NCBI RefSeq assembly: GCF_001194135.2
Contig: NC_068985.1
Location: 21,765,188-21,829,187 of the forward strand
Reading direction: 5' to 3'
DNA from: Octopus bimaculoides
Lineage: Eukaryota
Length of the DNA: 64,000 bases
Under the pieces are notes generated by a model, which saw only the letters and a list, made by a program, of their open reading frames with translations, ran no database searches and was not told the origin of the DNA. Positions 1-64,000 of this stretch are shown here, one piece after another. A program made the translations under genes and the position numbers. Position 1 is the first letter of the stretch. Each line of letters starts with the position of its first letter.

Positions 1-10
1 TATATATTTG

Positions 11-110
11 TATGTTCGACCGTGTGACACGTTTAAATAAAAGGAGTCCTCTGTTCTTCCATTCGTCACCATATCTCCTTTTATGAGTTCGCACGGTCGT
101 CCCTAACATA
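11..110. mobile_element. Small hairpin/MITE-like element (or LTR end) between TA repeats
   Basis: Nested inverted repeats CGACCGTGTGA (17-27)/TCGCACGGTCG (89-99) and ATAAAAGGAG (37-46)/CTCCTTTTAT (75-84); termini TATGTT...AACATA; flanked by (TA)n. Confidence 0.4.
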
Positions 111-683
111 TATATATATATATATGCAGATAAATAACAGAAATGGATATAATGAGGAAAAAAAAATTGTCTGAACTACAGAGAGTAGATTGAGTCCTGG
201 TTCAAGCTGGAAATAAATGTCAATGTATACATGTCACACACATGTATATACGCGCACGCATGCACATACACACACAAACACTTTATTTTATCATACCTCA
301 GAAATCAGCTATGTGATGCATGACGTTCATGAAACTAAGTAGTAATTTCAGCACCATGATAAATATTTGCACTTTACTTCCATATTGAGTATGTACACAT
401 ACAGAGTAGGTGCTTATGCCAGAGAGAAATGGCCCAGATTTTAGAGCTCAATATTTAACGCTGCATTAAACTCCAGTATCTCATTGCTTCAGAAGCAGGC
501 ATGGCACTGCATAAAATTTATGACTGGTTATAAAGGATAGTGAGAGCAAACAATATCAGAAAACATGGAAAACAGAAATGTAAAAATATTTAAGTATCAA
601 TATTCTTCTTTACCCATTTCAACAGCAACAACACATACCTATATATGTCTATGAAACTTACTGGTGTGCACTTACACACACAC

Positions 684-688
<5 letters not shown>

Positions 689-745
<57 letters not shown>

Positions 746-781
746 ATGTATATATCTATATATATATATATATATATATAA
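689..781. repeat. (TA)n microsatellite
   Basis: Direct reading; source of the YIYIYI pseudo-ORFs. Confidence 0.95.
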
Positions 782-807
782 ACAAATTTCCCTTTTTTCA
801 GATGCGT

Positions 808-1125
808 TGAGCAGTTGTGTGGTAAGTAGCTTGCTTACCAACCAAATGGTTCTGGGTTCAATCCCACTGTGTGACACCTTGGGCAAGTGTATTCTACTAT
901 AGCCTCAGGCCAACCAAAGCCTTGTGAGTGGATTTGGTAGATGGAAACCTAAAAAAAGCCTGTTGTATATGTGTGTGTGTGTTTGTGTTTGTTCCCCCAC
1001 CATTGCTTGACAACTGATGTTGGTGTGTTGATGTCCTCGTAACTCAGCGGTTCGGCAAAAGAGACCGATAGGATAAGTACTAGGCTTACAAAGAATAAGT
1101 GATGGGGTCGATTTGTTTGACTAAA
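808..1125 (+). mobile_element. tRNA-derived SINE, family A (head TGTGTGGTAAG...GGTTCAATCCCACTG, internal (TG)n)
   Basis: A/B-box-like head, CCTTGGGCAAGTG core, many homologous copies in the window. Confidence 0.85.
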
Positions 1126-1375
1126 CATATGGAAATGTTTATGTATACATATGTGTATGTATGTATGTGTGAGTGTGTATATATATGTGTCCTCCTCATG
1201 TATAATAACAATAATAATTGATTCATTTGTGTGCATGTATGGACATTTGTGTATGTACATATATGTATTTATGTTTATTTATGTATATCTATGTATATGT
1301 TAAAATATGCATATATATGTAGGTTTTTACGGTTTTTATATTTTTATATTTCTAACTTAACCTCATGAACTTTAT

Positions 1376-1504
1376 AAAATCTCTGAAGAGGCCTAGAGAA
1401 TCATCCATGTACCTTTATTTCATCTATTAATTACTTCAGTCTACTGGAGTGATAAAGATAGAATGAGGCATGTCACCTCTAGACTGAAACAGCTGTAAGA
1501 TATT
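1376..1504 (+). ncRNA. Minimal type I hammerhead ribozyme fold (Penelope/retrozyme type)
   Basis: CTGAAGA 1383-1389; stem II 1390-1398/1477-1485; GAAA 1486-1489; palindromic stem III ACAGCTGT; GTA cleavage triplet 1495-1497; stem I AAAATCT 1376-1382/AGATATT 1498-1504. Confidence 0.75.
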
Positions 1505-1687
1505 ATCCCATTTTCTGTCACTATATGTCATTTTTATAATTACTGATATGACATAATATGTCACATGTGTTTGTATATTGTTATTATTGTCCTTTTAGTA
1601 AACAAATAAACAAGTAAATTGACACAATACAATGTCTGCAAGTTGATGAATACCACCTATTAATCCCCTCTACTTTCTTGTTGGTAT

Positions 1688-1836
1688 ATCATCATCATCG
1701 TTTAACGTCTGCTTTCCATGCTAGCATCGGTTGGATGATTTGACTGAGGACTGGTGAACCAGATGGCTACACCAGGCTCCAATCTGAGTTGGTAGAGTTT
1801 CTACAGCTGGATGCCCTTCCTAACACCAGCCACTCA
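1688..1836 (-). mobile_element. RTE-tail repeat, family C ((CAT)n tail)
   Basis: CATCATCATCGTTTAACGTC...CTACAGCTGGATGCCCTTCC motif shared with many other copies. Confidence 0.85.
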
Positions 1837-2431
1837 TATATATATATACACACACATATACATACACACACAGCATCCATCTTCCATGCTGGCATGGGTT
1901 GGATAGTTTAATCCAATGGGTACAAAGACTGCATTGTGCTCCAATGTCTGCTTTGCCCAACTTTTCTTTCACACTCTGTCATACATACATATATATAGAG
2001 AGGGGGAGGGAGAGTGTGGGATGGAGGGAGGGAAAATATGAGACACATAAAGAGAGAGATACATATAGACACATATATCTATGGGTAGATATATGTCTAC
2101 ATGTGAACCCAGCCCTGGATGAAGAGTTTAAATTCAAACTCATTTGAGCACTAATACAATTTTTCTACACTGTTCATAACTACATAATTAATCATTAATA
2201 ATAATTATTATTATTACATAATTATGTACTTATGGTAATTATTATAATTAATATTTATGTGGTTGTGAACATTTGTGTGCATAGAGGAAATTATATTTTT
2301 GAAATATTAATGATATTATTTGTTTTCTATTATCTAATAAAATATATATATACATATGTGTGTGTTCCCTTACTAACATGGAATGAAAACTTAGTATGAT
2401 AGCATGAAATTACAACATTATTATTACCTAC

Positions 2432-2464
2432 TTGGTCATGATTAGCATAAGTGTAACCAGTTGG
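2432..2464 (-). CDS. Candidate 33-nt internal exon (PTGYTYANHDQ) of an unannotated minus-strand gene
   Basis: Acceptor CATTTACATAG, donor GTAGGT, phase 0-0, open frame; phase-compatible with the candidate first exon at 6348-6401. Confidence 0.35.
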
Positions 2465-2705
2465 CTATGTAAATGTTTTATTTCATAAAAACATGTATAT
2501 TTTTTCCAACAAAATTTCTGTGCATTTTCCTTCTTTTTATAGTTTTTACTAAAATACACCATGTTGAATTTTTTCTCAAACCTTTTCACTAAATATATAT
2601 AGATATATATATAAAATGACATATAATGATTATATATTTATTTATTTATGTGTTTCAGCCAAGTGGCTGCGGTCATGCTGGTGCACCAGCATATATATAT
2701 ATATA

Positions 2706-3078
2706 TATTCTTTTATTTGTTTCAGTCATTTGACTACAGCCATGCTGGAGCACTGCCTTTAGTTGACCTCAGGACTTATTTTTTGTAAGCCTAGTACTTA
2801 CTCTATCAGTCTCTTTTGCCGAACTACCAAGTTACGGGGCATGTAAACACACCAACACCAGTTGTCAAGCAATGGTTGGGGGGGGGGGGGACAAACACCG
2901 ACACACAAACGCACACACACACACACACATATATATATACAACAGGCTTCTTTCATTCTCCATCTACTGAATCCACTCACAAAGCTTTGGTTAGCCCGAG
3001 GCTATAGTAGAAGACACTTGCCCAAGGTGTCACACAGTGGGACTGAATCCAGAACCATGTGGTTGGGAAGCAAGCTTT
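2706..3078 (-). mobile_element. SINE family A
   Basis: Reverse-complement homolog of 808-1125 with complete 3' part. Confidence 0.85.
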
Positions 3079-3099
3079 ATCTTGTTAGATGACAGCCAC

Positions 3100-3330
3100 C
3101 TCACATTAAATGATAAATGTTTCAGCCACTGTTTTCCCCAGCAGAAAACAGAATTTCATGGAAGCACACTGTTCCTTCATTTCAGCCATTACAAAAATCA
3201 ATGAATAGGGGAGAAGCACTGCAAAACAGACACCCTCAGTCACCATAGTAAGTTCCAATGACAAATATTGAAAGATGACTAATGTTACTTTGATTGCAAG
3301 TTTTATGTTAGAGTATTTTCCTTCTAGAAG
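3100..3330 (-). mobile_element. Mariner 5' fragment (transposase N-terminus MAEMKEQCASMKFCFLLGKTVAET)
   Basis: Resembles the mariner N-terminal motif EQR..IKFC..LGK.A.ET. Confidence 0.7.
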
Positions 3331-3453
3331 AGCCACTTAGTTGTATGGTTACAAGGTAAATCTATTGTTTACTATTTCACTAATTGAATAGACCATTAAA
3401 AGGAAAACTAAATTTCACAATCAAATAAATATTATGAAAATATACATTATATA

Positions 3454-3690
3454 TGAGGGGGTACTCAAAAGTAATCGGAAATGTTCTCTGTGGGACAAGC
3501 CCATCATAGTTCGGGCTTCTGTCACTCCACTAGCAGCCACATGATGCAACCCTAAGGCATCAGTCTACTAACCGGCATTGATAGGTGAAATTGTACTGCT
3601 ACATGGTACATGTTTGTTTTGCAGTGCTTCTCCCCTGTTCATTGATTTTTGCAATGGCTGAAATGAAGGAACAGTGTGCTTCCATGAAAA
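3454..3690 (+). mobile_element. Mariner 5' fragment with TIR (TA-TGAGGGGGTACTCAAAAGT)
   Basis: Mariner-type TIR after TA; 78 nt shared with 3154-3231 (3 mismatches). Confidence 0.7.
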
Positions 3691-3699
3691 TACTTTCAT

Positions 3700-4270
3700 C
3701 ATTATCATCATCATCGTCGTTTAACATCTGCTTTCCTTGCTGGTATGGGTTAGATGGTTTAACTGGCGAAGGCTGCATCAGGCTCCAATCTGATCTGGCA
3801 AAGTTTCTACAGCAGAATGCCCTTCCTAACGCCAACAATTCCAAGAGTGTAGTGGGTGCTTTTACATGCCACGGGCACAAGGGCCAGTCAGTCAGTTCTG
3901 ACATCGACCATGCTCAAATGGAGCTTTTTATGTGCCACTTGCGCAGCAGCCAGTCCGATGGCACTGGCAACGACCACACTCAAATGGTGCTTTTTATGTG
4001 CCACCAGCACAGGAGCCAGGCAGGCGACGCTGCCAACGATCATGCTCACATGGTGCTTTTTATGTGCCACCGTCACGTGAGCCAATTAGCAGCCCTGGCT
4101 TGAACAGTGCTTTTAACGTTCCACTGGCATGGGTGCCAATCAGGCAGAACTGTCACCAGCCATGACAATGATTTAACTTGCCTCAACAGGTCTTTGCAAG
4201 CATAGTTTATTATCCAATGATTGAAGGGTACTCTTAAATGGGATGGTTATGCAGCACTGGCATAAGCCAT
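3700..4270 (-). mobile_element. Family C repeat with internal ~60-bp tandem units
   Basis: (CAT)n tail; GTGCTTTTTATGTGCCACC units repeated about 3-4 times. Confidence 0.8.
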
Positions 4271-4499
4271 GGTTATGGTCTCAAACACAGCATATCTCCA
4301 AAGGTCACTTTTCATTGCGTTTAACTCCATTTATTTATTGATCTATATTATACAAAACATTTCACCTAAACCTGGAGTTTCTACCTTTATAAACAGGCTG
4401 TTACATCCTTGTTACTTGTGTGAATTTTTGCTACCCTGGTAACTGTTTATTTATTTTTTCCGTGTTATTTGTAAACACTGGAAAAAACACACATACATT

Positions 4500-4538
4500 T
4501 ACATATATATACATATATTTACATATATATATATACAT

Positions 4539-4608
<70 letters not shown>
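4500..4608. repeat. Compound (TA)n/(CA)n/(GA)n microsatellite
   Basis: Direct reading. Confidence 0.95.
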
Positions 4609-4847
4609 TAATAATAAATGGAACGAAACACATATAATCAATAAGTTCCTTTAATTCCTTATTATATGCGTTTTGCTCCATTTATTATTATTCTTTATAT
4701 CAACTCAAAATACATCACTTTGACATGGAATTTCTAACCCTTAACCGGGTGTAATATCCCAGTTTTTGTGTGATTTTTGCTACCCTGGTAACTATTAACA
4801 TATTTGCATTATCGAAGTTTTTCAACCAAGATAATATTAATATATAC

Positions 4848-4916
<69 letters not shown>

Positions 4917-4974
4917 AAGATATACAAATATATATATATAGATACATATACTTACACGCATGTATATTTATATA

Positions 4975-5215
4975 TACATAGTGAAACTATTAAAAGTGAA
5001 ACTATTGTATCACATAATAGAGATTTTAATTCACTTTTGACACGTAATACTGAAACAATCTAAGAGATCACTGTAGGCTCACATTAAGCATGATACTCCA
5101 TGGACCCTAAGTAATGCATGTGTAAAATTTGAATGAAATCAGTTGGGTAGTTCTCGAGTTTTTGTGATGCACACATACAGACATGCTCAGTTTTATATAT
5201 ATAAAGAGAGATATT
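4975..5215 (+). mobile_element. Possible non-autonomous Helentron/HINE-like element
   Basis: AAATTTGAATGAAATCAGTTGGGTAGTTCTCGAGTTT...ACATACAGACA...TTTTATATATATA resembles HINE/DINE-1-type 3' ends (recalled pattern). Confidence 0.4.
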
Positions 5216-5313
5216 TAAATAATAAGGGTGAAAAATTGAATATTAATTTGATTAATTTAAAACCGGTGGCCTAGCATGTCGAAAAATCTGAAGATTCGGA
5301 AAAATTATATTAC

Positions 5314-5560
5314 ATACATATAAGAGGGAAGACCACTAAGTGGCATCCATTTTGCTAGAAGAAGACCACCTATTGTCTGACCACTTAGAAAAGATTGTTC
5401 TCAAGAAAATTCAGCAAACGCCAGAACGTATGTTTTGCTCGCTTACGTTCTGGCGTTTGCTGAATTTTCTTGAGAACAATTTTTCTTAGTGGTCAGACCA
5501 TAGGTGGTCTTCTTCTAGCATAATAGATGTCCACTTAGTGGTCATCCCTCTTATATGTAT
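5314..5560. repeat. Long foldback inverted repeat (117-bp arms, 13-nt loop)
   Basis: 5314-5430 is a near-perfect reverse complement of 5444-5560. Confidence 0.95.
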
Positions 5561-5744
5561 ATATAGAAAGATATATAGATAGCTCTGTCGGCATATTCAA
5601 GCCCTGTTGATTTATAGTGGTACGATTCACCAATATAGTATGATTGATCTTATATGGATATAACCACTTCATATACCAAGTCAAAAAGTAGCTCGGCGAA
5701 CAGCTCCATTCATAGTATAGGGTTTTACTTCTATACAATTGACA

Positions 5745-6332
5745 CTACTTGAGCCAAATGAGTCAACAAGGGAATATGTATGTGATTACTTGACATATTA
5801 GAAACAGTAGCCAAATCCTCCTCAAATTATATTATCTTACAAAAGCATACATTGAATACACTAGCGTAGGGGAAGAGGGGACCGTCCGCTGTAGACAATA
5901 TGTATTTTTGGGGGGTGAGGGTAAACTGAAGGGCCACCTCGGGCGGCACACTCTCTAGCTTCGTTAGTGATTGAATAATGTAAGTTAACTGAACATAGGA
6001 AAAGGCAGGCTGGTCACAGTTGGATTGCCTTTTGTCATACGTTTATTCAATCAGAGCTGACTTGGGGTTAAGCAATAACATTAGATACAGAAGGCGTCTC
6101 TGATCTATTATGTGAAATGGAATAGATCCGGAGTCTCTGGTCGGTTGACCTGCTACATAAAAAAAAACAACAACAAAAACAATCCAAGTCTCCTTCAAAT
6201 CAGACTCTACCACATCAGGAAAAGATACATTGGATAAATTGTCCTAGTTACATTGTGGATAGAAACAGGATGGTTATAGTTGAAATACTTTCGACCATAA
6301 GTCTGCGCATTCAGCGTTAACCTGAAGCTAAA
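5745..6332 (+). mobile_element. Two tandem degenerate copies of SINE family D
   Basis: AGCCAAATCTCCCTCAAATC...CATTGGATAA...GGGCTAAA-like motifs; homologous to 19800-19990 and 41490-41710. Confidence 0.6.
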
Positions 6333-6347
6333 TTGCAAAAAACTTGC

Positions 6348-6401
6348 CCTTTTAATGCTACTAACGCAATCATCTTGAAAATCGCCATCGGCTCCATACA
6401 T
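6348..6401 (-). CDS. Candidate first coding exon (MYGADGDFQDDCVSSIKR) of a minus-strand gene
   Basis: ATG 6401-6399, GC-type donor AGG|GCAAGT, CpG-rich context, TATA-like motif about 175 nt upstream. Confidence 0.3.
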
Positions 6402-6568
6402 GCTTCTTCCTAGGATCTTTGATTTAAGCTTGCCTTTAATATTGAAAAGCAGAGATTGATATTCTATCCCAAAATATTTCCATAGAAATTCTCATACCGA
6501 AAATAAGACTTCTTTTACGGGGTACGATTCCAATTATAGGTACACACTTTTTATTTCACTTCCTTATT

Positions 6569-6580
6569 CTTTTTATATAG
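6569..6580 (-). promoter_or_regulatory. TATA-box-like CTATATAAAAAG
   Basis: Reverse complement of CTTTTTATATAG, next to a CpG-rich segment (6610-6640). Confidence 0.35.
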
Positions 6581-7064
6581 CCGCACAAAAGCTTATTCCT
6601 TGAAGTCTCAAACGGTGCGGTGTGACGCCGTGGTGTGCCTCAGAATTTTAGAAATTAAGGCTTCGGAAAATTCATCTTAATGGCTGGGAATCTTGAAAAA
6701 TGCATTATTCAGTTTCGTAGAACATGAGTATGACTAATAAAATGAAGTAAACAATGAGCATCTATATATATCTTTTTTTTTTTTCTAAATTTTCGACTTC
6801 CCACACGAAATCCGTCAATAATTCCTATCTTAACATACAAAACACAGCAGTAATTTCTAATTTTCCACGTGAGATGCGCTAGCAAATACTATTTTATCAT
6901 GCAAAGTGCGTGAACTTATTAATGTTATTTATTTTTAGCACGACACGAAGTCGAAAGAAATTGTGAACCATTGGTATAATTAATAAATGTAAACAAATAT
7001 TTGCCTGAATGGCAAATATTTGTTTACATTCATTAAATATACCCTAAATTACACATCACGCACA

Positions 7065-7102
<38 letters not shown>

Positions 7103-7695
7103 TACACACATTTAAACATATAAATAATAAATTATTTGTATCTGTGCGAGTAGAACTATTTAGTCCTTGGTTGCATTACATTAAGACATCAAATCGCATG
7201 CATTTGAAAATCCATTCATGTATTAATACTTACAGATGTATTTACCACAGGTCAAACCAAGTAGTAACCTCGATCTCGCCATTTAATTGATATAAAGGAA
7301 ACAATGGCTTGAAATTTAAAATGTTAAGGATTAAGACAATAATATCAACGTACTTTCTCTAAGCAATATTCTCAAAGTACATATTCTTATCTGTGTCAAT
7401 GGGTGTGTGTATCTGTTTACTCACAATGGAAACGAACCGGTTATACCGGACGTGAAATAAATTTTTAACGAATCACTGAGTAGTGCCCCCTTAATCACCA
7501 TGCCCACAGCGTCACTATACAACAACAAATAAACAATGGAAGTCGCCTCCACTAAACAAAACAGCCAAAGTAGACGTTGTCAAGTAGAGGTGAATTAAAT
7601 CGTTAATATAAGGCTAAGCAAAAAGGAAAAGAAAAAAAACTTTAAAATCGGGGAATGAAAAAAATATTGATTACATTTTTATTTTAATTTAAATC

Positions 7696-7736
7696 ATGTC
7701 TTCTGATGCTCTTGTCAAGTGTGTGGCCTATAAGCT
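7696..7736 (+). CDS. PLAT-domain gene, first coding exon (MSSDALVKCVAYKL)
   Basis: ATG, donor GTGAGT at 7737, phase 2 matches exon 11358; CpG-containing promoter-like region at 7430-7600. Confidence 0.6.
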
Positions 7737-7799
7737 GTGAGTATATATTTTAATATTTTTGAAAGGCTCAAATATCACGCTCGCACGATCACGCACATG

Positions 7800-7913
7800 C
7801 ACTTACGTATATATGTGTGTATGTATATACGTATGCGTGTATGTATGTGTGGGTGTATATATGTACATCATACATACATGCATACTTATACATGTGTGTG
7901 TATGTATATATTC

Positions 7914-7972
<59 letters not shown>

Positions 7973-8005
7973 CATGTATCTATACGCGCACATATATACA
8001 TATAA
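7800..8005. repeat. Compound TA/CA/TATG microsatellite
   Basis: Direct reading. Confidence 0.9.
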
Positions 8006-8009
8006 GCTA

Positions 8010-9815
8010 AAGTTTATTCAAGATCAATCATAAGTAACATATATATAATGTTGGTGTATACAAATCCATTTAACAAATATACAAAAATAAAAATGGAAAA
8101 AGAGAAACAAAGAAAGAAAAAAGAGAAAGAAAGAAAGAAAACAAAAAAAATGACAAAACACCAATTGAACATCAAGTGCCTCAGCTGGTCGCAAACCACA
8201 AGGTTCAGTGGAACCGACTGAAGCAATCCAACAGACTTGCATGGGCAATGGCGAGTCTAAGGTGTTAGAACAGCCAAGCACCCTTGCGGGCATCACCTTG
8301 GTAAGGCGAGCTGCCAATGATGACACGAACTTCACCATTAGCAGCCCAGCCCCTCCAAATGTCTCAAATGCTACAGGCTGGGTGAGATAGTTCACTGATA
8401 GGTCCCGATACTTAAGGATTCTGTTCCATTTGACTATGGAAGCAGTGGACCTCCCATTTACCACAGCATTCAAGATGTGGGAGGGAGCAAGGGAGTCACA
8501 GACTATGACATCCCAGATGAAGTACCTACCTCTTGCCCAGGGACAGAGGGTAAGGCCATCTGGTTTTTTCCCATCACTTCTGGATAATCTCACCAGCTCC
8601 AGAATGGAGAGGATATTAACCTGAGCCAGGGTCAACTTAATGATTAAGTTTAGGTTGGTGTGACCAGCATTTATGTGGAAAGACAAACTGCAAAGACCTG
8701 TGGAATTGAGGAGCCTACCACAATCCCCCACAGACATTTGTTCCCACTCTGAGTGTGATGGAGCTGCAGAGCTCAACTAGACTGAGTTGACCACCAATGT
8801 TGGTCTCAGACAGGGCATCCATCTAGTTCCCTGAGAATTTTGCACTAGCAGAAAGTAGGTGACGCATTGAAAATCGATCAGGTTGATCAAGGAGAGAGTT
8901 GAAAGTAGCACCTGAACACAGATTGTCTAATACTCTCTGCTTCCATTTATCCTCAACTGTCACAAGAATTGTCAAATTCAGCTCTCTCCTCTAAAACAGA
9001 GCTTCATCCATCTCCCTGTTGGAACTAGTCCATGCTGGAGAGAAGATGTTGTTGCCTACCAAAGGGAAGCAAGCATAGATGGAGGAAAGACAACAGAGAT
9101 GAGCACTTATGCAGACCTAGACTACCAAATTTTGGTATTATGGACAATGCAGCCTGATGGTGGGATTCTGGAGAGAGTCTGACATTGACCAAGGATTTGA
9201 GTTTCCTGAACATTAGATCATCAAAGCATTGGAGATTCGACAAGAATCTATAAGAGGTACTAACTCTGAGAAAATACAATAACTTAGGAATCGATATGTA
9301 ATTCTTAAATATAAAAAAAGCCTACTTCAAGATTTTTTTAAAGTGGCTCGAGGTTAGCCATCTTGAATTGAAAGATGTACTCGAAAGCTCTGTCAGTAAT
9401 TGGGGCTCCAAGAGAGCACCATGCTGATGAAGGAAGAATCGCAATAGAGGGGAAGGAGACTGTAAACAGGTTTAGTCTGATGTGAAGCTGGATGGTTGAG
9501 GAGCTAGAGTTCACATTTAGAATTGTTAATACTAAGGTCCCTACGACCAGATTCCTTAATTATCATCCTCACAGTTGCATGGGCCCCTCAAGCAAGCATC
9601 ATCATGATACCAGACATTCAAGTCCAGGTCAGCTCCCATCTTGGTAACATCATCAATGTCCAGTGCAAATAGAGCAGGTCCAAGTAGATCACCTTGTTGG
9701 ACTCCAGAGGCAAACAGGATGAGGTGGTCACCAAAGGAGAGATAAGAGGGCTTCCAATAAGCTTGCCATGCAAAGTGATAGAGCTGTGCGGGCATTCTCC
9801 CTCACTGCATAGGAA
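8010..9815 (-). mobile_element. 5'-truncated, degenerate CRE-like non-LTR retrotransposon (RT, zinc knuckle, restriction-like endonuclease)
   Basis: RT motifs GVQQGDLLGPALF and LNVWYHDD; RLE DGKKPDGLTLCPWARG...WDV..CDSLAPS and PVAFETFG; AATAAA at 8013-8018. Confidence 0.85.
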
Positions 9816-10849
9816 TGTATGCATGAATGTATGTAAAAGAGATGTAGTTGTCATTTAAGTTCATATCCTGAAACTGTTTTGAAACTGAAACAATCACATC
9901 TTGGAAGAGTGGTTTTAACCATCTAAAAATACAGAAAAATCCAATAAACCTAGTTTTCATTTATTTCTGGAAATGCCAGCATGGAAGGCAGACATTAAAT
10001 GATGATGTTGAAATTTTTGTTGCATCACTGCATTCAAATCCCCAATATTGTTCCACTGCATTGCTGTGGAAGTGTGCAACTGACCAGGCTGTAGTGGTGC
10101 AACAAACATTTTCACAACTCAAGAACTGAAAGCCAAGTGAATTTAACAGTTTGTATGTGCTTTTACGTAATTAAAATGGCTCCATCATTATATAATTGCT
10201 CCATCTTTCTCCCTCTCACCCTCTCTTTCTACACACATGCAAACATGTGTGTGTGCGTGTGTGTATCAAAATGGGAGATGGAAAAAAATTTTGGTATTAT
10301 TTATTCACCATTACATGTGTTTCATTTCTCAATAAGAGTTACAAAGGTGTACAAGTAGAATAAACAGGTATAAAATCTTGTATTAGAAGTTTATCAGGAA
10401 GAGAATCAAGCAATACAAAATTTACATTTGGATAATACTTTAATTTCCTTTAGTGAGACATCCAAATGTATTTTTTCCATTTTAGAAACTGAACAGTAAT
10501 AAGTGCTGAAATATAATCTAGTGGATTATATTAGAGCAGAATATTATGTAGATAGGGTTATGATCCAAGCTGTGTCCTCATGAAGCACATCTGTATGTTC
10601 TAGTATGCCAAAATTATATGCAGACATTATAATTGTGTGAAGCATGCATAAGAGTTAAAAAATACAGGAAAATAATTTTTGCAATCTCCTGTTTTGATAT
10701 GTAGTTAGTTAATCACTCTGCAAAAGCTATTTTCCAGTGTTTTTTTTTTAACACACACAGTTTTAACATCTACATACAATTTTGAGGTACTAGAATATGC
10801 ACGTGTGCTTCAAGAAGAAACAGCTTGGATTATAACTCTACCTACCTAT

Positions 10850-10852
<3 letters not shown>

Positions 10853-10889
<37 letters not shown>

Positions 10890-11217
10890 TGAGTGTGTTT
10901 GTGTCTGTGTGAGTGTGTGTGTCATTTGTATTTGTTTGTGCATGTGTGTGAGTATGTGTGCATGTGTTTGTGCATATGTTTGTGTGTTGTGAGTGTGTGT
11001 GTTTGTGTGCGTGTGAATTTGTGCTTATGTGTGTGTGTGTGTGTGTAAGTGTTTATGTGTGAGTGTGTTTGTGTTTGTGTGTGTATGTGTGCGTTTGCAT
11101 TTGTGTTTGTGTGTGTCTGTGTGTGTTTGCATTTGTGTTTGTGTGTGTTTATATGTGTATGTGTGAGAGTGTGTGTGTGTTTATGACTCTGTTTGTGTGT
11201 GTGTGTGTGTGTGTGTG
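10853..11217. repeat. Degenerate (GT)n/(GA)n microsatellite block
   Basis: Direct reading. Confidence 0.95.
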
Positions 11218-11357
11218 ACGTATTAACTCCAAACCAGTGGTGAGTCTATGTTATAGATTGCTTGTTATCTCTCAGACAGTCAGTCTATTTTAACATATTT
11301 TCAAACTTTCTTTCAGAACTGTTTTATTACATAGATATTGTTAATTTTCCTATTTAG

Positions 11358-11445
11358 CAAATACCACATGAATGTAATACAACGAGAAGATGGGTTCAGT
11401 CCTTCTGGAAATTGCTTCAAATATGAAAAACCTGTTGTTTATCCT
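11358..11445 (+). CDS. PLAT-domain gene exon 2 (KYHMNVIQREDGFSPSGNCFKYEKPVVYP)
   Basis: TTTTCCTATTTAG acceptor, GTGAGT donor, only one open frame, phase 2-0. Confidence 0.7.
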
Positions 11446-11689
11446 GTGAGTATGTTTAATGTCATTTAAAAAAAAATATGATTCGAATCAGCTATTAGTA
11501 AATGTTACTACAATTACAAAAGTAGTATGCAATGTTGAAATACTGATTAGATAAAGTAAAATATAAATTGCTGCTGGTTATATGAAACTGAAGGATACTG
11601 GACACCAAACATGTGAGAAATACTGAAAAGAAAACCCACCCCACTCATATCAGCATTAAAAAAAAAGTGTTAAAGTTATGATAAGAAGA

Positions 11690-11940
11690 AGTGTTTCCTT
11701 CTCAAGCCATGCCAGGCTCATAAAGTCTATTTTCTTGGTTTCAGTGGCATATAAATTCCCCACCTGCATGGGATGCTGATCCATCACAGGGTTACTCATT
11801 TTTGCCGGCTGAGTGGACTGGAGCAATGTGACATGAAGTGCTTTGCTCAAGAACACAACGCATCGCCCGGTCCAGGAATTGAAACCATAATCTTATGATC
11901 ATGAGTCCAACACCCTAACCACTAAGCCACGTGCCTCCAC
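11690..11940 (-). mobile_element. tRNA-derived SINE with CORE/V-like central domain
   Basis: Head GGCTTAGTGGTTAGGGTGTTGGACTC...GTTTCAATTCC; CTCCAGTCCACTCAGC and CCCTGTGATGGA motifs. Confidence 0.75.
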
Positions 11941-12102
11941 AAAGTTATGATAATGATGATAATAATGTTTATCGTTATAATTATGCTGCTGCAGCATAAT
12001 TTATTCAGAGATGTTTTCGAAGTAATACTCAACAAATGAGCAAGAGAAATCCAAGAGAATGTCCACCATAGATATGATTATGTGACTTACAAGCATCTAG
12101 TT

Positions 12103-12785
12103 TAACACTTCCCCACCCCTTGGCAATCTTGCACATGCTCCCACATGCTGTATCAAGAAGTTACGGTGATGATGCAGAGCCAGTTGGGGTACGTTGTACA
12201 TGAAGCTGTGGCTGTAATGCAGAGCTGATTGAGGTACATGTTGTATATGAAGTTGTGGCTGTAATGCTGCTGCCTGGGTCACTTGGTACGGGAGTTCTCG
12301 CAGGTTGTATATTCGCTGTTAACCATGGTGAAGTAATTCACGAACAGTGCTATGTTAGAACCTGTGCAGTGTTGCTTGTTGCTGTGTACGTAGAGAGATG
12401 ATGTTGATGTTAGGACAAATGGTGGCGACGGAGATGGAGGTCGTTGAATGCTGTTGGACGAAATTGATGAGTCTCCATGTGGTTACTGTTGTGTTGTCCC
12501 TGGAACTTGCTGCATCCTGTGTGGTCAGTGGCTAGACCTTAAAAGGTCTGGGACCAAAGACATCATGATGATGTAAAGCTGGAGTTTTATAGGGAGCAGT
12601 CGGCTCAAACTAGGGTTGAGAACAGACTGTCTCACATGACCTTATTTGAAGGCTGCGATTGGTTGGGTTGCATATTGGCATGCGATAGAGCAAGAGACAA
12701 TTGTGCCAATACCAACCAATCAGAGTAGTGGACACAACAGGGTCCAAAATGCGGCCAAAGGCTAGCTGTTCTCTACTACGTTCAT
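12103..12785 (-). mobile_element. Internally deleted LTR-retrotransposon-like element
   Basis: On minus strand: CCAAT/TATAAAA-containing LTR-like 5' part, CA-TGG (PBS-like), tandem ~45-nt repeats, PPT AGGGGTGGGGAAG followed by TGTTA. Confidence 0.4.
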
Positions 12786-12914
12786 ATGTATGTATGTATA
12801 TATAACAGAGAGGAGAGGAATTTCCTTCAAGTGTACGCTACATATCCATTTTATTGTTTCAAATATTCTAAATTATGTAAAATTTATTTAACTTCTTTTT
12901 ATCTCTCTTATAAG

Positions 12915-13027
12915 CTCCCTCCTGGTTTGCTTTACCTACATGATGGGGATTATTCTCAGAAAAAGAGACTTTCATCCTGCAGTCCATTAGAAAACAAGGA
13001 TTCTGTTCTGTCTCGAAGAAAGCAAAG
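12915..13027 (+). CDS. PLAT-domain gene exon 3 (LPPGLLYLHDGDYSQKKRLSSCSPLENKDSVLSRRKQ)
   Basis: Acceptor TATAAG after a pyrimidine tract, donor AG|GTAAAA, phase 0-2. Confidence 0.65.
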
Positions 13028-13399
13028 GTAAAATTTAATAAACAGAGGAAAAGTATTATTCTTGCAATTGTTCATTTATGTAATGAAATGCCATCAAGGA
13101 TGAGGATTAGGGGTAATTTTACTCAACTAAAACCTCCATGCTTCCTGAAATTCGCCAACACTACACCTGATATCCCCACCTCCATATACGCATGTACACA
13201 TGTAGATCATGACTCATACACTGTTCACTTTCCTGATTTTTGTACATAATTCTATGTACTGTACATGCACCTTTGATGAGATGTAGTGCTTGTTATTATT
13301 TCAAAATGTCTGGTTTTAACATTTGTATAGCAAATGTTGCTGTGTTTACAAAATGGAATTGTGCTTCTTTTCGTAGGTCTCATTATTAGTGACAGGACT

Positions 13400-13790
13400 A
13401 AGTGGCGAGCTGGCAGAATTGTTAGCATGCTGGGCAAAATGCTTAACAGCATTTCGTCTGCCACTACGGTTCTGAGTTCAAATTCCGCCGAGGTCGACTT
13501 TGCCTTTCATCCTTTCGGGGTCGATTAAATAAGTACCAGTTACGCACTGGAGTTGATGTAATCGACTTAATCCCTTTGTCTGTCCTTGTTTGTCCCCTCT
13601 ATGTTTAGCCCCTTTGTGGGCAGTAAAGAAATAAGCATTTCATCTGTCTTTACATTCAGAGTTCAAATTCTGCAGAGGTCGACTTTGCCTTTTATCCTTT
13701 TAGGTCGATAAAATAAGTACCAGTTGAACACTGGGGTCAATGTAGTCCCTCCCACGAAATTGCTGGCCTTGTGCCAAAATTTGAAATCAT
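13400..13790 (+). mobile_element. SINE family B, full copy plus partial second copy
   Basis: GGCGAGCTGGCAGAAT...GTTCAAATTCCGCCGAGGTCGACTTTGCC head; many homologs in the window. Confidence 0.9.
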
Positions 13791-13974
13791 TATATGTGAC
13801 AAGACTTGCATCTGTTTTCTGTTTACAAGGCATAAAGAGTAAGGAAACAGGTAGGAGCTCCTTAAAAATCAATGCTATTTGTCAGTGTCATTGAATTCAA
13901 AACTTTTTGTTTTATTTGTTTGAATATCATTGCTGTCATCATTGTCATTGCCATCGACATCACCACTACTGCCA

Positions 13975-14320
13975 CCATCATCATAGTCATTTAATATCCA
14001 CCTTCAATGCTGGCAAGCCAGAGGACTGCACAGGCTCTTCTCTCTGCTTTGGCATAGTTTCTACAGCTGAATGCCATTCCTACTGCCAACCACTTTGCAA
14101 AGTGTACTGCGTATTTTCTACATGGCACCAAGAACTGGCAAGGTCACCAAGTAATATGCAAGTCAAAGAAAAAGATCCCTCAGTGGATGGAGGGGTTATA
14201 TCAAGAGAGTTGGCTTTGTGTCAGGTTATGAGAGGTTAAGCCTTGATAGAGGAACAGAAACAGATGTCTTGCTGTAGAGGAGATATGTGGTTTCCAGTAG
14301 GACTAAGGCTTGACAAATGT
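13975..14320 (-). mobile_element. Degenerate RTE 3'UTR (family C long form)
   Basis: Shares AGAAACAGATGTCTTGCTGTAGAGGAG with the copies at 26.5 kb and 57 kb. Confidence 0.6.
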
Positions 14321-14964
14321 TTGCTGTTTTGTACATTCTTGAGTCATAAGTTTTTCTTCACACAAAAGAAGTTTCATTTTTATCAAACAAAACTGATTTA
14401 ATTTTGATTTCATTTAGAATTCCGTTAACAGAATCTTTGTATTTATATTATTACATAAAACCTTTCCTAGCAGAACTATCATCATCAAATACAAACAGTG
14501 GGATGGATAGAGTGTGTGCCACCTGGGGCAACCATTGAGTTTGCTCCCCACCCGTCTTGCTCCCTATACTCTTAAACAGCAGGCCCAAAAGTGCCATGTC
14601 CATAAAAGTATCACCTGTGTACAGATCAACCCCCTTGCCCTGCCCTAACTGTGTTACTGAACACAAAGAAAGAATATGTGTGTGTGTGTGAGTGAGTGTG
14701 TAGAAGGTTGAAAAGGAACACACAAGTTGATATGTATAAGGAAAATAAGACAAGGTAGAAAATGCTAAAATAATTTTATTGTGAAGAACATTTTAGTACT
14801 GGTTTCAGTTTTTGCAACTTTTTCAACTTAGAGTAAAGCATGAAAAACAATTAAATTGTGGAAAAATTTAATGAAATGTTTTTTTAAAGTATTTCCATAG
14901 TTTTCAAATGTAAGGGACATTTTCCTGCTTTCTGTCTGTCTCTGACTCTCTTTTTTACTCATGT

Positions 14965-14974
14965 NNNNNNNNNN
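14965..14974. other. Assembly gap (10 N) flanked by a ~160-bp inverted duplication
   Basis: N run; 14727-14890 is nearly the reverse complement of 14976-15132. Confidence 0.95.
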
Positions 14975-15129
14975 TTTTAAATATTTCATTTAATTTTTCC
15001 ACAATTTAATTGTTTTTCATGCTTTACTCTAAGTTGAACAAGTTGCAAAAACTGAAACCAGTACTAAAATGTTCTTCACAATAAAATTATTTTAGCATTT
15101 TCTACCTTGTCTTATTTTCCTTATATACA

Positions 15130-15600
15130 TATCATCATCATCATCGTTTAACGTCCTATCACTAATAGTGAGACCTATGGGTTGGATGATTTGACTGAGG
15201 ACTGGCAAACCAGATAGCTGCACCAGGCTCTAATCTGATCTGTCAGAGTTTCTACAGCTGGATGCCCTTCCTAATGCCAACCACTCCGAGAGTGTAGTGG
15301 GTGCTTTTACATGCCACCGGCACGAGGGCCAGTCAGGCAGTATTGGCAACAGCCACGCTCAAATGGTGTGTTTTATGCACCACCTGCACCGGAGCCAGTC
15401 CAGCAGCACTGGCAACGACATCGCTCGAATGTTTTTTCATGTGCCACCAGCACAAGTGCCAATAAGGCGACGCTGGTAACGATCACGCTCAAATGGTGCT
15501 TTTTATGTGCCACCGGCACGGAAGTGAGACAGCTGCTCTGGCAATGATCACGCTCGGCTGGTGTTGTTAGCGCTCCACTGGTATGGGTGCCAGCCATCGA
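15130..15600 (-). mobile_element. Family C repeat with about four ~60-bp tandem units
   Basis: Homologous to 3700-4270. Confidence 0.85.
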
Positions 15601-15778
15601 ATTTGTAGTCTTAACCCCAAAAATAGATGAAATGGTCATGGATGGAGTGATTTCAATCATAGTTTTGTTCAGTTAAGGTTCATCTAGGGTTAAGAAATTT
15701 TTTTGTAAGCAAAAAATGTTCTCTTCATCTGTTCGTTTACATGTTTTTTTAATTTTTTTTACTTTTAGATATCCAAAT

Positions 15779-15782
15779 ATTC
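15779..15782 (+). CDS. Start of a PLAT-gene exon (R-YPNI...) truncated by an assembly gap
   Basis: Strong acceptor TTTTTTTTACTTTTAG; a phase-2 entry matches exon 3; the phase-0 exit needed for exon 18668 must lie in or after the gap. Confidence 0.45.
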
Positions 15783-16196
15783 NNNNNNNNNNNNNNNNNN
15801 NNNNNNNNNNNNNNNNNNNNNNNNNNNNNNNNNNNNNNNNNNNNNNNNNNNNNNNNNNNNNNNNNNNNNNNNNNNNNNNNNNNNNNNNNNNNNNNNNNNN
15901 NNNNNNNNNNNNNNNNNNNNNNNNNNNNNNNNNNNNNNNNNNNNNNNNNNNNNNNNNNNNNNNNNNNNNNNNNNNNNNNNNNNNNNNNNNNNNNNNNNNN
16001 NNNNNNNNNNNNNNNNNNNNNNNNNNNNNNNNNNNNNNNNNNNNNNNNNNNNNNNNNNNNNNNNNNNNNNNNNNNNNNNNNNNNNNNNNNNNNNNNNNNN
16101 NNNNNNNNNNNNNNNNNNNNNNNNNNNNNNNNNNNNNNNNNNNNNNNNNNNNNNNNNNNNNNNNNNNNNNNNNNNNNNNNNNNNNNNNNNNNNNNN
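15783..16196. other. Assembly gap
   Basis: N run. Confidence 1.
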
Positions 16197-16249
16197 TTGA
16201 AAGCCAACAAACAGAGTTTGCTTTAGAAGCATTGAGATGTATTGAAAGA

Positions 16250-16388
16250 TACAGATAAGGAAATAATTTTATTCTCAAACGCAGGATAATGCTAATAATA
16301 GCATGAACAGGATAAATAATAATATTGTTTTGCTATATTCTTAGCACTATCCTGCATTTGAGAATAAAATTATTTCCTTATCTGTGTA
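16250..16388. mobile_element. MITE-like element with ~50-bp terminal inverted repeats
   Basis: TACAGATAAGGAAATAATTTTATTCTCAAACGCAGGATA... pairs with ...TATCCTGCATTTGAGAATAAAATTATTTCCTTATCTGTGTA; TA ends. Confidence 0.75.
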
Positions 16389-16389
16389 T

Positions 16390-16700
16390 ATTGTTGTTGT
16401 CATCCTTTTGTCTCGGAAGACATTGGAGTTGCGCATAAACTAATCCAGTCTGGTTTTTACATCCATGTCCTCTCCAGTTTCCTCTCCAGTTTTGCGCAGG
16501 CCTGGGCTAGATGTAAGAAGTGAGCCATGTGATCCCACAACATAATCAGCTGCAGTGGAAGTCATAGATTACTCATTTCCAGTTCTCATCACTGGATCCT
16601 ATTTGACAATGATATTGTGGCTTGGTTAGCTGAGAGCTGGAAATTTGTTCAAGCTGTGCATCATTTCCCACATAAAACCAACCATAATATTCAGTTTTAA
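16390..16700 (-). mobile_element. Old RTE-like LINE 3' end
   Basis: CKNQTGLVY remnant of the C-terminal zinc-finger-like motif; tail GTCTTCCGAGACAAAAGGATGACAACAACAA. Confidence 0.4.
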
Positions 16701-16739
16701 TGAATCATATTTATTTCCTTGTTGACATTACAAATGTTA

Positions 16740-17180
16740 ATTGCTAAAGACTGTTGTGCTTAATATCAGTAGCTAGTGTGTGAAAATGTATGGTTAGAGG
16801 AAAAAATAAAAGTCTTCATGCTTGTTGAGATGGTCAAAGTGACATGACTACCTGTTGGCCAAGAAAACTTCTACCACCCTCTGCCAGTGCTTGCTCTTCT
16901 CCTTCTAGTTTGTATTTCATGTGCATGCCAATTTATAACCATCATTTGGGATGAAACCATATAAAATTTATAATTGTTCTTAACACCCACACAAATGCTC
17001 CAGAGCAGTGATTTGCTAAGATGTGGGTTAAGATCTCTTGATATGTTATGGCTATCCTTTGTTACTGAGCTGATGTGATTTTGAATGTTATGTACCATTA
17101 CAAGATCAACTGCTTCCTTCCGGAATATCCAAGTAAGATTTTGGTTGTATTTGTGAAGGCAATCTTTGACATGTATCATA
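16740..17180 (-). mobile_element. Degenerate Tc1/mariner-like transposase fragment
   Basis: SHNISRDLNPHLSKSLLWSI...YKFYMV resembles the S.R.IA..LN..S.STVWRIL...YK..MV helix-turn-helix region. Confidence 0.35.
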
Positions 17181-17191
17181 TATTCATTGTT

Positions 17192-17414
17192 TTCTCTTTT
17201 ACTCTTTTACTTGTTTCAGTCATTTGACTGCGGCCATGCTGGAGCACCACCTTTTGACAAGCAAATCGACCCCAGGACTTATTCTTTGGAAGCCTAGTAC
17301 TTATTCTATCGGTCTCTTTTGCCGAACCGCTAAGTTACGGGGACATAAACACACCAGCATCGGTTGTCAAGCGATGTTGGGGAGACAAACACAGACACAC
17401 AAACATATACACAC

Positions 17415-17463
<49 letters not shown>
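17192..17463 (-). mobile_element. SINE family A, 3' part (young copy)
   Basis: Close to the consensus of the other copies; runs into (TA)n and a gap. Confidence 0.85.
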
Positions 17464-18147
17464 NNNNNNNNNNNNNNNNNNNNNNNNNNNNNNNNNNNNN
17501 NNNNNNNNNNNNNNNNNNNNNNNNNNNNNNNNNNNNNNNNNNNNNNNNNNNNNNNNNNNNNNNNNNNNNNNNNNNNNNNNNNNNNNNNNNNNNNNNNNNN
17601 NNNNNNNNNNNNNNNNNNNNNNNNNNNNNNNNNNNNNNNNNNNNNNNNNNNNNNNNNNNNNNNNNNNNNNNNNNNNNNNNNNNNNNNNNNNNNNNNNNNN
17701 NNNNNNNNNNNNNNNNNNNNNNNNNNNNNNNNNNNNNNNNNNNNNNNNNNNNNNNNNNNNNNNNNNNNNNNNNNNNNNNNNNNNNNNNNNNNNNNNNNNN
17801 NNNNNNNNNNNNNNNNNNNNNNNNNNNNNNNNNNNNNNNNNNNNNNNNNNNNNNNNNNNNNNNNNNNNNNNNNNNNNNNNNNNNNNNNNNNNNNNNNNNN
17901 NNNNNNNNNNNNNNNNNNNNNNNNNNNNNNNNNNNNNNNNNNNNNNNNNNNNNNNNNNNNNNNNNNNNNNNNNNNNNNNNNNNNNNNNNNNNNNNNNNNN
18001 NNNNNNNNNNNNNNNNNNNNNNNNNNNNNNNNNNNNNNNNNNNNNNNNNNNNNNNNNNNNNNNNNNNNNNNNNNNNNNNNNNNNNNNNNNNNNNNNNNNN
18101 NNNNNNNNNNNNNNNNNNNNNNNNNNNNNNNNNNNNNNNNNNNNNNC
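17464..18147. other. Assembly gap
   Basis: N run. Confidence 1.
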
Positions 18148-18322
18148 AACAACAACAACAACAACAACAAGCACCCACTACACTCTCGGAGTGGTTGGTG
18201 TTAGGAAGGGCATCCAGCTGTAGAAACCTTGCTAGATCAGATTGGAACCTGGTGCAATCCTCAGTCAAACCATCCAACCCATGCCAGCATGGAAAGCGGA
18301 TGTTAAATGATGATGATGATGG

Positions 18323-18353
<31 letters not shown>

Positions 18354-18380
18354 GATGATGATGATGACTATAGGCACAAG
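18148..18380 (+). mobile_element. Family C repeat with long (GAT)n tail
   Basis: GCACCCACTACACTCTCGGAGTGG...GGAAAGCGGATGTTAAATGATGATG. Confidence 0.85.
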
Positions 18381-18384
18381 GCCT

Positions 18385-18595
18385 GAAATTTGTGGGGTGG
18401 GGACTAGTTGATTACATCAATCCCAGTGTTTAACTGGTACTTAATTTACCAACCCTGAAACGACGGAAGGCAAAGACACCCTCAGTGGAATTTGAACTCA
18501 GAACATAGTAACAGTCAAAATACTGCTAACTAAGCATACTGCTAACTAAGCATACTGCTCGGTGTGCTAACAATCCTGCCAGTTTGCCACCTTAA
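18385..18595 (-). mobile_element. SINE family B with an internal 16-bp tandem duplication
   Basis: Reverse homolog of 13400-13635; TACTGCTAACTAAGCA x2. Confidence 0.75.
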
Positions 18596-18667
18596 CACCA
18601 ACAAAATAATAATATGAGAAAGTGATTTTTTTTGTTTATTGATTAATTCTGTTTTATTTTTGTCTAG

Positions 18668-18733
18668 GGTTGTTATGATGGTTCTGGCCTTCAGCAAGCA
18701 AACAGAAATAAACTGTTGCCGTGTATTCAAAAG
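18668..18733 (+). CDS. PLAT-domain gene exon (GCYDGSGLQQANRNKLLPCIQK)
   Basis: TTTTTGTCTAG acceptor, AAG|GTAAGT donor, 66 nt; phase 0-0 required by the next exon. Confidence 0.7.
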
Positions 18734-18837
18734 GTAAGTGGTCAGTCGGTTTCACTTCCTGTCTTTGTTCTGAAAAGCTGAGTGAGTTAGCTTTATTTAC
18801 CTTTGCTCCAATCACCATGGACATTTTCCTGATATTT

Positions 18838-19220
18838 GTTGACACTCTGTCGCTTACGACGTCGAGGGTTCCAGTTGATCCGATCAACGGAACAGCCTGC
18901 TTGTGAAATTAACGTGCAAGTGGCTGAGCACTTCACAGACACGTGTACCCTTAACGTAGTTTTAAGGGATATTCAGTGTGACACAGTGTGACAAGGCTGG
19001 CCCTTTGAATTACAGGTACAACAGAAACAGGAAGTAAGAGCGAGAGAAAGTTGTGGTGGAAGAGTACAGCATGGTTCGCGACCATCCCCTGCCGGAGCCT
19101 TGTGGAACTTTAGGTGTTTTCGCTCAATAAACACACACAACACCCGGTCTGGGAATCGAAACTGCGATCCTATGACCACGAGTCCGCTACCCTAACCACT
19201 GGACCATTGCGCTTCCACTT
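18838..19220 (-). mobile_element. tRNA-derived SINE (octopus OR-type, tRNA-Arg-like head)
   Basis: Head GCGCAATGGTCCAGTGGTTAGGGTAGCGGACTC...GTTTCGATTCCCAGACCGG; tail CCGTTGATCGGATCAACTGGAACCCTCG...CAACAA. Confidence 0.8.
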
Positions 19221-19559
19221 TCCTGGTATATATAGTAAGTAAATAAACCCCAGAATGTTACACTTGTCTTTACTCAAAGACTAATAATACAATAATATGC
19301 TTCCTTGTTGAAAGCCAGAATGAAAATTGGTGGTTCTAGGACAACTGCCTCCTGACAACTTCTCTCTTGATCATTTGGTGGTGATGATGATGATGATGAT
19401 GAATGATGAATGATTAATAATTGTCAGAGTGCAATTATCTGTTGGCAGCTGTCCAAAGATACAATTGTCCCTGACATCCAGTACTGAACTTGTTGGTCAC
19501 CCCACCAAATATTTGAATCTGTGCCATAGGTTGGTCAAATAGAGCTGTTTAGCATTGTT

Positions 19560-19750
19560 TTATTTTATAGTTCGAAGATGAAGAGAGACAGGTGTAAAAT
19601 TTACTGCCCCTTTTAAACTGATAAGGTCAATGTAATTGACATTCAGTATGAACTTCTGTAGATTGATGCCAGTAGGGGAAACGTAGGTAGAAGGACAGTT
19701 CCAGAAGACTGAAATTCTGAGGAGGAATGATTGATCAAAATGTTGAAAGC
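19560..19750 (-). mobile_element. CR1/L2-group LINE 3' fragment
   Basis: SFLLRISVFWNCPSTYVSPTGINLQKFILNVN resembles the SFF.RT..LWN.LP...F...NL..FK C-terminal motif. Confidence 0.55.
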
Positions 19751-19799
19751 TGGGTTTGCAGAATGGGAAACAATATAAATAACAAGTAGAGGAGTTTTC

Positions 19800-19990
19800 A
19801 TTGTTTAACCATAGGTTAGCCCTAACTGAGCAGGTTTATGATCAAAAGCATTCCAACTATGACCTCCTCTCCTTTTACATATAGAAAACATCCAATATAC
19901 CCCTTCCTAAGATATGATATTTGAGGGAGAATAAACTGCTGCTTCTAGCAAGCCAAGCAACTATGTATAGAGGCTCCCTCGTTGGCTCAA
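19800..19990 (-). mobile_element. SINE family D
   Basis: Reverse homolog of 5745-6332. Confidence 0.65.
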
Positions 19991-20449
19991 ATTGTAGAGA
20001 GGATGTTGTTGTTGCTTCACTACATGTCTCATGGTTTTTGGAATTACATAAAGCATGTTGATGAGTTACAGTTAATGTTAAAATTGCATTATTTAAGAAT
20101 TTAGTTGTAGTGTTGGCACTAAAACTGTTATATAAATAATGGAATGTTTATCTAAGAAATTCGTTGTTCTCGAATCGTCTAATGTCGTCATAGTTACTTT
20201 TTACTTCTTTTTTCAACTGTTTTTTAGACCAATTTTTTTTCTTCACTCAGTTTCTTTTTTTGCATTTTAAGTCTATTACCTTCCTATTTCTTCTTTGATA
20301 TTTGTCTTCTTTTATCAATTAATCATTTGCTTTTCTGGTTTACATCTTCTGTTTTATTTTTGTTTAATCTTGTGTATGTCTAATACTTATTTGCTTCTAA
20401 TACATATTTATTTCAATATTGTAATATTTTTTTTCATGATTGTTTTCAG

Positions 20450-20500
20450 AAAAATAGTAATTTGCTGAATATACATCAAAGAATGCAACATTTTTATGAG
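20450..20500 (+). CDS. PLAT-domain gene exon (KNSNLLNIHQRMQHFYE)
   Basis: TTGTTTTCAG acceptor, GAG|GTGTGT donor, 51 nt, phase 0-0. Confidence 0.7.
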
Positions 20501-20519
20501 GTGTGTATAAAGTTTCTAC

Positions 20520-20800
20520 ATATCCGAGCATGGCCAATGCCAGTGCTGCCTGACTGGCTCCTGTGCCGGTGGCATGTAAAAAGCACTATTTGAACATGGT
20601 TGTTACCAGAACCACCTGACTGGCCCTGGTGCCAGTGGCATGTAAAAAGCACCCACTACTCCATTAGGAAGGGCATCCAGCTGTAGAAACCTTGCCAGAA
20701 CAGATTGGAGCCTGGTGCAGCCTCCTGGCTTGCCAGTCCTCAGTCAAACCGTCCAATCCATGCCAGCATGGAAAGTAGACATTAAACGATGATGATGATT
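20520..20800 (+). mobile_element. Family C repeat
   Basis: Conserved 3' tail ending AAACGATGATGATG. Confidence 0.8.
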
Positions 20801-20884
20801 CCTAGTTATGATTTGGAATGTGCAAGCAAGAAAGCAAAATTTTCTGTAATTTGGAGTGAAAAATCGAAATTATAAATATACAGA

Positions 20885-21310
20885 TACAGGCATGGCTGAG
20901 TGGTTAAGATGATTGCTTTGCAACTATGTTTCAGGTTCAGTCCCACTGTGCAGCACCTTGGGCAAGTGTCTTCTATTATAGCCCTGGCTGACTAATGTCT
21001 TGTGAATGAATTTTGTAAACAGAAACTGTGTGGAAGCCTATTGTGTATGTGTATGTATGTGTGTGTGTGCATGTATGTGTGTATGAACATATGTATATGT
21101 ATATATGTGTGTGCGTTTGTGTTTGTAGCTCCACCACTTGACAAATGATGTTGGTTTGTGTACGTCCATGTTTCTCATCGGTTCAGCAAAAGAGCTGATA
21201 GAATAAATACTAGACTTAAAAAAATAAGTACTGGGGTCAATTTGTTCAACTGAACTCTTCAAGGCAGTGCCCCAGCATGGCCATGTCCGATGATGGAAAC
21301 AAGTAAAATG
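20885..21310 (+). mobile_element. SINE family A
   Basis: Full-length homolog. Confidence 0.8.
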
Positions 21311-22042
21311 TAAAATATACGAACAAAAGCAAATATCAATTATGATACTCACTTGTAACTGATTTCTGAAGCTTTTAATTTTCTGTTGAGGATTTTGAGT
21401 AAATATTGTAAAAACACCAACTATCATCAAAGAGTTACAACTCCAATAATTAGCTAGGTGCAGGCATGGCTTCTCAATCACCTGGTTTCATGTTCAGTCC
21501 CATTGTGTGGCACCTTGAGCAAATGTCTTTTCCTTAGCCCTGGGCCAACTAAAGTCTTATAAGTGAAAATTTAGTAGATGGAAACTGAAAGAAGCTTGTT
21601 CCATGCATTCATTCATTCATTCATTCATATATACATACATGGAGGTATGTGTGTGCATGTATTGTGTGTGTATATGTGAGTTTTGAGCAGTGATGTCATT
21701 TCTCCCTGTCAACAAACCATCTGCTGGCTTTGTGCCTTCGAAGATGTGTGGAGATCCCTTACTTGAAAAATATGAAGAGCATCCAACTGTAAAACAATGC
21801 CTCAGTAGTATATTCATCTAACTCATGTTAACAAAGAAAAACAGAAGTAAAAATGAGTGAATAAACACTAAGATGGAGTCAAATAAGCTCTTAAATTTCG
21901 ATAATGCTGAAAAAGCAGATGCATGGCTAATACACTAATGATTCTGTCACCTCGCTGCTTTACATATTTATATATTGAAAAGAAAAAGCTTGCAATTTAA
22001 TTTATGTTTGTGAAACATGAATATACAATTTCTGTTTAACAG

Positions 22043-22110
22043 GATTCCAGTGGAGAGGAAGAAAGCTATTCTGAAAAAGAATATGAGTCAAATGAACAAA
22101 GAGAAAACAT
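22043..22110 (+). CDS. PLAT-domain gene exon (DSSGEEESYSEKEYESNEQREN)
   Basis: TTTAACAG acceptor, GTAGGT donor, phase 0-2. Confidence 0.75.
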
Positions 22111-22339
22111 GTAGGTGTCATACTTATTTAACTTATTGAAAAAAATAATGAGCAACTAAATAGTTAACTACATATATAAAATTACATATCAGATTTACAG
22201 GTATTATATTTTTGTTTATATTACAACAGAGGATATTTGGTTAAGATGAGTTTGCTTATGTCACGATGACATGAGCAAATGTTTGTATGCATATAATATT
22301 GGAGAGAAAAAAATGTATTGGTGATGTGAATAAGGCATG

Positions 22340-23340
22340 ATACTTCATTGGTTGTATGAACAAAGTCTATTGTGTGCTTGTGGCCTTGTGTGATGGCTGT
22401 CTGGCTGAATCATTGTTGAAGTATCTGTAAGTGCTTGGATAGAAAATGAGTGGTGTGACGAGGATATTTGAGTGTTTATCAGTATATGTATGGGAAGGTG
22501 TTTAAAGGAAAAGAAATCAGTTATTGATACTGGACCAAGCATTTTGGAAGATTTTGCCAATAAAGCCAAGAATCAAGAGCTCCACATTGTTGTACAAACT
22601 TGTAAACAGTGGGTCAGATGAGAGAAGACTCAGAACTGAAGTTGCAGAATACAGGCCTGAATGACTTGGTGTTGTTGTGCCAGACATCTAACAAATGTGC
22701 TCTAAAACAACCAGCCAACCAACCAGCCAACCAACCAGCCAGCCAACCAACCAACCAACCAACCAGCCAACTAACCAGCCAACCAGCCAACCAACTAACC
22801 AGCCAGCCAACCAACCAACCAACCAGCCAACTAACCAGCNNNNNNNNNNNNNNNNNNNNNNNNNNNNNNNNNNNNNNNNNNNNNNNNNNNNNNNNNNNNN
22901 NNNNNNNNNNNNNNNNNNNNNNNNNNNNNNNNNNNNNNNNNNNNNNNNNNNNNNNNNNNNNNNNNNNNNNNNNNNNNNNNNNNNNNNNNNNNNNNNNNNN
23001 NNNNNNNNNNNNNNNNNNNNNNNNNNNNNNNNNNNNNNNNNNNNNNNNNNNNNNNNNNNNNNNNNNNNNNNNNNNNNNNNNNNNNNNNNNNNNAACCAAC
23101 CAACCAACCAACTTCCAACCAGGTTCCATTGAGTTGACATTTGATACAGTAGATGACAGGTTTGAAGATACTGTCATCTACTGCATGTGACATAGAAAGG
23201 CGATCTAGGATCATCTGCGGTGATGATGTTTATGTCTTTTAGTAATCATGGGACAAACATTGCAATGGGATCAGAAACAGGCAAAGGATCCAGGTTGGGT
23301 ATGGTGAGGGGTGAAGGAACTGCATTGAGGATAATAATGT
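22340..23340 (-). mobile_element. Penelope-like element fragment (GIY-YIG endonuclease region) split by an (AACC)n tract
   Basis: PGSFAC...CNVCPMI, KPVIYCIKCQL and [11 protein letters not shown] match PLE zinc-finger/GIY-YIG motifs. Confidence 0.65.
22707..23112. repeat. (AACC/AGCC)n tetranucleotide repeat spanning an N gap (22840-23093)
   Basis: Direct reading. Confidence 0.95.
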
Positions 23341-23609
23341 ATTTAGCGCATTATTCAATGTGTCATTTTTTTTAATTACAAAAGGGTGTGATTTTAAGGA
23401 TACCTGGCTCCTAATTTTAGCAGGCTGAATATCTGCATAGAAACTCCCTCGTAGGTTTATGTTTCTATGTTGTTATTAGCATTAGTGGTGGTGATGATAA
23501 TCAATTTAATAGTAAAAAATTTTGTTTTATTTTCAAAAGAAAAAAAAAAAAGAAAAATGGAATTTTCTTTGTATTATCTTTTATGTCTTTTCATATCACC
23601 ACTTTCTAG

Positions 23610-23934
23610 AGATTTAACCCAGCAGTCAGACAATAATGCTGAATGTAATCGCAACTCTGACAGTCCTGTCTCAGAAAAAGGAAAATCCCATTCAGGTGCA
23701 GACTTTAATCACAAGGATGAGATAGTTACTGCTGCAACATGTAGGATCCTTACTGAGAAACACATAAAGCTGCACACTGAGGGAGCTGTCTCTACTTTCA
23801 AGAAGAAGACATCTGATCGATTGTCACCCACTCAGATCAATAATATACTGCCAGAACCATACGATGTTTTGGTTGAAAATTCCACCCAAACTGATTTCAC
23901 AGAGTCTGTCGATCAGAATATTCATCAACAAGCA
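23610..23934 (+). CDS. PLAT-domain gene exon (DLTQQSDNNAEC...NIHQQA)
   Basis: CACTTTCTAG acceptor, 108 open codons, phase 2-0; donor GTTAAG is weak but required by phase. Confidence 0.7.
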
Positions 23935-24399
23935 GTTAAGTCATTTTCATAATCAAGTTCATTGTCATCATCATTTCAATGTTCAGCTTACTAGGGTTGC
24001 ATTAACTTTTGTCAATGTAGATTTATTATGGGTGGATACTTTTCTTGTTGCTAACCCTCAATTATTTCCAAGTAAGGTAATATTTCTCCTTGGCTGAACA
24101 TGTTTTTGTGGAAGACTGGAAATGAGTTTATGATGTTGACACTTGCTTATAACTATAATGTGATGTCGATACAAGGGGACAGAAATACACATGCATGCAC
24201 ACACGCACACGCACACAAAATGTCTTTCTTCCAGTTTCTGATTACCAAATCCATTCACAAGGCTTTGGTCTGCTTTGGGGCTATAACAGAAAACACTTTC
24301 TCAAGATATCATGTAGTGGGACTGAACCCCAAAACTACATGGTCGGGAAGCAAACTTCTTAATCGCACAGCCATACCTGCACAAGTTATATTTATCAAA

Positions 24400-24860
24400 A
24401 TGAATAGGCTTCAAATTTTGGCCTCAAGGCCAGCAATTTCGTGGGGAGGGGATAAGTCAATTATATCAACCCCAGCGCTCAACTGGTACTTATTTTATCG
24501 ACCATGAAAGGATGAAAGGCAAAGTAGACCCTGGCTTTATTTGACCTCAGAACATATACTTCTTTATTGCCCACAAGGGGCTAAACATAGAGGGGACAAA
24601 CAAGGACAGACAAAGGGATTAAGTCGATTACATTGACCCCAGTGCATAACTGGTACTTAATTTATCGACCCCAAAAGGATGACAGGCAAAGTCGACCTCG
24701 GCGGAATTTGAACTCAGAACGTAACGGCAGACGAAATACCGCTAAGCATTTCACCCGGCGTGCTAACGTTTCTGCCAGCTCGCCGCCTCAGAACATACAG
24801 CTGAATGAAATGCTGTTAAGTATTTCGCATGGCATGCTAATGGGCAGCTCACCACCTTTC
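24400..24860 (-). mobile_element. Nested SINE family B copies (young full copy at 24566-24788)
   Basis: Near-consensus reverse copy inserted in an older copy. Confidence 0.85.
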
Positions 24861-25086
24861 AAATGTGTAATATAAATGAAAAGAAGGATACATAAGCTCT
24901 GTGCTTGTTGGGATGCAGTTCTTTTGAAGTTAGTTTATAGCTGCTTGTTTTCACAGATATCCTACCAATCATAATAATTATGATCCACACAGCACTTTAA
25001 CTGCTCATTTATAATGCATGAAAAGAGCCATATCCATTTATTATGTGTGTCATAGCTATGTTTTATTGATTTTGTTTCTATCAAAG

Positions 25087-25269
25087 GTTAACAATGAAAT
25101 AACATCTGGCTCAGTCACTAATTATAAAATTGTGGTAAAAACTGGTAATAAATTAGGTGCTAGCACCAGAGCTCAAGTTAAAATAGTGCTATATGGAGAT
25201 CGTGGAAGAACTAAACCTATAGATTTGCTTGAATCGAAGACAAACAAGATAAAATTTCAAAAGGGAAAG
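25087..25269 (+). CDS. PLAT/LH2 domain exon 1 (YKIVVKTGNKLGASTRAQVKIVLYGDRGRT...FQKGK)
   Basis: Classic PLAT N-terminal motif Y.I.V.TG...GA.T.A.V.I.LYG..G; AG/GT boundaries, phase 0-0. Confidence 0.9.
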
Positions 25270-25705
25270 GTAAATATCTTTTTTTTTTATAAAGTTAGTA
25301 TGAAAAACTTAATTAATCATATTGATCTATTTTCATTTAGTTATTGATTTTGACTCTGAAAGTAATTAAAATACTAAATTCATTGTTTTAAGTTAGAAAA
25401 ATGAAAGCTTTTCTGTTAGCATATTGACATATTTAAATTCCAAAAACTCATTTAATATTTCTTAATCCCTAATGATCAACTACTACTTCAGTCCCTGTAC
25501 ATTAATTCTAGTTGTGTTATGTGAAATTTAATCTTTGAGCTGTTTTAATGATGATGGATAGCAATCTTTTCTATAATTTTATGTTTGTGTTAATCTCGCC
25601 AAATATATATTTCACTCTAAAATGCTTGGTCAGCTTGGAATCCCTTTAGAGGTTTATTGACAACAAATAATATCTGAAGTTATATATTTTATTTTAATTT
25701 TTCAG

Positions 25706-25784
25706 GAGGATCATTTCTTTGTGGAGTCATTTTCTGTTGGTCATTTGGAAAAGATTCGCATTGGCCATGACCGTCCTGAGTTGC
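25706..25784 (+). CDS. PLAT/LH2 domain exon 2 (EDHFFVESFSVGHLEKIRIGHDRPEL)
   Basis: D.F......G.L.KIRIGHD motif; TTTTTCAG and GTAAGT, phase 0-1. Confidence 0.92.
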
Positions 25785-26084
25785 GTAAGTTGCTTTTATA
25801 GCCTAAGTGATTACTTTTTTTTATCCAATAAATCTATATTATAAAAGTAGTAGATGACATTGCTAAGCCTGTACTTCATAATCAATATGTCGTTATTATT
25901 AATTTCTTCTGGTTAGTTACATTATCTGCAAATTTATAGGAAAAAGAAAATAATTTATATAATGATATTCATATCTTTCTTTTGTATGAAGTAAAAAGGC
26001 TTCAAACAGGAATCAAAACTTAATTTTAGACTCTAATTACAAGACACTTGCCTCATTGTAAATAATAATAATGATTGTATATCA

Positions 26085-28760
26085 ATCATCATCATCATCA
26101 TCATCATCATTTAGTGTCTGCCTTTCATGCTAGCATGGGTGGGACAGTTTGGGAGGAGTTGGCAGGCAGAGGCCTGCACCAGACTTCTGTGACTGTTTGG
26201 GCAGGATTTTTACAGCTGGATGACCTTCCTAACACCAACCACCCAGCAGAGTGGACTTAGTGCTTTTTACATGGCACAAGCACAGGGTAGGTCAGTTTTG
26301 GCAAGGTTTTTACAGCTGGATGCCCTTCCAAATGCCAACCACTTTACAGTGTGGACTGGATGTTTTTGAAGTGGTGCCTGCACTGACAGGGTCACCAAGT
26401 AATCTGCAAGACAAAAATTTTTTGAGAGGGGAGGGGCATTGGAGGAGGTGATCTTATATCAGATGATGAGGGGTTATAGTACAACAGAGAAACAGAAACA
26501 GGTGTCTTGCTGTAGAGGAGGTACAAGGTTACCCAGCTGGGGGGAAAGAGGGAGAGAGAGAGATCAAGAATGAGGATAGAAACAGGTATGTTGCTGCAAA
26601 GGAGATACATGGTTACCCAAAGGAGATACATGGTTACCCAAAGGAGATACTTGGTTACCTGACCAGAGGGAAGTGCTGGAGAAGGGAGAGAGAGAGAGTG
26701 GGAGGCATCAGAATAGAGATGTTGGCAGTGCCAGGCATACTTTCAAGGGATGGGGATCAGAATATAAATGGGATGGTTGATTAAAGGCAGAGAGAGATAT
26801 AGATGGTGGCAAGTGCCAGGGCATACCCTTGAGGTTCAAAGGTCATAATATATTTGGCAGGATATTGCCAAAGAAGCATGATTAGAGAGTAGGGAGGGGA
26901 AGTGAATGGTGAAAATCTGGGTATATAGAATGGGCGGGGTGCTACCAGATAGCAATGATATAGAGAGACAGGGCCATGAGGACAGGATTGGGGAGTGAGA
27001 GGTAGGCATAGTGCATGAAGGAGGAAATGTGAAGAAGAGAAGAGATTTAGAGATGTAGATTGGTTTGTTGGGGAAGGGTGTGTGGCAAGTTTTCTTGTTA
27101 CATGTGGGTAGAACATGTGGAGGCTACCAGATAGCAATGTTACAGTGGGACAGGGTCAAGAGGACGGGATTGGAGAGTGGGAGGTAAGCATAGTGCATGA
27201 AGTGGAAATGTGAGGAAGAGCTGTAGAGACATGGTTTGTTTTGTTGTGGTAGAGTGTGTGAGAAGATTTCTTGTTATGTGTGGGTGGGACACACAGCACT
27301 TCTAGAAATCAGTTTCGTTGATATGGGCGGGTATTCTCAACAACAATTTTGGTCCTTGCTAGGTTAATTTTATGGCCCTTTGATTCCAGGTTTTGCTTCC
27401 ATACCTGGAATTTATTCTCTAATTCTGCTAAGGATTCTGCAATAAGTGCAAGGTCATCAACATATAGCAGTTCCCATGGGCGTCCAGTTTTGAATTCCTC
27501 TGTTACAGTCTGGAGGACTATAACGAATAAGGGTGGGCTGAGAACTGAGCTTTGGTGAACTCCTACTTGTACGCTAAATTCATTACTGTATTCATGGCCG
27601 ACTCTCACCTTACTGACAGCACCACTGTACATGACTTGTACAGCTTTAACAAGCCACTCCTCTACTCCTAATTTCCTTAGAGATCACCATATAACAGATC
27701 GGACAACTCTGTCGAAAGCTTTCTCCAGGTTGACAAAGGCTAAGTACAATGGCTTACTTTTGACCAAGTACTTTTCCTGCAGCTGTCTCACTAGGAAGAT
27801 GACATCTGTGGTTCTCTTGCCAGGCACAAAGCCAAACTGCATTTCATCTAGTTTATTTCTATTTCTAATCAATTGAGCTACAACCCTCTCTGTAATTTTC
27901 ATGACTTGGTCTAGCAGTTTAATTCCTCTGTAGTTGTTTCTATCTAAGGCATCACCTTTACCCATGGTGCCTTTCTGAATAACCTGATTAACAATATGGG
28001 TGACTAAGCTGTATCCTACACCACTGGAAATTTTAATCACCTCAGCAGTGATTCTTGATGGCCCAAGGGCTTTCCCTGTCTTCATATCCTTAATTGCCTT
28101 ATCTTTTATGTTGCTATCAACTCTGATGGCTGGTCCCTCAATTGGTTAGATATTTGGTAGACTCTCCTTCTTCCATTCATTTTCCACATTTAGTAACCTT
28201 TCATAGTAACACTTCCATGCTTCTTTCTTCTCTGAGTCACTAAGTGCAAGCACACCATTATCCATTCACACACATTTCTCACCCACCCATCTCTATTCTC
28301 TCTGATACACTGCTTTGCAATCTTGAACACCTCATGCCTCTGATTCTCAGTTGAACATTTGCAAATCTCTTACCTTCAGCTATTCTTTTTGCTATGTAAA
28401 CCTGACGTCTAGCTGCCCTTTTGGCTACCTGATATAATTCTCTGCTTCCACTGCTTTTTTAGTCTTTCCAGATCTGTCTATTTGCTTTTACAGTACTGTC
28501 TACCTCCTTGTTCCACTACCTTGTCACCCTTGGTCTAGCTGGGACTCTGCACCAACCACAGATTTCATCTGTAGCCCTCACTAAATTTGTCTCACATGAA
28601 CTTTTAATTGTTCTCTATGCTATATGTTCCCAACTCTTCCTCTCTTTCATCAGAAGCTTCCATTAGGAAATCTTTAAATTTCTGTCTGTTTGCTAGGTCT
28701 TTGAGCTTCCATAATCTTCTTTTCCAGACTGATTTATTTCTGCGAGTCTTTCTAGCCCTT
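26085..28760 (-). mobile_element. RTE-clade LINE, internally deleted, with a tandem-repeat-rich 3'UTR and (CAT)n tail
   Basis: RT motifs NYRGIKLL, QFGFVPGK.TTD.IF, DLEKAFDRV-like, VGVHQ.SVLSP.LF, WELLY.DDL at 27309-28085; 3' end matches family C. Confidence 0.9.
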
Positions 28761-29123
28761 GCTATTTATTTGTAATATTTTACCAATCACCTTATAATAT
28801 TACTCATATTTCCAGAAGAATTTCATATTAGAAATAACAAAATTCATACAACAAATGAACTTGTAAACTTATATTTGTCATTAATTTGAGACAGGAAAGA
28901 GAAAAAGTAAAATAGGTTCCATCATTAGAATTCTTGCTCTTTACAGTATCTAATTGCTACTTTTAATGTATAATGTTACTTTACAGTAAAAATCTTAACA
29001 GTTAATTCTTTCATAAATTCATTTGAATTTAAAAAGTAAATAGAATTCTTTACATTTATTAATCTTCCATGTCAAATAACCAATGGTATTACATTTTCTT
29101 ATTTTTTTCATATGTACATTTAG

Positions 29124-29276
29124 CATATGCTTGGTTCTTAGACCAAATAACAATATATGACCTTCAGCAGAAATGGACCTATGAATTTCCTTGTGCTCAA
29201 TGGCTTTCTGGACAAGGTGGAGACAGAAAGACATGCCGTGACCTTGTACTTGGTCCCTACTGTGCTACTAGTGAAG
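29124..29276 (+). CDS. PLAT/LH2 domain exon 3 (YAWFLDQITIYDLQQKWTYEFPCAQWLSGQGGDRKTCRDL...)
   Basis: WFLD.I.I.D.....Y.FPC..WL motif; TAG and GTGAGA, phase 1-1. Confidence 0.92.
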
Positions 29277-30189
29277 GTGAGATCTATGAGGGCCTTTCTT
29301 GTAATACCATTTTAAAGTAGTTGTTTACTCATTTTATCTTTACGGCAAGTTATTATATATAAAGTTGGTTACTAATATATTCCTAAGTATTGTAGAGTAA
29401 AGGTAGACACTTGATGAAAAGAGTTTGTAGCTGAAGTTCAGTTTTCAGTTAAAGCTATTTCACTTATTGCTCTTGGCATCACAACTGCCATTCCATCCTT
29501 ACCTGAACTTACTAGGAACAAGCATCTACAAACATATATCCCTGATCATAAAAGGTCAACCGATTGATTCTATTGATTACACAACCAGTGGTCCTTGTTC
29601 TTTCTTCTCATTTTAATCACAGCTTATAATGTCTAAAAGTATAAAATTAAAATATATTCACACTATTTCTATAGATTTTTATATTTACTACACTATTTGT
29701 ATTTGTCCATAGCTAGACATGTTTTTTGTGGAAGACTGGAAGCGAACAGCTTCACTTGTATAACGATGATGCTCATTTACAACCACCACACGATGTCTAG
29801 ACAAAGATACACACGACTCCCTCATATCACTGAGAGTTAAAACACCTGAAAGTTACGGACAGGGGAGACAACTCGCCTCTAGTCCCATTCAGGAGTGATG
29901 GATAGTGATATTTGCCGTTTTTGTGGCTTACCAACATCACATATCTGAACTGAATCACTAGTGTATGACTATATACAAATAGCATAAGAACCATTTGCTG
30001 GCATACTACGCTGAGGAATACATAAGATTGAATTCAATTATGAATTAAAAGTAGCTCTAATGTTGTAAACATTATTGATCACACATAATCAATGTATATG
30101 TTTTGCTTGTTCACTAGTTTACTGCAGTACAATTCTCTGGGCACAACTCCCTCATAGTACTGATGGGCTTATGCAATGACAAGTGACTG

Positions 30190-30730
30190 AAACAACTGGC
30201 GATATGCTGCGTTTGAGAAGATCTGTCAAGCCAAGTGAGATTGTAGTTGTGGCTGTTGTCAGTGTCGCGTAACTGGCACATAAAAGGCACCCTTCAAACT
30301 TTGGGCAATATGCTGTGCTTGAGAAGACCTATCAAGCCAAGTGAAATCGTAGTCGTGGTCGATGCCAGTGCCATTTAATTGGTACCTGTGTTGGTGGCAT
30401 GTAGAAAGTTCTGTTCAAGTGTTGGGCCTCACGGAGGCAATGACAAGTGACCAAGACCTTTGGCGATAAACCGTGCTTGAGAAGACCTGTCAAGCCAAAT
30501 GAGATCATAGTCGTGGCCGATGCTGGTGTCATATCAATGGCACCTGTGCCAGTAGCATGTAAAAAGCACCCACTACACTCTCAGAGTGGTTCGCATTAGG
30601 AAGCGCATCCAGCCCTAGAGACCATACCAAATCAGATTGGAACCTCATGCAGCTCCCCAGCTTACCAGTTCTCAGTCAAACCGTCTAAGTCATGCCAATA
30701 TGGAAAATGGACATTAAATGATGATGATGA
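30190..30730 (+). mobile_element. Family C repeat with tandem GAGAAGACCTGTCAAGCCAAG units
   Basis: Three similar units followed by the conserved tail. Confidence 0.8.
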
Positions 30731-30734
30731 TATA

Positions 30735-31050
30735 TAATCATCATCATCATTGTTTGACGTCTACTTTCCATGCTGGCATAGGCTGAATGGTTTGACATGG
30801 AGCCGACCAGCTGGGAGCTGTCCAGATACCAATTGTTTGTAGTGGCATGGTTTCTACAGCTTGATGCTCTTTCTAACGCCAAAATATATATACATATATA
30901 TATGATAGACTTGTTTCAGTTTCCATCTACCAAATCTACTCACAAGATTTTGGTCAGTGACGGGCTTACGCAAAGTGCCATGTAGTGGGATTGTACTCAA
31001 GACCACATGGTTGGGAAGCAAGTTTGTTAACCAACCAGCCATGCTTGTGC
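30735..31050 (-). mobile_element. Family C tail plus family A head, reverse orientation
   Basis: Tail-to-tail with the preceding copy. Confidence 0.75.
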
Positions 31051-31592
31051 TTATAAACAGATGCTAAAATCTAAGCTACACTGATTTTCTTTTTATAGGA
31101 TTTGTAAGTTGTCAATTATTCTGTTTGGTTTTGTATTCCAATTTTAAATCATTTATTTTTTACTGGTTTTATTTTAGTTGCTGGATTATTGCCATGCTTG
31201 GTCATAAAGTTTTCTATAGATTATGATTCAGTAAATAATAGGGCAATGGGATAATTATTCTGTTGCTATTTTCAATAGACAAAGTTCTATGGCAAATAAG
31301 TGAATAATAGAAATGATTCCCATATTTTGATCAGAAATTATACTATGATTATTTTCATGACACACTGTGAAATGTTTGGCATTAGGAAGGTTATCCAGCC
31401 ATAAAAACTAAGCCAAAGTAAAAACTGGAGATCGATGAGGCCCCTTCAACACATCAGTTCCTATCAAAGCATTCAACCCATGCCAGCATTGAATGTGGAC
31501 ATTAAATGTTGATGATGATGACAATTAGATATCAAAAATAAATATACTTTATTTTTTTGTTGTTTTGTTATTGGGTTGTTGTTTATTTACAG

Positions 31593-31754
31593 ATATTAAT
31601 AATGTTCCAGTTGATCCTCTCATTCAGTTATTATCAGAAACTGAAAAAATTGCTGAAAAAAACCTTGATACTAATAATACATCAGATTCAAATCACATCA
31701 CTTTGTATGATAGACTTTATATTAGGGAATCTACTGATGAGGAGAGCACCGAGG
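31593..31754 (+). CDS. PLAT-domain gene exon (DINNVPVDPL...STDEESTE)
   Basis: TATTTACAG acceptor, G|GTAAGT donor, phase 1-1. Confidence 0.8.
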
Positions 31755-32324
31755 GTAAGTGAGACATTTGTTTGATGAAATACTTTTGATGCCATTCCCA
31801 AGAATATTATTATTTAACTGACATTAAATAATGTCGTTTTTAACATCTATTTTTTAAGTATTTTTATTTGGTTTAATCGTGATGAAGAAGTTGTACATAG
31901 GCCCTCCAAAACTGGTAAAGTCAATGCAGTTAATGTCCTTTTTGAACAGTTGCAAGTTGACAGTTGCAATAAAAACAAGAGCATCTTTGACCTTGCCACC
32001 AAGAGTGGTCCTATCAGGAATTTAAAACTCTCGACAGCATCGCTCTCAGAATCAATGGTCCATGCAAGCCCCTCCAATGTAGCTGGGGAAAAATACTATG
32101 ATTCATAGGGAATAGTGCATCATTTAGTTTCCTGGTGCTTTTTCATTGCTGTTCATTGTTGGTTCAATATCCTCAGACCAGCTTGCATTCTTTCTCTGAT
32201 CTATGGATATTGAACCAACAATAGGCAACAATAAAAAAGCACCAGAAAACTAGAGAATTCTTAAAGTTGCCATTATTTCAGTAGTAAGTATTACTTTATA
32301 TCTTTTCAGCTAATATTAAGAAAC

Positions 32325-32530
32325 GCAAAGGTGATGAGCTGGCAGAATCATTAGCATGCTAGGCAAAATGCTTAGCAGCATTTCATTAATCTTTATGTTC
32401 TGAGTTCAAATTCCACTGGGATCAACTTTGTCTTTCATCCTTTCAGGGTTATAATAATACACACCAGTGTAATCAGTTTATCCCCACCCCAAAAATTGTT
32501 AATCTTTTACCAAAATTTGAAACCTATTTT
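32325..32530 (+). mobile_element. SINE family B
   Basis: Homology to 13400-13635. Confidence 0.75.
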
Positions 32531-32616
32531 AAGAAATGCACCACTGAAGATTTTAAAATTTATTTCAATATGAATACTGACTATAATTTTTTTTTCTTCA
32601 TCCATTTCATTTTTAG

Positions 32617-32885
32617 AATCATCAGAATCAAATGAAAGCTGTACATCAGAGGAATATGAAAGTGAAAAGAAAGTAATCTCTGTACAAAACTATGTGACAG
32701 TTGAAACCCAGACTGTAAATGTAAACAATAAGCCTCACATGACAACTAACATTCCACAAACGACCTCATATGTAAGTAAAACATCGAAATCGAAGTCCAA
32801 GCATAAAACTACAAAGTCTAGCAGTTCTAGACAAAGCAGCCTTGATACTTCAACAGAGGATTCAAGTTCAACATCAGCTGATTAA
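32617..32885 (+). CDS. PLAT-domain gene terminal exon (ESSESNESCTSEEY...SSSTSAD stop)
   Basis: CATTTTTAG acceptor, phase 1, Ser/Thr/Lys-rich, TAA at 32883-32885; AATAAA near 33067. Confidence 0.75.
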
Positions 32886-34949
32886 AATCTGTAAATTGTT
32901 GCTAAAATTCTAGACTAAATCTAATGTATTTTAAAAAATAGTGTAAAGAATATTTCCAATTTAAACTTAGTGTTTGCTAAATATTATCAAAGGAAGATTA
33001 TAGTTTAACAGTAAATATTTGTGAGAATCATTTGGCCTTTGTTATAAATAGCTTACTGCTTAAATGAATAAAATTACAAAACTGAAGTTCTTATATGGGA
33101 AAACTTTATCCAAAGTAAAAAAATGCTATCAAAAAGATAATTATTCCAGAAAAAATTCACAATAATGAAAAATGGATTTATTTGACAAACAAATAATTGT
33201 TTCAGTGGGATGCTTTTGCAGTGTGAATGAAATAAGTGTAGTTCAATAATATATGTAATTAAATAACTTGACCATTAACCAATAGAGACAGCTAATTAAT
33301 TTTATCGTTTGTTCGTTACATAAAAGAAAGAATGAATTTATAAGGATAATAATGTCAAGATTATAATGACAGAAGAACAATAACAGTAGTGTGGAAAATC
33401 TAAAGAAGAAATATTTATTGTGTTCTGTTACTGCCGTGATTTGAATATAGGTGCCATAGTATGGTGTGGATAGCCAGATTATTTTAAATCTAAAAAATAT
33501 TGTTCTGGATCAATAAACAGAACAACATAGATTTTGAAATGTGAAGTTGACTGAAATAAATTAATGGATGTTATCAAGAATTTCATATTTTAGGATTAAA
33601 ATTTTGATATGATAATATTTGTTCATTGCTATCAAAATAAAGGTTGGTGTGATTTGATGAATAAATAAAATAATTTTATCAAACTAGAAAAAAAACAAAA
33701 CATAATCGCTTTTGTAGATCCAGGCCAGCTTTTGGAAATTTAGTAATACATGCAAGATAATATTGGATTCATATGTTTGAAAGGAATCCTAAAAGGAATA
33801 ACATTTGTAAAATGATACAAATAAATTGTTTCCAAACCTTTTATTAATTTATGATTGAATTATAAGAATTTATTCTGATTTAATATCTTTTTTTTTAATA
33901 GGTCTATAATATTTCTGAGGCAAATTATGATTAATTGATCAGTTCATTTATATCAAATATCATATATTTAGTTCAGTATTATGTATTTTTCCAATATGTT
34001 GCCAAAAAAAGTATTATATTCTGAAAAATAGGAATTGTAAATTTATTGATAAATGTTGTTAAATATCTTAGCAGGGTAATGGAAATAGTTGAGATAGGAT
34101 GCCTTGTTTTGTTTTGGGCCCTCAACTCTTTGATGGAATTGTAGGGGGTTGATACCTTGATACTCAGTGTCTTGGGAATTTTTAGAATGAATGGAGCCCA
34201 TCACTCTCCACAGCTGATTTCTTCCAGTATGAGAGATAAACAGAGAAAGAATGAGTGAAAGAAAGAGAAGAATTAACTCCAGAACAGGACTGGTATGTTA
34301 TTCATCAACCCCAAAAAAAGTGAAAGGCAAAGTTGACCTCAGTAGGGTTTGAACCCAGATCACAGAAAGCCTGAAGGATTATAACAAAGCAGTCTATCTG
34401 ACACTCTAACAACTTTGCTACTTCATCACCAATGAGGCAGTATGGCTTCTTACTAAATACTTTACAGTCTGTTTAGTAAATATTGTAAAGTATTTAATTC
34501 ACTCTTTATATTTTTGGCTTAAATCCTGCCACCAGACTCTATTTTGTTCTAAATTTAACAAAGTATCAATAATACATGTTTGTGTTAATTTTAATCAATT
34601 ATACTCTTTCCATAAAAAAACTGCCTGCATCTAGCCAAAAGAAATCAATAATTATTGAAGGTTTTCTTAGAAAAATTATTTTGATTACTGAGTATTAAAT
34701 TTGTGATGTGATAATTTTATTCAAAGCTTTATTTCAACTCTAATCAATTTGTCTTTTTGACAACAATAACAACAGTATTGATACAGTATTACATTTCCTT
34801 CCATCGTTACCAAGTTATTTCTCAGGGTTTGACAAATGTATTCATTAATAATTCAAATTGCATGACATGTAAATTCTTCAAATAAAGATAATTTTTCTGT
34901 GAAGGAATTTAAGTGTTCGATTTCATCATTAAAAATATTTTTTCTCAAG

Positions 34950-35945
34950 GAGGCTATGACAAGTGACCAAGACCTTTGGTGATATGTTATGCTTGAGAAG
35001 ACTCGTCAAACCAAGTGAAACCATAGTCATGACTGTTATCAGTGTCATGTAGATGACACCCATAAAATCTTAGTCGTGGCTATTGCTGGTGTCGTGTAAA
35101 TGGCACCCATGCCGGTAGCATGTAAAAAGCACCCATTACACTCTTGAAGTGGTTGGCATTAGGAAAGGCATCCAACCATAGAAACCATGCCAAATCAGAC
35201 TGGAACTGGGTGCAGCCCTCCGGTTTATCAGTTCCAGTCAAACCATCTAAGTCATGCCAGCATGGAAAGCAGATGTTAAATGACAATGATGGTGATGATG
35301 ATGATTATATGGGTGCAGGCATGGTTGTGTGGTTAAGAAGCACTTTTCCTAAACATGCAGTCTTGGGTTCAGCTCCACTGCACAGTACCTTGGGCAAGTG
35401 TCTTCAGCTATAGCTATAGACTGACCAAAGCCATATGAGTGGGCAAAACAGACAGAAACTGAAAGAATTCCATGGTATATGTCTGAGTGTGTGTGTGTTT
35501 GTGTGTACCATTGTCTTGACATCATGTAATGATTGTAAAAGAGCATCACTGTCATATAAACGATGTTGCTCATTTCCTATCTTCCATGATTAAATATTAT
35601 CTTCACTTGAAAATAAGTGAGGGTTGGCAACAGGAAGGGCATTCAGCCAAACAAAATCTGCTTCAACAAATTCCATCTGACCCATGCAAACATGAAAAAG
35701 TAGACATTAAACGATGATGATGAGATGAAATTTCCATGGCAACCTCACTAGTACTGGTAGCATGACTAAAGCAGCCCCAGTACACTCTGTAAAGTGGTTG
35801 GCATTAGGAAGGGCATCTAGTTGTAGAAACCATGCCAAAGCTGACACTTGAGCTGGACACAGGCTCGCAGCTCACTGGATCCTGTCAAACTATCCAACCC
35901 ATGCCAGCATGGAAAATAGACATCAAATGATGATGATGATGATGA
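34950..35945 (+). mobile_element. Cluster of family C, family A-headed and family C repeats
   Basis: Three consecutive copies, each ending in (GAT)n. Confidence 0.8.
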
Positions 35946-37024
35946 TACACATATACATACCTGTGTGTGTGTGTGTGTGCATGCGTGTGTGTGTGTGTGA
36001 TTAGCATTTCACAATCACTTTTTCATGCTGGCATTAGGCCAGATGGTTTTTTTGAGGCAAAGTTTTATAGTTTGCTGTTCATCACCAACCCTTTTAGGTT
36101 AGTACACATGTAGAAGACAGTCAAAGAAAAAAAAGGGTAAAAGGCCATACAAACACACGAAAATGAGTTCAAATGCTTTACATAGTCAGCAGCAATACAA
36201 GACTATGGTTTGAATAACAACATCCTAAAAACATTCCCCTTTATACCAAAGAAACCCTGAAAGTGCATGCTGACATGAATAACAGGAATGTTAATGACCT
36301 CATTTACTCAAATTATTGCACTGAGATGAACACCATGGATGATGTGTGCAGAGGAAGAGCAATTATCACACTTCAATCAAGCTCACTTTGTCTGGTTCTG
36401 TTGTGGCCACCACCAATAATATCTACAAGTATACAGCAACAGATTGGATCGTGGAGAAAACACCAAGCCATGGCAGCCAATTTGCATTCCATAAGATAAA
36501 TCATTGCACATCAATGTGTCTAGTGTGATCTTCAACAACTGGGGACATAGAAGTGTGAACCACTGGACTTGTGAATCATGCCTTCCCATTCTACCAATTA
36601 CATGCCATAAATTTGTTCAGTTGGGATTGCCATAAATTTGTTCAGTCTCTCCTACACATATATACGCAACAGTTTATCAGATGCTATAAGCTTTTACTTT
36701 AGTTGTGGGGAAGTACACAATCATCATTTCAGACACACATTTCACTCTAATGGTTCATACAAATGCACTTCCTTGTAATTTCAAATACTTCATGTCAGTC
36801 ATTTTCACAACAGATAATTATTGGAATTTATTTCCAGGAAGAAAATTCTTAAAAAATGAATTCTTGGTTTCTTATTATTATATCAACTGGGTAATCTTTG
36901 ACTTATTTTGTATGAAATCATTGTTGTCGCAAATTCAAATTAAATATATTTTTAAACAATCAATTCAATATTAAAATTAGTTTTAATAATTATAATTTAA
37001 AATATCAGAACTTAAAAATAATAC

Positions 37025-37320
37025 TGGTGTCATGTAAAAAGCACCCATGCTGGTGCCATATATGAAGCACTTGTGATGGTGCTATGCATAAAGCACTGGT
37101 GCTGGTGCCTCATAAAAGGCAGCCAGTTACACTCTGTACAGTAGTCAGCATTAAGAAGGTCATCCAGATATAGAAACCATTGCCAAAACAGACAACAGGA
37201 GCCAGGTACAGCTCTCTGGCTTGCCAGCTCCTGTCAAACCACCCATCCCATGCCAGCATAGAAAATGGATGTTAAATGACGACGATGATGATGGTGACAG
37301 TGATGGCAATGGTGATGACA
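37025..37320 (+). mobile_element. Family C repeat
   Basis: Conserved tail. Confidence 0.75.
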
Positions 37321-39501
37321 CTTGAACTAAATTGGAATGTAAAAGTATAAATTGAAATGCATGTTCTGCTTCTAAAATTTGTCAACTACTTGTATCCTCT
37401 CATACCTCTTATCTTTTTGCAGTGTTTTGTGACTAAATTCACTCGCACAATAAGTTGTGATATGCTGTCATGTGATATATGTGTAACATATTAGGGATTT
37501 AAAGCTATAATAAAACAACAGAATCTAAGGGATCCAGTGATGGTCGGTGCTGATAACAGTAACACAAAGAGCTCAAACAGTGGAATAAATTTGGGGTCAT
37601 TATGAACAAGAGAAATATACTTCTTTGGCTAATCTTACTTGATACTACATACTTAACATCAAGTTTATTCTGCCAATACTATTATTTCAAACAAACATGT
37701 CAGAGGGGTCATATTATTTAGAAAATAATTCCCTATTTCTTTGTTATTTTTGAAAACATTGTCTTATACCTATACATTTATTGAATTGTAAACGCACATG
37801 CATATGCATGTTTCTACATGGTTGTATTCCTGTTGTATCCCCTTGTCTTGCTCCAATTTATTATAAGCACCCTACCTTTTTTCTATTATATTTTGTCCCG
37901 CCAGCCTTTTCTCTTCCTTTTATCAAGCTTTTCTTCGGCTATATATTTTGCTTCTTTCTTTCCAAACCATCTTTCTCACTTGTCTCTGCACCTTTGACGC
38001 AATTTTTGTAATCAAGTACATGAATACACACACTATGATATAATAAAATATAACATACATACACACACACACACACACACATACATACATGGTTCCCAAT
38101 TCAATCACACTCTCTGCTTCTACTACAGTTCTTGGTTGACCAACTTATTGTCAATGAAATTTGGTAGATGGAAGCTATGTGGCAGATAGCAGATACATGT
38201 ATGTGTGTGTATAAAATCTTATTGGTTAGTCAGAAAAAGAATACAATCACTATGAGTAATACAGTACAGATCATTGAGACAAACAAGGCAGCTATAAGTA
38301 GAATGCTGCCAAATATTGAGTCAATTTGATCAACTGTTTCCTCAATAGAAAAAGATTATTTAGAAGCTGAAATCCTCCTACTTCTCACATAAAAAATGCT
38401 ATATATCTCTGATCTGAATATTTAAGGTAGTGGACCTGTTATGATGTTCCCAATTACCACTTGTTTAACAATGTACCTTAAACCTCTTTCCAGCAGTTGA
38501 TAAGGGTTACATCTTAACCTTTTCCTAAAAACTTACATCTGTTATGTATACCTGTTAATATAGTCACAAATTCGAATTTCAAAAAATTGCATTGGTGCTA
38601 ACACGAAAACATTTATGTAAAATCAAAAAACGAAACAACTTTAAAATGGGAAATTTTCATAATGTGGAATGTTGGCCGGCGCAGACCATTGTTAGTTTCC
38701 TTGGTTTCTTATCTGTTTTTGAAAACATTATCGACGATCAACATTCGAAATCCGTTTTCACAATGTCACAAAGGCATTTCTTAATTTAATTATGATCTAC
38801 AAAGACTATAGCAGTTAAAGTTAAACTAAAGGAAACTTCATGTTTATAATGTCATACAAGTTAAAAGATTCACGAGCTATCGTCTTCAAAGGGCGATGAC
38901 GACAGCAACGATGACAAATAGACCCATGTACGACCATTTTCGATTATCAGGCCGTCACCGTTATATGTAATGGTAATTCTCAGCTCAAATCCCTTAAAGG
39001 TAATGTTGTAGTTTATGTTCCTAATTAAATTCACAAAATAAAGTTTTGTTTAAATAAAAAAAAGTTTCATGGTCTTAGACATACAAACCGATTACATACA
39101 CAAACGCATTAATGGTCACTTCAGTGAAAATTTTTTGATTTTCTTTCTCGTAATTTCTTTCTTTATTTTATTTGCTTCTCATGCAATGTAAGACAAAACA
39201 GTATAATTGTTTAGTATCTGATGAGCTTTAATCAAAGGACCTATAAACGAACGCTTTCCAACCACATCCGTTTTTTTTTATTATTGTATATCTAGGATTA
39301 CACAGAGATCGCGGAGCCCCCAATTTTTCAGTAAAACAATACTGAAGCACACTATCAATCGCTGGATTCATTAATTAGCATTAAAGCTTTCTTTGACATC
39401 TACTTTTCACTTAAACGTGCTTGTGACTAAGGTCGATTCATCTTTCAACATTAATGTACATTTAAATTAGCAAATTTAAAAGCCATAGATGTTATAAAAT
39501 G

Positions 39502-39682
39502 GGTACTACTAAAGCAGCACGGTCCCGAACGCGCAGTCGTACAGTCGCGCGTTCGCGCTAGCTAGTCGTGAGTGGTCGACCCTAACCCTTAACACGTATT
39601 CATTTGCACACGCGGGTTAGGGTTAGGATCAACCACTCACGACTAGCTTGCGCGTTCGGGACCGTGCTGCTTTAGTAGTACC
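39502..39682. mobile_element. 181-bp MITE with 8-bp TSD, probably Merlin-type
   Basis: TIR GGTACTACTAAAGCAGCACGGTCCCGAACGCGCA; perfect TSD ATAAAATG at 39494-39501 and 39683-39690. Confidence 0.85.
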
Positions 39683-41239
39683 ATAAAATGTTTTAAGTCT
39701 TCACTGCATGCTAACATTTATTTTATTTTATTAACCCTCCCACTCATAAAGAGCTCCTTAGTGCCTGCTACACTGTTAATAAAATGTTGGTATCAAATAT
39801 TACTTATATCCTTTCCTCATTCAAGTTAACTTTCATTTTGTTTATTTTCGAACGTAAACTACAATATTATCCACAGAAATGATTGTTTTCAAGCTTATTA
39901 CCACATATAGAAAACATTTCCAACGAATTCAAAAAAATATCTTCTTCATGAGTACCGAAATATCAATCCCACCAAACTCGTCATGTTTTTTCTACAGTCC
40001 CTTACTTCTCAAGATTAATACTTGAGGTGAAATAGTCACCAGATAAAAAATTCGAACCATGCAAAGATGGTCGCTAAGGAAAACTGTTTAGGTCCCAGAG
40101 CAGTAACTAAGGAAGTAGATAAGAAGCTTAAGAAATGCAAGAAAAATAAGTCACATGAATTATTTCCCTTATCACCTTATTACGTCATCTTTTAATTTTT
40201 AGTTCTTTTTGTTTGTTTTTGAGAGATTAAAGTCAGTAGAGACTCCTACACATTTTAAAGCTATTTCCGAGAAAAGATTTTGTCGGTTTTGGTATGATTT
40301 TGTCATTAATATTAGTTGTGTTTTGTTCAGCTGAAATAGATAGTCCTTCATAATACCGATAGTAATCCATTTATGTTGCAAATAAGGGAGGGGAACAAAA
40401 ATGCCAGAAAATCTCACCCACCACCTATGTATGTAAAATAAACTTAGTGGTTTCAACGAATTTCAGTTGAATTCGTTCGTGGGAATTGTATCTGCACTAT
40501 GCTTTGTTTCGAAAAATAATAACATTACAAAAGCAAGTGTGGGTTTAGTTAGGTTCTTTAAGTTCAAAAGCCACTTGAGTCTATATCTTAAATTTATGTA
40601 TAACACCAGCAACTCATTTAACGGCAATGTTAAGATTTGCAATTGACACTAGAAAGGCAACATAAAATTTACTCAATCCATCATACTGTAAATAGCTACC
40701 ATATGGAGGTATATAGTTTACCCATAAAGAACAAAAGCTATGTATGACTGATTTCTTGCATTGACAAAAGGTTTATACATTCGTAGGGTAGCAAAGTATT
40801 ATAAATTGAATCCAACTCAGTACGGGAATGGTGCCTATATATACGCCTTCCCAACCCCTGAGATGTAGCACACAACCTCTTTCTCTTTTCCTGTGGAGCT
40901 TTTAGTTTATAAAGTAGAGGAACCATGTCAAATGGCTCTTTACTTCTTTATGATTAACAAGTGTTTCTTTAGCTGTTAGTACAGTGATATAATGTTGCTG
41001 TGAGAATGAAGTAAGCAACAGAATTCCACTAATGTAACTCCTTTTGAATAACATTAAGAGCTTTTTCACCGACACTTTAATGACATAATGGATTATAAAA
41101 CATTAAGGAAACATATACAAGGAAACATATATAACAAGCTTCAAGGAACCCTCCTCCTCGTCATTTGTCATCATCATCATCATCATTACTTTTTCATGCT
41201 TGCATATATCAGATGGAATTTGTTGAGACAGCTTGTCTG

Positions 41240-41710
41240 GTAAGTGGATTTGGTAGACAGAAATTGAAATCTACTTACCAGACTTTAGACAGTCCTGAGC
41301 TATAGTAGAAGACACTTGTCCAAAGTGCCATGAGACCAGATGGCTGGAAAGCAAGTTTTTTAACCACACAGCCAAGTCTAAGCCTATCCCAGTCATGCTT
41401 GTGCTATTCACAGTCATACTTGTGCATATCATAGCCATGTCTCCACCTATTAAAAATAATAAGATAAGGCAGAAAATGAGTGCACTTTTACACAATAGTT
41501 TGACTAGCTAGGAATAGTAACCGAATTTCCCTCACACCATATAGTCTTGAAAGGGGAATAGATATTTGATGATGCAGTTCTGAATGTACACTGATGAAAC
41601 ATTGGCAAAACAGTGAAAAATGTTAAAAGAAGATGGGATGGCCAAGGCTGGAATACCATTTATTATAGATGTACTCAATCAGGGATAACCTGGGGCTAAA
41701 CAACAACACA
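41240..41710. mobile_element. SINE family A head (-) and family D copy (+)
   Basis: Homology to other copies. Confidence 0.6.
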
Positions 41711-42107
41711 ATTCAGAAAAGCTTTAAGGCTAATTGTTAATATATTTATCTAATGAAATTAAGGATGTACTTAGTAAGTCATGTGTGGTATGTGAATTTT
41801 TTTAATTTTACAGATTAATAACTAAGCTGCAAGTTGAAATTTATTGCATAATCCTCATCCTCATCTGCAGCAGCATTAGAATATTATTTAATGTGTTCAA
41901 ACAAATTTTCTGAACAATCTTTTGTGTGGAATTTTTGGCGATTATTAACAATTCAGAAAAAGGAAAAGATCATTTAATGAACTATGTTTGGCCTGAATAT
42001 CTAAATCATAAAAATAAGCACTGATAATCAATTAAAACAACCAATAAATAATGCATGAATCTGTTGACTAATATTGCATATTTTCTTTTATTTTACTGTT
42101 TCTTCAG

Positions 42108-42179
42108 AAAGACATCTGTCATTAATTTCAACACATGCATTTCTTCTTGTACACAAAATCATGAAATTGTAAATAACAA
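42108..42179 (+). CDS. Candidate exon (KTSVINFNTCISSCTQNHEIVNN)
   Basis: Very strong acceptor TTTTCTTTTATTTTACTGTTTCTTCAG and donor GTAAGT; 72 nt with one open frame (phase 2-2); no recognisable domain. Confidence 0.35.
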
Positions 42180-42639
42180 GTAAGTGTGAACTCTACTTTA
42201 ATCAGTTGGTTATAAAATATAATTTATAATAGTATTTTATCAGAAATAGGTAAAGTCAAACATTACACAATAGACTTCTTATTTCATTGCCTTGTTTACT
42301 ACCACAACCGGCATTTTGGGTACCTTTAGCAGAGCCCATTCTGTTGCAAGCAATTAGGTGAGGTTTCCAACTTGAGGATACCTTCCTTTCTTCCTCCCAC
42401 CAGTTTCATAGACCCTAAAATGGATCATATGCTCTGTCCTTCTGACTAACTGATAAAAAAGAAATTCTCAAATAGCGGATTGACAGAATTGTTAAAATGT
42501 CAGACAAACTACTTTGCATCATTTGGTTCCAGACCTTTATATTCTGAGTTCAAATCTCACTAAGGTCATCTTCATCTTTCATCCTTCTTAGTTTTGATAA
42601 GATTAAAACATCAGTCAACTACTGGGATTGATTTAATTG

Positions 42640-43290
42640 ATTTAATTGATTGAAATACATTTGAAGGACACTTCCTGAAGACTTGAAGAAGATAGTTACA
42701 TTGACATGAAGCAAAGCTTCTCTTGGATTCATGACCACTACATTACACTTCAAAGGCTGTACATTTGTAATCCAAGAACAGGAGATTGCTACTAAATACT
42801 CAATCAACAAAAGAGACAGTAAAACCGTTGGAGCTCCAAAGTGCAATTGGAAATGTAGATTATGTCATGTGTCTGTGGAAGACATATGATAAGCAGCTGC
42901 CCAAAAATGTCTTCAAGATACTACCTTGTCACAAAAACAATATACAATGTCATTCAGAAAAAAAGACTGTTCTGGAATAAATATAGAGAATTCCTCTGTT
43001 AATGAATATAATGACAAATATCAACACAAGGAATACTGGTGGAACATTCCCATCAAAACATCTGTTAAATCTATACATAACAGGCTAGATATTGTTGTTT
43101 GGGACAGACAAGAAAAAATATGCACCATCATGGCGGTCAGTTGTCCTGCTAATGTGAATATTTCTTTGAAAATCAAAGAGAAAGAGGATAACTACGGACA
43201 ACTGCTTTGAAATCTCTCACTTCTATATCCAGATTATAAATTGACATTTATACCAATAACAATTGGTGCACTTGGTTTTGTGAGTAAACA
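42640..43290 (+). mobile_element. R4-like RLE non-LTR retrotransposon 3' fragment
   Basis: FVIQEQEIATKY, CRLCHVSVEDI, YWWNIPIKT...HNRLDIVVWD...SCPANVNI, FIPITIGALG. Confidence 0.8.
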
Positions 43291-44320
43291 TAAACACACA
43301 CACACACACACACTTATACAACAAAGCTGTTGTATTGTTTATGTGAGTGCTTGTGTTTATGTGTGTGTAAGTTGACATCTCACTGGTTCACTTGTTATTG
43401 CTTGAATTAAACAGTGATATGATGTTTACGTTCCTTGTTGACTTTATACCAGATGCTCTGCACTTTCTAAGACCTGTGGAATAAGGAACAAGCAAGTGTT
43501 GGCAACAAGAAGAGCATCAAACCACAAAATCCAGTGTCAAATAAGTTCCTCTCCAACCCATACTAGCATGGGATAATGGATGTTATACAAATGAACAAAT
43601 AAAGGACACTGTGTTTCCTAGGTTTCTTCAAACAATTGATTTCAGCTGAGAATTCCAAACAAATCTCTTTTGTTCTGTATTCACTGGAATAGAAGATGAA
43701 ATGTAAATATCGATGACACTACAGTATTGTCATGAGGAACAGCTATTAACTATCCCTACGGCCAGACATATTTCTTGCTGGTTTGAATCAAACATCACTT
43801 GAATGATGGTGATGTTCACTTACAACCATCACATGGTGTCAAATCAAGGTGGGTGCTCACATACACACCCACTCAAAACACTCTCTCACACACACACACA
43901 CAAACACACATATATATATACTTTCCACGCTAGCATGGGTTGGACTTTCAGCTTCTGTCTATCAAATTCACTCACAAGGCTTGGGGCTCTAGCAGAAGAT
44001 GCTTGTACAAGGTGTTACACCATATAACTAAACCTAAGATCACATGGTTATGAATCAAGTTTCTTAGCCATGCAGTCATACCTCTCTCTATAAAATAACA
44101 CTTTATAAAAAAAAACTTGTCATTTATAATGCTACTGCATATTAGAGCCATTTGATAAGAAACCTATTCAGGGCCTCACATTGCAACCATGTAGTTTTGG
44201 GCCCATTTCCACAGTACAGCACCTTGGGCAAGTGTCTTTTACTATAGCCCTAGGATAATCAATGCTTATGAATGAATTTGGTTGACAGGAACTCTGTTGA
44301 AGCTTATCATCTACATGTAT

Positions 44321-44910
44321 GTAAACTGAACCACAAAAGAAATGCTGCGTATATACTAAATAGAAACTGGTTTATTAACAGAATGCCATAGCATTGATTG
44401 AAGAGTGCTAATTAAGAAACTGTTCTTTCCTAATGATAAAACACCATTTCCTGAAACATGTTTGACGTCACATGGTGTCACATGATGACGGAGTGTCCTG
44501 GATCCAAAGAGATGAACTCAATATTTCATGTGACCACCGTTAGCATTGATTACCACCAAGCATCTTCTGTATACTGAATGCACCAAATGATTGATCAAGG
44601 CTATGGGTATAGCAGCCCATACTCTGTTAAAACTTGCAGTGAGTTGTGCTGCAGTCGTTGGCCTTGGACAGATGTCATTTAGCCTTCTTTGGACTTCATC
44701 CCACAAGTGCTCTATGGGATTCAAGTCCGGACTTAGGGCAGGCTATGGCAGAGTCTGGATGTTGTGCTGTTGGAGGAAGTCTGTTGTCAACCTGGCAGTA
44801 TGGGTACGGGCGTTGTCGTGTTGGAACACGTGATTCCGATGATGGGTAAAATATGACACAATGTGAAGCCTCAACACTTGGTCGATGTAGTGAGCAGTGG
44901 TTACTCCATT
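44321..44910 (-). mobile_element. Tc1-like transposon, 3' half
   Basis: FQHDNARTHTAR, SPDLNPIEHLWDE and NGGH.KY motifs; TIR-like end near 44321. Confidence 0.88.
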
Positions 44911-45433
44911 GCCCTGGCTGCAAAATTTTTTTTCCTACAAGAGTAATGAACTCATTTGCATACAGCCAATCAGAGCTCACCTTGAAAATCCACATACTGT
45001 ATACTATTAGAGTACAGCCAATCAGGCATAGAATGGTGTATGCCACTCTGTGAGTACAGCATAGCAGGTCTCACATAAGCACCACATTCCCACCACCCAT
45101 CATTCTCATACATCAACTGAGCACCATCTCTATATAAAGATAAGTTTAGCACATTAAATTAACACATAATATCTTCAATGACGCTACCACTGAATTTAGG
45201 ACGTTTTTATTACTTATGAGGTAGTCTATATTTTTCAGCTAAAGTGTAGTTTTGTCTCAAGGGGATGGTACAAACCTAGCAATATGTGTTCTATAGTGAA
45301 AACAATATTTCCATTCAAATGGCAATTACTGGACGATTTTCTGTTTGAGTATAACTGTTTTAAGTCATTAGGCATATGAATATTGTATAAATTTTGTAAT
45401 TGAAAAATTTACTATATTTTGTACATATGAGTA

Positions 45434-45553
45434 AACTCTGCCAAATCAGACTGGAGCCTGGTGTTGCCATCCGGTTTCACCAGTCCTCAGTCAAATCGTC
45501 CAACCCATGCTAGCATGGAAAGCGGACGTTAAACGATGATGATGATGATGATG
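45434..45553 (+). mobile_element. Young family C tail
   Basis: Near-consensus sequence with (GAT)n. Confidence 0.85.
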
Positions 45554-45789
45554 AGTATGCCAGCCTGCGGGTGCAATAAAATGGGCTCGCAGGTGCAATT
45601 ACACCCATGGGCAGGAGTTTCCCCACCCTTGGAGTACAGGATTATCTCATAATCATGAGTTCAAGCTTTACTGTAGTCATTGTATGCTTTCCTGGGTGTG
45701 TCACGAGCCCTAGGAATCATAAGACAAGAGTTTAACCTGGTTTACATAGTGTGTAAGTGACTGAGATGACAATACTCCCCAATGTGTGG

Positions 45790-46000
45790 GTTATCAGTCT
45801 ATTGCTGGGTTAACTCACCTGCTATTGCTGGGTTAACTCACCTGCTATTGCTGGTACTCCTTCATAGCTGAGTGGATGGAACAACGTGAAATGAAGTGTT
45901 TTATTCAATAACACAATGTACTTCCTAGTCTGAGAATCGAAACCTTGATCTTATGATCATGAGTACAACATCCTAACCACTAGGCCATGCACCTTCACAT
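45790..46000 (-). mobile_element. CORE/V-like SINE with a 23-bp tandem duplication
   Basis: Homolog of 11690-11940; CTATTGCTGGGTTAACTCACCTG x2.5. Confidence 0.65.
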
Positions 46001-46426
46001 GCTTTTCTAGGCGAAGCACATAATTCTACTTTGCTCAGTTTGCCTAGCTGATAGTAGGTTGAATGGCTTGCGGTTGAAAGGGCATCTTGTTTTAAAACAA
46101 TTGCTTCATCAAATATCTCTTGTACTTAAACAACTTAAACTAGCATGGAGAAAGTAGATGTAAAAATGACAGCAAAGAAGGCTTAGCAAGTAACAATATC
46201 AAGAAACTTCCAGGAGATAATTAATTATACATCCATATTTCAACAACTCATTGTATTTACTTACTAGAAGTGATAAGTGATATTATGTCAGATGCTGTAG
46301 ATTTCTAGTGACCCTCATGCAATAAGTGATGTTTTAGTCATGCACTGTTTTTCACCAGTTTTATTTGCCAGTAAAAGGAAAATATTCCTGTAGTTTATTT
46401 GGCTGATAAAGCAGAAAGCCACATAC

Positions 46427-46492
46427 AATGTCATATCTTTTGTAGTGGGTTTCATTTTGACTAACAATAGTATTTAACAGCCACTTATTTAA
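46427..46492 (-). CDS. Candidate exon (LNKWLLNTIVSQNETHYKRYDI) of an unannotated minus-strand gene
   Basis: Acceptor CATTCTTGTTTCTATATTCAG, donor GTATGT, 66 nt, only frame 0 open. Confidence 0.45.
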
Positions 46493-47197
46493 CTGAATAT
46501 AGAAACAAGAATGAAGGTGAACTCTGGCAGGGTTTGCCCTCAAATTATAAAGACACATAACTAATCATTGTTTTATATTAACCGACCATTCTACCAAGCC
46601 ACCAGAACATTACCAACAATAACAATAATTGTTTCTAAGATAAAAGAGAAAGTTTGAAATTTGGGAGAAGGGGTATAATTGATTTTATTGACTCTAGTTC
46701 TTGACTGATACTTTAATTTATGGACCCCTGAAGAATGAGGCAAAGTTAACTTTTGAACATAGAACTGAAAATGTCAACAAATACTGCATGACTTTTTTTT
46801 TTCAAAGCTCTTATAATTCGGCCAATATATCCTCCTCAATGATATTTCCTGTCTTAAGTAGAAGACCTCAAGTTTGGGAGAGTGATTATATCAACTCCAA
46901 TACTTGACTTTATTTCATCAATCCTGGAAGGCTGAAAGATGAAGTTGATCTTGGCTGCATTGGAAACCAGAATATAAAGAGCTGTTAAAAATAACAGTGC
47001 TCTAACAATTCTATCAATCCACCACTATTCTTGTTCCTGGGCAGTAAGTGTTATTTGCTAATTTCTTGTGTTGATAAAGTATAGAAAACCATTATTACTT
47101 CCTTTAAAATTTGCTTTTGTGATCTGGATAATGATAATTCGAAATTTACTAATTTCTTATGGGGAATTTGTACATTTTCATTTACATAAGGTTTGAA

Positions 47198-47377
47198 GGA
47201 GTGGCTGTGTGGTAAGTAAGTAGTTTGCTTCCTAACCACATGGTTCTGGGTTCAGTCCCACAGCATGGCACCTTGGGTAAGTGTCTTCTACTATAGCCTC
47301 AGGCTGACCAAAGCCTTGTGAGCGGATTTGGTAGATGGAAACTGAAAGAAGCCTGTCATATGTGTGTGTGTGTGTGC

Positions 47378-47418
<41 letters not shown>

Positions 47419-47575
47419 TCCCCCCAACACCATTTGACAACTGATGCTGGTGTGTTTATGTCCCCGTAACTTAGCGGTTCGGCAAAAGAGACTGATAGGA
47501 TAAGTACTAGGTTTACAAAGAATAAGTCCTGGGGTTGATTTGCTTGACTAAAAGTGGTGCTCCAGGTGGTGGTCA
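47198..47575 (+). mobile_element. SINE family A, full length
   Basis: Near-consensus. Confidence 0.88.
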
Positions 47576-47829
47576 GAAATAAGATAAAGGATGACTCGTC
47601 CAAGAAAATAACATTCCTCCACTGCTCTAGGGACCAATTCTGTAGGTTTTTACTCCACTCTAAATGCTTTGCAACATTTGTATTTGAAAGTAGTGGTTTT
47701 CTGATTGTAGCCCTCCTGTAGATCTCTGATCAAATTGTTGAGGTATTTTTGGTTGTTGTGTAACTCCTTAACTGCACCTCAGAAATTGCGATCTGAGCCT
47801 ACATTTTTCCCCATTCTGACATGCTCTCT

Positions 47830-48502
47830 GTTTCTCTGTCTCTGCCCCCACTCTCTCTCCTGAAGACAGCTGTTCTGTGGCAGACTGGACACAAGAAGCT
47901 CAGGGTAATACATGCATATAGTTGCATATCTAGACATGCGCATATATATTCAAATGATAAACTTCTGGAAAGTTTTACAGATTTTTACAATTCCAGTGAT
48001 GGATTGGAGCTATAGTCCTTGAATTAGCTTTCTCCTTTCTGGTTTTGAGAAGCCTAATTTCTCAAGATTGGTATTTAAGCAGTGTGTTATATATGCCAGG
48101 GCCCCAATAATTACAGGTATAAACCTGAATTTGTAATCTGGATAGAGTAACTTCAGATTTCTCAATAGTTCAGCATCGGTGTTCTCTTTTTCACTGATCT
48201 TCAGCTTTATGTTAACATCCGCTGGGCAGCTAATTTCCATAATTGTGCACAGTTTCTCTTCTCTATCCCAAATCATTATATCAGGTCTGTTGTTCTTACA
48301 TTTTATTGAGGTCTTCACTGGTACATTCCACCAGTATTCCTTTTTGTTATGAGCAACTATGGCTTCTACCATATTGTAAGTTCTTATTTCTTTGTCCGAG
48401 GGAATATCCTTCCGACGAATTTCATTATAGAGTGTCCTAGCTACAACATCATGTCTCATCGGTAGATAATACCATGATGACATTTTCGGACAATTGCTTA
48501 TG
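47830..48502 (-). mobile_element. R4-like RLE non-LTR retrotransposon 3' fragment (largely intact frame)
   Basis: CPKMSSWYYLPMRHDVVA, NNRPDIMIWD...EISCPADVNI, FIPVIIGAL; 5' end abuts (TACA)n. Confidence 0.88.
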
Positions 48503-48855
48503 ATATGTATGTATGTGTGTATGTATGTATGTATGTATGTATGTATGTATGTATGTATGCATGTATGTATGCATGCATGTATGTAAGTATGTATGCGTAT
48601 TTGCATCATTGTTTCTGTTTTGCCCCTTCCCTCACTTGACAACCAGAGTTGGTTTATTCACACCCCTGTAACTTAGCAGTTCAGCAAAAGAGATCGATAG
48701 AATAATTCCAGGTTTAAAAATATGTACTGGATTCAATTTGTTGGACTAAATTCTTCGAGATGATGCCCCAGCATGACTACAGACTGAAACAAGTAAAAGA
48801 CCAAAGCGGGCAAAAATTATGTCTTAGCATCTAAAATTTTTTTTGCTGTGCTCAC

Positions 48856-49020
48856 AGGTGAAATGAGATTTCCAGAATTTGCTTCCAAAATACCAAAATA
48901 TGCCTTGTTGACTTCACACATTTTAGTGGATAGTGCCATAGAGTACTTTTTCATTCTTGTCTTGATAAATTGGCCAAAACAAAATGCGTCTGCCAGATGC
49001 TTATAACATCTTGGCAGCAT
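48856..49020 (-). CDS. Candidate first coding exon (MLPRCYKHLADAFCFGQF...GNLISP)
   Basis: 55 open codons, phase-0 donor GTGAGC, about 45 nt downstream of an Inr-like TCAGTT. Confidence 0.3.
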
Positions 49021-49107
49021 TTCTGATAAATGCAGATAGCCTTACCCATTTAGGTAGCTAGAACTGAACTGGTGAGCTTAAGGCCCTTTTATTTGAATTA
49101 CTAAGAA

Positions 49108-49232
49108 GTTCTTGAAAATTCTAGAAAGTTCTTGAAAGTTGTAGGAAATTCTAGAAATCACTTGAAAAATTCTCCAAAATTCAAGAAAGTTCTCAATCAG
49201 CCACTCAGCACTGAATCTATCTAGAATGTTCT
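49108..49232. promoter_or_regulatory. Heat shock element (nGAAn) array
   Basis: Ten alternating pentamers in register at 49108-49157 (8 perfect, first six contiguous); further units at 49163-49193 and 49223-49232. Confidence 0.6.
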
Positions 49233-49928
49233 GGGAAATAGGTAAATTTTAAAATATCGCTACTAAGGTCACGAAAGCATGTTTTAAACATATGGAGAAA
49301 GGAAATATCACTGCCTAGTAACAACAACAAAAAAGTAAACATTTTATTATATTTGTAATTGTTTCTAACACAGGTACAAAAGCTGAAATTTGTGGGGCGG
49401 GGTTGAGTCGATTTTATCGACCTCAGGACTTGACTGGTACCTTATTTTGCCGACCCTGGAAAGATGAAAGGATAATAATAATAATAATAATGATGATGAT
49501 GATGATGATGATGACGATGATTATGATTTCCTTTTATTTTAAGACAGACAGCACAACATAATAACTGCTTCGATCGGTATTGAAAAATATAGCTGAATGT
49601 TTTTGTAAGGGAGTTAACTATTTGGGGGACGGGAGCGACCTAAAAATTTTTGTTGTACGCAAGCGACATATTACTGTTTCCTCTGGTGCAACTACACAAC
49701 AATTTCATTTAGAGTTAATAGTATTTAACAAAATACATCAATGTGTATAATTCTACAGCAGTGTACTTAAAGCAGACATTACATTCATTTATAATATATC
49801 GCATGATAAACACGAACGTACTCTTGTTTATTTACATATAACTAATACGATTACAACAAAAATATAGGTACTGGTGACTTAATATGAAAAGAGGTGTGTA
49901 TAAAACGTTTTGATGCATTTAGAGTGTG

Positions 49929-50442
49929 ATGGAAGAAAGTGAATTCCTGCATAAGATTTCTGATGAAGACGAACAGGATCGTGATTACACTTGCCGGTTA
50001 GATATAGAGCCGATAGCAACGTCAACAACATCGCCGATAACAACATCAACAGCATTGCCATCATCACAAACAACATCAATAACACCAGATGTAAGTTGCA
50101 GCAAAGCGATTTTTCAATCATCACTTTCCAGCTTCGAAACTGATTTTGAAGACATTCCTGTAACACCTGCGGACTGTCAATTGTCATCTAACCATGATTC
50201 AAATAGTAAGACATTTGATGTGCGACAATCTGACTCTGAAAGAGTCCGAGGTGCATTGTGTCGCGTTTTTAGCCAAAATTATTCCGAAAGTGACTCGATT
50301 AGTGTCAACTCGTCACTGGTAACATCATCTTCATCATCCTCATCACGCGTCTCTCCGAAAAGAATGGCTAAAAGTGATTCATTCTGTGACTGCTATGCTC
50401 TTGGTCAAGAAAAAGAATGCCTGTGTGGAGAAGAAGATTCGT
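49929..50442 (+). CDS. SPSB3: SPSB3 exon 1 (Ser/Thr-rich N-terminus, ...SFCDC...CLCGEED)
   Basis: FCDC/C.CGEED motif precedes the SPRY domain in SPSB3; donor GTAAGT at 50443, phase 1. Confidence 0.85.
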
Positions 50443-51334
50443 GTAAGTATACCTCAACGCTTACTCTACCACATGGCATATTTTAAAACCAGTATTGTAA
50501 ATAATGATAGAATTTGAAAACTGGAAACATTTTTGTTTATCATTTCGATGAGAAATGTTTTGCTAAATTCGTTGTTGAATGCATTTTGTAGTAAATATGC
50601 AAGGGACGTAAATGTTATTTTTAATGGCTTTAGAGCATTTAAAGCATGAATCAAATATGCAGTTTTGGGCAACCTATTCTATTGTTTTTTATTCTCAATA
50701 AAATGAAATTACGTTTTAAAGAGTCATCAGTTGCGAAATTAATGATGATAATCATTATAAATGGATCTGTATAATTAGTTGTAATGAAAGTAACTGCATT
50801 TGCTTCTCTTACTCCCTTTACATCCCATTAACGTTATCTAAATATTTTTCTAAAAGTTCATTGTTTAATCGCGAGAAAACTTTTCATGTTGAGCTGTTGT
50901 AGAAATTTTTTTCTAATGAATTGTATAGTTATTAACGGTAAAATACAAACGGCAGGCTTTGAAGGAGCAATATTAATATTACCCCCATGAGTCATTATTG
51001 GTTAATCAAATTTTTGATGCTCTTAGAAAAAATGTAATACCAATGTTTATAGTTTCTGCAAAAAATAAACATAATGTTCCTTCATAACTATTATGCCTAT
51101 TTACGTGAATTTTACTCTTGTTTACGATCTAATAGTAAACAAAAATTACACACCTGTAAAGAACCATTTACCTCGGTATTTGTGAAATTACTCTGTAAGA
51201 GGAATGACGATTAATTGTCACCTTGATCTTGGGTAAAATGCTAACTAAGCTCTGATTTACCTTTATTTACCAACTTGCTCAATTCGCTTTTGTTTTCTAA
51301 GTTGCCTTTTATTAATCATGTGTGTATATAGAAG

Positions 51335-51710
51335 GGCAGGCGTGGCTGTGTGGTTAAGAAGCTTGCTTCCCAGTCTTGTGGTCATGGGTTCAGTCCCACT
51401 GTGTGACACTTTGGACAAGTGTCTACTACTATAGCCCCTGGTTAACCAAGGCCTTGTGAGTGGATTTGGTAGATAGAAACTGGAGGAAGCCTGTCGTATA
51501 TATATATGTGTGTGTGTGTTTGTGCCCTATCAATACTTGACAACTGGTACTGATTTGTTTATGTCTCTGTAACTTGGTGATTCAGCAAAAGAGATTGAAA
51601 AATTAAGTACAAGGCTTAAAAAATAAGTAATGGGGTTAATTTGTTCAACTAAAACCTTGAAGGCAGTGCCCCAGCATGGCTGCAGTCCAACGATTGGAAC
51701 AAGTAAAATG
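51335..51710 (+). mobile_element. SINE family A
   Basis: Full-length homolog in SPSB3 intron 1. Confidence 0.85.
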
Positions 51711-51907
51711 TAGAAAGTAATATAATCTCTGTCTGTTGGAAATTTTTATAGATGGAGCCTACTTCTGTCAAATGTATATGTTTTATGTCTTTTAGTTTTA
51801 CATTTAGGTGGTACCTGAGCTAAATGATGTTTGTTATCTGAGATGTAGGTATTTCTACTTGAAAATTCTGCATATTATTATTATTTGAATATTATTTTTA
51901 ATTTCAG

Positions 51908-52095
51908 TTTTTGACTGGGTCTGGGATGAAGATTCTAAATCTTCTGCTTGCCTACTGAAGCAAGACCACAGAGAAGTATTATTTCACATGGACTATAGCT
52001 GTGGCACAGCTGCCGTACGGGGTACTACCCCAATGAAAGACAATCAACATTATTGGGAAGTGAAAATGACCTCCACAGTCTATGGCACTGATATG
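51908..52095 (+). CDS. SPSB3: SPSB3 exon 2 (FDWVWD...[15 protein letters not shown]...[16 protein letters not shown])
   Basis: Hallmark SPSB3 SPRY sequence; TTTCAG and GTAATG, phase 1-0. Confidence 0.95.
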
Positions 52096-52633
52096 GTAAT
52101 GACATCCATTTACTTTTGAATCTATATCTTACATTACCTTTATGATTTGAATGATTTAATCTTATTCATTTGGCACAGCTAATTACATTAGAAAAGCACA
52201 GAATTCTAATTACATTTAGGGAATTAACTTGCATATTTTATTCAGTACTGGTTTTATTTTTTTAAACCTAATCAAAGTCAGGTATATTTGTGGGAAAAAA
52301 TAAATTGAGAAGTTGTACAGTAAATAACTCTTCTTGACGACTCTGTATTAGTCAGTCTTGTTCAGAGGAACATAAGCTGTTGCAGTTTATTAGAAGAGAT
52401 GAAGAGAAGGCAGAAGTTAAAGGATACTAAGAAGAAAAGGTTTACAGATAAGTCGAGTGGTATTTTATTGATTTATATTAAGAATATCACTAACTGATGG
52501 CAGTTCTTTTCTGTAGTTTCAGTGTTTTCGTTTCAGAAATGATTTAGAACAGAGACAAGTATTAAAGGAAGCTCAACTCATCTATTGTAACTACTTAATT
52601 AGCTTAATATAACTGAGTCTGTTAGTTAATATA

Positions 52634-53889
52634 TTTGGTTGTCCAGAAAGTTCATGCCGATTTTTAGTCGTTCATGTTCCAACACGTTAGAACATGTCAA
52701 ATTTATTGACACATATGCTTACATTTCCAGTTAGCGCACACTTCAAACTATCTCTTGAGAAGGAAAGTTTAAAATTACTTAATTCATGTCAATTTTGCAT
52801 CCCTATGAAAATGGAAGATTATAAGGTGTATTTTAAGCACTTGATGTTTTTTTTTATGACTGTAAAGGCAAAAATGCCTCACAAGCAACAAAAAAGATGT
52901 GCTGTGTACAGTGAAATTGCTTTAGCTGACAGAACTGTACAGAAGTGGTTCACTAAGTTTAGAGTTGGTGATTGTAGCCTTATTGATAAAGAATGCTTAG
53001 GCAGACCCCTCCCCACTACAGATGATGACCAAATCAAGACATTGAAAATAATCTGCATTACACAACATGGAAATTGGCAGAAACACTTCCACCATCTATG
53101 TGCGCTTAGGTACTCAAATTGCTACGATGTTTGGGTACCACATGATATGAATGAAATGAATCTTTTGGATTGCATTTCTATCTGTGATTTGCTGTATTAA
53201 TGCTATGAAAATGCACCCTTTTTGAAGCAAATTGTGATAGGTAATGAGAAATGGATTGTTTACAACAATGTTCAGTAAAAAAAGATCTTAGGGTAAGCGA
53301 TATGAGCCACCTTTAGCCACCCCAAAAGCAGGTCTTCATCCTAAGAGAGTCATGCTTTGCATCTGGTGGGCTTGGAAAGGAATCCTGTATGACGAACTTC
53401 TGCCAAGTAACCAGTCATTTAATTCTGAGAAGTACTGCTCACAACTGGACGATTGAAAGGCAGCAATTCAAGAAAAGCACCCAGAATTGACAAACAGGAA
53501 AGGCGTTGTTTTCCATCAGGATAAAGCCAGACCTCACTTCTTTTTGGCAACTTGTCAAAGATTGTTGCAGCTTGGCTGGGATGTGTTACCCCACCCACCA
53601 TATTCAGCAGACATTGCTCCTTTGGATTTTCATTTATTCAAGTCCTTGCAAAATAATCTCAAAGGTAAAAATTTTAATTCTTTGGGGTTATAAAAAACCA
53701 CCTTAATGAGGTCTTTGCCAAGAAACCACTGAAATTCTGGGAAGACAGAATCTTTAAGTTGAAGGAAAGATGGAGAAAGATTGTGCAACAAAATGGTTCG
53801 TATTTAGTTGAATAAATATTTAATGGCATAATTTTGTTTTTTCTTTTAATTTCCCTTAAAAATCGGCATGAACTTTCCAGACAACCCAA
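52634..53889 (+). mobile_element. Full-length decayed mariner (1256 bp, TIRs, TA TSD)
   Basis: TIR TTGGTTGTCCAGAAAGTTCATGCCGATTTTTA at both ends; WIVYNN, FHQDKARPH and HPPYSADIAPLDFHLF motifs; stops and frameshifts. Confidence 0.93.
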
Positions 53890-54741
53890 TAAATATATTT
53901 ATGGTCTCAAAGAAACTTCAGTGTTATCAACTCTATGGGAGTCATTGACAGAAATTTAAATCATTTCACTATTTGATAGAAAACATTGAAATATTCTGGC
54001 AGTTACTATTTCAATGACAGCATTTCACTTTCTGAATTAAAATAATATTAAAGTGTTTTGCATGGATAAATTTGAGGAGGTTTTGCTTAATACATAGTGG
54101 CTTTTTTTTTTTCAATAGACAGTTTTTTTCTCTTGGCTGCATATTTATGTAATTGTGCATACATTCATGCATCCTTACCTGTATTTATGTGCGTGTGTGT
54201 ATCAACAAAATGCAAAATTTACTATCCTGTCTGTTGTATTCTGCTGAGACTACACACAGTGTATCAAAATGTTGTTGAGCTGCCAGTTATGCCATTTACA
54301 ATCTATAGTGAACATTTCTTTGTGAGACCACATCTTTGACCAGGAGGTTTTGCAACATGCAGACATGCCTGATGTTGAGTCTATCTTCTTGGAATTGCAG
54401 TTTCACTAAGTAGGAGATATGGTCTATGTAGAGAATACTAGAATCCTCCAAGGCAGTGCTCTGAACTGTGCTGAAATGAAAGCCATTGAAGAGAGTACTT
54501 ATAATCTTTTCAAAATCTTGCAGCACACCTGAACTAAAAATATAACTAAAAGTATAGGGAAAGATTATATTCTGTTATAGTGATGCCATCAAATGATATC
54601 CCAGTGAAGTGAGTGTCCTCATTGCAACTGCAACTGATTGCAAACAGTGGTGGAAGGAAAAAGCAAATGTTGCTGAGCCAAACCAGATAAAATAACAAGA
54701 AGACGAAAATGGAAAAAGGCTAGAAGATCCTTACTCTAGAC

Positions 54742-54905
54742 CAGTGCTCCACAACCGGTATGCCGCGGCACACTGGTGTGCCACAGTGTAACCTGAATAT
54801 AATTTTTCTCCTATACTTTTAGTTATATTTTTAGTTCAGCTGTGTTGCAAGATTTTGAAAGGATTATAAGTGTACCACAAGTGAAAAAAAGGTTGTGAAG
54901 CACTG
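54742..54905. mobile_element. hAT (Charlie-like) MITE
   Basis: CAGTGCTCCACAACC...GGTTGTGAAGCACTG; TSD CTCTAGAC/CTCTAGAA. Confidence 0.85.
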
Positions 54906-55014
54906 CTCTAGAACTATCAAGAAAATTCTGCAATACCTGTAGTCAGGATTTTACCAGTACCTTCAGTTTACAATTCCATGAAAGAAAAAGACATTGTTGT
55001 TAAAGTGCCCTTTG

Positions 55015-55075
<61 letters not shown>

Positions 55076-55089
55076 TCATATATATATAG

Positions 55090-55462
55090 GTGAGTTAAGT
55101 TAGAGGTTATAACAACCATCTAAAGGATACTTGTATCCAATGAATCAACTGGTGTATTACTTATATTTGATCATGAGCATTACTTTAATGCTTAGAAATG
55201 ATAAGTAAGGATAAGAATAAATGGAAGTTTACCAATATTCAAGGACAACAGGAAATGGAGATAAAATTGATGAATAACAATTGATCTACACCATTTGTAA
55301 TTAATTACACAAAGACAGAGAATCTCATCTTACAGCTGTTTCTGTTAGCGGTAACGGAAACAGCTGTAGGATGAGATTCTGTTGTTTTGTAATTAATGAA
55401 TAAATGATAATTAGTGTAGATCAATTGTTATTCATCAATTTTATTTCCATTTTCTGTTTTCC
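55090..55462. mobile_element. Penelope/retrozyme-like repeat end with inverted duplication
   Basis: Palindrome centred near 55350; each arm has GAAACAGCTGTA(A/G)GAT; shares TCTAACTTAAC with 1351-1361. Confidence 0.6.
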
Positions 55463-55871
55463 TTATACACACACACACGCACACATATATGACTGGAGCC
55501 AATGAGCCTGAGAGATGCATCAGGTTTCAGTCTGATTTGGCATGATTTCTACAGTTGGATGCCCTTCCTAAAGCCAACTACAGGCCAGTTACTGCAGAAT
55601 TTGTTCTGAGATATGCCTTATGGACTTGTTGTGTTAAGAATGCAATAAATATCAAAAAGAAATTAAATTCATCCCAGCAGCTACAGAGTGCACCAAATGC
55701 ATTTTGGCCTTTTGGGGCCTTTTACAATGGTGTGTACTTGTAGTAAGCCACATACTTCTCTGAGCAGCAAATCAATAAGAGATGTTATCTCAGGACAAAT
55801 ACTGCACTAACTGGCCCACACATTTACTGCAGTATTTGTCGTGCTTTAAGTATGATATATAAATGGCTATT

Positions 55872-56093
55872 TTAACCCTTTAGTATTCAGATTACTCTGC
55901 TAAATGTAATGTTTATCTATATACATTGCTTTGAATTGACCTATTGTGTAGCTTGAAGATTTTGATAATGTGATTGTATGTTTTTAGAATAGCATGGTAG
56001 GATAGGTGTGAGAGGGTGAATGCAGCCAGTTTGAACATAAAATAGGTAGAATATTTCGGCTCAATATGGCTGGTTTAAATGCTAAAGGATGAA
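55872..56093. mobile_element. piggyBac-like MITE
   Basis: TTAA-CCCTTTAGTATTC left end; degenerate AATGCTAAAGGA-TGAA right end. Confidence 0.6.
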
Positions 56094-56309
56094 TTAAATA
56101 CTGCTTCAGGTGTGTATACCAGATTTTTTATCAGCTGAGCAGGTAATCACAACACCAGGAGTGTTTTATTCAGTTTATCCTATAGCAAAGACTGAATTCT
56201 TGTCTAAGCATGTGGCTTACATGATGTTTTCATTAATTGTATATCTGTTTAAAATTAGCTTGTTCTGTGTCCTACTGTCTTAAATAAAAATTGTTACTTT
56301 TCTTTTCAG

Positions 56310-56538
56310 ATGGTTGGAGTTGGAACACAGAGTATTGACTTGGACAAATATCGTCATGCATTTTGTAGCTTGCTGGGTAGAGATGAGGACAGTTGGGGTC
56401 TGTCTTACACAGGTGTCACGCATCACAAGGCTCAGAAAGAACTATACACATCTAAATTTGGCCAAGGAGATATCATTGGGGTCCATCTTGATATGTGGCA
56501 TGGAACAATGTCATTTTATAAAAACAGAAGACCTTTGG
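56310..56538 (+). CDS. SPSB3: SPSB3 exon 3 (MVGVGT...[16 protein letters not shown]...[23 protein letters not shown])
   Basis: Hallmark SPRY sequence; TTTTCAG and GTAGGT, phase 0-1. Confidence 0.96.
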
Positions 56539-56559
56539 GTAGGTTTCAGTTTTTCTTGC

Positions 56560-57290
56560 TCATCATCATCATCATCGTTTAATGTCCGCCTTCCATGCTG
56601 GCATGGGTGGGACGGTTTGACAAGAGCTGGCCAGGCAGAAGCCTGCACCAGACTTCTGTAACTGTTTTGGCAGGATTTTAACAACTGGATGCCCTTTCTA
56701 ACACCAACCACTCAGCTGAGTGGACTTAGTGTTTTTTGTGTGGCACAAGCACAGGTGAGGTCAGTTTTGGCAAGGTTTTTACAGCTGGATGTCCTCCCAA
56801 ATGCCAACCACTTTTCAGTGTGGACTAGGTGCTTTTAAGTGGCACGTGCACTGACAGGGTCGCCAAGTCCTTGCAAGACAATAAAAAAAAGAAAAAAAGC
56901 TCTTTTGAGAGGGGAGGGGGCATTGGAGGAGGTGATCTTGTGTCAGATGATGATAGGTTATAGTGAGGCAGAGAGATAGGAACAGGTGTCTTGCTGTAGA
57001 GGAGGTACAAGGTTATCTGGTCGGAGAGAGAGAGAGAGATCAGGAATGAAGACAAACAGGTGCTGTTGCAAAAGAAATACATATTTACCTGACCTGAATG
57101 AAGTGCAGGAGAAGGAGAGAGAGAGAGTGGGAGACTGCAGGATAGAGATGGTGGCAAAGTACCTGACATATGCACTGATACCGTGAGACAGGGCATGGGT
57201 GGAACACAGGCTGGAAGCTAGCAGAGAGCAATGATACAGTAGCACAGGACCAAGAGGGCAGGATTGGGGAGTGAGAGGTAAACTGAGTAA
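56560..57290 (-). mobile_element. RTE 3'UTR (family C long form)
   Basis: About 700 bp collinear with 26085-26900. Confidence 0.85.
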
Positions 57291-57964
57291 AGGGTAGATT
57301 ATTCATGATTATCACTACCATCAACTTATCAACACCATTATCACTATCAAAGTACTAGCTCAAAGGGAAAGAAGTTATTGTAAGATTTAGAAGAGAAGAA
57401 AGGACATTGTGTTGGCAGGCTAGTAGATTACTGGGTATTGAGCTACTTATTACTGCCTCAACATCTCCATACCAGTCAGGTCCATCTTGGATGTTTATAT
57501 ATGCAGCAGTTGCTTTGAACCAGATATATGAATATTGCTCTCTTGTGAGACACACATGTACCTTGTACAAGTTCAGAAATTATTCCTGGGAACTGGAGTG
57601 GAAGACTATCCTTTGAAAGTTTTCAGCAGTTTGTTGTTCAGTAATAATAGGGTTTATTACTGTGATGTATGTGTAGTGACTATGACTTGGTGCTGATGGA
57701 TTAGATTAGCTATTCATATTTCCATCATAATTTAATTTCTATTAATAGATTTTATTCATACCCAATGAGAAATGCTTAGGTTTATATGTGGATGAAAGCT
57801 GTAACCAAAAACACCATTAATTAGTAAAAAGTGGTATAATCTACAGAGGTGTATATGGATAATGGTAATAGCCAGCGTTTCCTCAATGAACAGAATGAAG
57901 AGTGTCTGAGATATAATCACAGCCTGTGCCATGTATGACTTAGATATTTCTTATATGAGACTAA

Positions 57965-59550
57965 GTGGTTAGCTAGCAGAATCATTTCACATCAGACAAA
58001 ATGCTTAGCAACATTTGAGTTTAAATTCAACTAAGGTCGACTTTGCCTTTCATCCTTTCAGGTCAATAGAATAAATGCCCGTCAAATACTGGGGTCAATG
58101 TAATTGACTTATGCTCTCCCCTAAAATTGTTGGTGTTGTGCCAAAATTTGAAACTATTATATGTTGGACCGGTCTGGCAAGAAACCACCAATCTAAGACA
58201 TCAGTTGGATTGTGTGAGATGTAATCAGGGTATGAGTGGTATAAAGAGTGATATATTTGTTTTACCATAGTAATTTGGGTCAAGAAATGTACTTTGTGTG
58301 ACACAGAAGAGCAACTCTTTGGGAGATTTATCTACCATTAGCTCATCTTTAATATCCTTTTACCCCACAAAATGACTTTGTTTTACATTTCATGAAGGTC
58401 TTCTAGGATCCTAGCTGATAGATAATAGCTGTTAGCTGATTCCTTAACTACCTAATATAATAATCAGACTTGGTTTTCATTATACATAGATGATCTTTCT
58501 GATAATCATGTATAACTATCATAGAACATTTTAGAAGAACCAATTGAGTTGTCTCCACCTTAATTCTTGTTTGCTTAGATATTGCAGTGGAATATTTAGT
58601 TAATAAAAGAATGGATGGACGTCGGGCGAAATGCTTAGCAGTATTTCGTCTGTTTTTACATTCTGAGTTCAAATTCCGCCGAGGTCGACTTTGCCTTTCG
58701 TCCTTTTGGGGTCGATAAATTAAGTACCAGTTTCATACTGGGGTCAATCTAATCGACTGGCCCCCTCCCAAAAAAATTTTGGGCCTTGTGTCTAGAGTAG
58801 AAAAGAATAAAAAAATGGATGGAGAATAGTTTGAATGTATATAATAGTTTGTGTATATACAGCATTAATAGGCCAGTTACTATGGTATTCATCCTGAAAT
58901 AATACCTCTTACAGATGTGCTGTTAAAAAAGTACTAAATATTAGAGGGAGACAGAAATTCGCCCCAGCAGCAGCCAGCAAGAATGCCAGATTTTGGCTTT
59001 TTGGGGGCCTTTTCAATGTAATGTTCTTGCATCTAACCTCATGGAATTTTTGCATGATTATTTTCCTTAGAGTAATTATTTTTGTGTTTGAGTGTTACCT
59101 GGATTTGTCAAATAAATCAACACAGAAATAAAAACACAAAGAAAATGGTATGTATTGGAAAAACACACCCCTTAACTATAGATTGTATTTTTTGACAAAC
59201 AAATTTACAAAGATGACATATTCTCTCTACATAACACTTGCAGAGTTGGAATTTAATAAAATTCCATTTGTATGTGAACATAAAACAACAAAAACTATGT
59301 TAAGAAAGTTAATATGTAAATCTAAAATTTTAGTGTTAGCTAAGGTGGTGAGCTAGCAGAATCGTTAGCACACTGGGCAAAATACTAAGCAGTATTTTGT
59401 CCATTTTTACATTCTGAGTTCAAATTCCACCAAGGTCAACTTTGCTGTTCATCCTTTTGGCATTGAAAAAATAAATAACATTTCAACACTGAGGTCAATG
59501 TATCTGACTTACCCTCTCCCCAAAATTGCTGACCTTGTATGAAAATTTGA
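57965..59550 (+). mobile_element. Three SINE family B copies (57965-58160, 58615-58808, 59343-59550)
   Basis: Homology to 13400-13635. Confidence 0.8.
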
Positions 59551-60139
59551 AATCAGTATGTATATCTATATACTGAGGAATTGAAAAGTTTGACCAAATC
59601 TTGAATTAGCAAACCTAGATCTTTCTTAAATGATAATGGAATTACTTGAATTGTTAATCTTATTTTTTCATTAAAAAAACAAACACTGCATTCTGGATAT
59701 AGTTTAATTTCTTTTTGTTATTTGCTGTCATATATTTGTTCATGTGATTAGGTTCAAACATTTGTAGATATATTAATGTACATATGTTTTACAAATATGT
59801 GGTATTTTACAGAAAAATGCAATTGTCAGTCCAAAAATTGTGTCCTTTCTTGAAAGACTTTTACATTTTCATATTTCATTCTAAAATAAAATGAAGGCTT
59901 GTAATGAAATGTCATCATTATTGAGTATAACTTTATGCATGTTTAATTTGACTACAAAGTAAATGAAAATTAAAGTTCGGATTAAATAGATGAAACAATT
60001 CTAAATATATTTTATCTGAATGTGACCAGTTGTATGAAACATTGTTTTATTCTGAAGAGGTTTTGCATGAATTTTTGATTAATTGGGAAATTGTTTTAAA
60101 ATGATTTTAAAGTATTGTATTTATTTTCTATATCTATAG

Positions 60140-60513
60140 GTATTGCATACAAAGGACTTCAAGGAAAAAACTTATACCCAGTTGTATCCTCCACAGCTGC
60201 TCGAAGTGGTATGAAAGTGGTCAGATGTCAGTCATTTCCAACATCTCTTCAGTTCATGTGTTGCCAAATCTTACGCACACATATCCCAAGCCACATGGAT
60301 GTTTTAGAAGTTGTAGATTTGCCTCCTGGTTTGCGAACTTTCCTCCACGACAAAGTTGGTTGGTTACTGCAATCCTGTCGTTTATTTGTCAAAGATGTTG
60401 TAACTGCTGGTTCAAAACGACCATGTCAATCTCCTTATGGATATTATGAAGATGATGATCGGCGGAAAAGGCGCTGCTTATGGCCTGTTAACTCATTGCC
60501 AGAACCATCTTAA
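60140..60513 (+). CDS. SPSB3: SPSB3 exon 4 (end of SPRY, SOCS box TSLQFMCCQILR...LPPGLRTFL, stop)
   Basis: LYPVVSSTAARSGMK and SOCS box; CTATAG acceptor, phase 1; TAA at 60511-60513. Confidence 0.96.
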
Positions 60514-62298
60514 TATTAATTTTGTGCAGTGGGTAAATGAAATTTGAAAATTTTCTTTAGAATCTTCTATTGGATTGATACAAAAGAAATAGTTATTGCT
60601 GTGAGAGCTAATGGACTCATTTGGACCATCAATACCTACCACTGACTATGAAGTGGAACCGAACCTGTGATAAAAGTTATTTTGCATATGGATGTTTTAA
60701 AAGGAATAACCGATTCTCTAAGATAATTTGTGTGTGTACAAGTCTGTGTTTAAATACACATGCATTCAAGAATATATTTATATCTCTTCTTTTAATTACC
60801 TGTTTGTGAATGTCAAGGAAATTATATATGTGTGTATGTGTACATTAAATGTTGTATGTGTTTGTTTTGAACTATACACACATGTATGTTATAGAGCAAG
60901 TATTTGTACATTTTTGTAGATAAGACACCCCTCATTGAAATGTCCATCGTCCATTACAATACCAAGAGGACATTCCATGCATTTTTAATCTGTTTGAAAA
61001 CCCATTTCACATATATAAAGGAAATTTTCAAACTTTCCTTTGAAAATATTTGGCACATTTGTGAAATAGTTTTTCTGTACACTTTAAACAGAAACCAGAA
61101 TAAATATTTCCAACAAATTTTCTTTTTCCATTAGCACAGGGAAGGCTAGAAGATGTGGTATTATCATTTCATTCTTGAGTGAAGAATGGACAGTTTTTAC
61201 TGCATTTTTACCTTTTTATTTCATTTTATCCAATAATAACAATTTTAATTCATAAGATATGCATTTTGCCTTCTAGAGTTAAAACACAAAATTAGCAATC
61301 AACATAACAAATGCTTGAAGTGGTTGGCTGACCAACTTGAGACCTCTAGTTAATTGATTTTTATTTATTTGTTTCTTCAATGAAATTGCATCAAAACTTT
61401 AAAAGATTGCTGTGCGGATATAATATTTTTAAAGATTTTTAGATTAAGACAATAGTTCTGATTTTTTGGTGATTTTTTTTTCCTGCTTGTTTGGTATCAT
61501 TACATTCTTATCAATTAGGAAAACCTCATAGGAAATAGAGTTCTCTAAATTTTTAATAACAAGGAAAATCTGACAACAAAGAAGTTATGGAAAACATTTG
61601 GAATTCCAATTGTAAATTATAAAAGGAAAAGCATTCGAGATGCTTTTTTTTTTTATAATTTAGTTAATTTTAACATGATGATAAACATTCTTGAGCTCTT
61701 TTCCTTATGATTGCAATGTTTTATTCCCTTCACTCCTCTTTTGACTTCTGCCTTTATATCTGTTATGCCTGCTGCATATTATTACTTTTTGTATAATATC
61801 TGGCTTTCTTCAGACTAAAGGCTTTGAAGTTTGTTTTCTTTTGTGAGTGCGTGTATGTGTGTGTGTGTGTAGAAGTATATGAAAGTAAACTGTATTATTC
61901 TGGTGTACATAATCTCAGCTGACATCACATTGACGGTATCTTTTGACATTAAATTACTTTGTAAAATTTTTTATATAACAGTTTTTATTATGATTTCTAT
62001 ACTATCTTTTAATTTCAACTGTAAGGCAATTTTTAGAAAAGGTACATGTGATATTGGAAAAGTGTATACACAGCTAATAAAAAGAAAATTTATAATGGAC
62101 TAAGCTGTTTCCTAATATTTGGTGGGGTAGGAATATATTAATTGTTTATCCCTGTTTTTCTAATAATAAAATTCATGTTTCACCATTCTCACAATATTTT
62201 GTCATTCACTGTTCTACACAGGCGCGAAAGAAGAAAAATAATATAGTTATCTCCCTTAAGTATTTATAGTGAGACAATCCAAATAAGTAATTCATTTT

Positions 62299-62299
<1 letters not shown>

Positions 62300-62354
<55 letters not shown>

Positions 62355-62370
62355 ATATATATATATATAT
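62300..62370. repeat. (TA)n microsatellite
   Basis: Direct reading. Confidence 0.95.
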
Positions 62371-63719
62371 GGATATTTATAACTTAGTGCTACAACTATG
62401 TTATATATTTGTTGGCTAACTTGACATTTTGTGAATAGTGAACAAAAAGTCTGCCTAGTTCTCTTAAAAAAATACATCTATATAAATATATTATTAGATT
62501 TGCGGTGCTGTTCTGGAGAAATAGAAAGATATAAACAAATGTTCATGAGACTAATGGCTTTGTTGTCTGTAATTATGTCCCTTCCTATTCAGAATTCAAA
62601 TAAATGTCTTCGTCTTTGATCTATAAGCATCATTCTTATACTTCGTTCAATTTAGCTGACTGTACTCTTTTCCCTATAAATATTTAGCCTTATGTCAAAT
62701 GAGGGAATATTTTGTAGTATAATAGTAAGGCTCTGAACAGTAAAGGATTAGCCTTTACTGTAGCAGTATTAAATTTTGTCTTCATGTTCTAGGTTCAGAC
62801 CACACTGAGTCCAAATTTGCATTCCCCAAAGTCACTAGAATATGTACCAGTCAACCATATGGTCTTGTGCCAATGTGGATTAGCAAATCTGGAAAAGCAA
62901 CATTTTTCTCCTTCCCATTTTATTTTTATCTTTCACTTTTAACAGAAGGCATCCAGAATACTAGAGACTATCTCAGATATCAATACATTAAACAGTTTAG
63001 AGGTCTCAGTCTGTCTTCCTCTCCCTCTTCCCCTCACCCCTATAAGAATTGGACATGAAGCTATTGAAGTTTTGGGCATGGACGAGCTGTTGAAGTTTTG
63101 AATATTTGGATGCAGCACTGTGTTCTGCTTCTGACCATACATTTTTTTTTTTACCATTTAGTGAGTTGGGCCTGTATTACCACAATACCTATAAACATAT
63201 ATGGAGTGGGGCTCAGCCTGTTAAAACTCCTTAAACATTCCTTACAGGGGGGTAAATTGTGTAATTTCTACATCAGGACATGTACAATTGAAAACCCTCA
63301 CACCATAAAATTCTCACCTGTCATCCTTCATTTTTATAAAATATTGCTACTTTCATAAATAATTTTTTTTCTCTCATATCTTTAAAGCTGCTACAACCTT
63401 TAATTCCTCTTCAGCATCACTATAATTTCTGTATCATTTATTTCATATTACAATAGCACTGTAATAATACAAAAGTGACCATCGTGTGTCTCTAACTCAC
63501 TACTGAATGCTTAATTTTATTCTTATAGCTTGAATGGTACTTGAAAAATCTTTCATTTTAACATTTTTTTTTTATCCACTACATAAAAAGAAAATATTTA
63601 ACCGTTCTTTTAAACATACTAGCAGAAGGAATGTTTGTTTTAAATTTTATTTAACATTCTGTCATCATCGTTGTCATCATTATTTAACATCTGCTTTTCC
63701 ATGCTTGCATGGGTCAGCC

Positions 63720-64000
63720 TGCATTTGTTGAGGCAAATTGCTTATTGTTGGCTGTCACCAACTCTCACCTGTTTTCAAGCAAGGTAAATATTTCTCCATG
63801 GTTAGAAATGATTTTCGTGAAAGACTGGAAACGGACAACTTCACTTTGATGATGATGATGATGATGGTGATAGTGATGGTGATGATGATGATGATTTTAT
63901 AACCATCACATGCTATGTAGACAAGGGCATACACAACAACAGGCATGCACACACACATTATATATGATGGACTTCTTTCAGTTTCTGTCTTGTCTGCCAA
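63720..64000 (+). mobile_element. Interspersed repeat family E (CAAGCAAGGTAA...GAAAGACTGGAAACG)
   Basis: Homologous segments at 24040-24200, 29714-29815 and 43760-43870. Confidence 0.6.

Follow-up and report, generated by a model that had tools for sequence, protein, structure and literature searches.

Upstream of SPSB3 in Octopus bimaculoides lies a dense array of heat-shock-element (HSE)-like pentamers. Judged from its sequence and that of its orthologues, we think it rather probable that the array is a lineage-specific, repeat-born, putative HSF-binding cluster upstream of the conserved SPSB3 promoter, and neither a solo LTR nor an ancestral feature of that promoter. Our comparisons show that the array arose in the Octopus lineage within transposon-littered intergenic DNA and is now fixed near SPSB3. 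It was studied within a window of 64 kb, the whole stretch of DNA analyzed, whose numbering is used throughout and which gives a 100% match to O. bimaculoides CM046605.1. The SPSB3 start codon lies 0.7–0.8 kb downstream of the array, and the conserved promoter block 370–500 bp downstream.

Results

The initial annotation described ten in-register pentamers at 49108–49157, and the description holds: the segment reads GTTCT TGAAA ATTCT AGAAA GTTCT TGAAA GTTGT AGGAA ATTCT AGAAA, with 8 of the 10 cores perfect nTTCn/nGAAn and two degenerate units, GTTGT and AGGAA. The main HSE-like array keeps one 5-bp register over 49103–49167, with AAGAA preceding these ten units and TCACT TGAAA following them (the TGAAA at 49163 is in register). 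Within it, six contiguous perfect inverted pentamers (49108–49137) leave room for two adjacent predicted HSF trimer sites. The further units claimed beyond 49157 are also present and run to 49237. They include a second sub-array, ATTCT CCAAA ATTCA AGAAA GTTCT (49169–49193), which is shifted to register +1 and holds three contiguous perfect units at 49179–49193, and a distal site, AGAAT GTTCT GGGAA (49223–49237), which is again in the first register and consists of two perfect units plus GGA. The +1 shift reflects an extra 1-bp A near 49167 that is private to O. bimaculoides. One HSF trimer is bound by three inverted pentamers, and longer arrays are bound cooperatively. The sequence definition of an HSE, namely at least three contiguous inverted nGAAn units in exact 5-bp register, describes both 49108–49137 and 49179–49193, and the classification of the array as a strong, predicted multi-trimer HSE is supported.

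Dinucleotide shuffles of the window give an expectation of 0.02 for the four-unit exact pattern vs. two observed occurrences, which overlap and are confined to this site, and base composition predicts ~5e-6 occurrences per 64 kb of the six-unit run at 49108–49137; random sequence is not the proper null for these figures, the array being a tandem repeat. Runs of at least three perfect units are absent from the rest of the 64 kb. Tandem Repeats Finder resolves 49106–49193 as a decayed tandem repeat with a period of 10/20 bp (consensus TTCTAGAAAA / AAGTTCTTGAAAATTCTAGA). The periods it reports are 10, 20, and 31, with 67–71% matches; period 10 corresponds to 8.4 copies (67% matches) and period 20 to 4.3 copies (69%). 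The repeat unit, nTTCnnGAAn, is an HSE dimer in itself, and the pentamer register is exact because a decamer containing TTCTAGAA was duplicated in tandem. Two properties of a minisatellite were found: head-to-tail copies recovered by a tandem-repeat finder, and orthologue length differences in whole periods, represented by a 20-bp indel in contigs L001–L003 (see below). Apart from this indel, the length of the array is stable except for one 1-bp indel.

The gene downstream was identified as SPSB3 by its match to the PDB SPSB3 entry 8okx_B (E = 6e-102), and its first coding exon is 100% identical by tblastn to the O. bimaculoides XP_014789455 cluster member. Coding exon 1 (49929–50442, plus strand) was placed by tblastn with the O. 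bimaculoides SPSB3 protein (P0123), and the other coding exons (51908–52095, 56310–56538, and 60140–60513, plus strand) by tblastn combined with splice sites read from the sequence; the ATG previously assigned to 49929 is indeed found there. Contiguous with exon 1 is a deeply conserved promoter/5'UTR block (49606–49928, plus strand), which is ~80% identical to Argonauta hians and contains no HSE; the TSS of SPSB3 is expected to lie in this block. The intergenic region at 42–49.6 kb is TE debris throughout, and the next protein-coding gene upstream encodes a PLAT domain and lies on the same strand as SPSB3. In mammals, SPSB3 is a substrate receptor of a CRL5 ubiquitin ligase that sends SNAIL and nuclear cGAS to degradation.

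The array is common to three or four Octopus species: O. bimaculoides, O. vulgaris, O. sinensis, and a fourth, Octopus-like species represented by Logan short-read contigs (L001–L003, three runs; SRR11869384-94). In O. vulgaris and O. sinensis, there are seven contiguous perfect units, the first being GGAAA, and the second sub-array is in register with the main array, so that 18 pentamers share one register and 7 + 3 of them are perfect. Intact cores in O. bimaculoides, O. vulgaris, and O. sinensis number 13–14 of 18. The fourth species is missing 20 bp, exactly one long period, and several of its cores are also lost; its distal site, AGAAT TTTCT GGAAA, is a perfect three-unit HSE. Imperfect units GTTGT, xGGAA, xxACT, and CCAAA are common to all species; therefore, decay of the repeat had begun by their common ancestor.

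Between O. bimaculoides and O. vulgaris, the array is 93.8% identical, the two unique flanks reach 94.2% and 95.7%, and the conserved promoter reaches 96.2%; in this comparison, divergence is only ~6% and a neutral rate is indistinguishable from weak constraint. The array thus appears to change at the rate of its flanks, with no constraint detectable. Five of the seven array substitutions between these species fall on free "n" positions (binomial P ~0.1). This lean is in the direction expected under constraint.

Scanning the 10 kb upstream of SPSB3 in Argonauta, Dreissena, Haliotis, Mytilus, and Saccostrea returned no perfect HSE of at least three units, against a chance expectation of ~0.12 per species, and homology with Argonauta starts only at 49606. 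An HSE as an ancestral feature of the SPSB3 promoter is ruled out by this absence in the five non-Octopus molluscs.

The segment had been put forward as a possible solo LTR with GTAGC...GCTAC ends and no TSD. Both ends exist (GTAGC at 49054–49058 and GCTAC at 49259–49263), and the flanks, TTTAG and TAAGG, form no TSD of 4–6 bp; the LTR origin itself does not survive, however. The termini are GT...AC instead of TG...CA, and a TSS at 49065 combined with an LTR end at 49054 would leave R plus U5 only 12 bp, whereas an LTR needs enough length there for a poly(A) signal. Furthermore, GCTAC is not conserved: it reads GTTAC in O. vulgaris, O. sinensis, and the L001 species, and the 5-bp inverted match is therefore a coincidence private to O. 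bimaculoides and not ancestral. A blastn search for further copies revealed no second copy of 48837–49235 within the 64-kb window; the O. vulgaris and Argonauta loci (98.9 kb together) likewise contain no copy beyond the orthologue. With sensitive blastn, the only sequences near the array that are repeated within the window belong to flanking SINE-like families. Short-read assembly in three runs produced contigs that cross the array without interruption, and a metagenome scan with a conserved array 20-mer yielded three unrelated chance matches only. Helitrons run from 5'-TC to CTRR-3', carry a GC-rich hairpin ~10 nt from the 3' end, and insert at A^T; inspection by eye beside the array revealed no evident GC-rich 3' hairpin or CTRR end. 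Stop-free translations of 48830–49360 gave no match at E ≤ 10 in a protein database search that also missed the expected orthologous ORFs of L001–L003.

On the minus strand, the core-promoter-like motifs named in the initial annotation are where it placed them. The TATA-like AATAAAAG occupies 49086–49093, 15 bp from the array edge and its proximal pentamer, and TCAGTT, with its A at 49065, is 28 nt from the first base of AATAAAAG. The latter mismatches TATAWAWR at the first base, and CTTTTATT is conserved in 4/4 Octopus-type sequences. TCAGTT belongs to a tandem Inr-like pair, CCAGTT + TCAGTT (49062–49072, minus strand; A at 49070 and 49065). TCAGTT occurs twice in O. vulgaris and O. sinensis, alongside a 5-bp insertion, and one copy is therefore again 28 nt from the TATA-like box; the layout of array, TATA-like box, and TCAGTT is common to these two species as well. 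The Inr-like motif is lost in the L001 species (AATCGAATTGG, plus strand). Both the TATA-like and the Inr-like motifs are weak. Relaxed TATA+Inr pairs occur at ~9 independent sites in the 64 kb, and a pair next to the array, with the spacing of hsp70 and common to three species, is not trivially expected because there is only ~1 per 7 kb.

The proposed head-to-head arrangement with SPSB3 did not hold up. A search in which stop-to-stop ORFs were read and ten selected ORFs were scanned against Pfam found no minus-strand gene in 24–49 kb, and the upstream neighbor is the same-strand PLAT-domain gene. The sole ORF downstream of the putative TSS, 48832–49041 (minus strand), was rejected as a coding exon: 8 of its ~10 codons that differ between species are nonsynonymous, and it has no Pfam match. 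Further along the minus strand there is TE debris only. Rfam returned subthreshold microsatellite artefacts near the array and no known RNA gene. An hsp70-type promoter calls for a transcribed protein-coding or known RNA gene downstream of its Inr, and none was found here; an unannotated lncRNA may lie on the minus strand.

Discussion

We propose that, upon heat or proteotoxic stress, HSF would trimerize and occupy the array, as the quality of the motif suggests. Six (O. bimaculoides) or seven (O. vulgaris and O. sinensis) perfect pentamers plus flanking partial sites could seat at least two trimers cooperatively. If the array has an effect, it would act as an upstream HSE cluster irrespective of orientation and could add some stress inducibility to SPSB3; alternatively, an unstable divergent transcript could fire from the adjacent TATA/Inr-like motifs. 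The neutral rate and the whole-period length changes, together with the decay in one species and the absence outside Octopus at SPSB3, argue for a young, probably non-essential, repeat-born putative HSF site.

A selected heat-inducible enhancer, wiring SPSB3 into an Octopus heat-shock regulon, would fit a motif that is very strong, is the sole HSE of at least three units in the 64 kb, lies within 500 bp of the conserved promoter block, and is retained with most cores intact in O. bimaculoides, O. vulgaris, and O. sinensis. The substitutions that favor free positions fit as well, and the fourth species, with its main array decayed but its distal site perfect, could represent binding-site turnover. 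We nevertheless regard such an enhancer as unlikely, given a substitution rate equal to that of the flanks, the 20-bp loss and core damage in one species, the 1-bp insertion that disrupts the register in O. bimaculoides, and the finding that the 10 kb before SPSB3 contain no HSE of at least three units in the five non-Octopus molluscs scanned, Argonauta included. Our literature search also found no link between SPSB3 and HSF, heat shock, or heat induction, and an O. maya thermal-stress transcriptome paper leaves SPSB, SOCS, and HSF all unmentioned; HSE repeats in cephalopods likewise did not come up in our search. The stronger claim that an Octopus-only tandem duplication made a super-strong HSF site, with SPSB3 heat-controlled there and not in Argonauta or other molluscs, seems to us quite unlikely. 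The array could instead be a neutral minisatellite that is unbound in vivo, either in closed or methylated chromatin or because octopus HSF prefers another arrangement. The neutral rate and the slippage-type length change are what such a sequence would display, and chromatin restricts occupancy in other animals to a fraction of the good HSE motifs. On the other hand, it would be unusual for so good a site, with six to seven contiguous perfect units near an active conserved promoter, to stay unbound, and we doubt this explanation.

The repeat-born putative HSF-binding cluster that we prefer must also be weighed against two readings in which the array belongs to a larger unit. In one, it is cargo of a multicopy HSE-carrying TE, whether a solo LTR, a DNA transposon, or a Helitron-like element. 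The surroundings are consistent with this idea, since the 42–49.6 kb intergenic region is all TE debris and the array adjoins an old repeat whose inverted paralogue lies at a distance of 2.1 kb, and overlapping tandem HSEs on TEs are documented (PMC6927752). However, an LTR would have TG...CA ends, a TSD, termini that are conserved, and R/U5 of plausible length, and the segment has none of these. Neither the window nor the loci searched in O. vulgaris and Argonauta contain a second copy of 48837–49235, the paralogue at 47047–47156 has no adjoining array, contigs from all three short-read runs pass straight through, and the metagenome scan gave chance 20-mers only. We consider TE cargo very unlikely. 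In the other, the array is part of an hsp70-type HSE-TATA-Inr promoter that fires a heat-induced, minus-strand, non-coding transcript near 49065, divergent from SPSB3. The spacings argue for it, with AATAAAAG 15 bp from the proximal pentamer and TCAGTT 28 nt downstream, as do the retention of the TATA-like box in 4/4 sequences, the recurrence of TCAGTT at 28 nt in O. vulgaris and O. sinensis, and the scarcity of relaxed TATA+Inr pairs in the window. Against these points, the TATA box departs from the consensus, the fourth species has lost the Inr, a 5-bp indel separates the TATA-like and Inr-like motifs, and the motifs were chosen post hoc. The minus strand downstream offers no conserved ORF, Pfam domain, or Rfam family, and a transcript would enter SINE, microsatellite, and retroelement debris after ~230 bp. 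We find this promoter highly improbable.

The array has both likenesses to and differences from known heat-responsive systems. Like the HSEs of hsp70/hsp83-class promoters, it has TTCTAGAA cores in at least three contiguous inverted pentamers, with a TATA-like box at ~15 bp from the proximal unit, followed after another 28 nt by an Inr-like TCAGTT. Unlike those promoters, it has no heat-shock or any conserved gene downstream on the minus strand, its TATA box is off-consensus, and it is a decayed tandem repeat that is far longer (18 pentamer slots) and several hundred base pairs upstream of the conserved SPSB3 promoter. In Caenorhabditis, overlapping tandem HSE clusters borne by Helitrons rewire the heat-shock response (Garrigues et al. 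2019, PMC6927752). Those HSEs resemble the array in being dense, overlapping, tandem, and repetitive, in lying near non-chaperone genes, and in being lineage-specific (PMC6927752), whereas the array is single-locus in the sequence searched and Helitron ends or a 3' hairpin were not seen in its flanks. ONSEN (ATCOPIA78) of Arabidopsis also has its HSEs clustered in repetitive, non-genic DNA, a setting from which stress-inducible transcription could arise; those HSEs, however, belong to a genuine LTR that has TG...CA ends, a TSD, an internal region, and paired copies, and none of these was found for the array in the sequence searched. In human satellite III, HSF1-bound tandem repeats give rise to stress-induced non-coding RNA (reviewed in PMC9032817). 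Like satellite III, the array is a tandem repeat with nGAAn-type motifs in its unit, through which HSF could be drawn to non-coding DNA; satellite III is pericentromeric and spans kilobases to megabases, whereas the array covers ~90–130 bp at a single euchromatic intergenic site.

If bound and active, the array would be a clean case of a regulatory element derived from a local tandem repeat and not delivered by a transposon; an E3-ligase receptor would join the cephalopod heat-shock regulon, with some interest for octopus thermal tolerance. Should SPSB3 be heat-controlled only in Octopus through the tandem duplication, the array would be a de novo, non-transposon stress enhancer, and species with a decayed array would be natural knock-downs. 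The locus offers a comparative series, from seven units in O. vulgaris and O. sinensis, through six plus a register break in O. bimaculoides and a decayed array in the fourth species, to none in Argonauta. If not bound, the array would instead counsel caution, as perfect-looking motif arrays can stem from repeat structure and motif density alone does not equal function.

Repeats Flanking the Array

The old low-copy repeat that adjoins the array (49235–49340, plus strand) is matched by blastn to its inverted paralogue (47047–47156), with E values of 6e-10 within O. vulgaris and 1e-7 across species; the paralogue lies 2.1 kb from this copy and has no array beside it. Considered as the terminal inverted repeats of one DNA transposon, the two segments form a real and old pair whose ends and TA duplication are undefinable. 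Farther toward SPSB3, a SINE-tail-like interspersed repeat (49356–49471, plus strand), with at least six copies in the window, is followed directly by an (ATA)n(ATG)n microsatellite (49472–49527), and this combination (49356–49527) is found in all of the Octopus orthologues.

An Array Built from HSE Dimers

The heat-shock element (HSE) array upstream of SPSB3 includes ten pentamers in exact register at 49108–49157 (GTTCT TGAAA ATTCT AGAAA GTTCT TGAAA GTTGT AGGAA ATTCT AGAAA), eight with perfect nTTCn/nGAAn cores; the six at 49108–49137 are perfect and contiguous. TGAAA at 49163 keeps this register; the five units that follow (49169–49193, three of them perfect and contiguous) are displaced by one base owing to an additional A near 49167, and AGAAT GTTCT GGGAA at 49223–49237 restores the first register. 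The sequence of 49108–49237 thus bears out the ten in-register pentamers and further units described in the initial annotation, which also correctly placed minus-strand AATAAAAG (49093–49086), TCAGTT (A at 49065), the GTAGC and GCTAC motifs, and the SPSB3 ATG (49929); its observation holds, while its interpretation is right only in part, the solo-LTR and head-to-head elements being unsupported.

The array far exceeds chance expectation for random sequence: the exact four-unit pattern, expected 0.02 times in shuffles, occurs within the window only here, and no other run of at least three perfect units was found in the 64 kb. Tandem Repeats Finder identifies 49106–49193 as a repeat with periods of 10, 20, and 31, matches of 67–71%, and the consensus TTCTAGAAAA / AAGTTCTTGAAAATTCTAGA. 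The exact register arises because a decamer with TTCnnGAA, duplicated head-to-tail, automatically yields alternating pentamers, and the array is best described as a decayed minisatellite built of HSE-dimer units. Repeat-born, it is by sequence definition a multi-trimer HSE, a real feature of a known kind. If it works at all, it would work like the canonical HSEs of hsp70-class promoters. Besides those, its closest known relatives are the satellite III repeats bound by HSF1 (PMC9032817), the HSEs of ONSEN LTRs, and the overlapping tandem HSE clusters carried by Caenorhabditis Helitrons (PMC6927752). On the features testable, read by eye, the array does not appear to belong to the Helitron class, with no GC-rich 3′ hairpin or CTRR end evident beside it.

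SPSB3 and Its Conserved Promoter

Over 48000–50500 the window is 100% identical to O. bimaculoides chromosome CM046605.1. The plus-strand gene is SPSB3 (coding exons 49929–50442, 51908–52095, 56310–56538, and 60140–60513), whose spliced protein matches the solved SPSB3 structure 8okx_B (E 6e-102), falls in a 90% cluster with O. bimaculoides, O. sinensis, and O. vulgaris SPSB3, and as a full-length query matches annotated Octopus SPSB3 proteins at 99% identity. Exon 1 alone retrieved only a Logan ORF in the protein search and missed those annotated proteins, so negatives from word-indexed searches need caution. The nearest upstream protein-coding gene encodes a PLAT/LH2 domain (PLAT exon 25015–25344; CDS end near 42.1 kb by homology), and the gene lists of the O. 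vulgaris and Argonauta hians loci show the same synteny with SPSB3. The proposed head-to-head arrangement is not supported: this neighbour lies on the SPSB3 strand (+), and nothing is annotated head-to-head with SPSB3 because no minus-strand gene was found in 24–49 kb.

Octopus and Argonauta hians share ~80% identity over 49606–49928 (the ~320 bp that precede the SPSB3 ATG), contiguous into exon 1. This homology, which begins only at 49606, therefore defines a deeply conserved promoter/5′UTR. Its final ~100 bp is almost invariant among all four aligned octopod sequences, its motifs include TAAGGGAGTTAACT and GACGGGAGCGAC, and no HSE was found within it. The array sits 370–500 bp upstream of this block, beyond the tail of a SINE and a trinucleotide microsatellite; a trinucleotide microsatellite directly precedes the block in both Octopus and Argonauta.

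Evolution of the Array

We compared the orthologous loci of O. vulgaris (L009), O. sinensis (L011), Argonauta hians (L010), four further molluscs, and a fourth, Octopus-like species represented by Logan assemblies of runs SRR11869384-94 (L001–L005). In O. vulgaris and O. sinensis the array has GGAAA as an additional first unit, giving seven contiguous perfect units, and its register is unbroken, with perfect cores in 14 of 18 pentamer slots. The fourth species, more distant from O. bimaculoides in this intergenic region (~90% identity vs 94% for O. vulgaris), bears a decayed version: exactly 20 bp, one long period, are missing, several units carry core substitutions, and a 2 + 2 gapped arrangement remains, while the distal site is now a perfect three-unit HSE. 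Imperfect units are common to all array-bearing species; the repeat was therefore already decaying in their common ancestor. In Argonauta, Dreissena, Haliotis, Mytilus, and Saccostrea, the 10 kb preceding SPSB3 yielded no perfect HSE of at least three units, so the array is an Octopus novelty and, judged from these loci, did not belong to the ancestral regulation of SPSB3.

Aligned between O. bimaculoides and O. vulgaris, the array shows 93.8% substitution identity, compared with 94.2% and 95.7% for its unique flanks, 96.2% for the promoter block, and 93.5% overall. No constraint can be detected at this depth, but at only ~6% divergence the test has little power, and free positions account for five of the seven substitutions within the array.

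Possible Functions and Origins

At least three species of Octopus have the array fixed a short distance before a conserved promoter. From established HSF biology, heat or proteotoxic stress would lead HSF trimers to occupy it cooperatively, and such occupancy might in turn change SPSB3 output or start a divergent transcript. We favor, with reasonable though incomplete confidence, the reading of the array as a young, probably dispensable HSF site, because its evolution looks neutral and it is restricted to a single lineage. Next comes a selected heat enhancer of SPSB3, which we regard as rather unlikely. The literature searched gave no link of SPSB3 to HSF or heat shock.

The hsp70-type layout noted on the minus strand is a real pattern: the proximal pentamer and a TATA-like box are 15 bp apart, and TCAGTT follows 28 nt beyond the box. 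The layout recurs in O. vulgaris and O. sinensis, where a 5-bp indel combined with tandem CAGTT copies again sets a TCAGTT at 28 nt. This spacing, common to three Octopus species, and the scarcity of relaxed TATA+Inr pairs in the window (~1 per 7 kb) argue for a minus-strand heat promoter with the array as its HSE source. However, the box departs from consensus, the fourth species has lost the Inr, the sole downstream ORF varies between species mainly by nonsynonymous changes, Pfam and Rfam returned nothing downstream, and a transcript would enter repeats after ~230 bp. Such a promoter is the least probable of the readings weighed here. An unannotated heat-induced noncoding transcript is possible but unsupported.

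ONSEN LTRs contain HSEs, but the array is no member of the LTR class on the features testable. The solo-LTR origin first suggested fails wherever it can be tested: the segment lacks TG...CA ends, the target-site duplication is absent (as had been noted), a start site at 49065 would leave just 12 bp for R plus U5, and no second copy of the segment was found in the window or, apart from the orthologue, in the O. vulgaris and Argonauta loci. The right-hand GCTAC reads GTTAC in the three other species, so the 5-bp inverted match with GTAGC arose by coincidence in O. bimaculoides alone. Carriage as transposon cargo, which overlaps the other readings, seems improbable to us. An old repeat (49235–49340) adjoins the array's right edge, but its paralogue at 47047–47156 has no adjacent array. 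A metagenome scan gave only chance 20-mers. Contigs from three short-read runs span the array, a weak argument against a young high-copy family.

Transposon Context

The 42.1–49.6 kb interval is transposon debris, with Tc1-like pieces, retroelement-type ORFs, SINE copies, and microsatellites. The 47047–47156/49235–49340 pair has an inverted arrangement in O. bimaculoides as well as in O. vulgaris, is old (~70% identity over 110–130 bp), and encloses the array along with debris of Tc1-like, SINE, and retroelement type; it may be a remnant of terminal inverted repeats whose ends and TA duplication are not definable. Two interspersed families (48610–48800 and 49356–49471), each with at least six copies in the 64-kb window, flank the unique segment bearing the array, look like parts of octopus SINEs, and predate the split of the compared Octopus species.

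A retroelement-type C-terminal ORF with the motifs EYWWN.P.KTS and DI..WDR.EK.CTIM..SCPA.VNI occurs at 42893–43207 (+) and 48010–48642 (−, fused to a TATG microsatellite), neither copy matching Pfam. Intergenic Tc1-like transposase fragments were recognized by eye at 44521–44934 and 47570–47729 (both −); the ORFs scanned (44746–44934 and 47235–47729) had no Pfam match. Rfam hits to mir-297, mir-466, and mir-3149 at 48505–48606, all below gathering thresholds and within the (TATG)n microsatellite, are repeat-composition artefacts, and ORFs called across assembly gaps (N runs at 14965–14974, 15783–16196, 17464–18146, and 22840–23093) are likewise artefacts. SPSB3 intron 2 holds a Mos1-type mariner (52694–53200 and 53292–53690, +; HTH_48 match, DDE-like ORFs by eye), and a non-LTR retroelement fragment with reverse transcriptase (RVT_1) lies at 27312–28145 (−).
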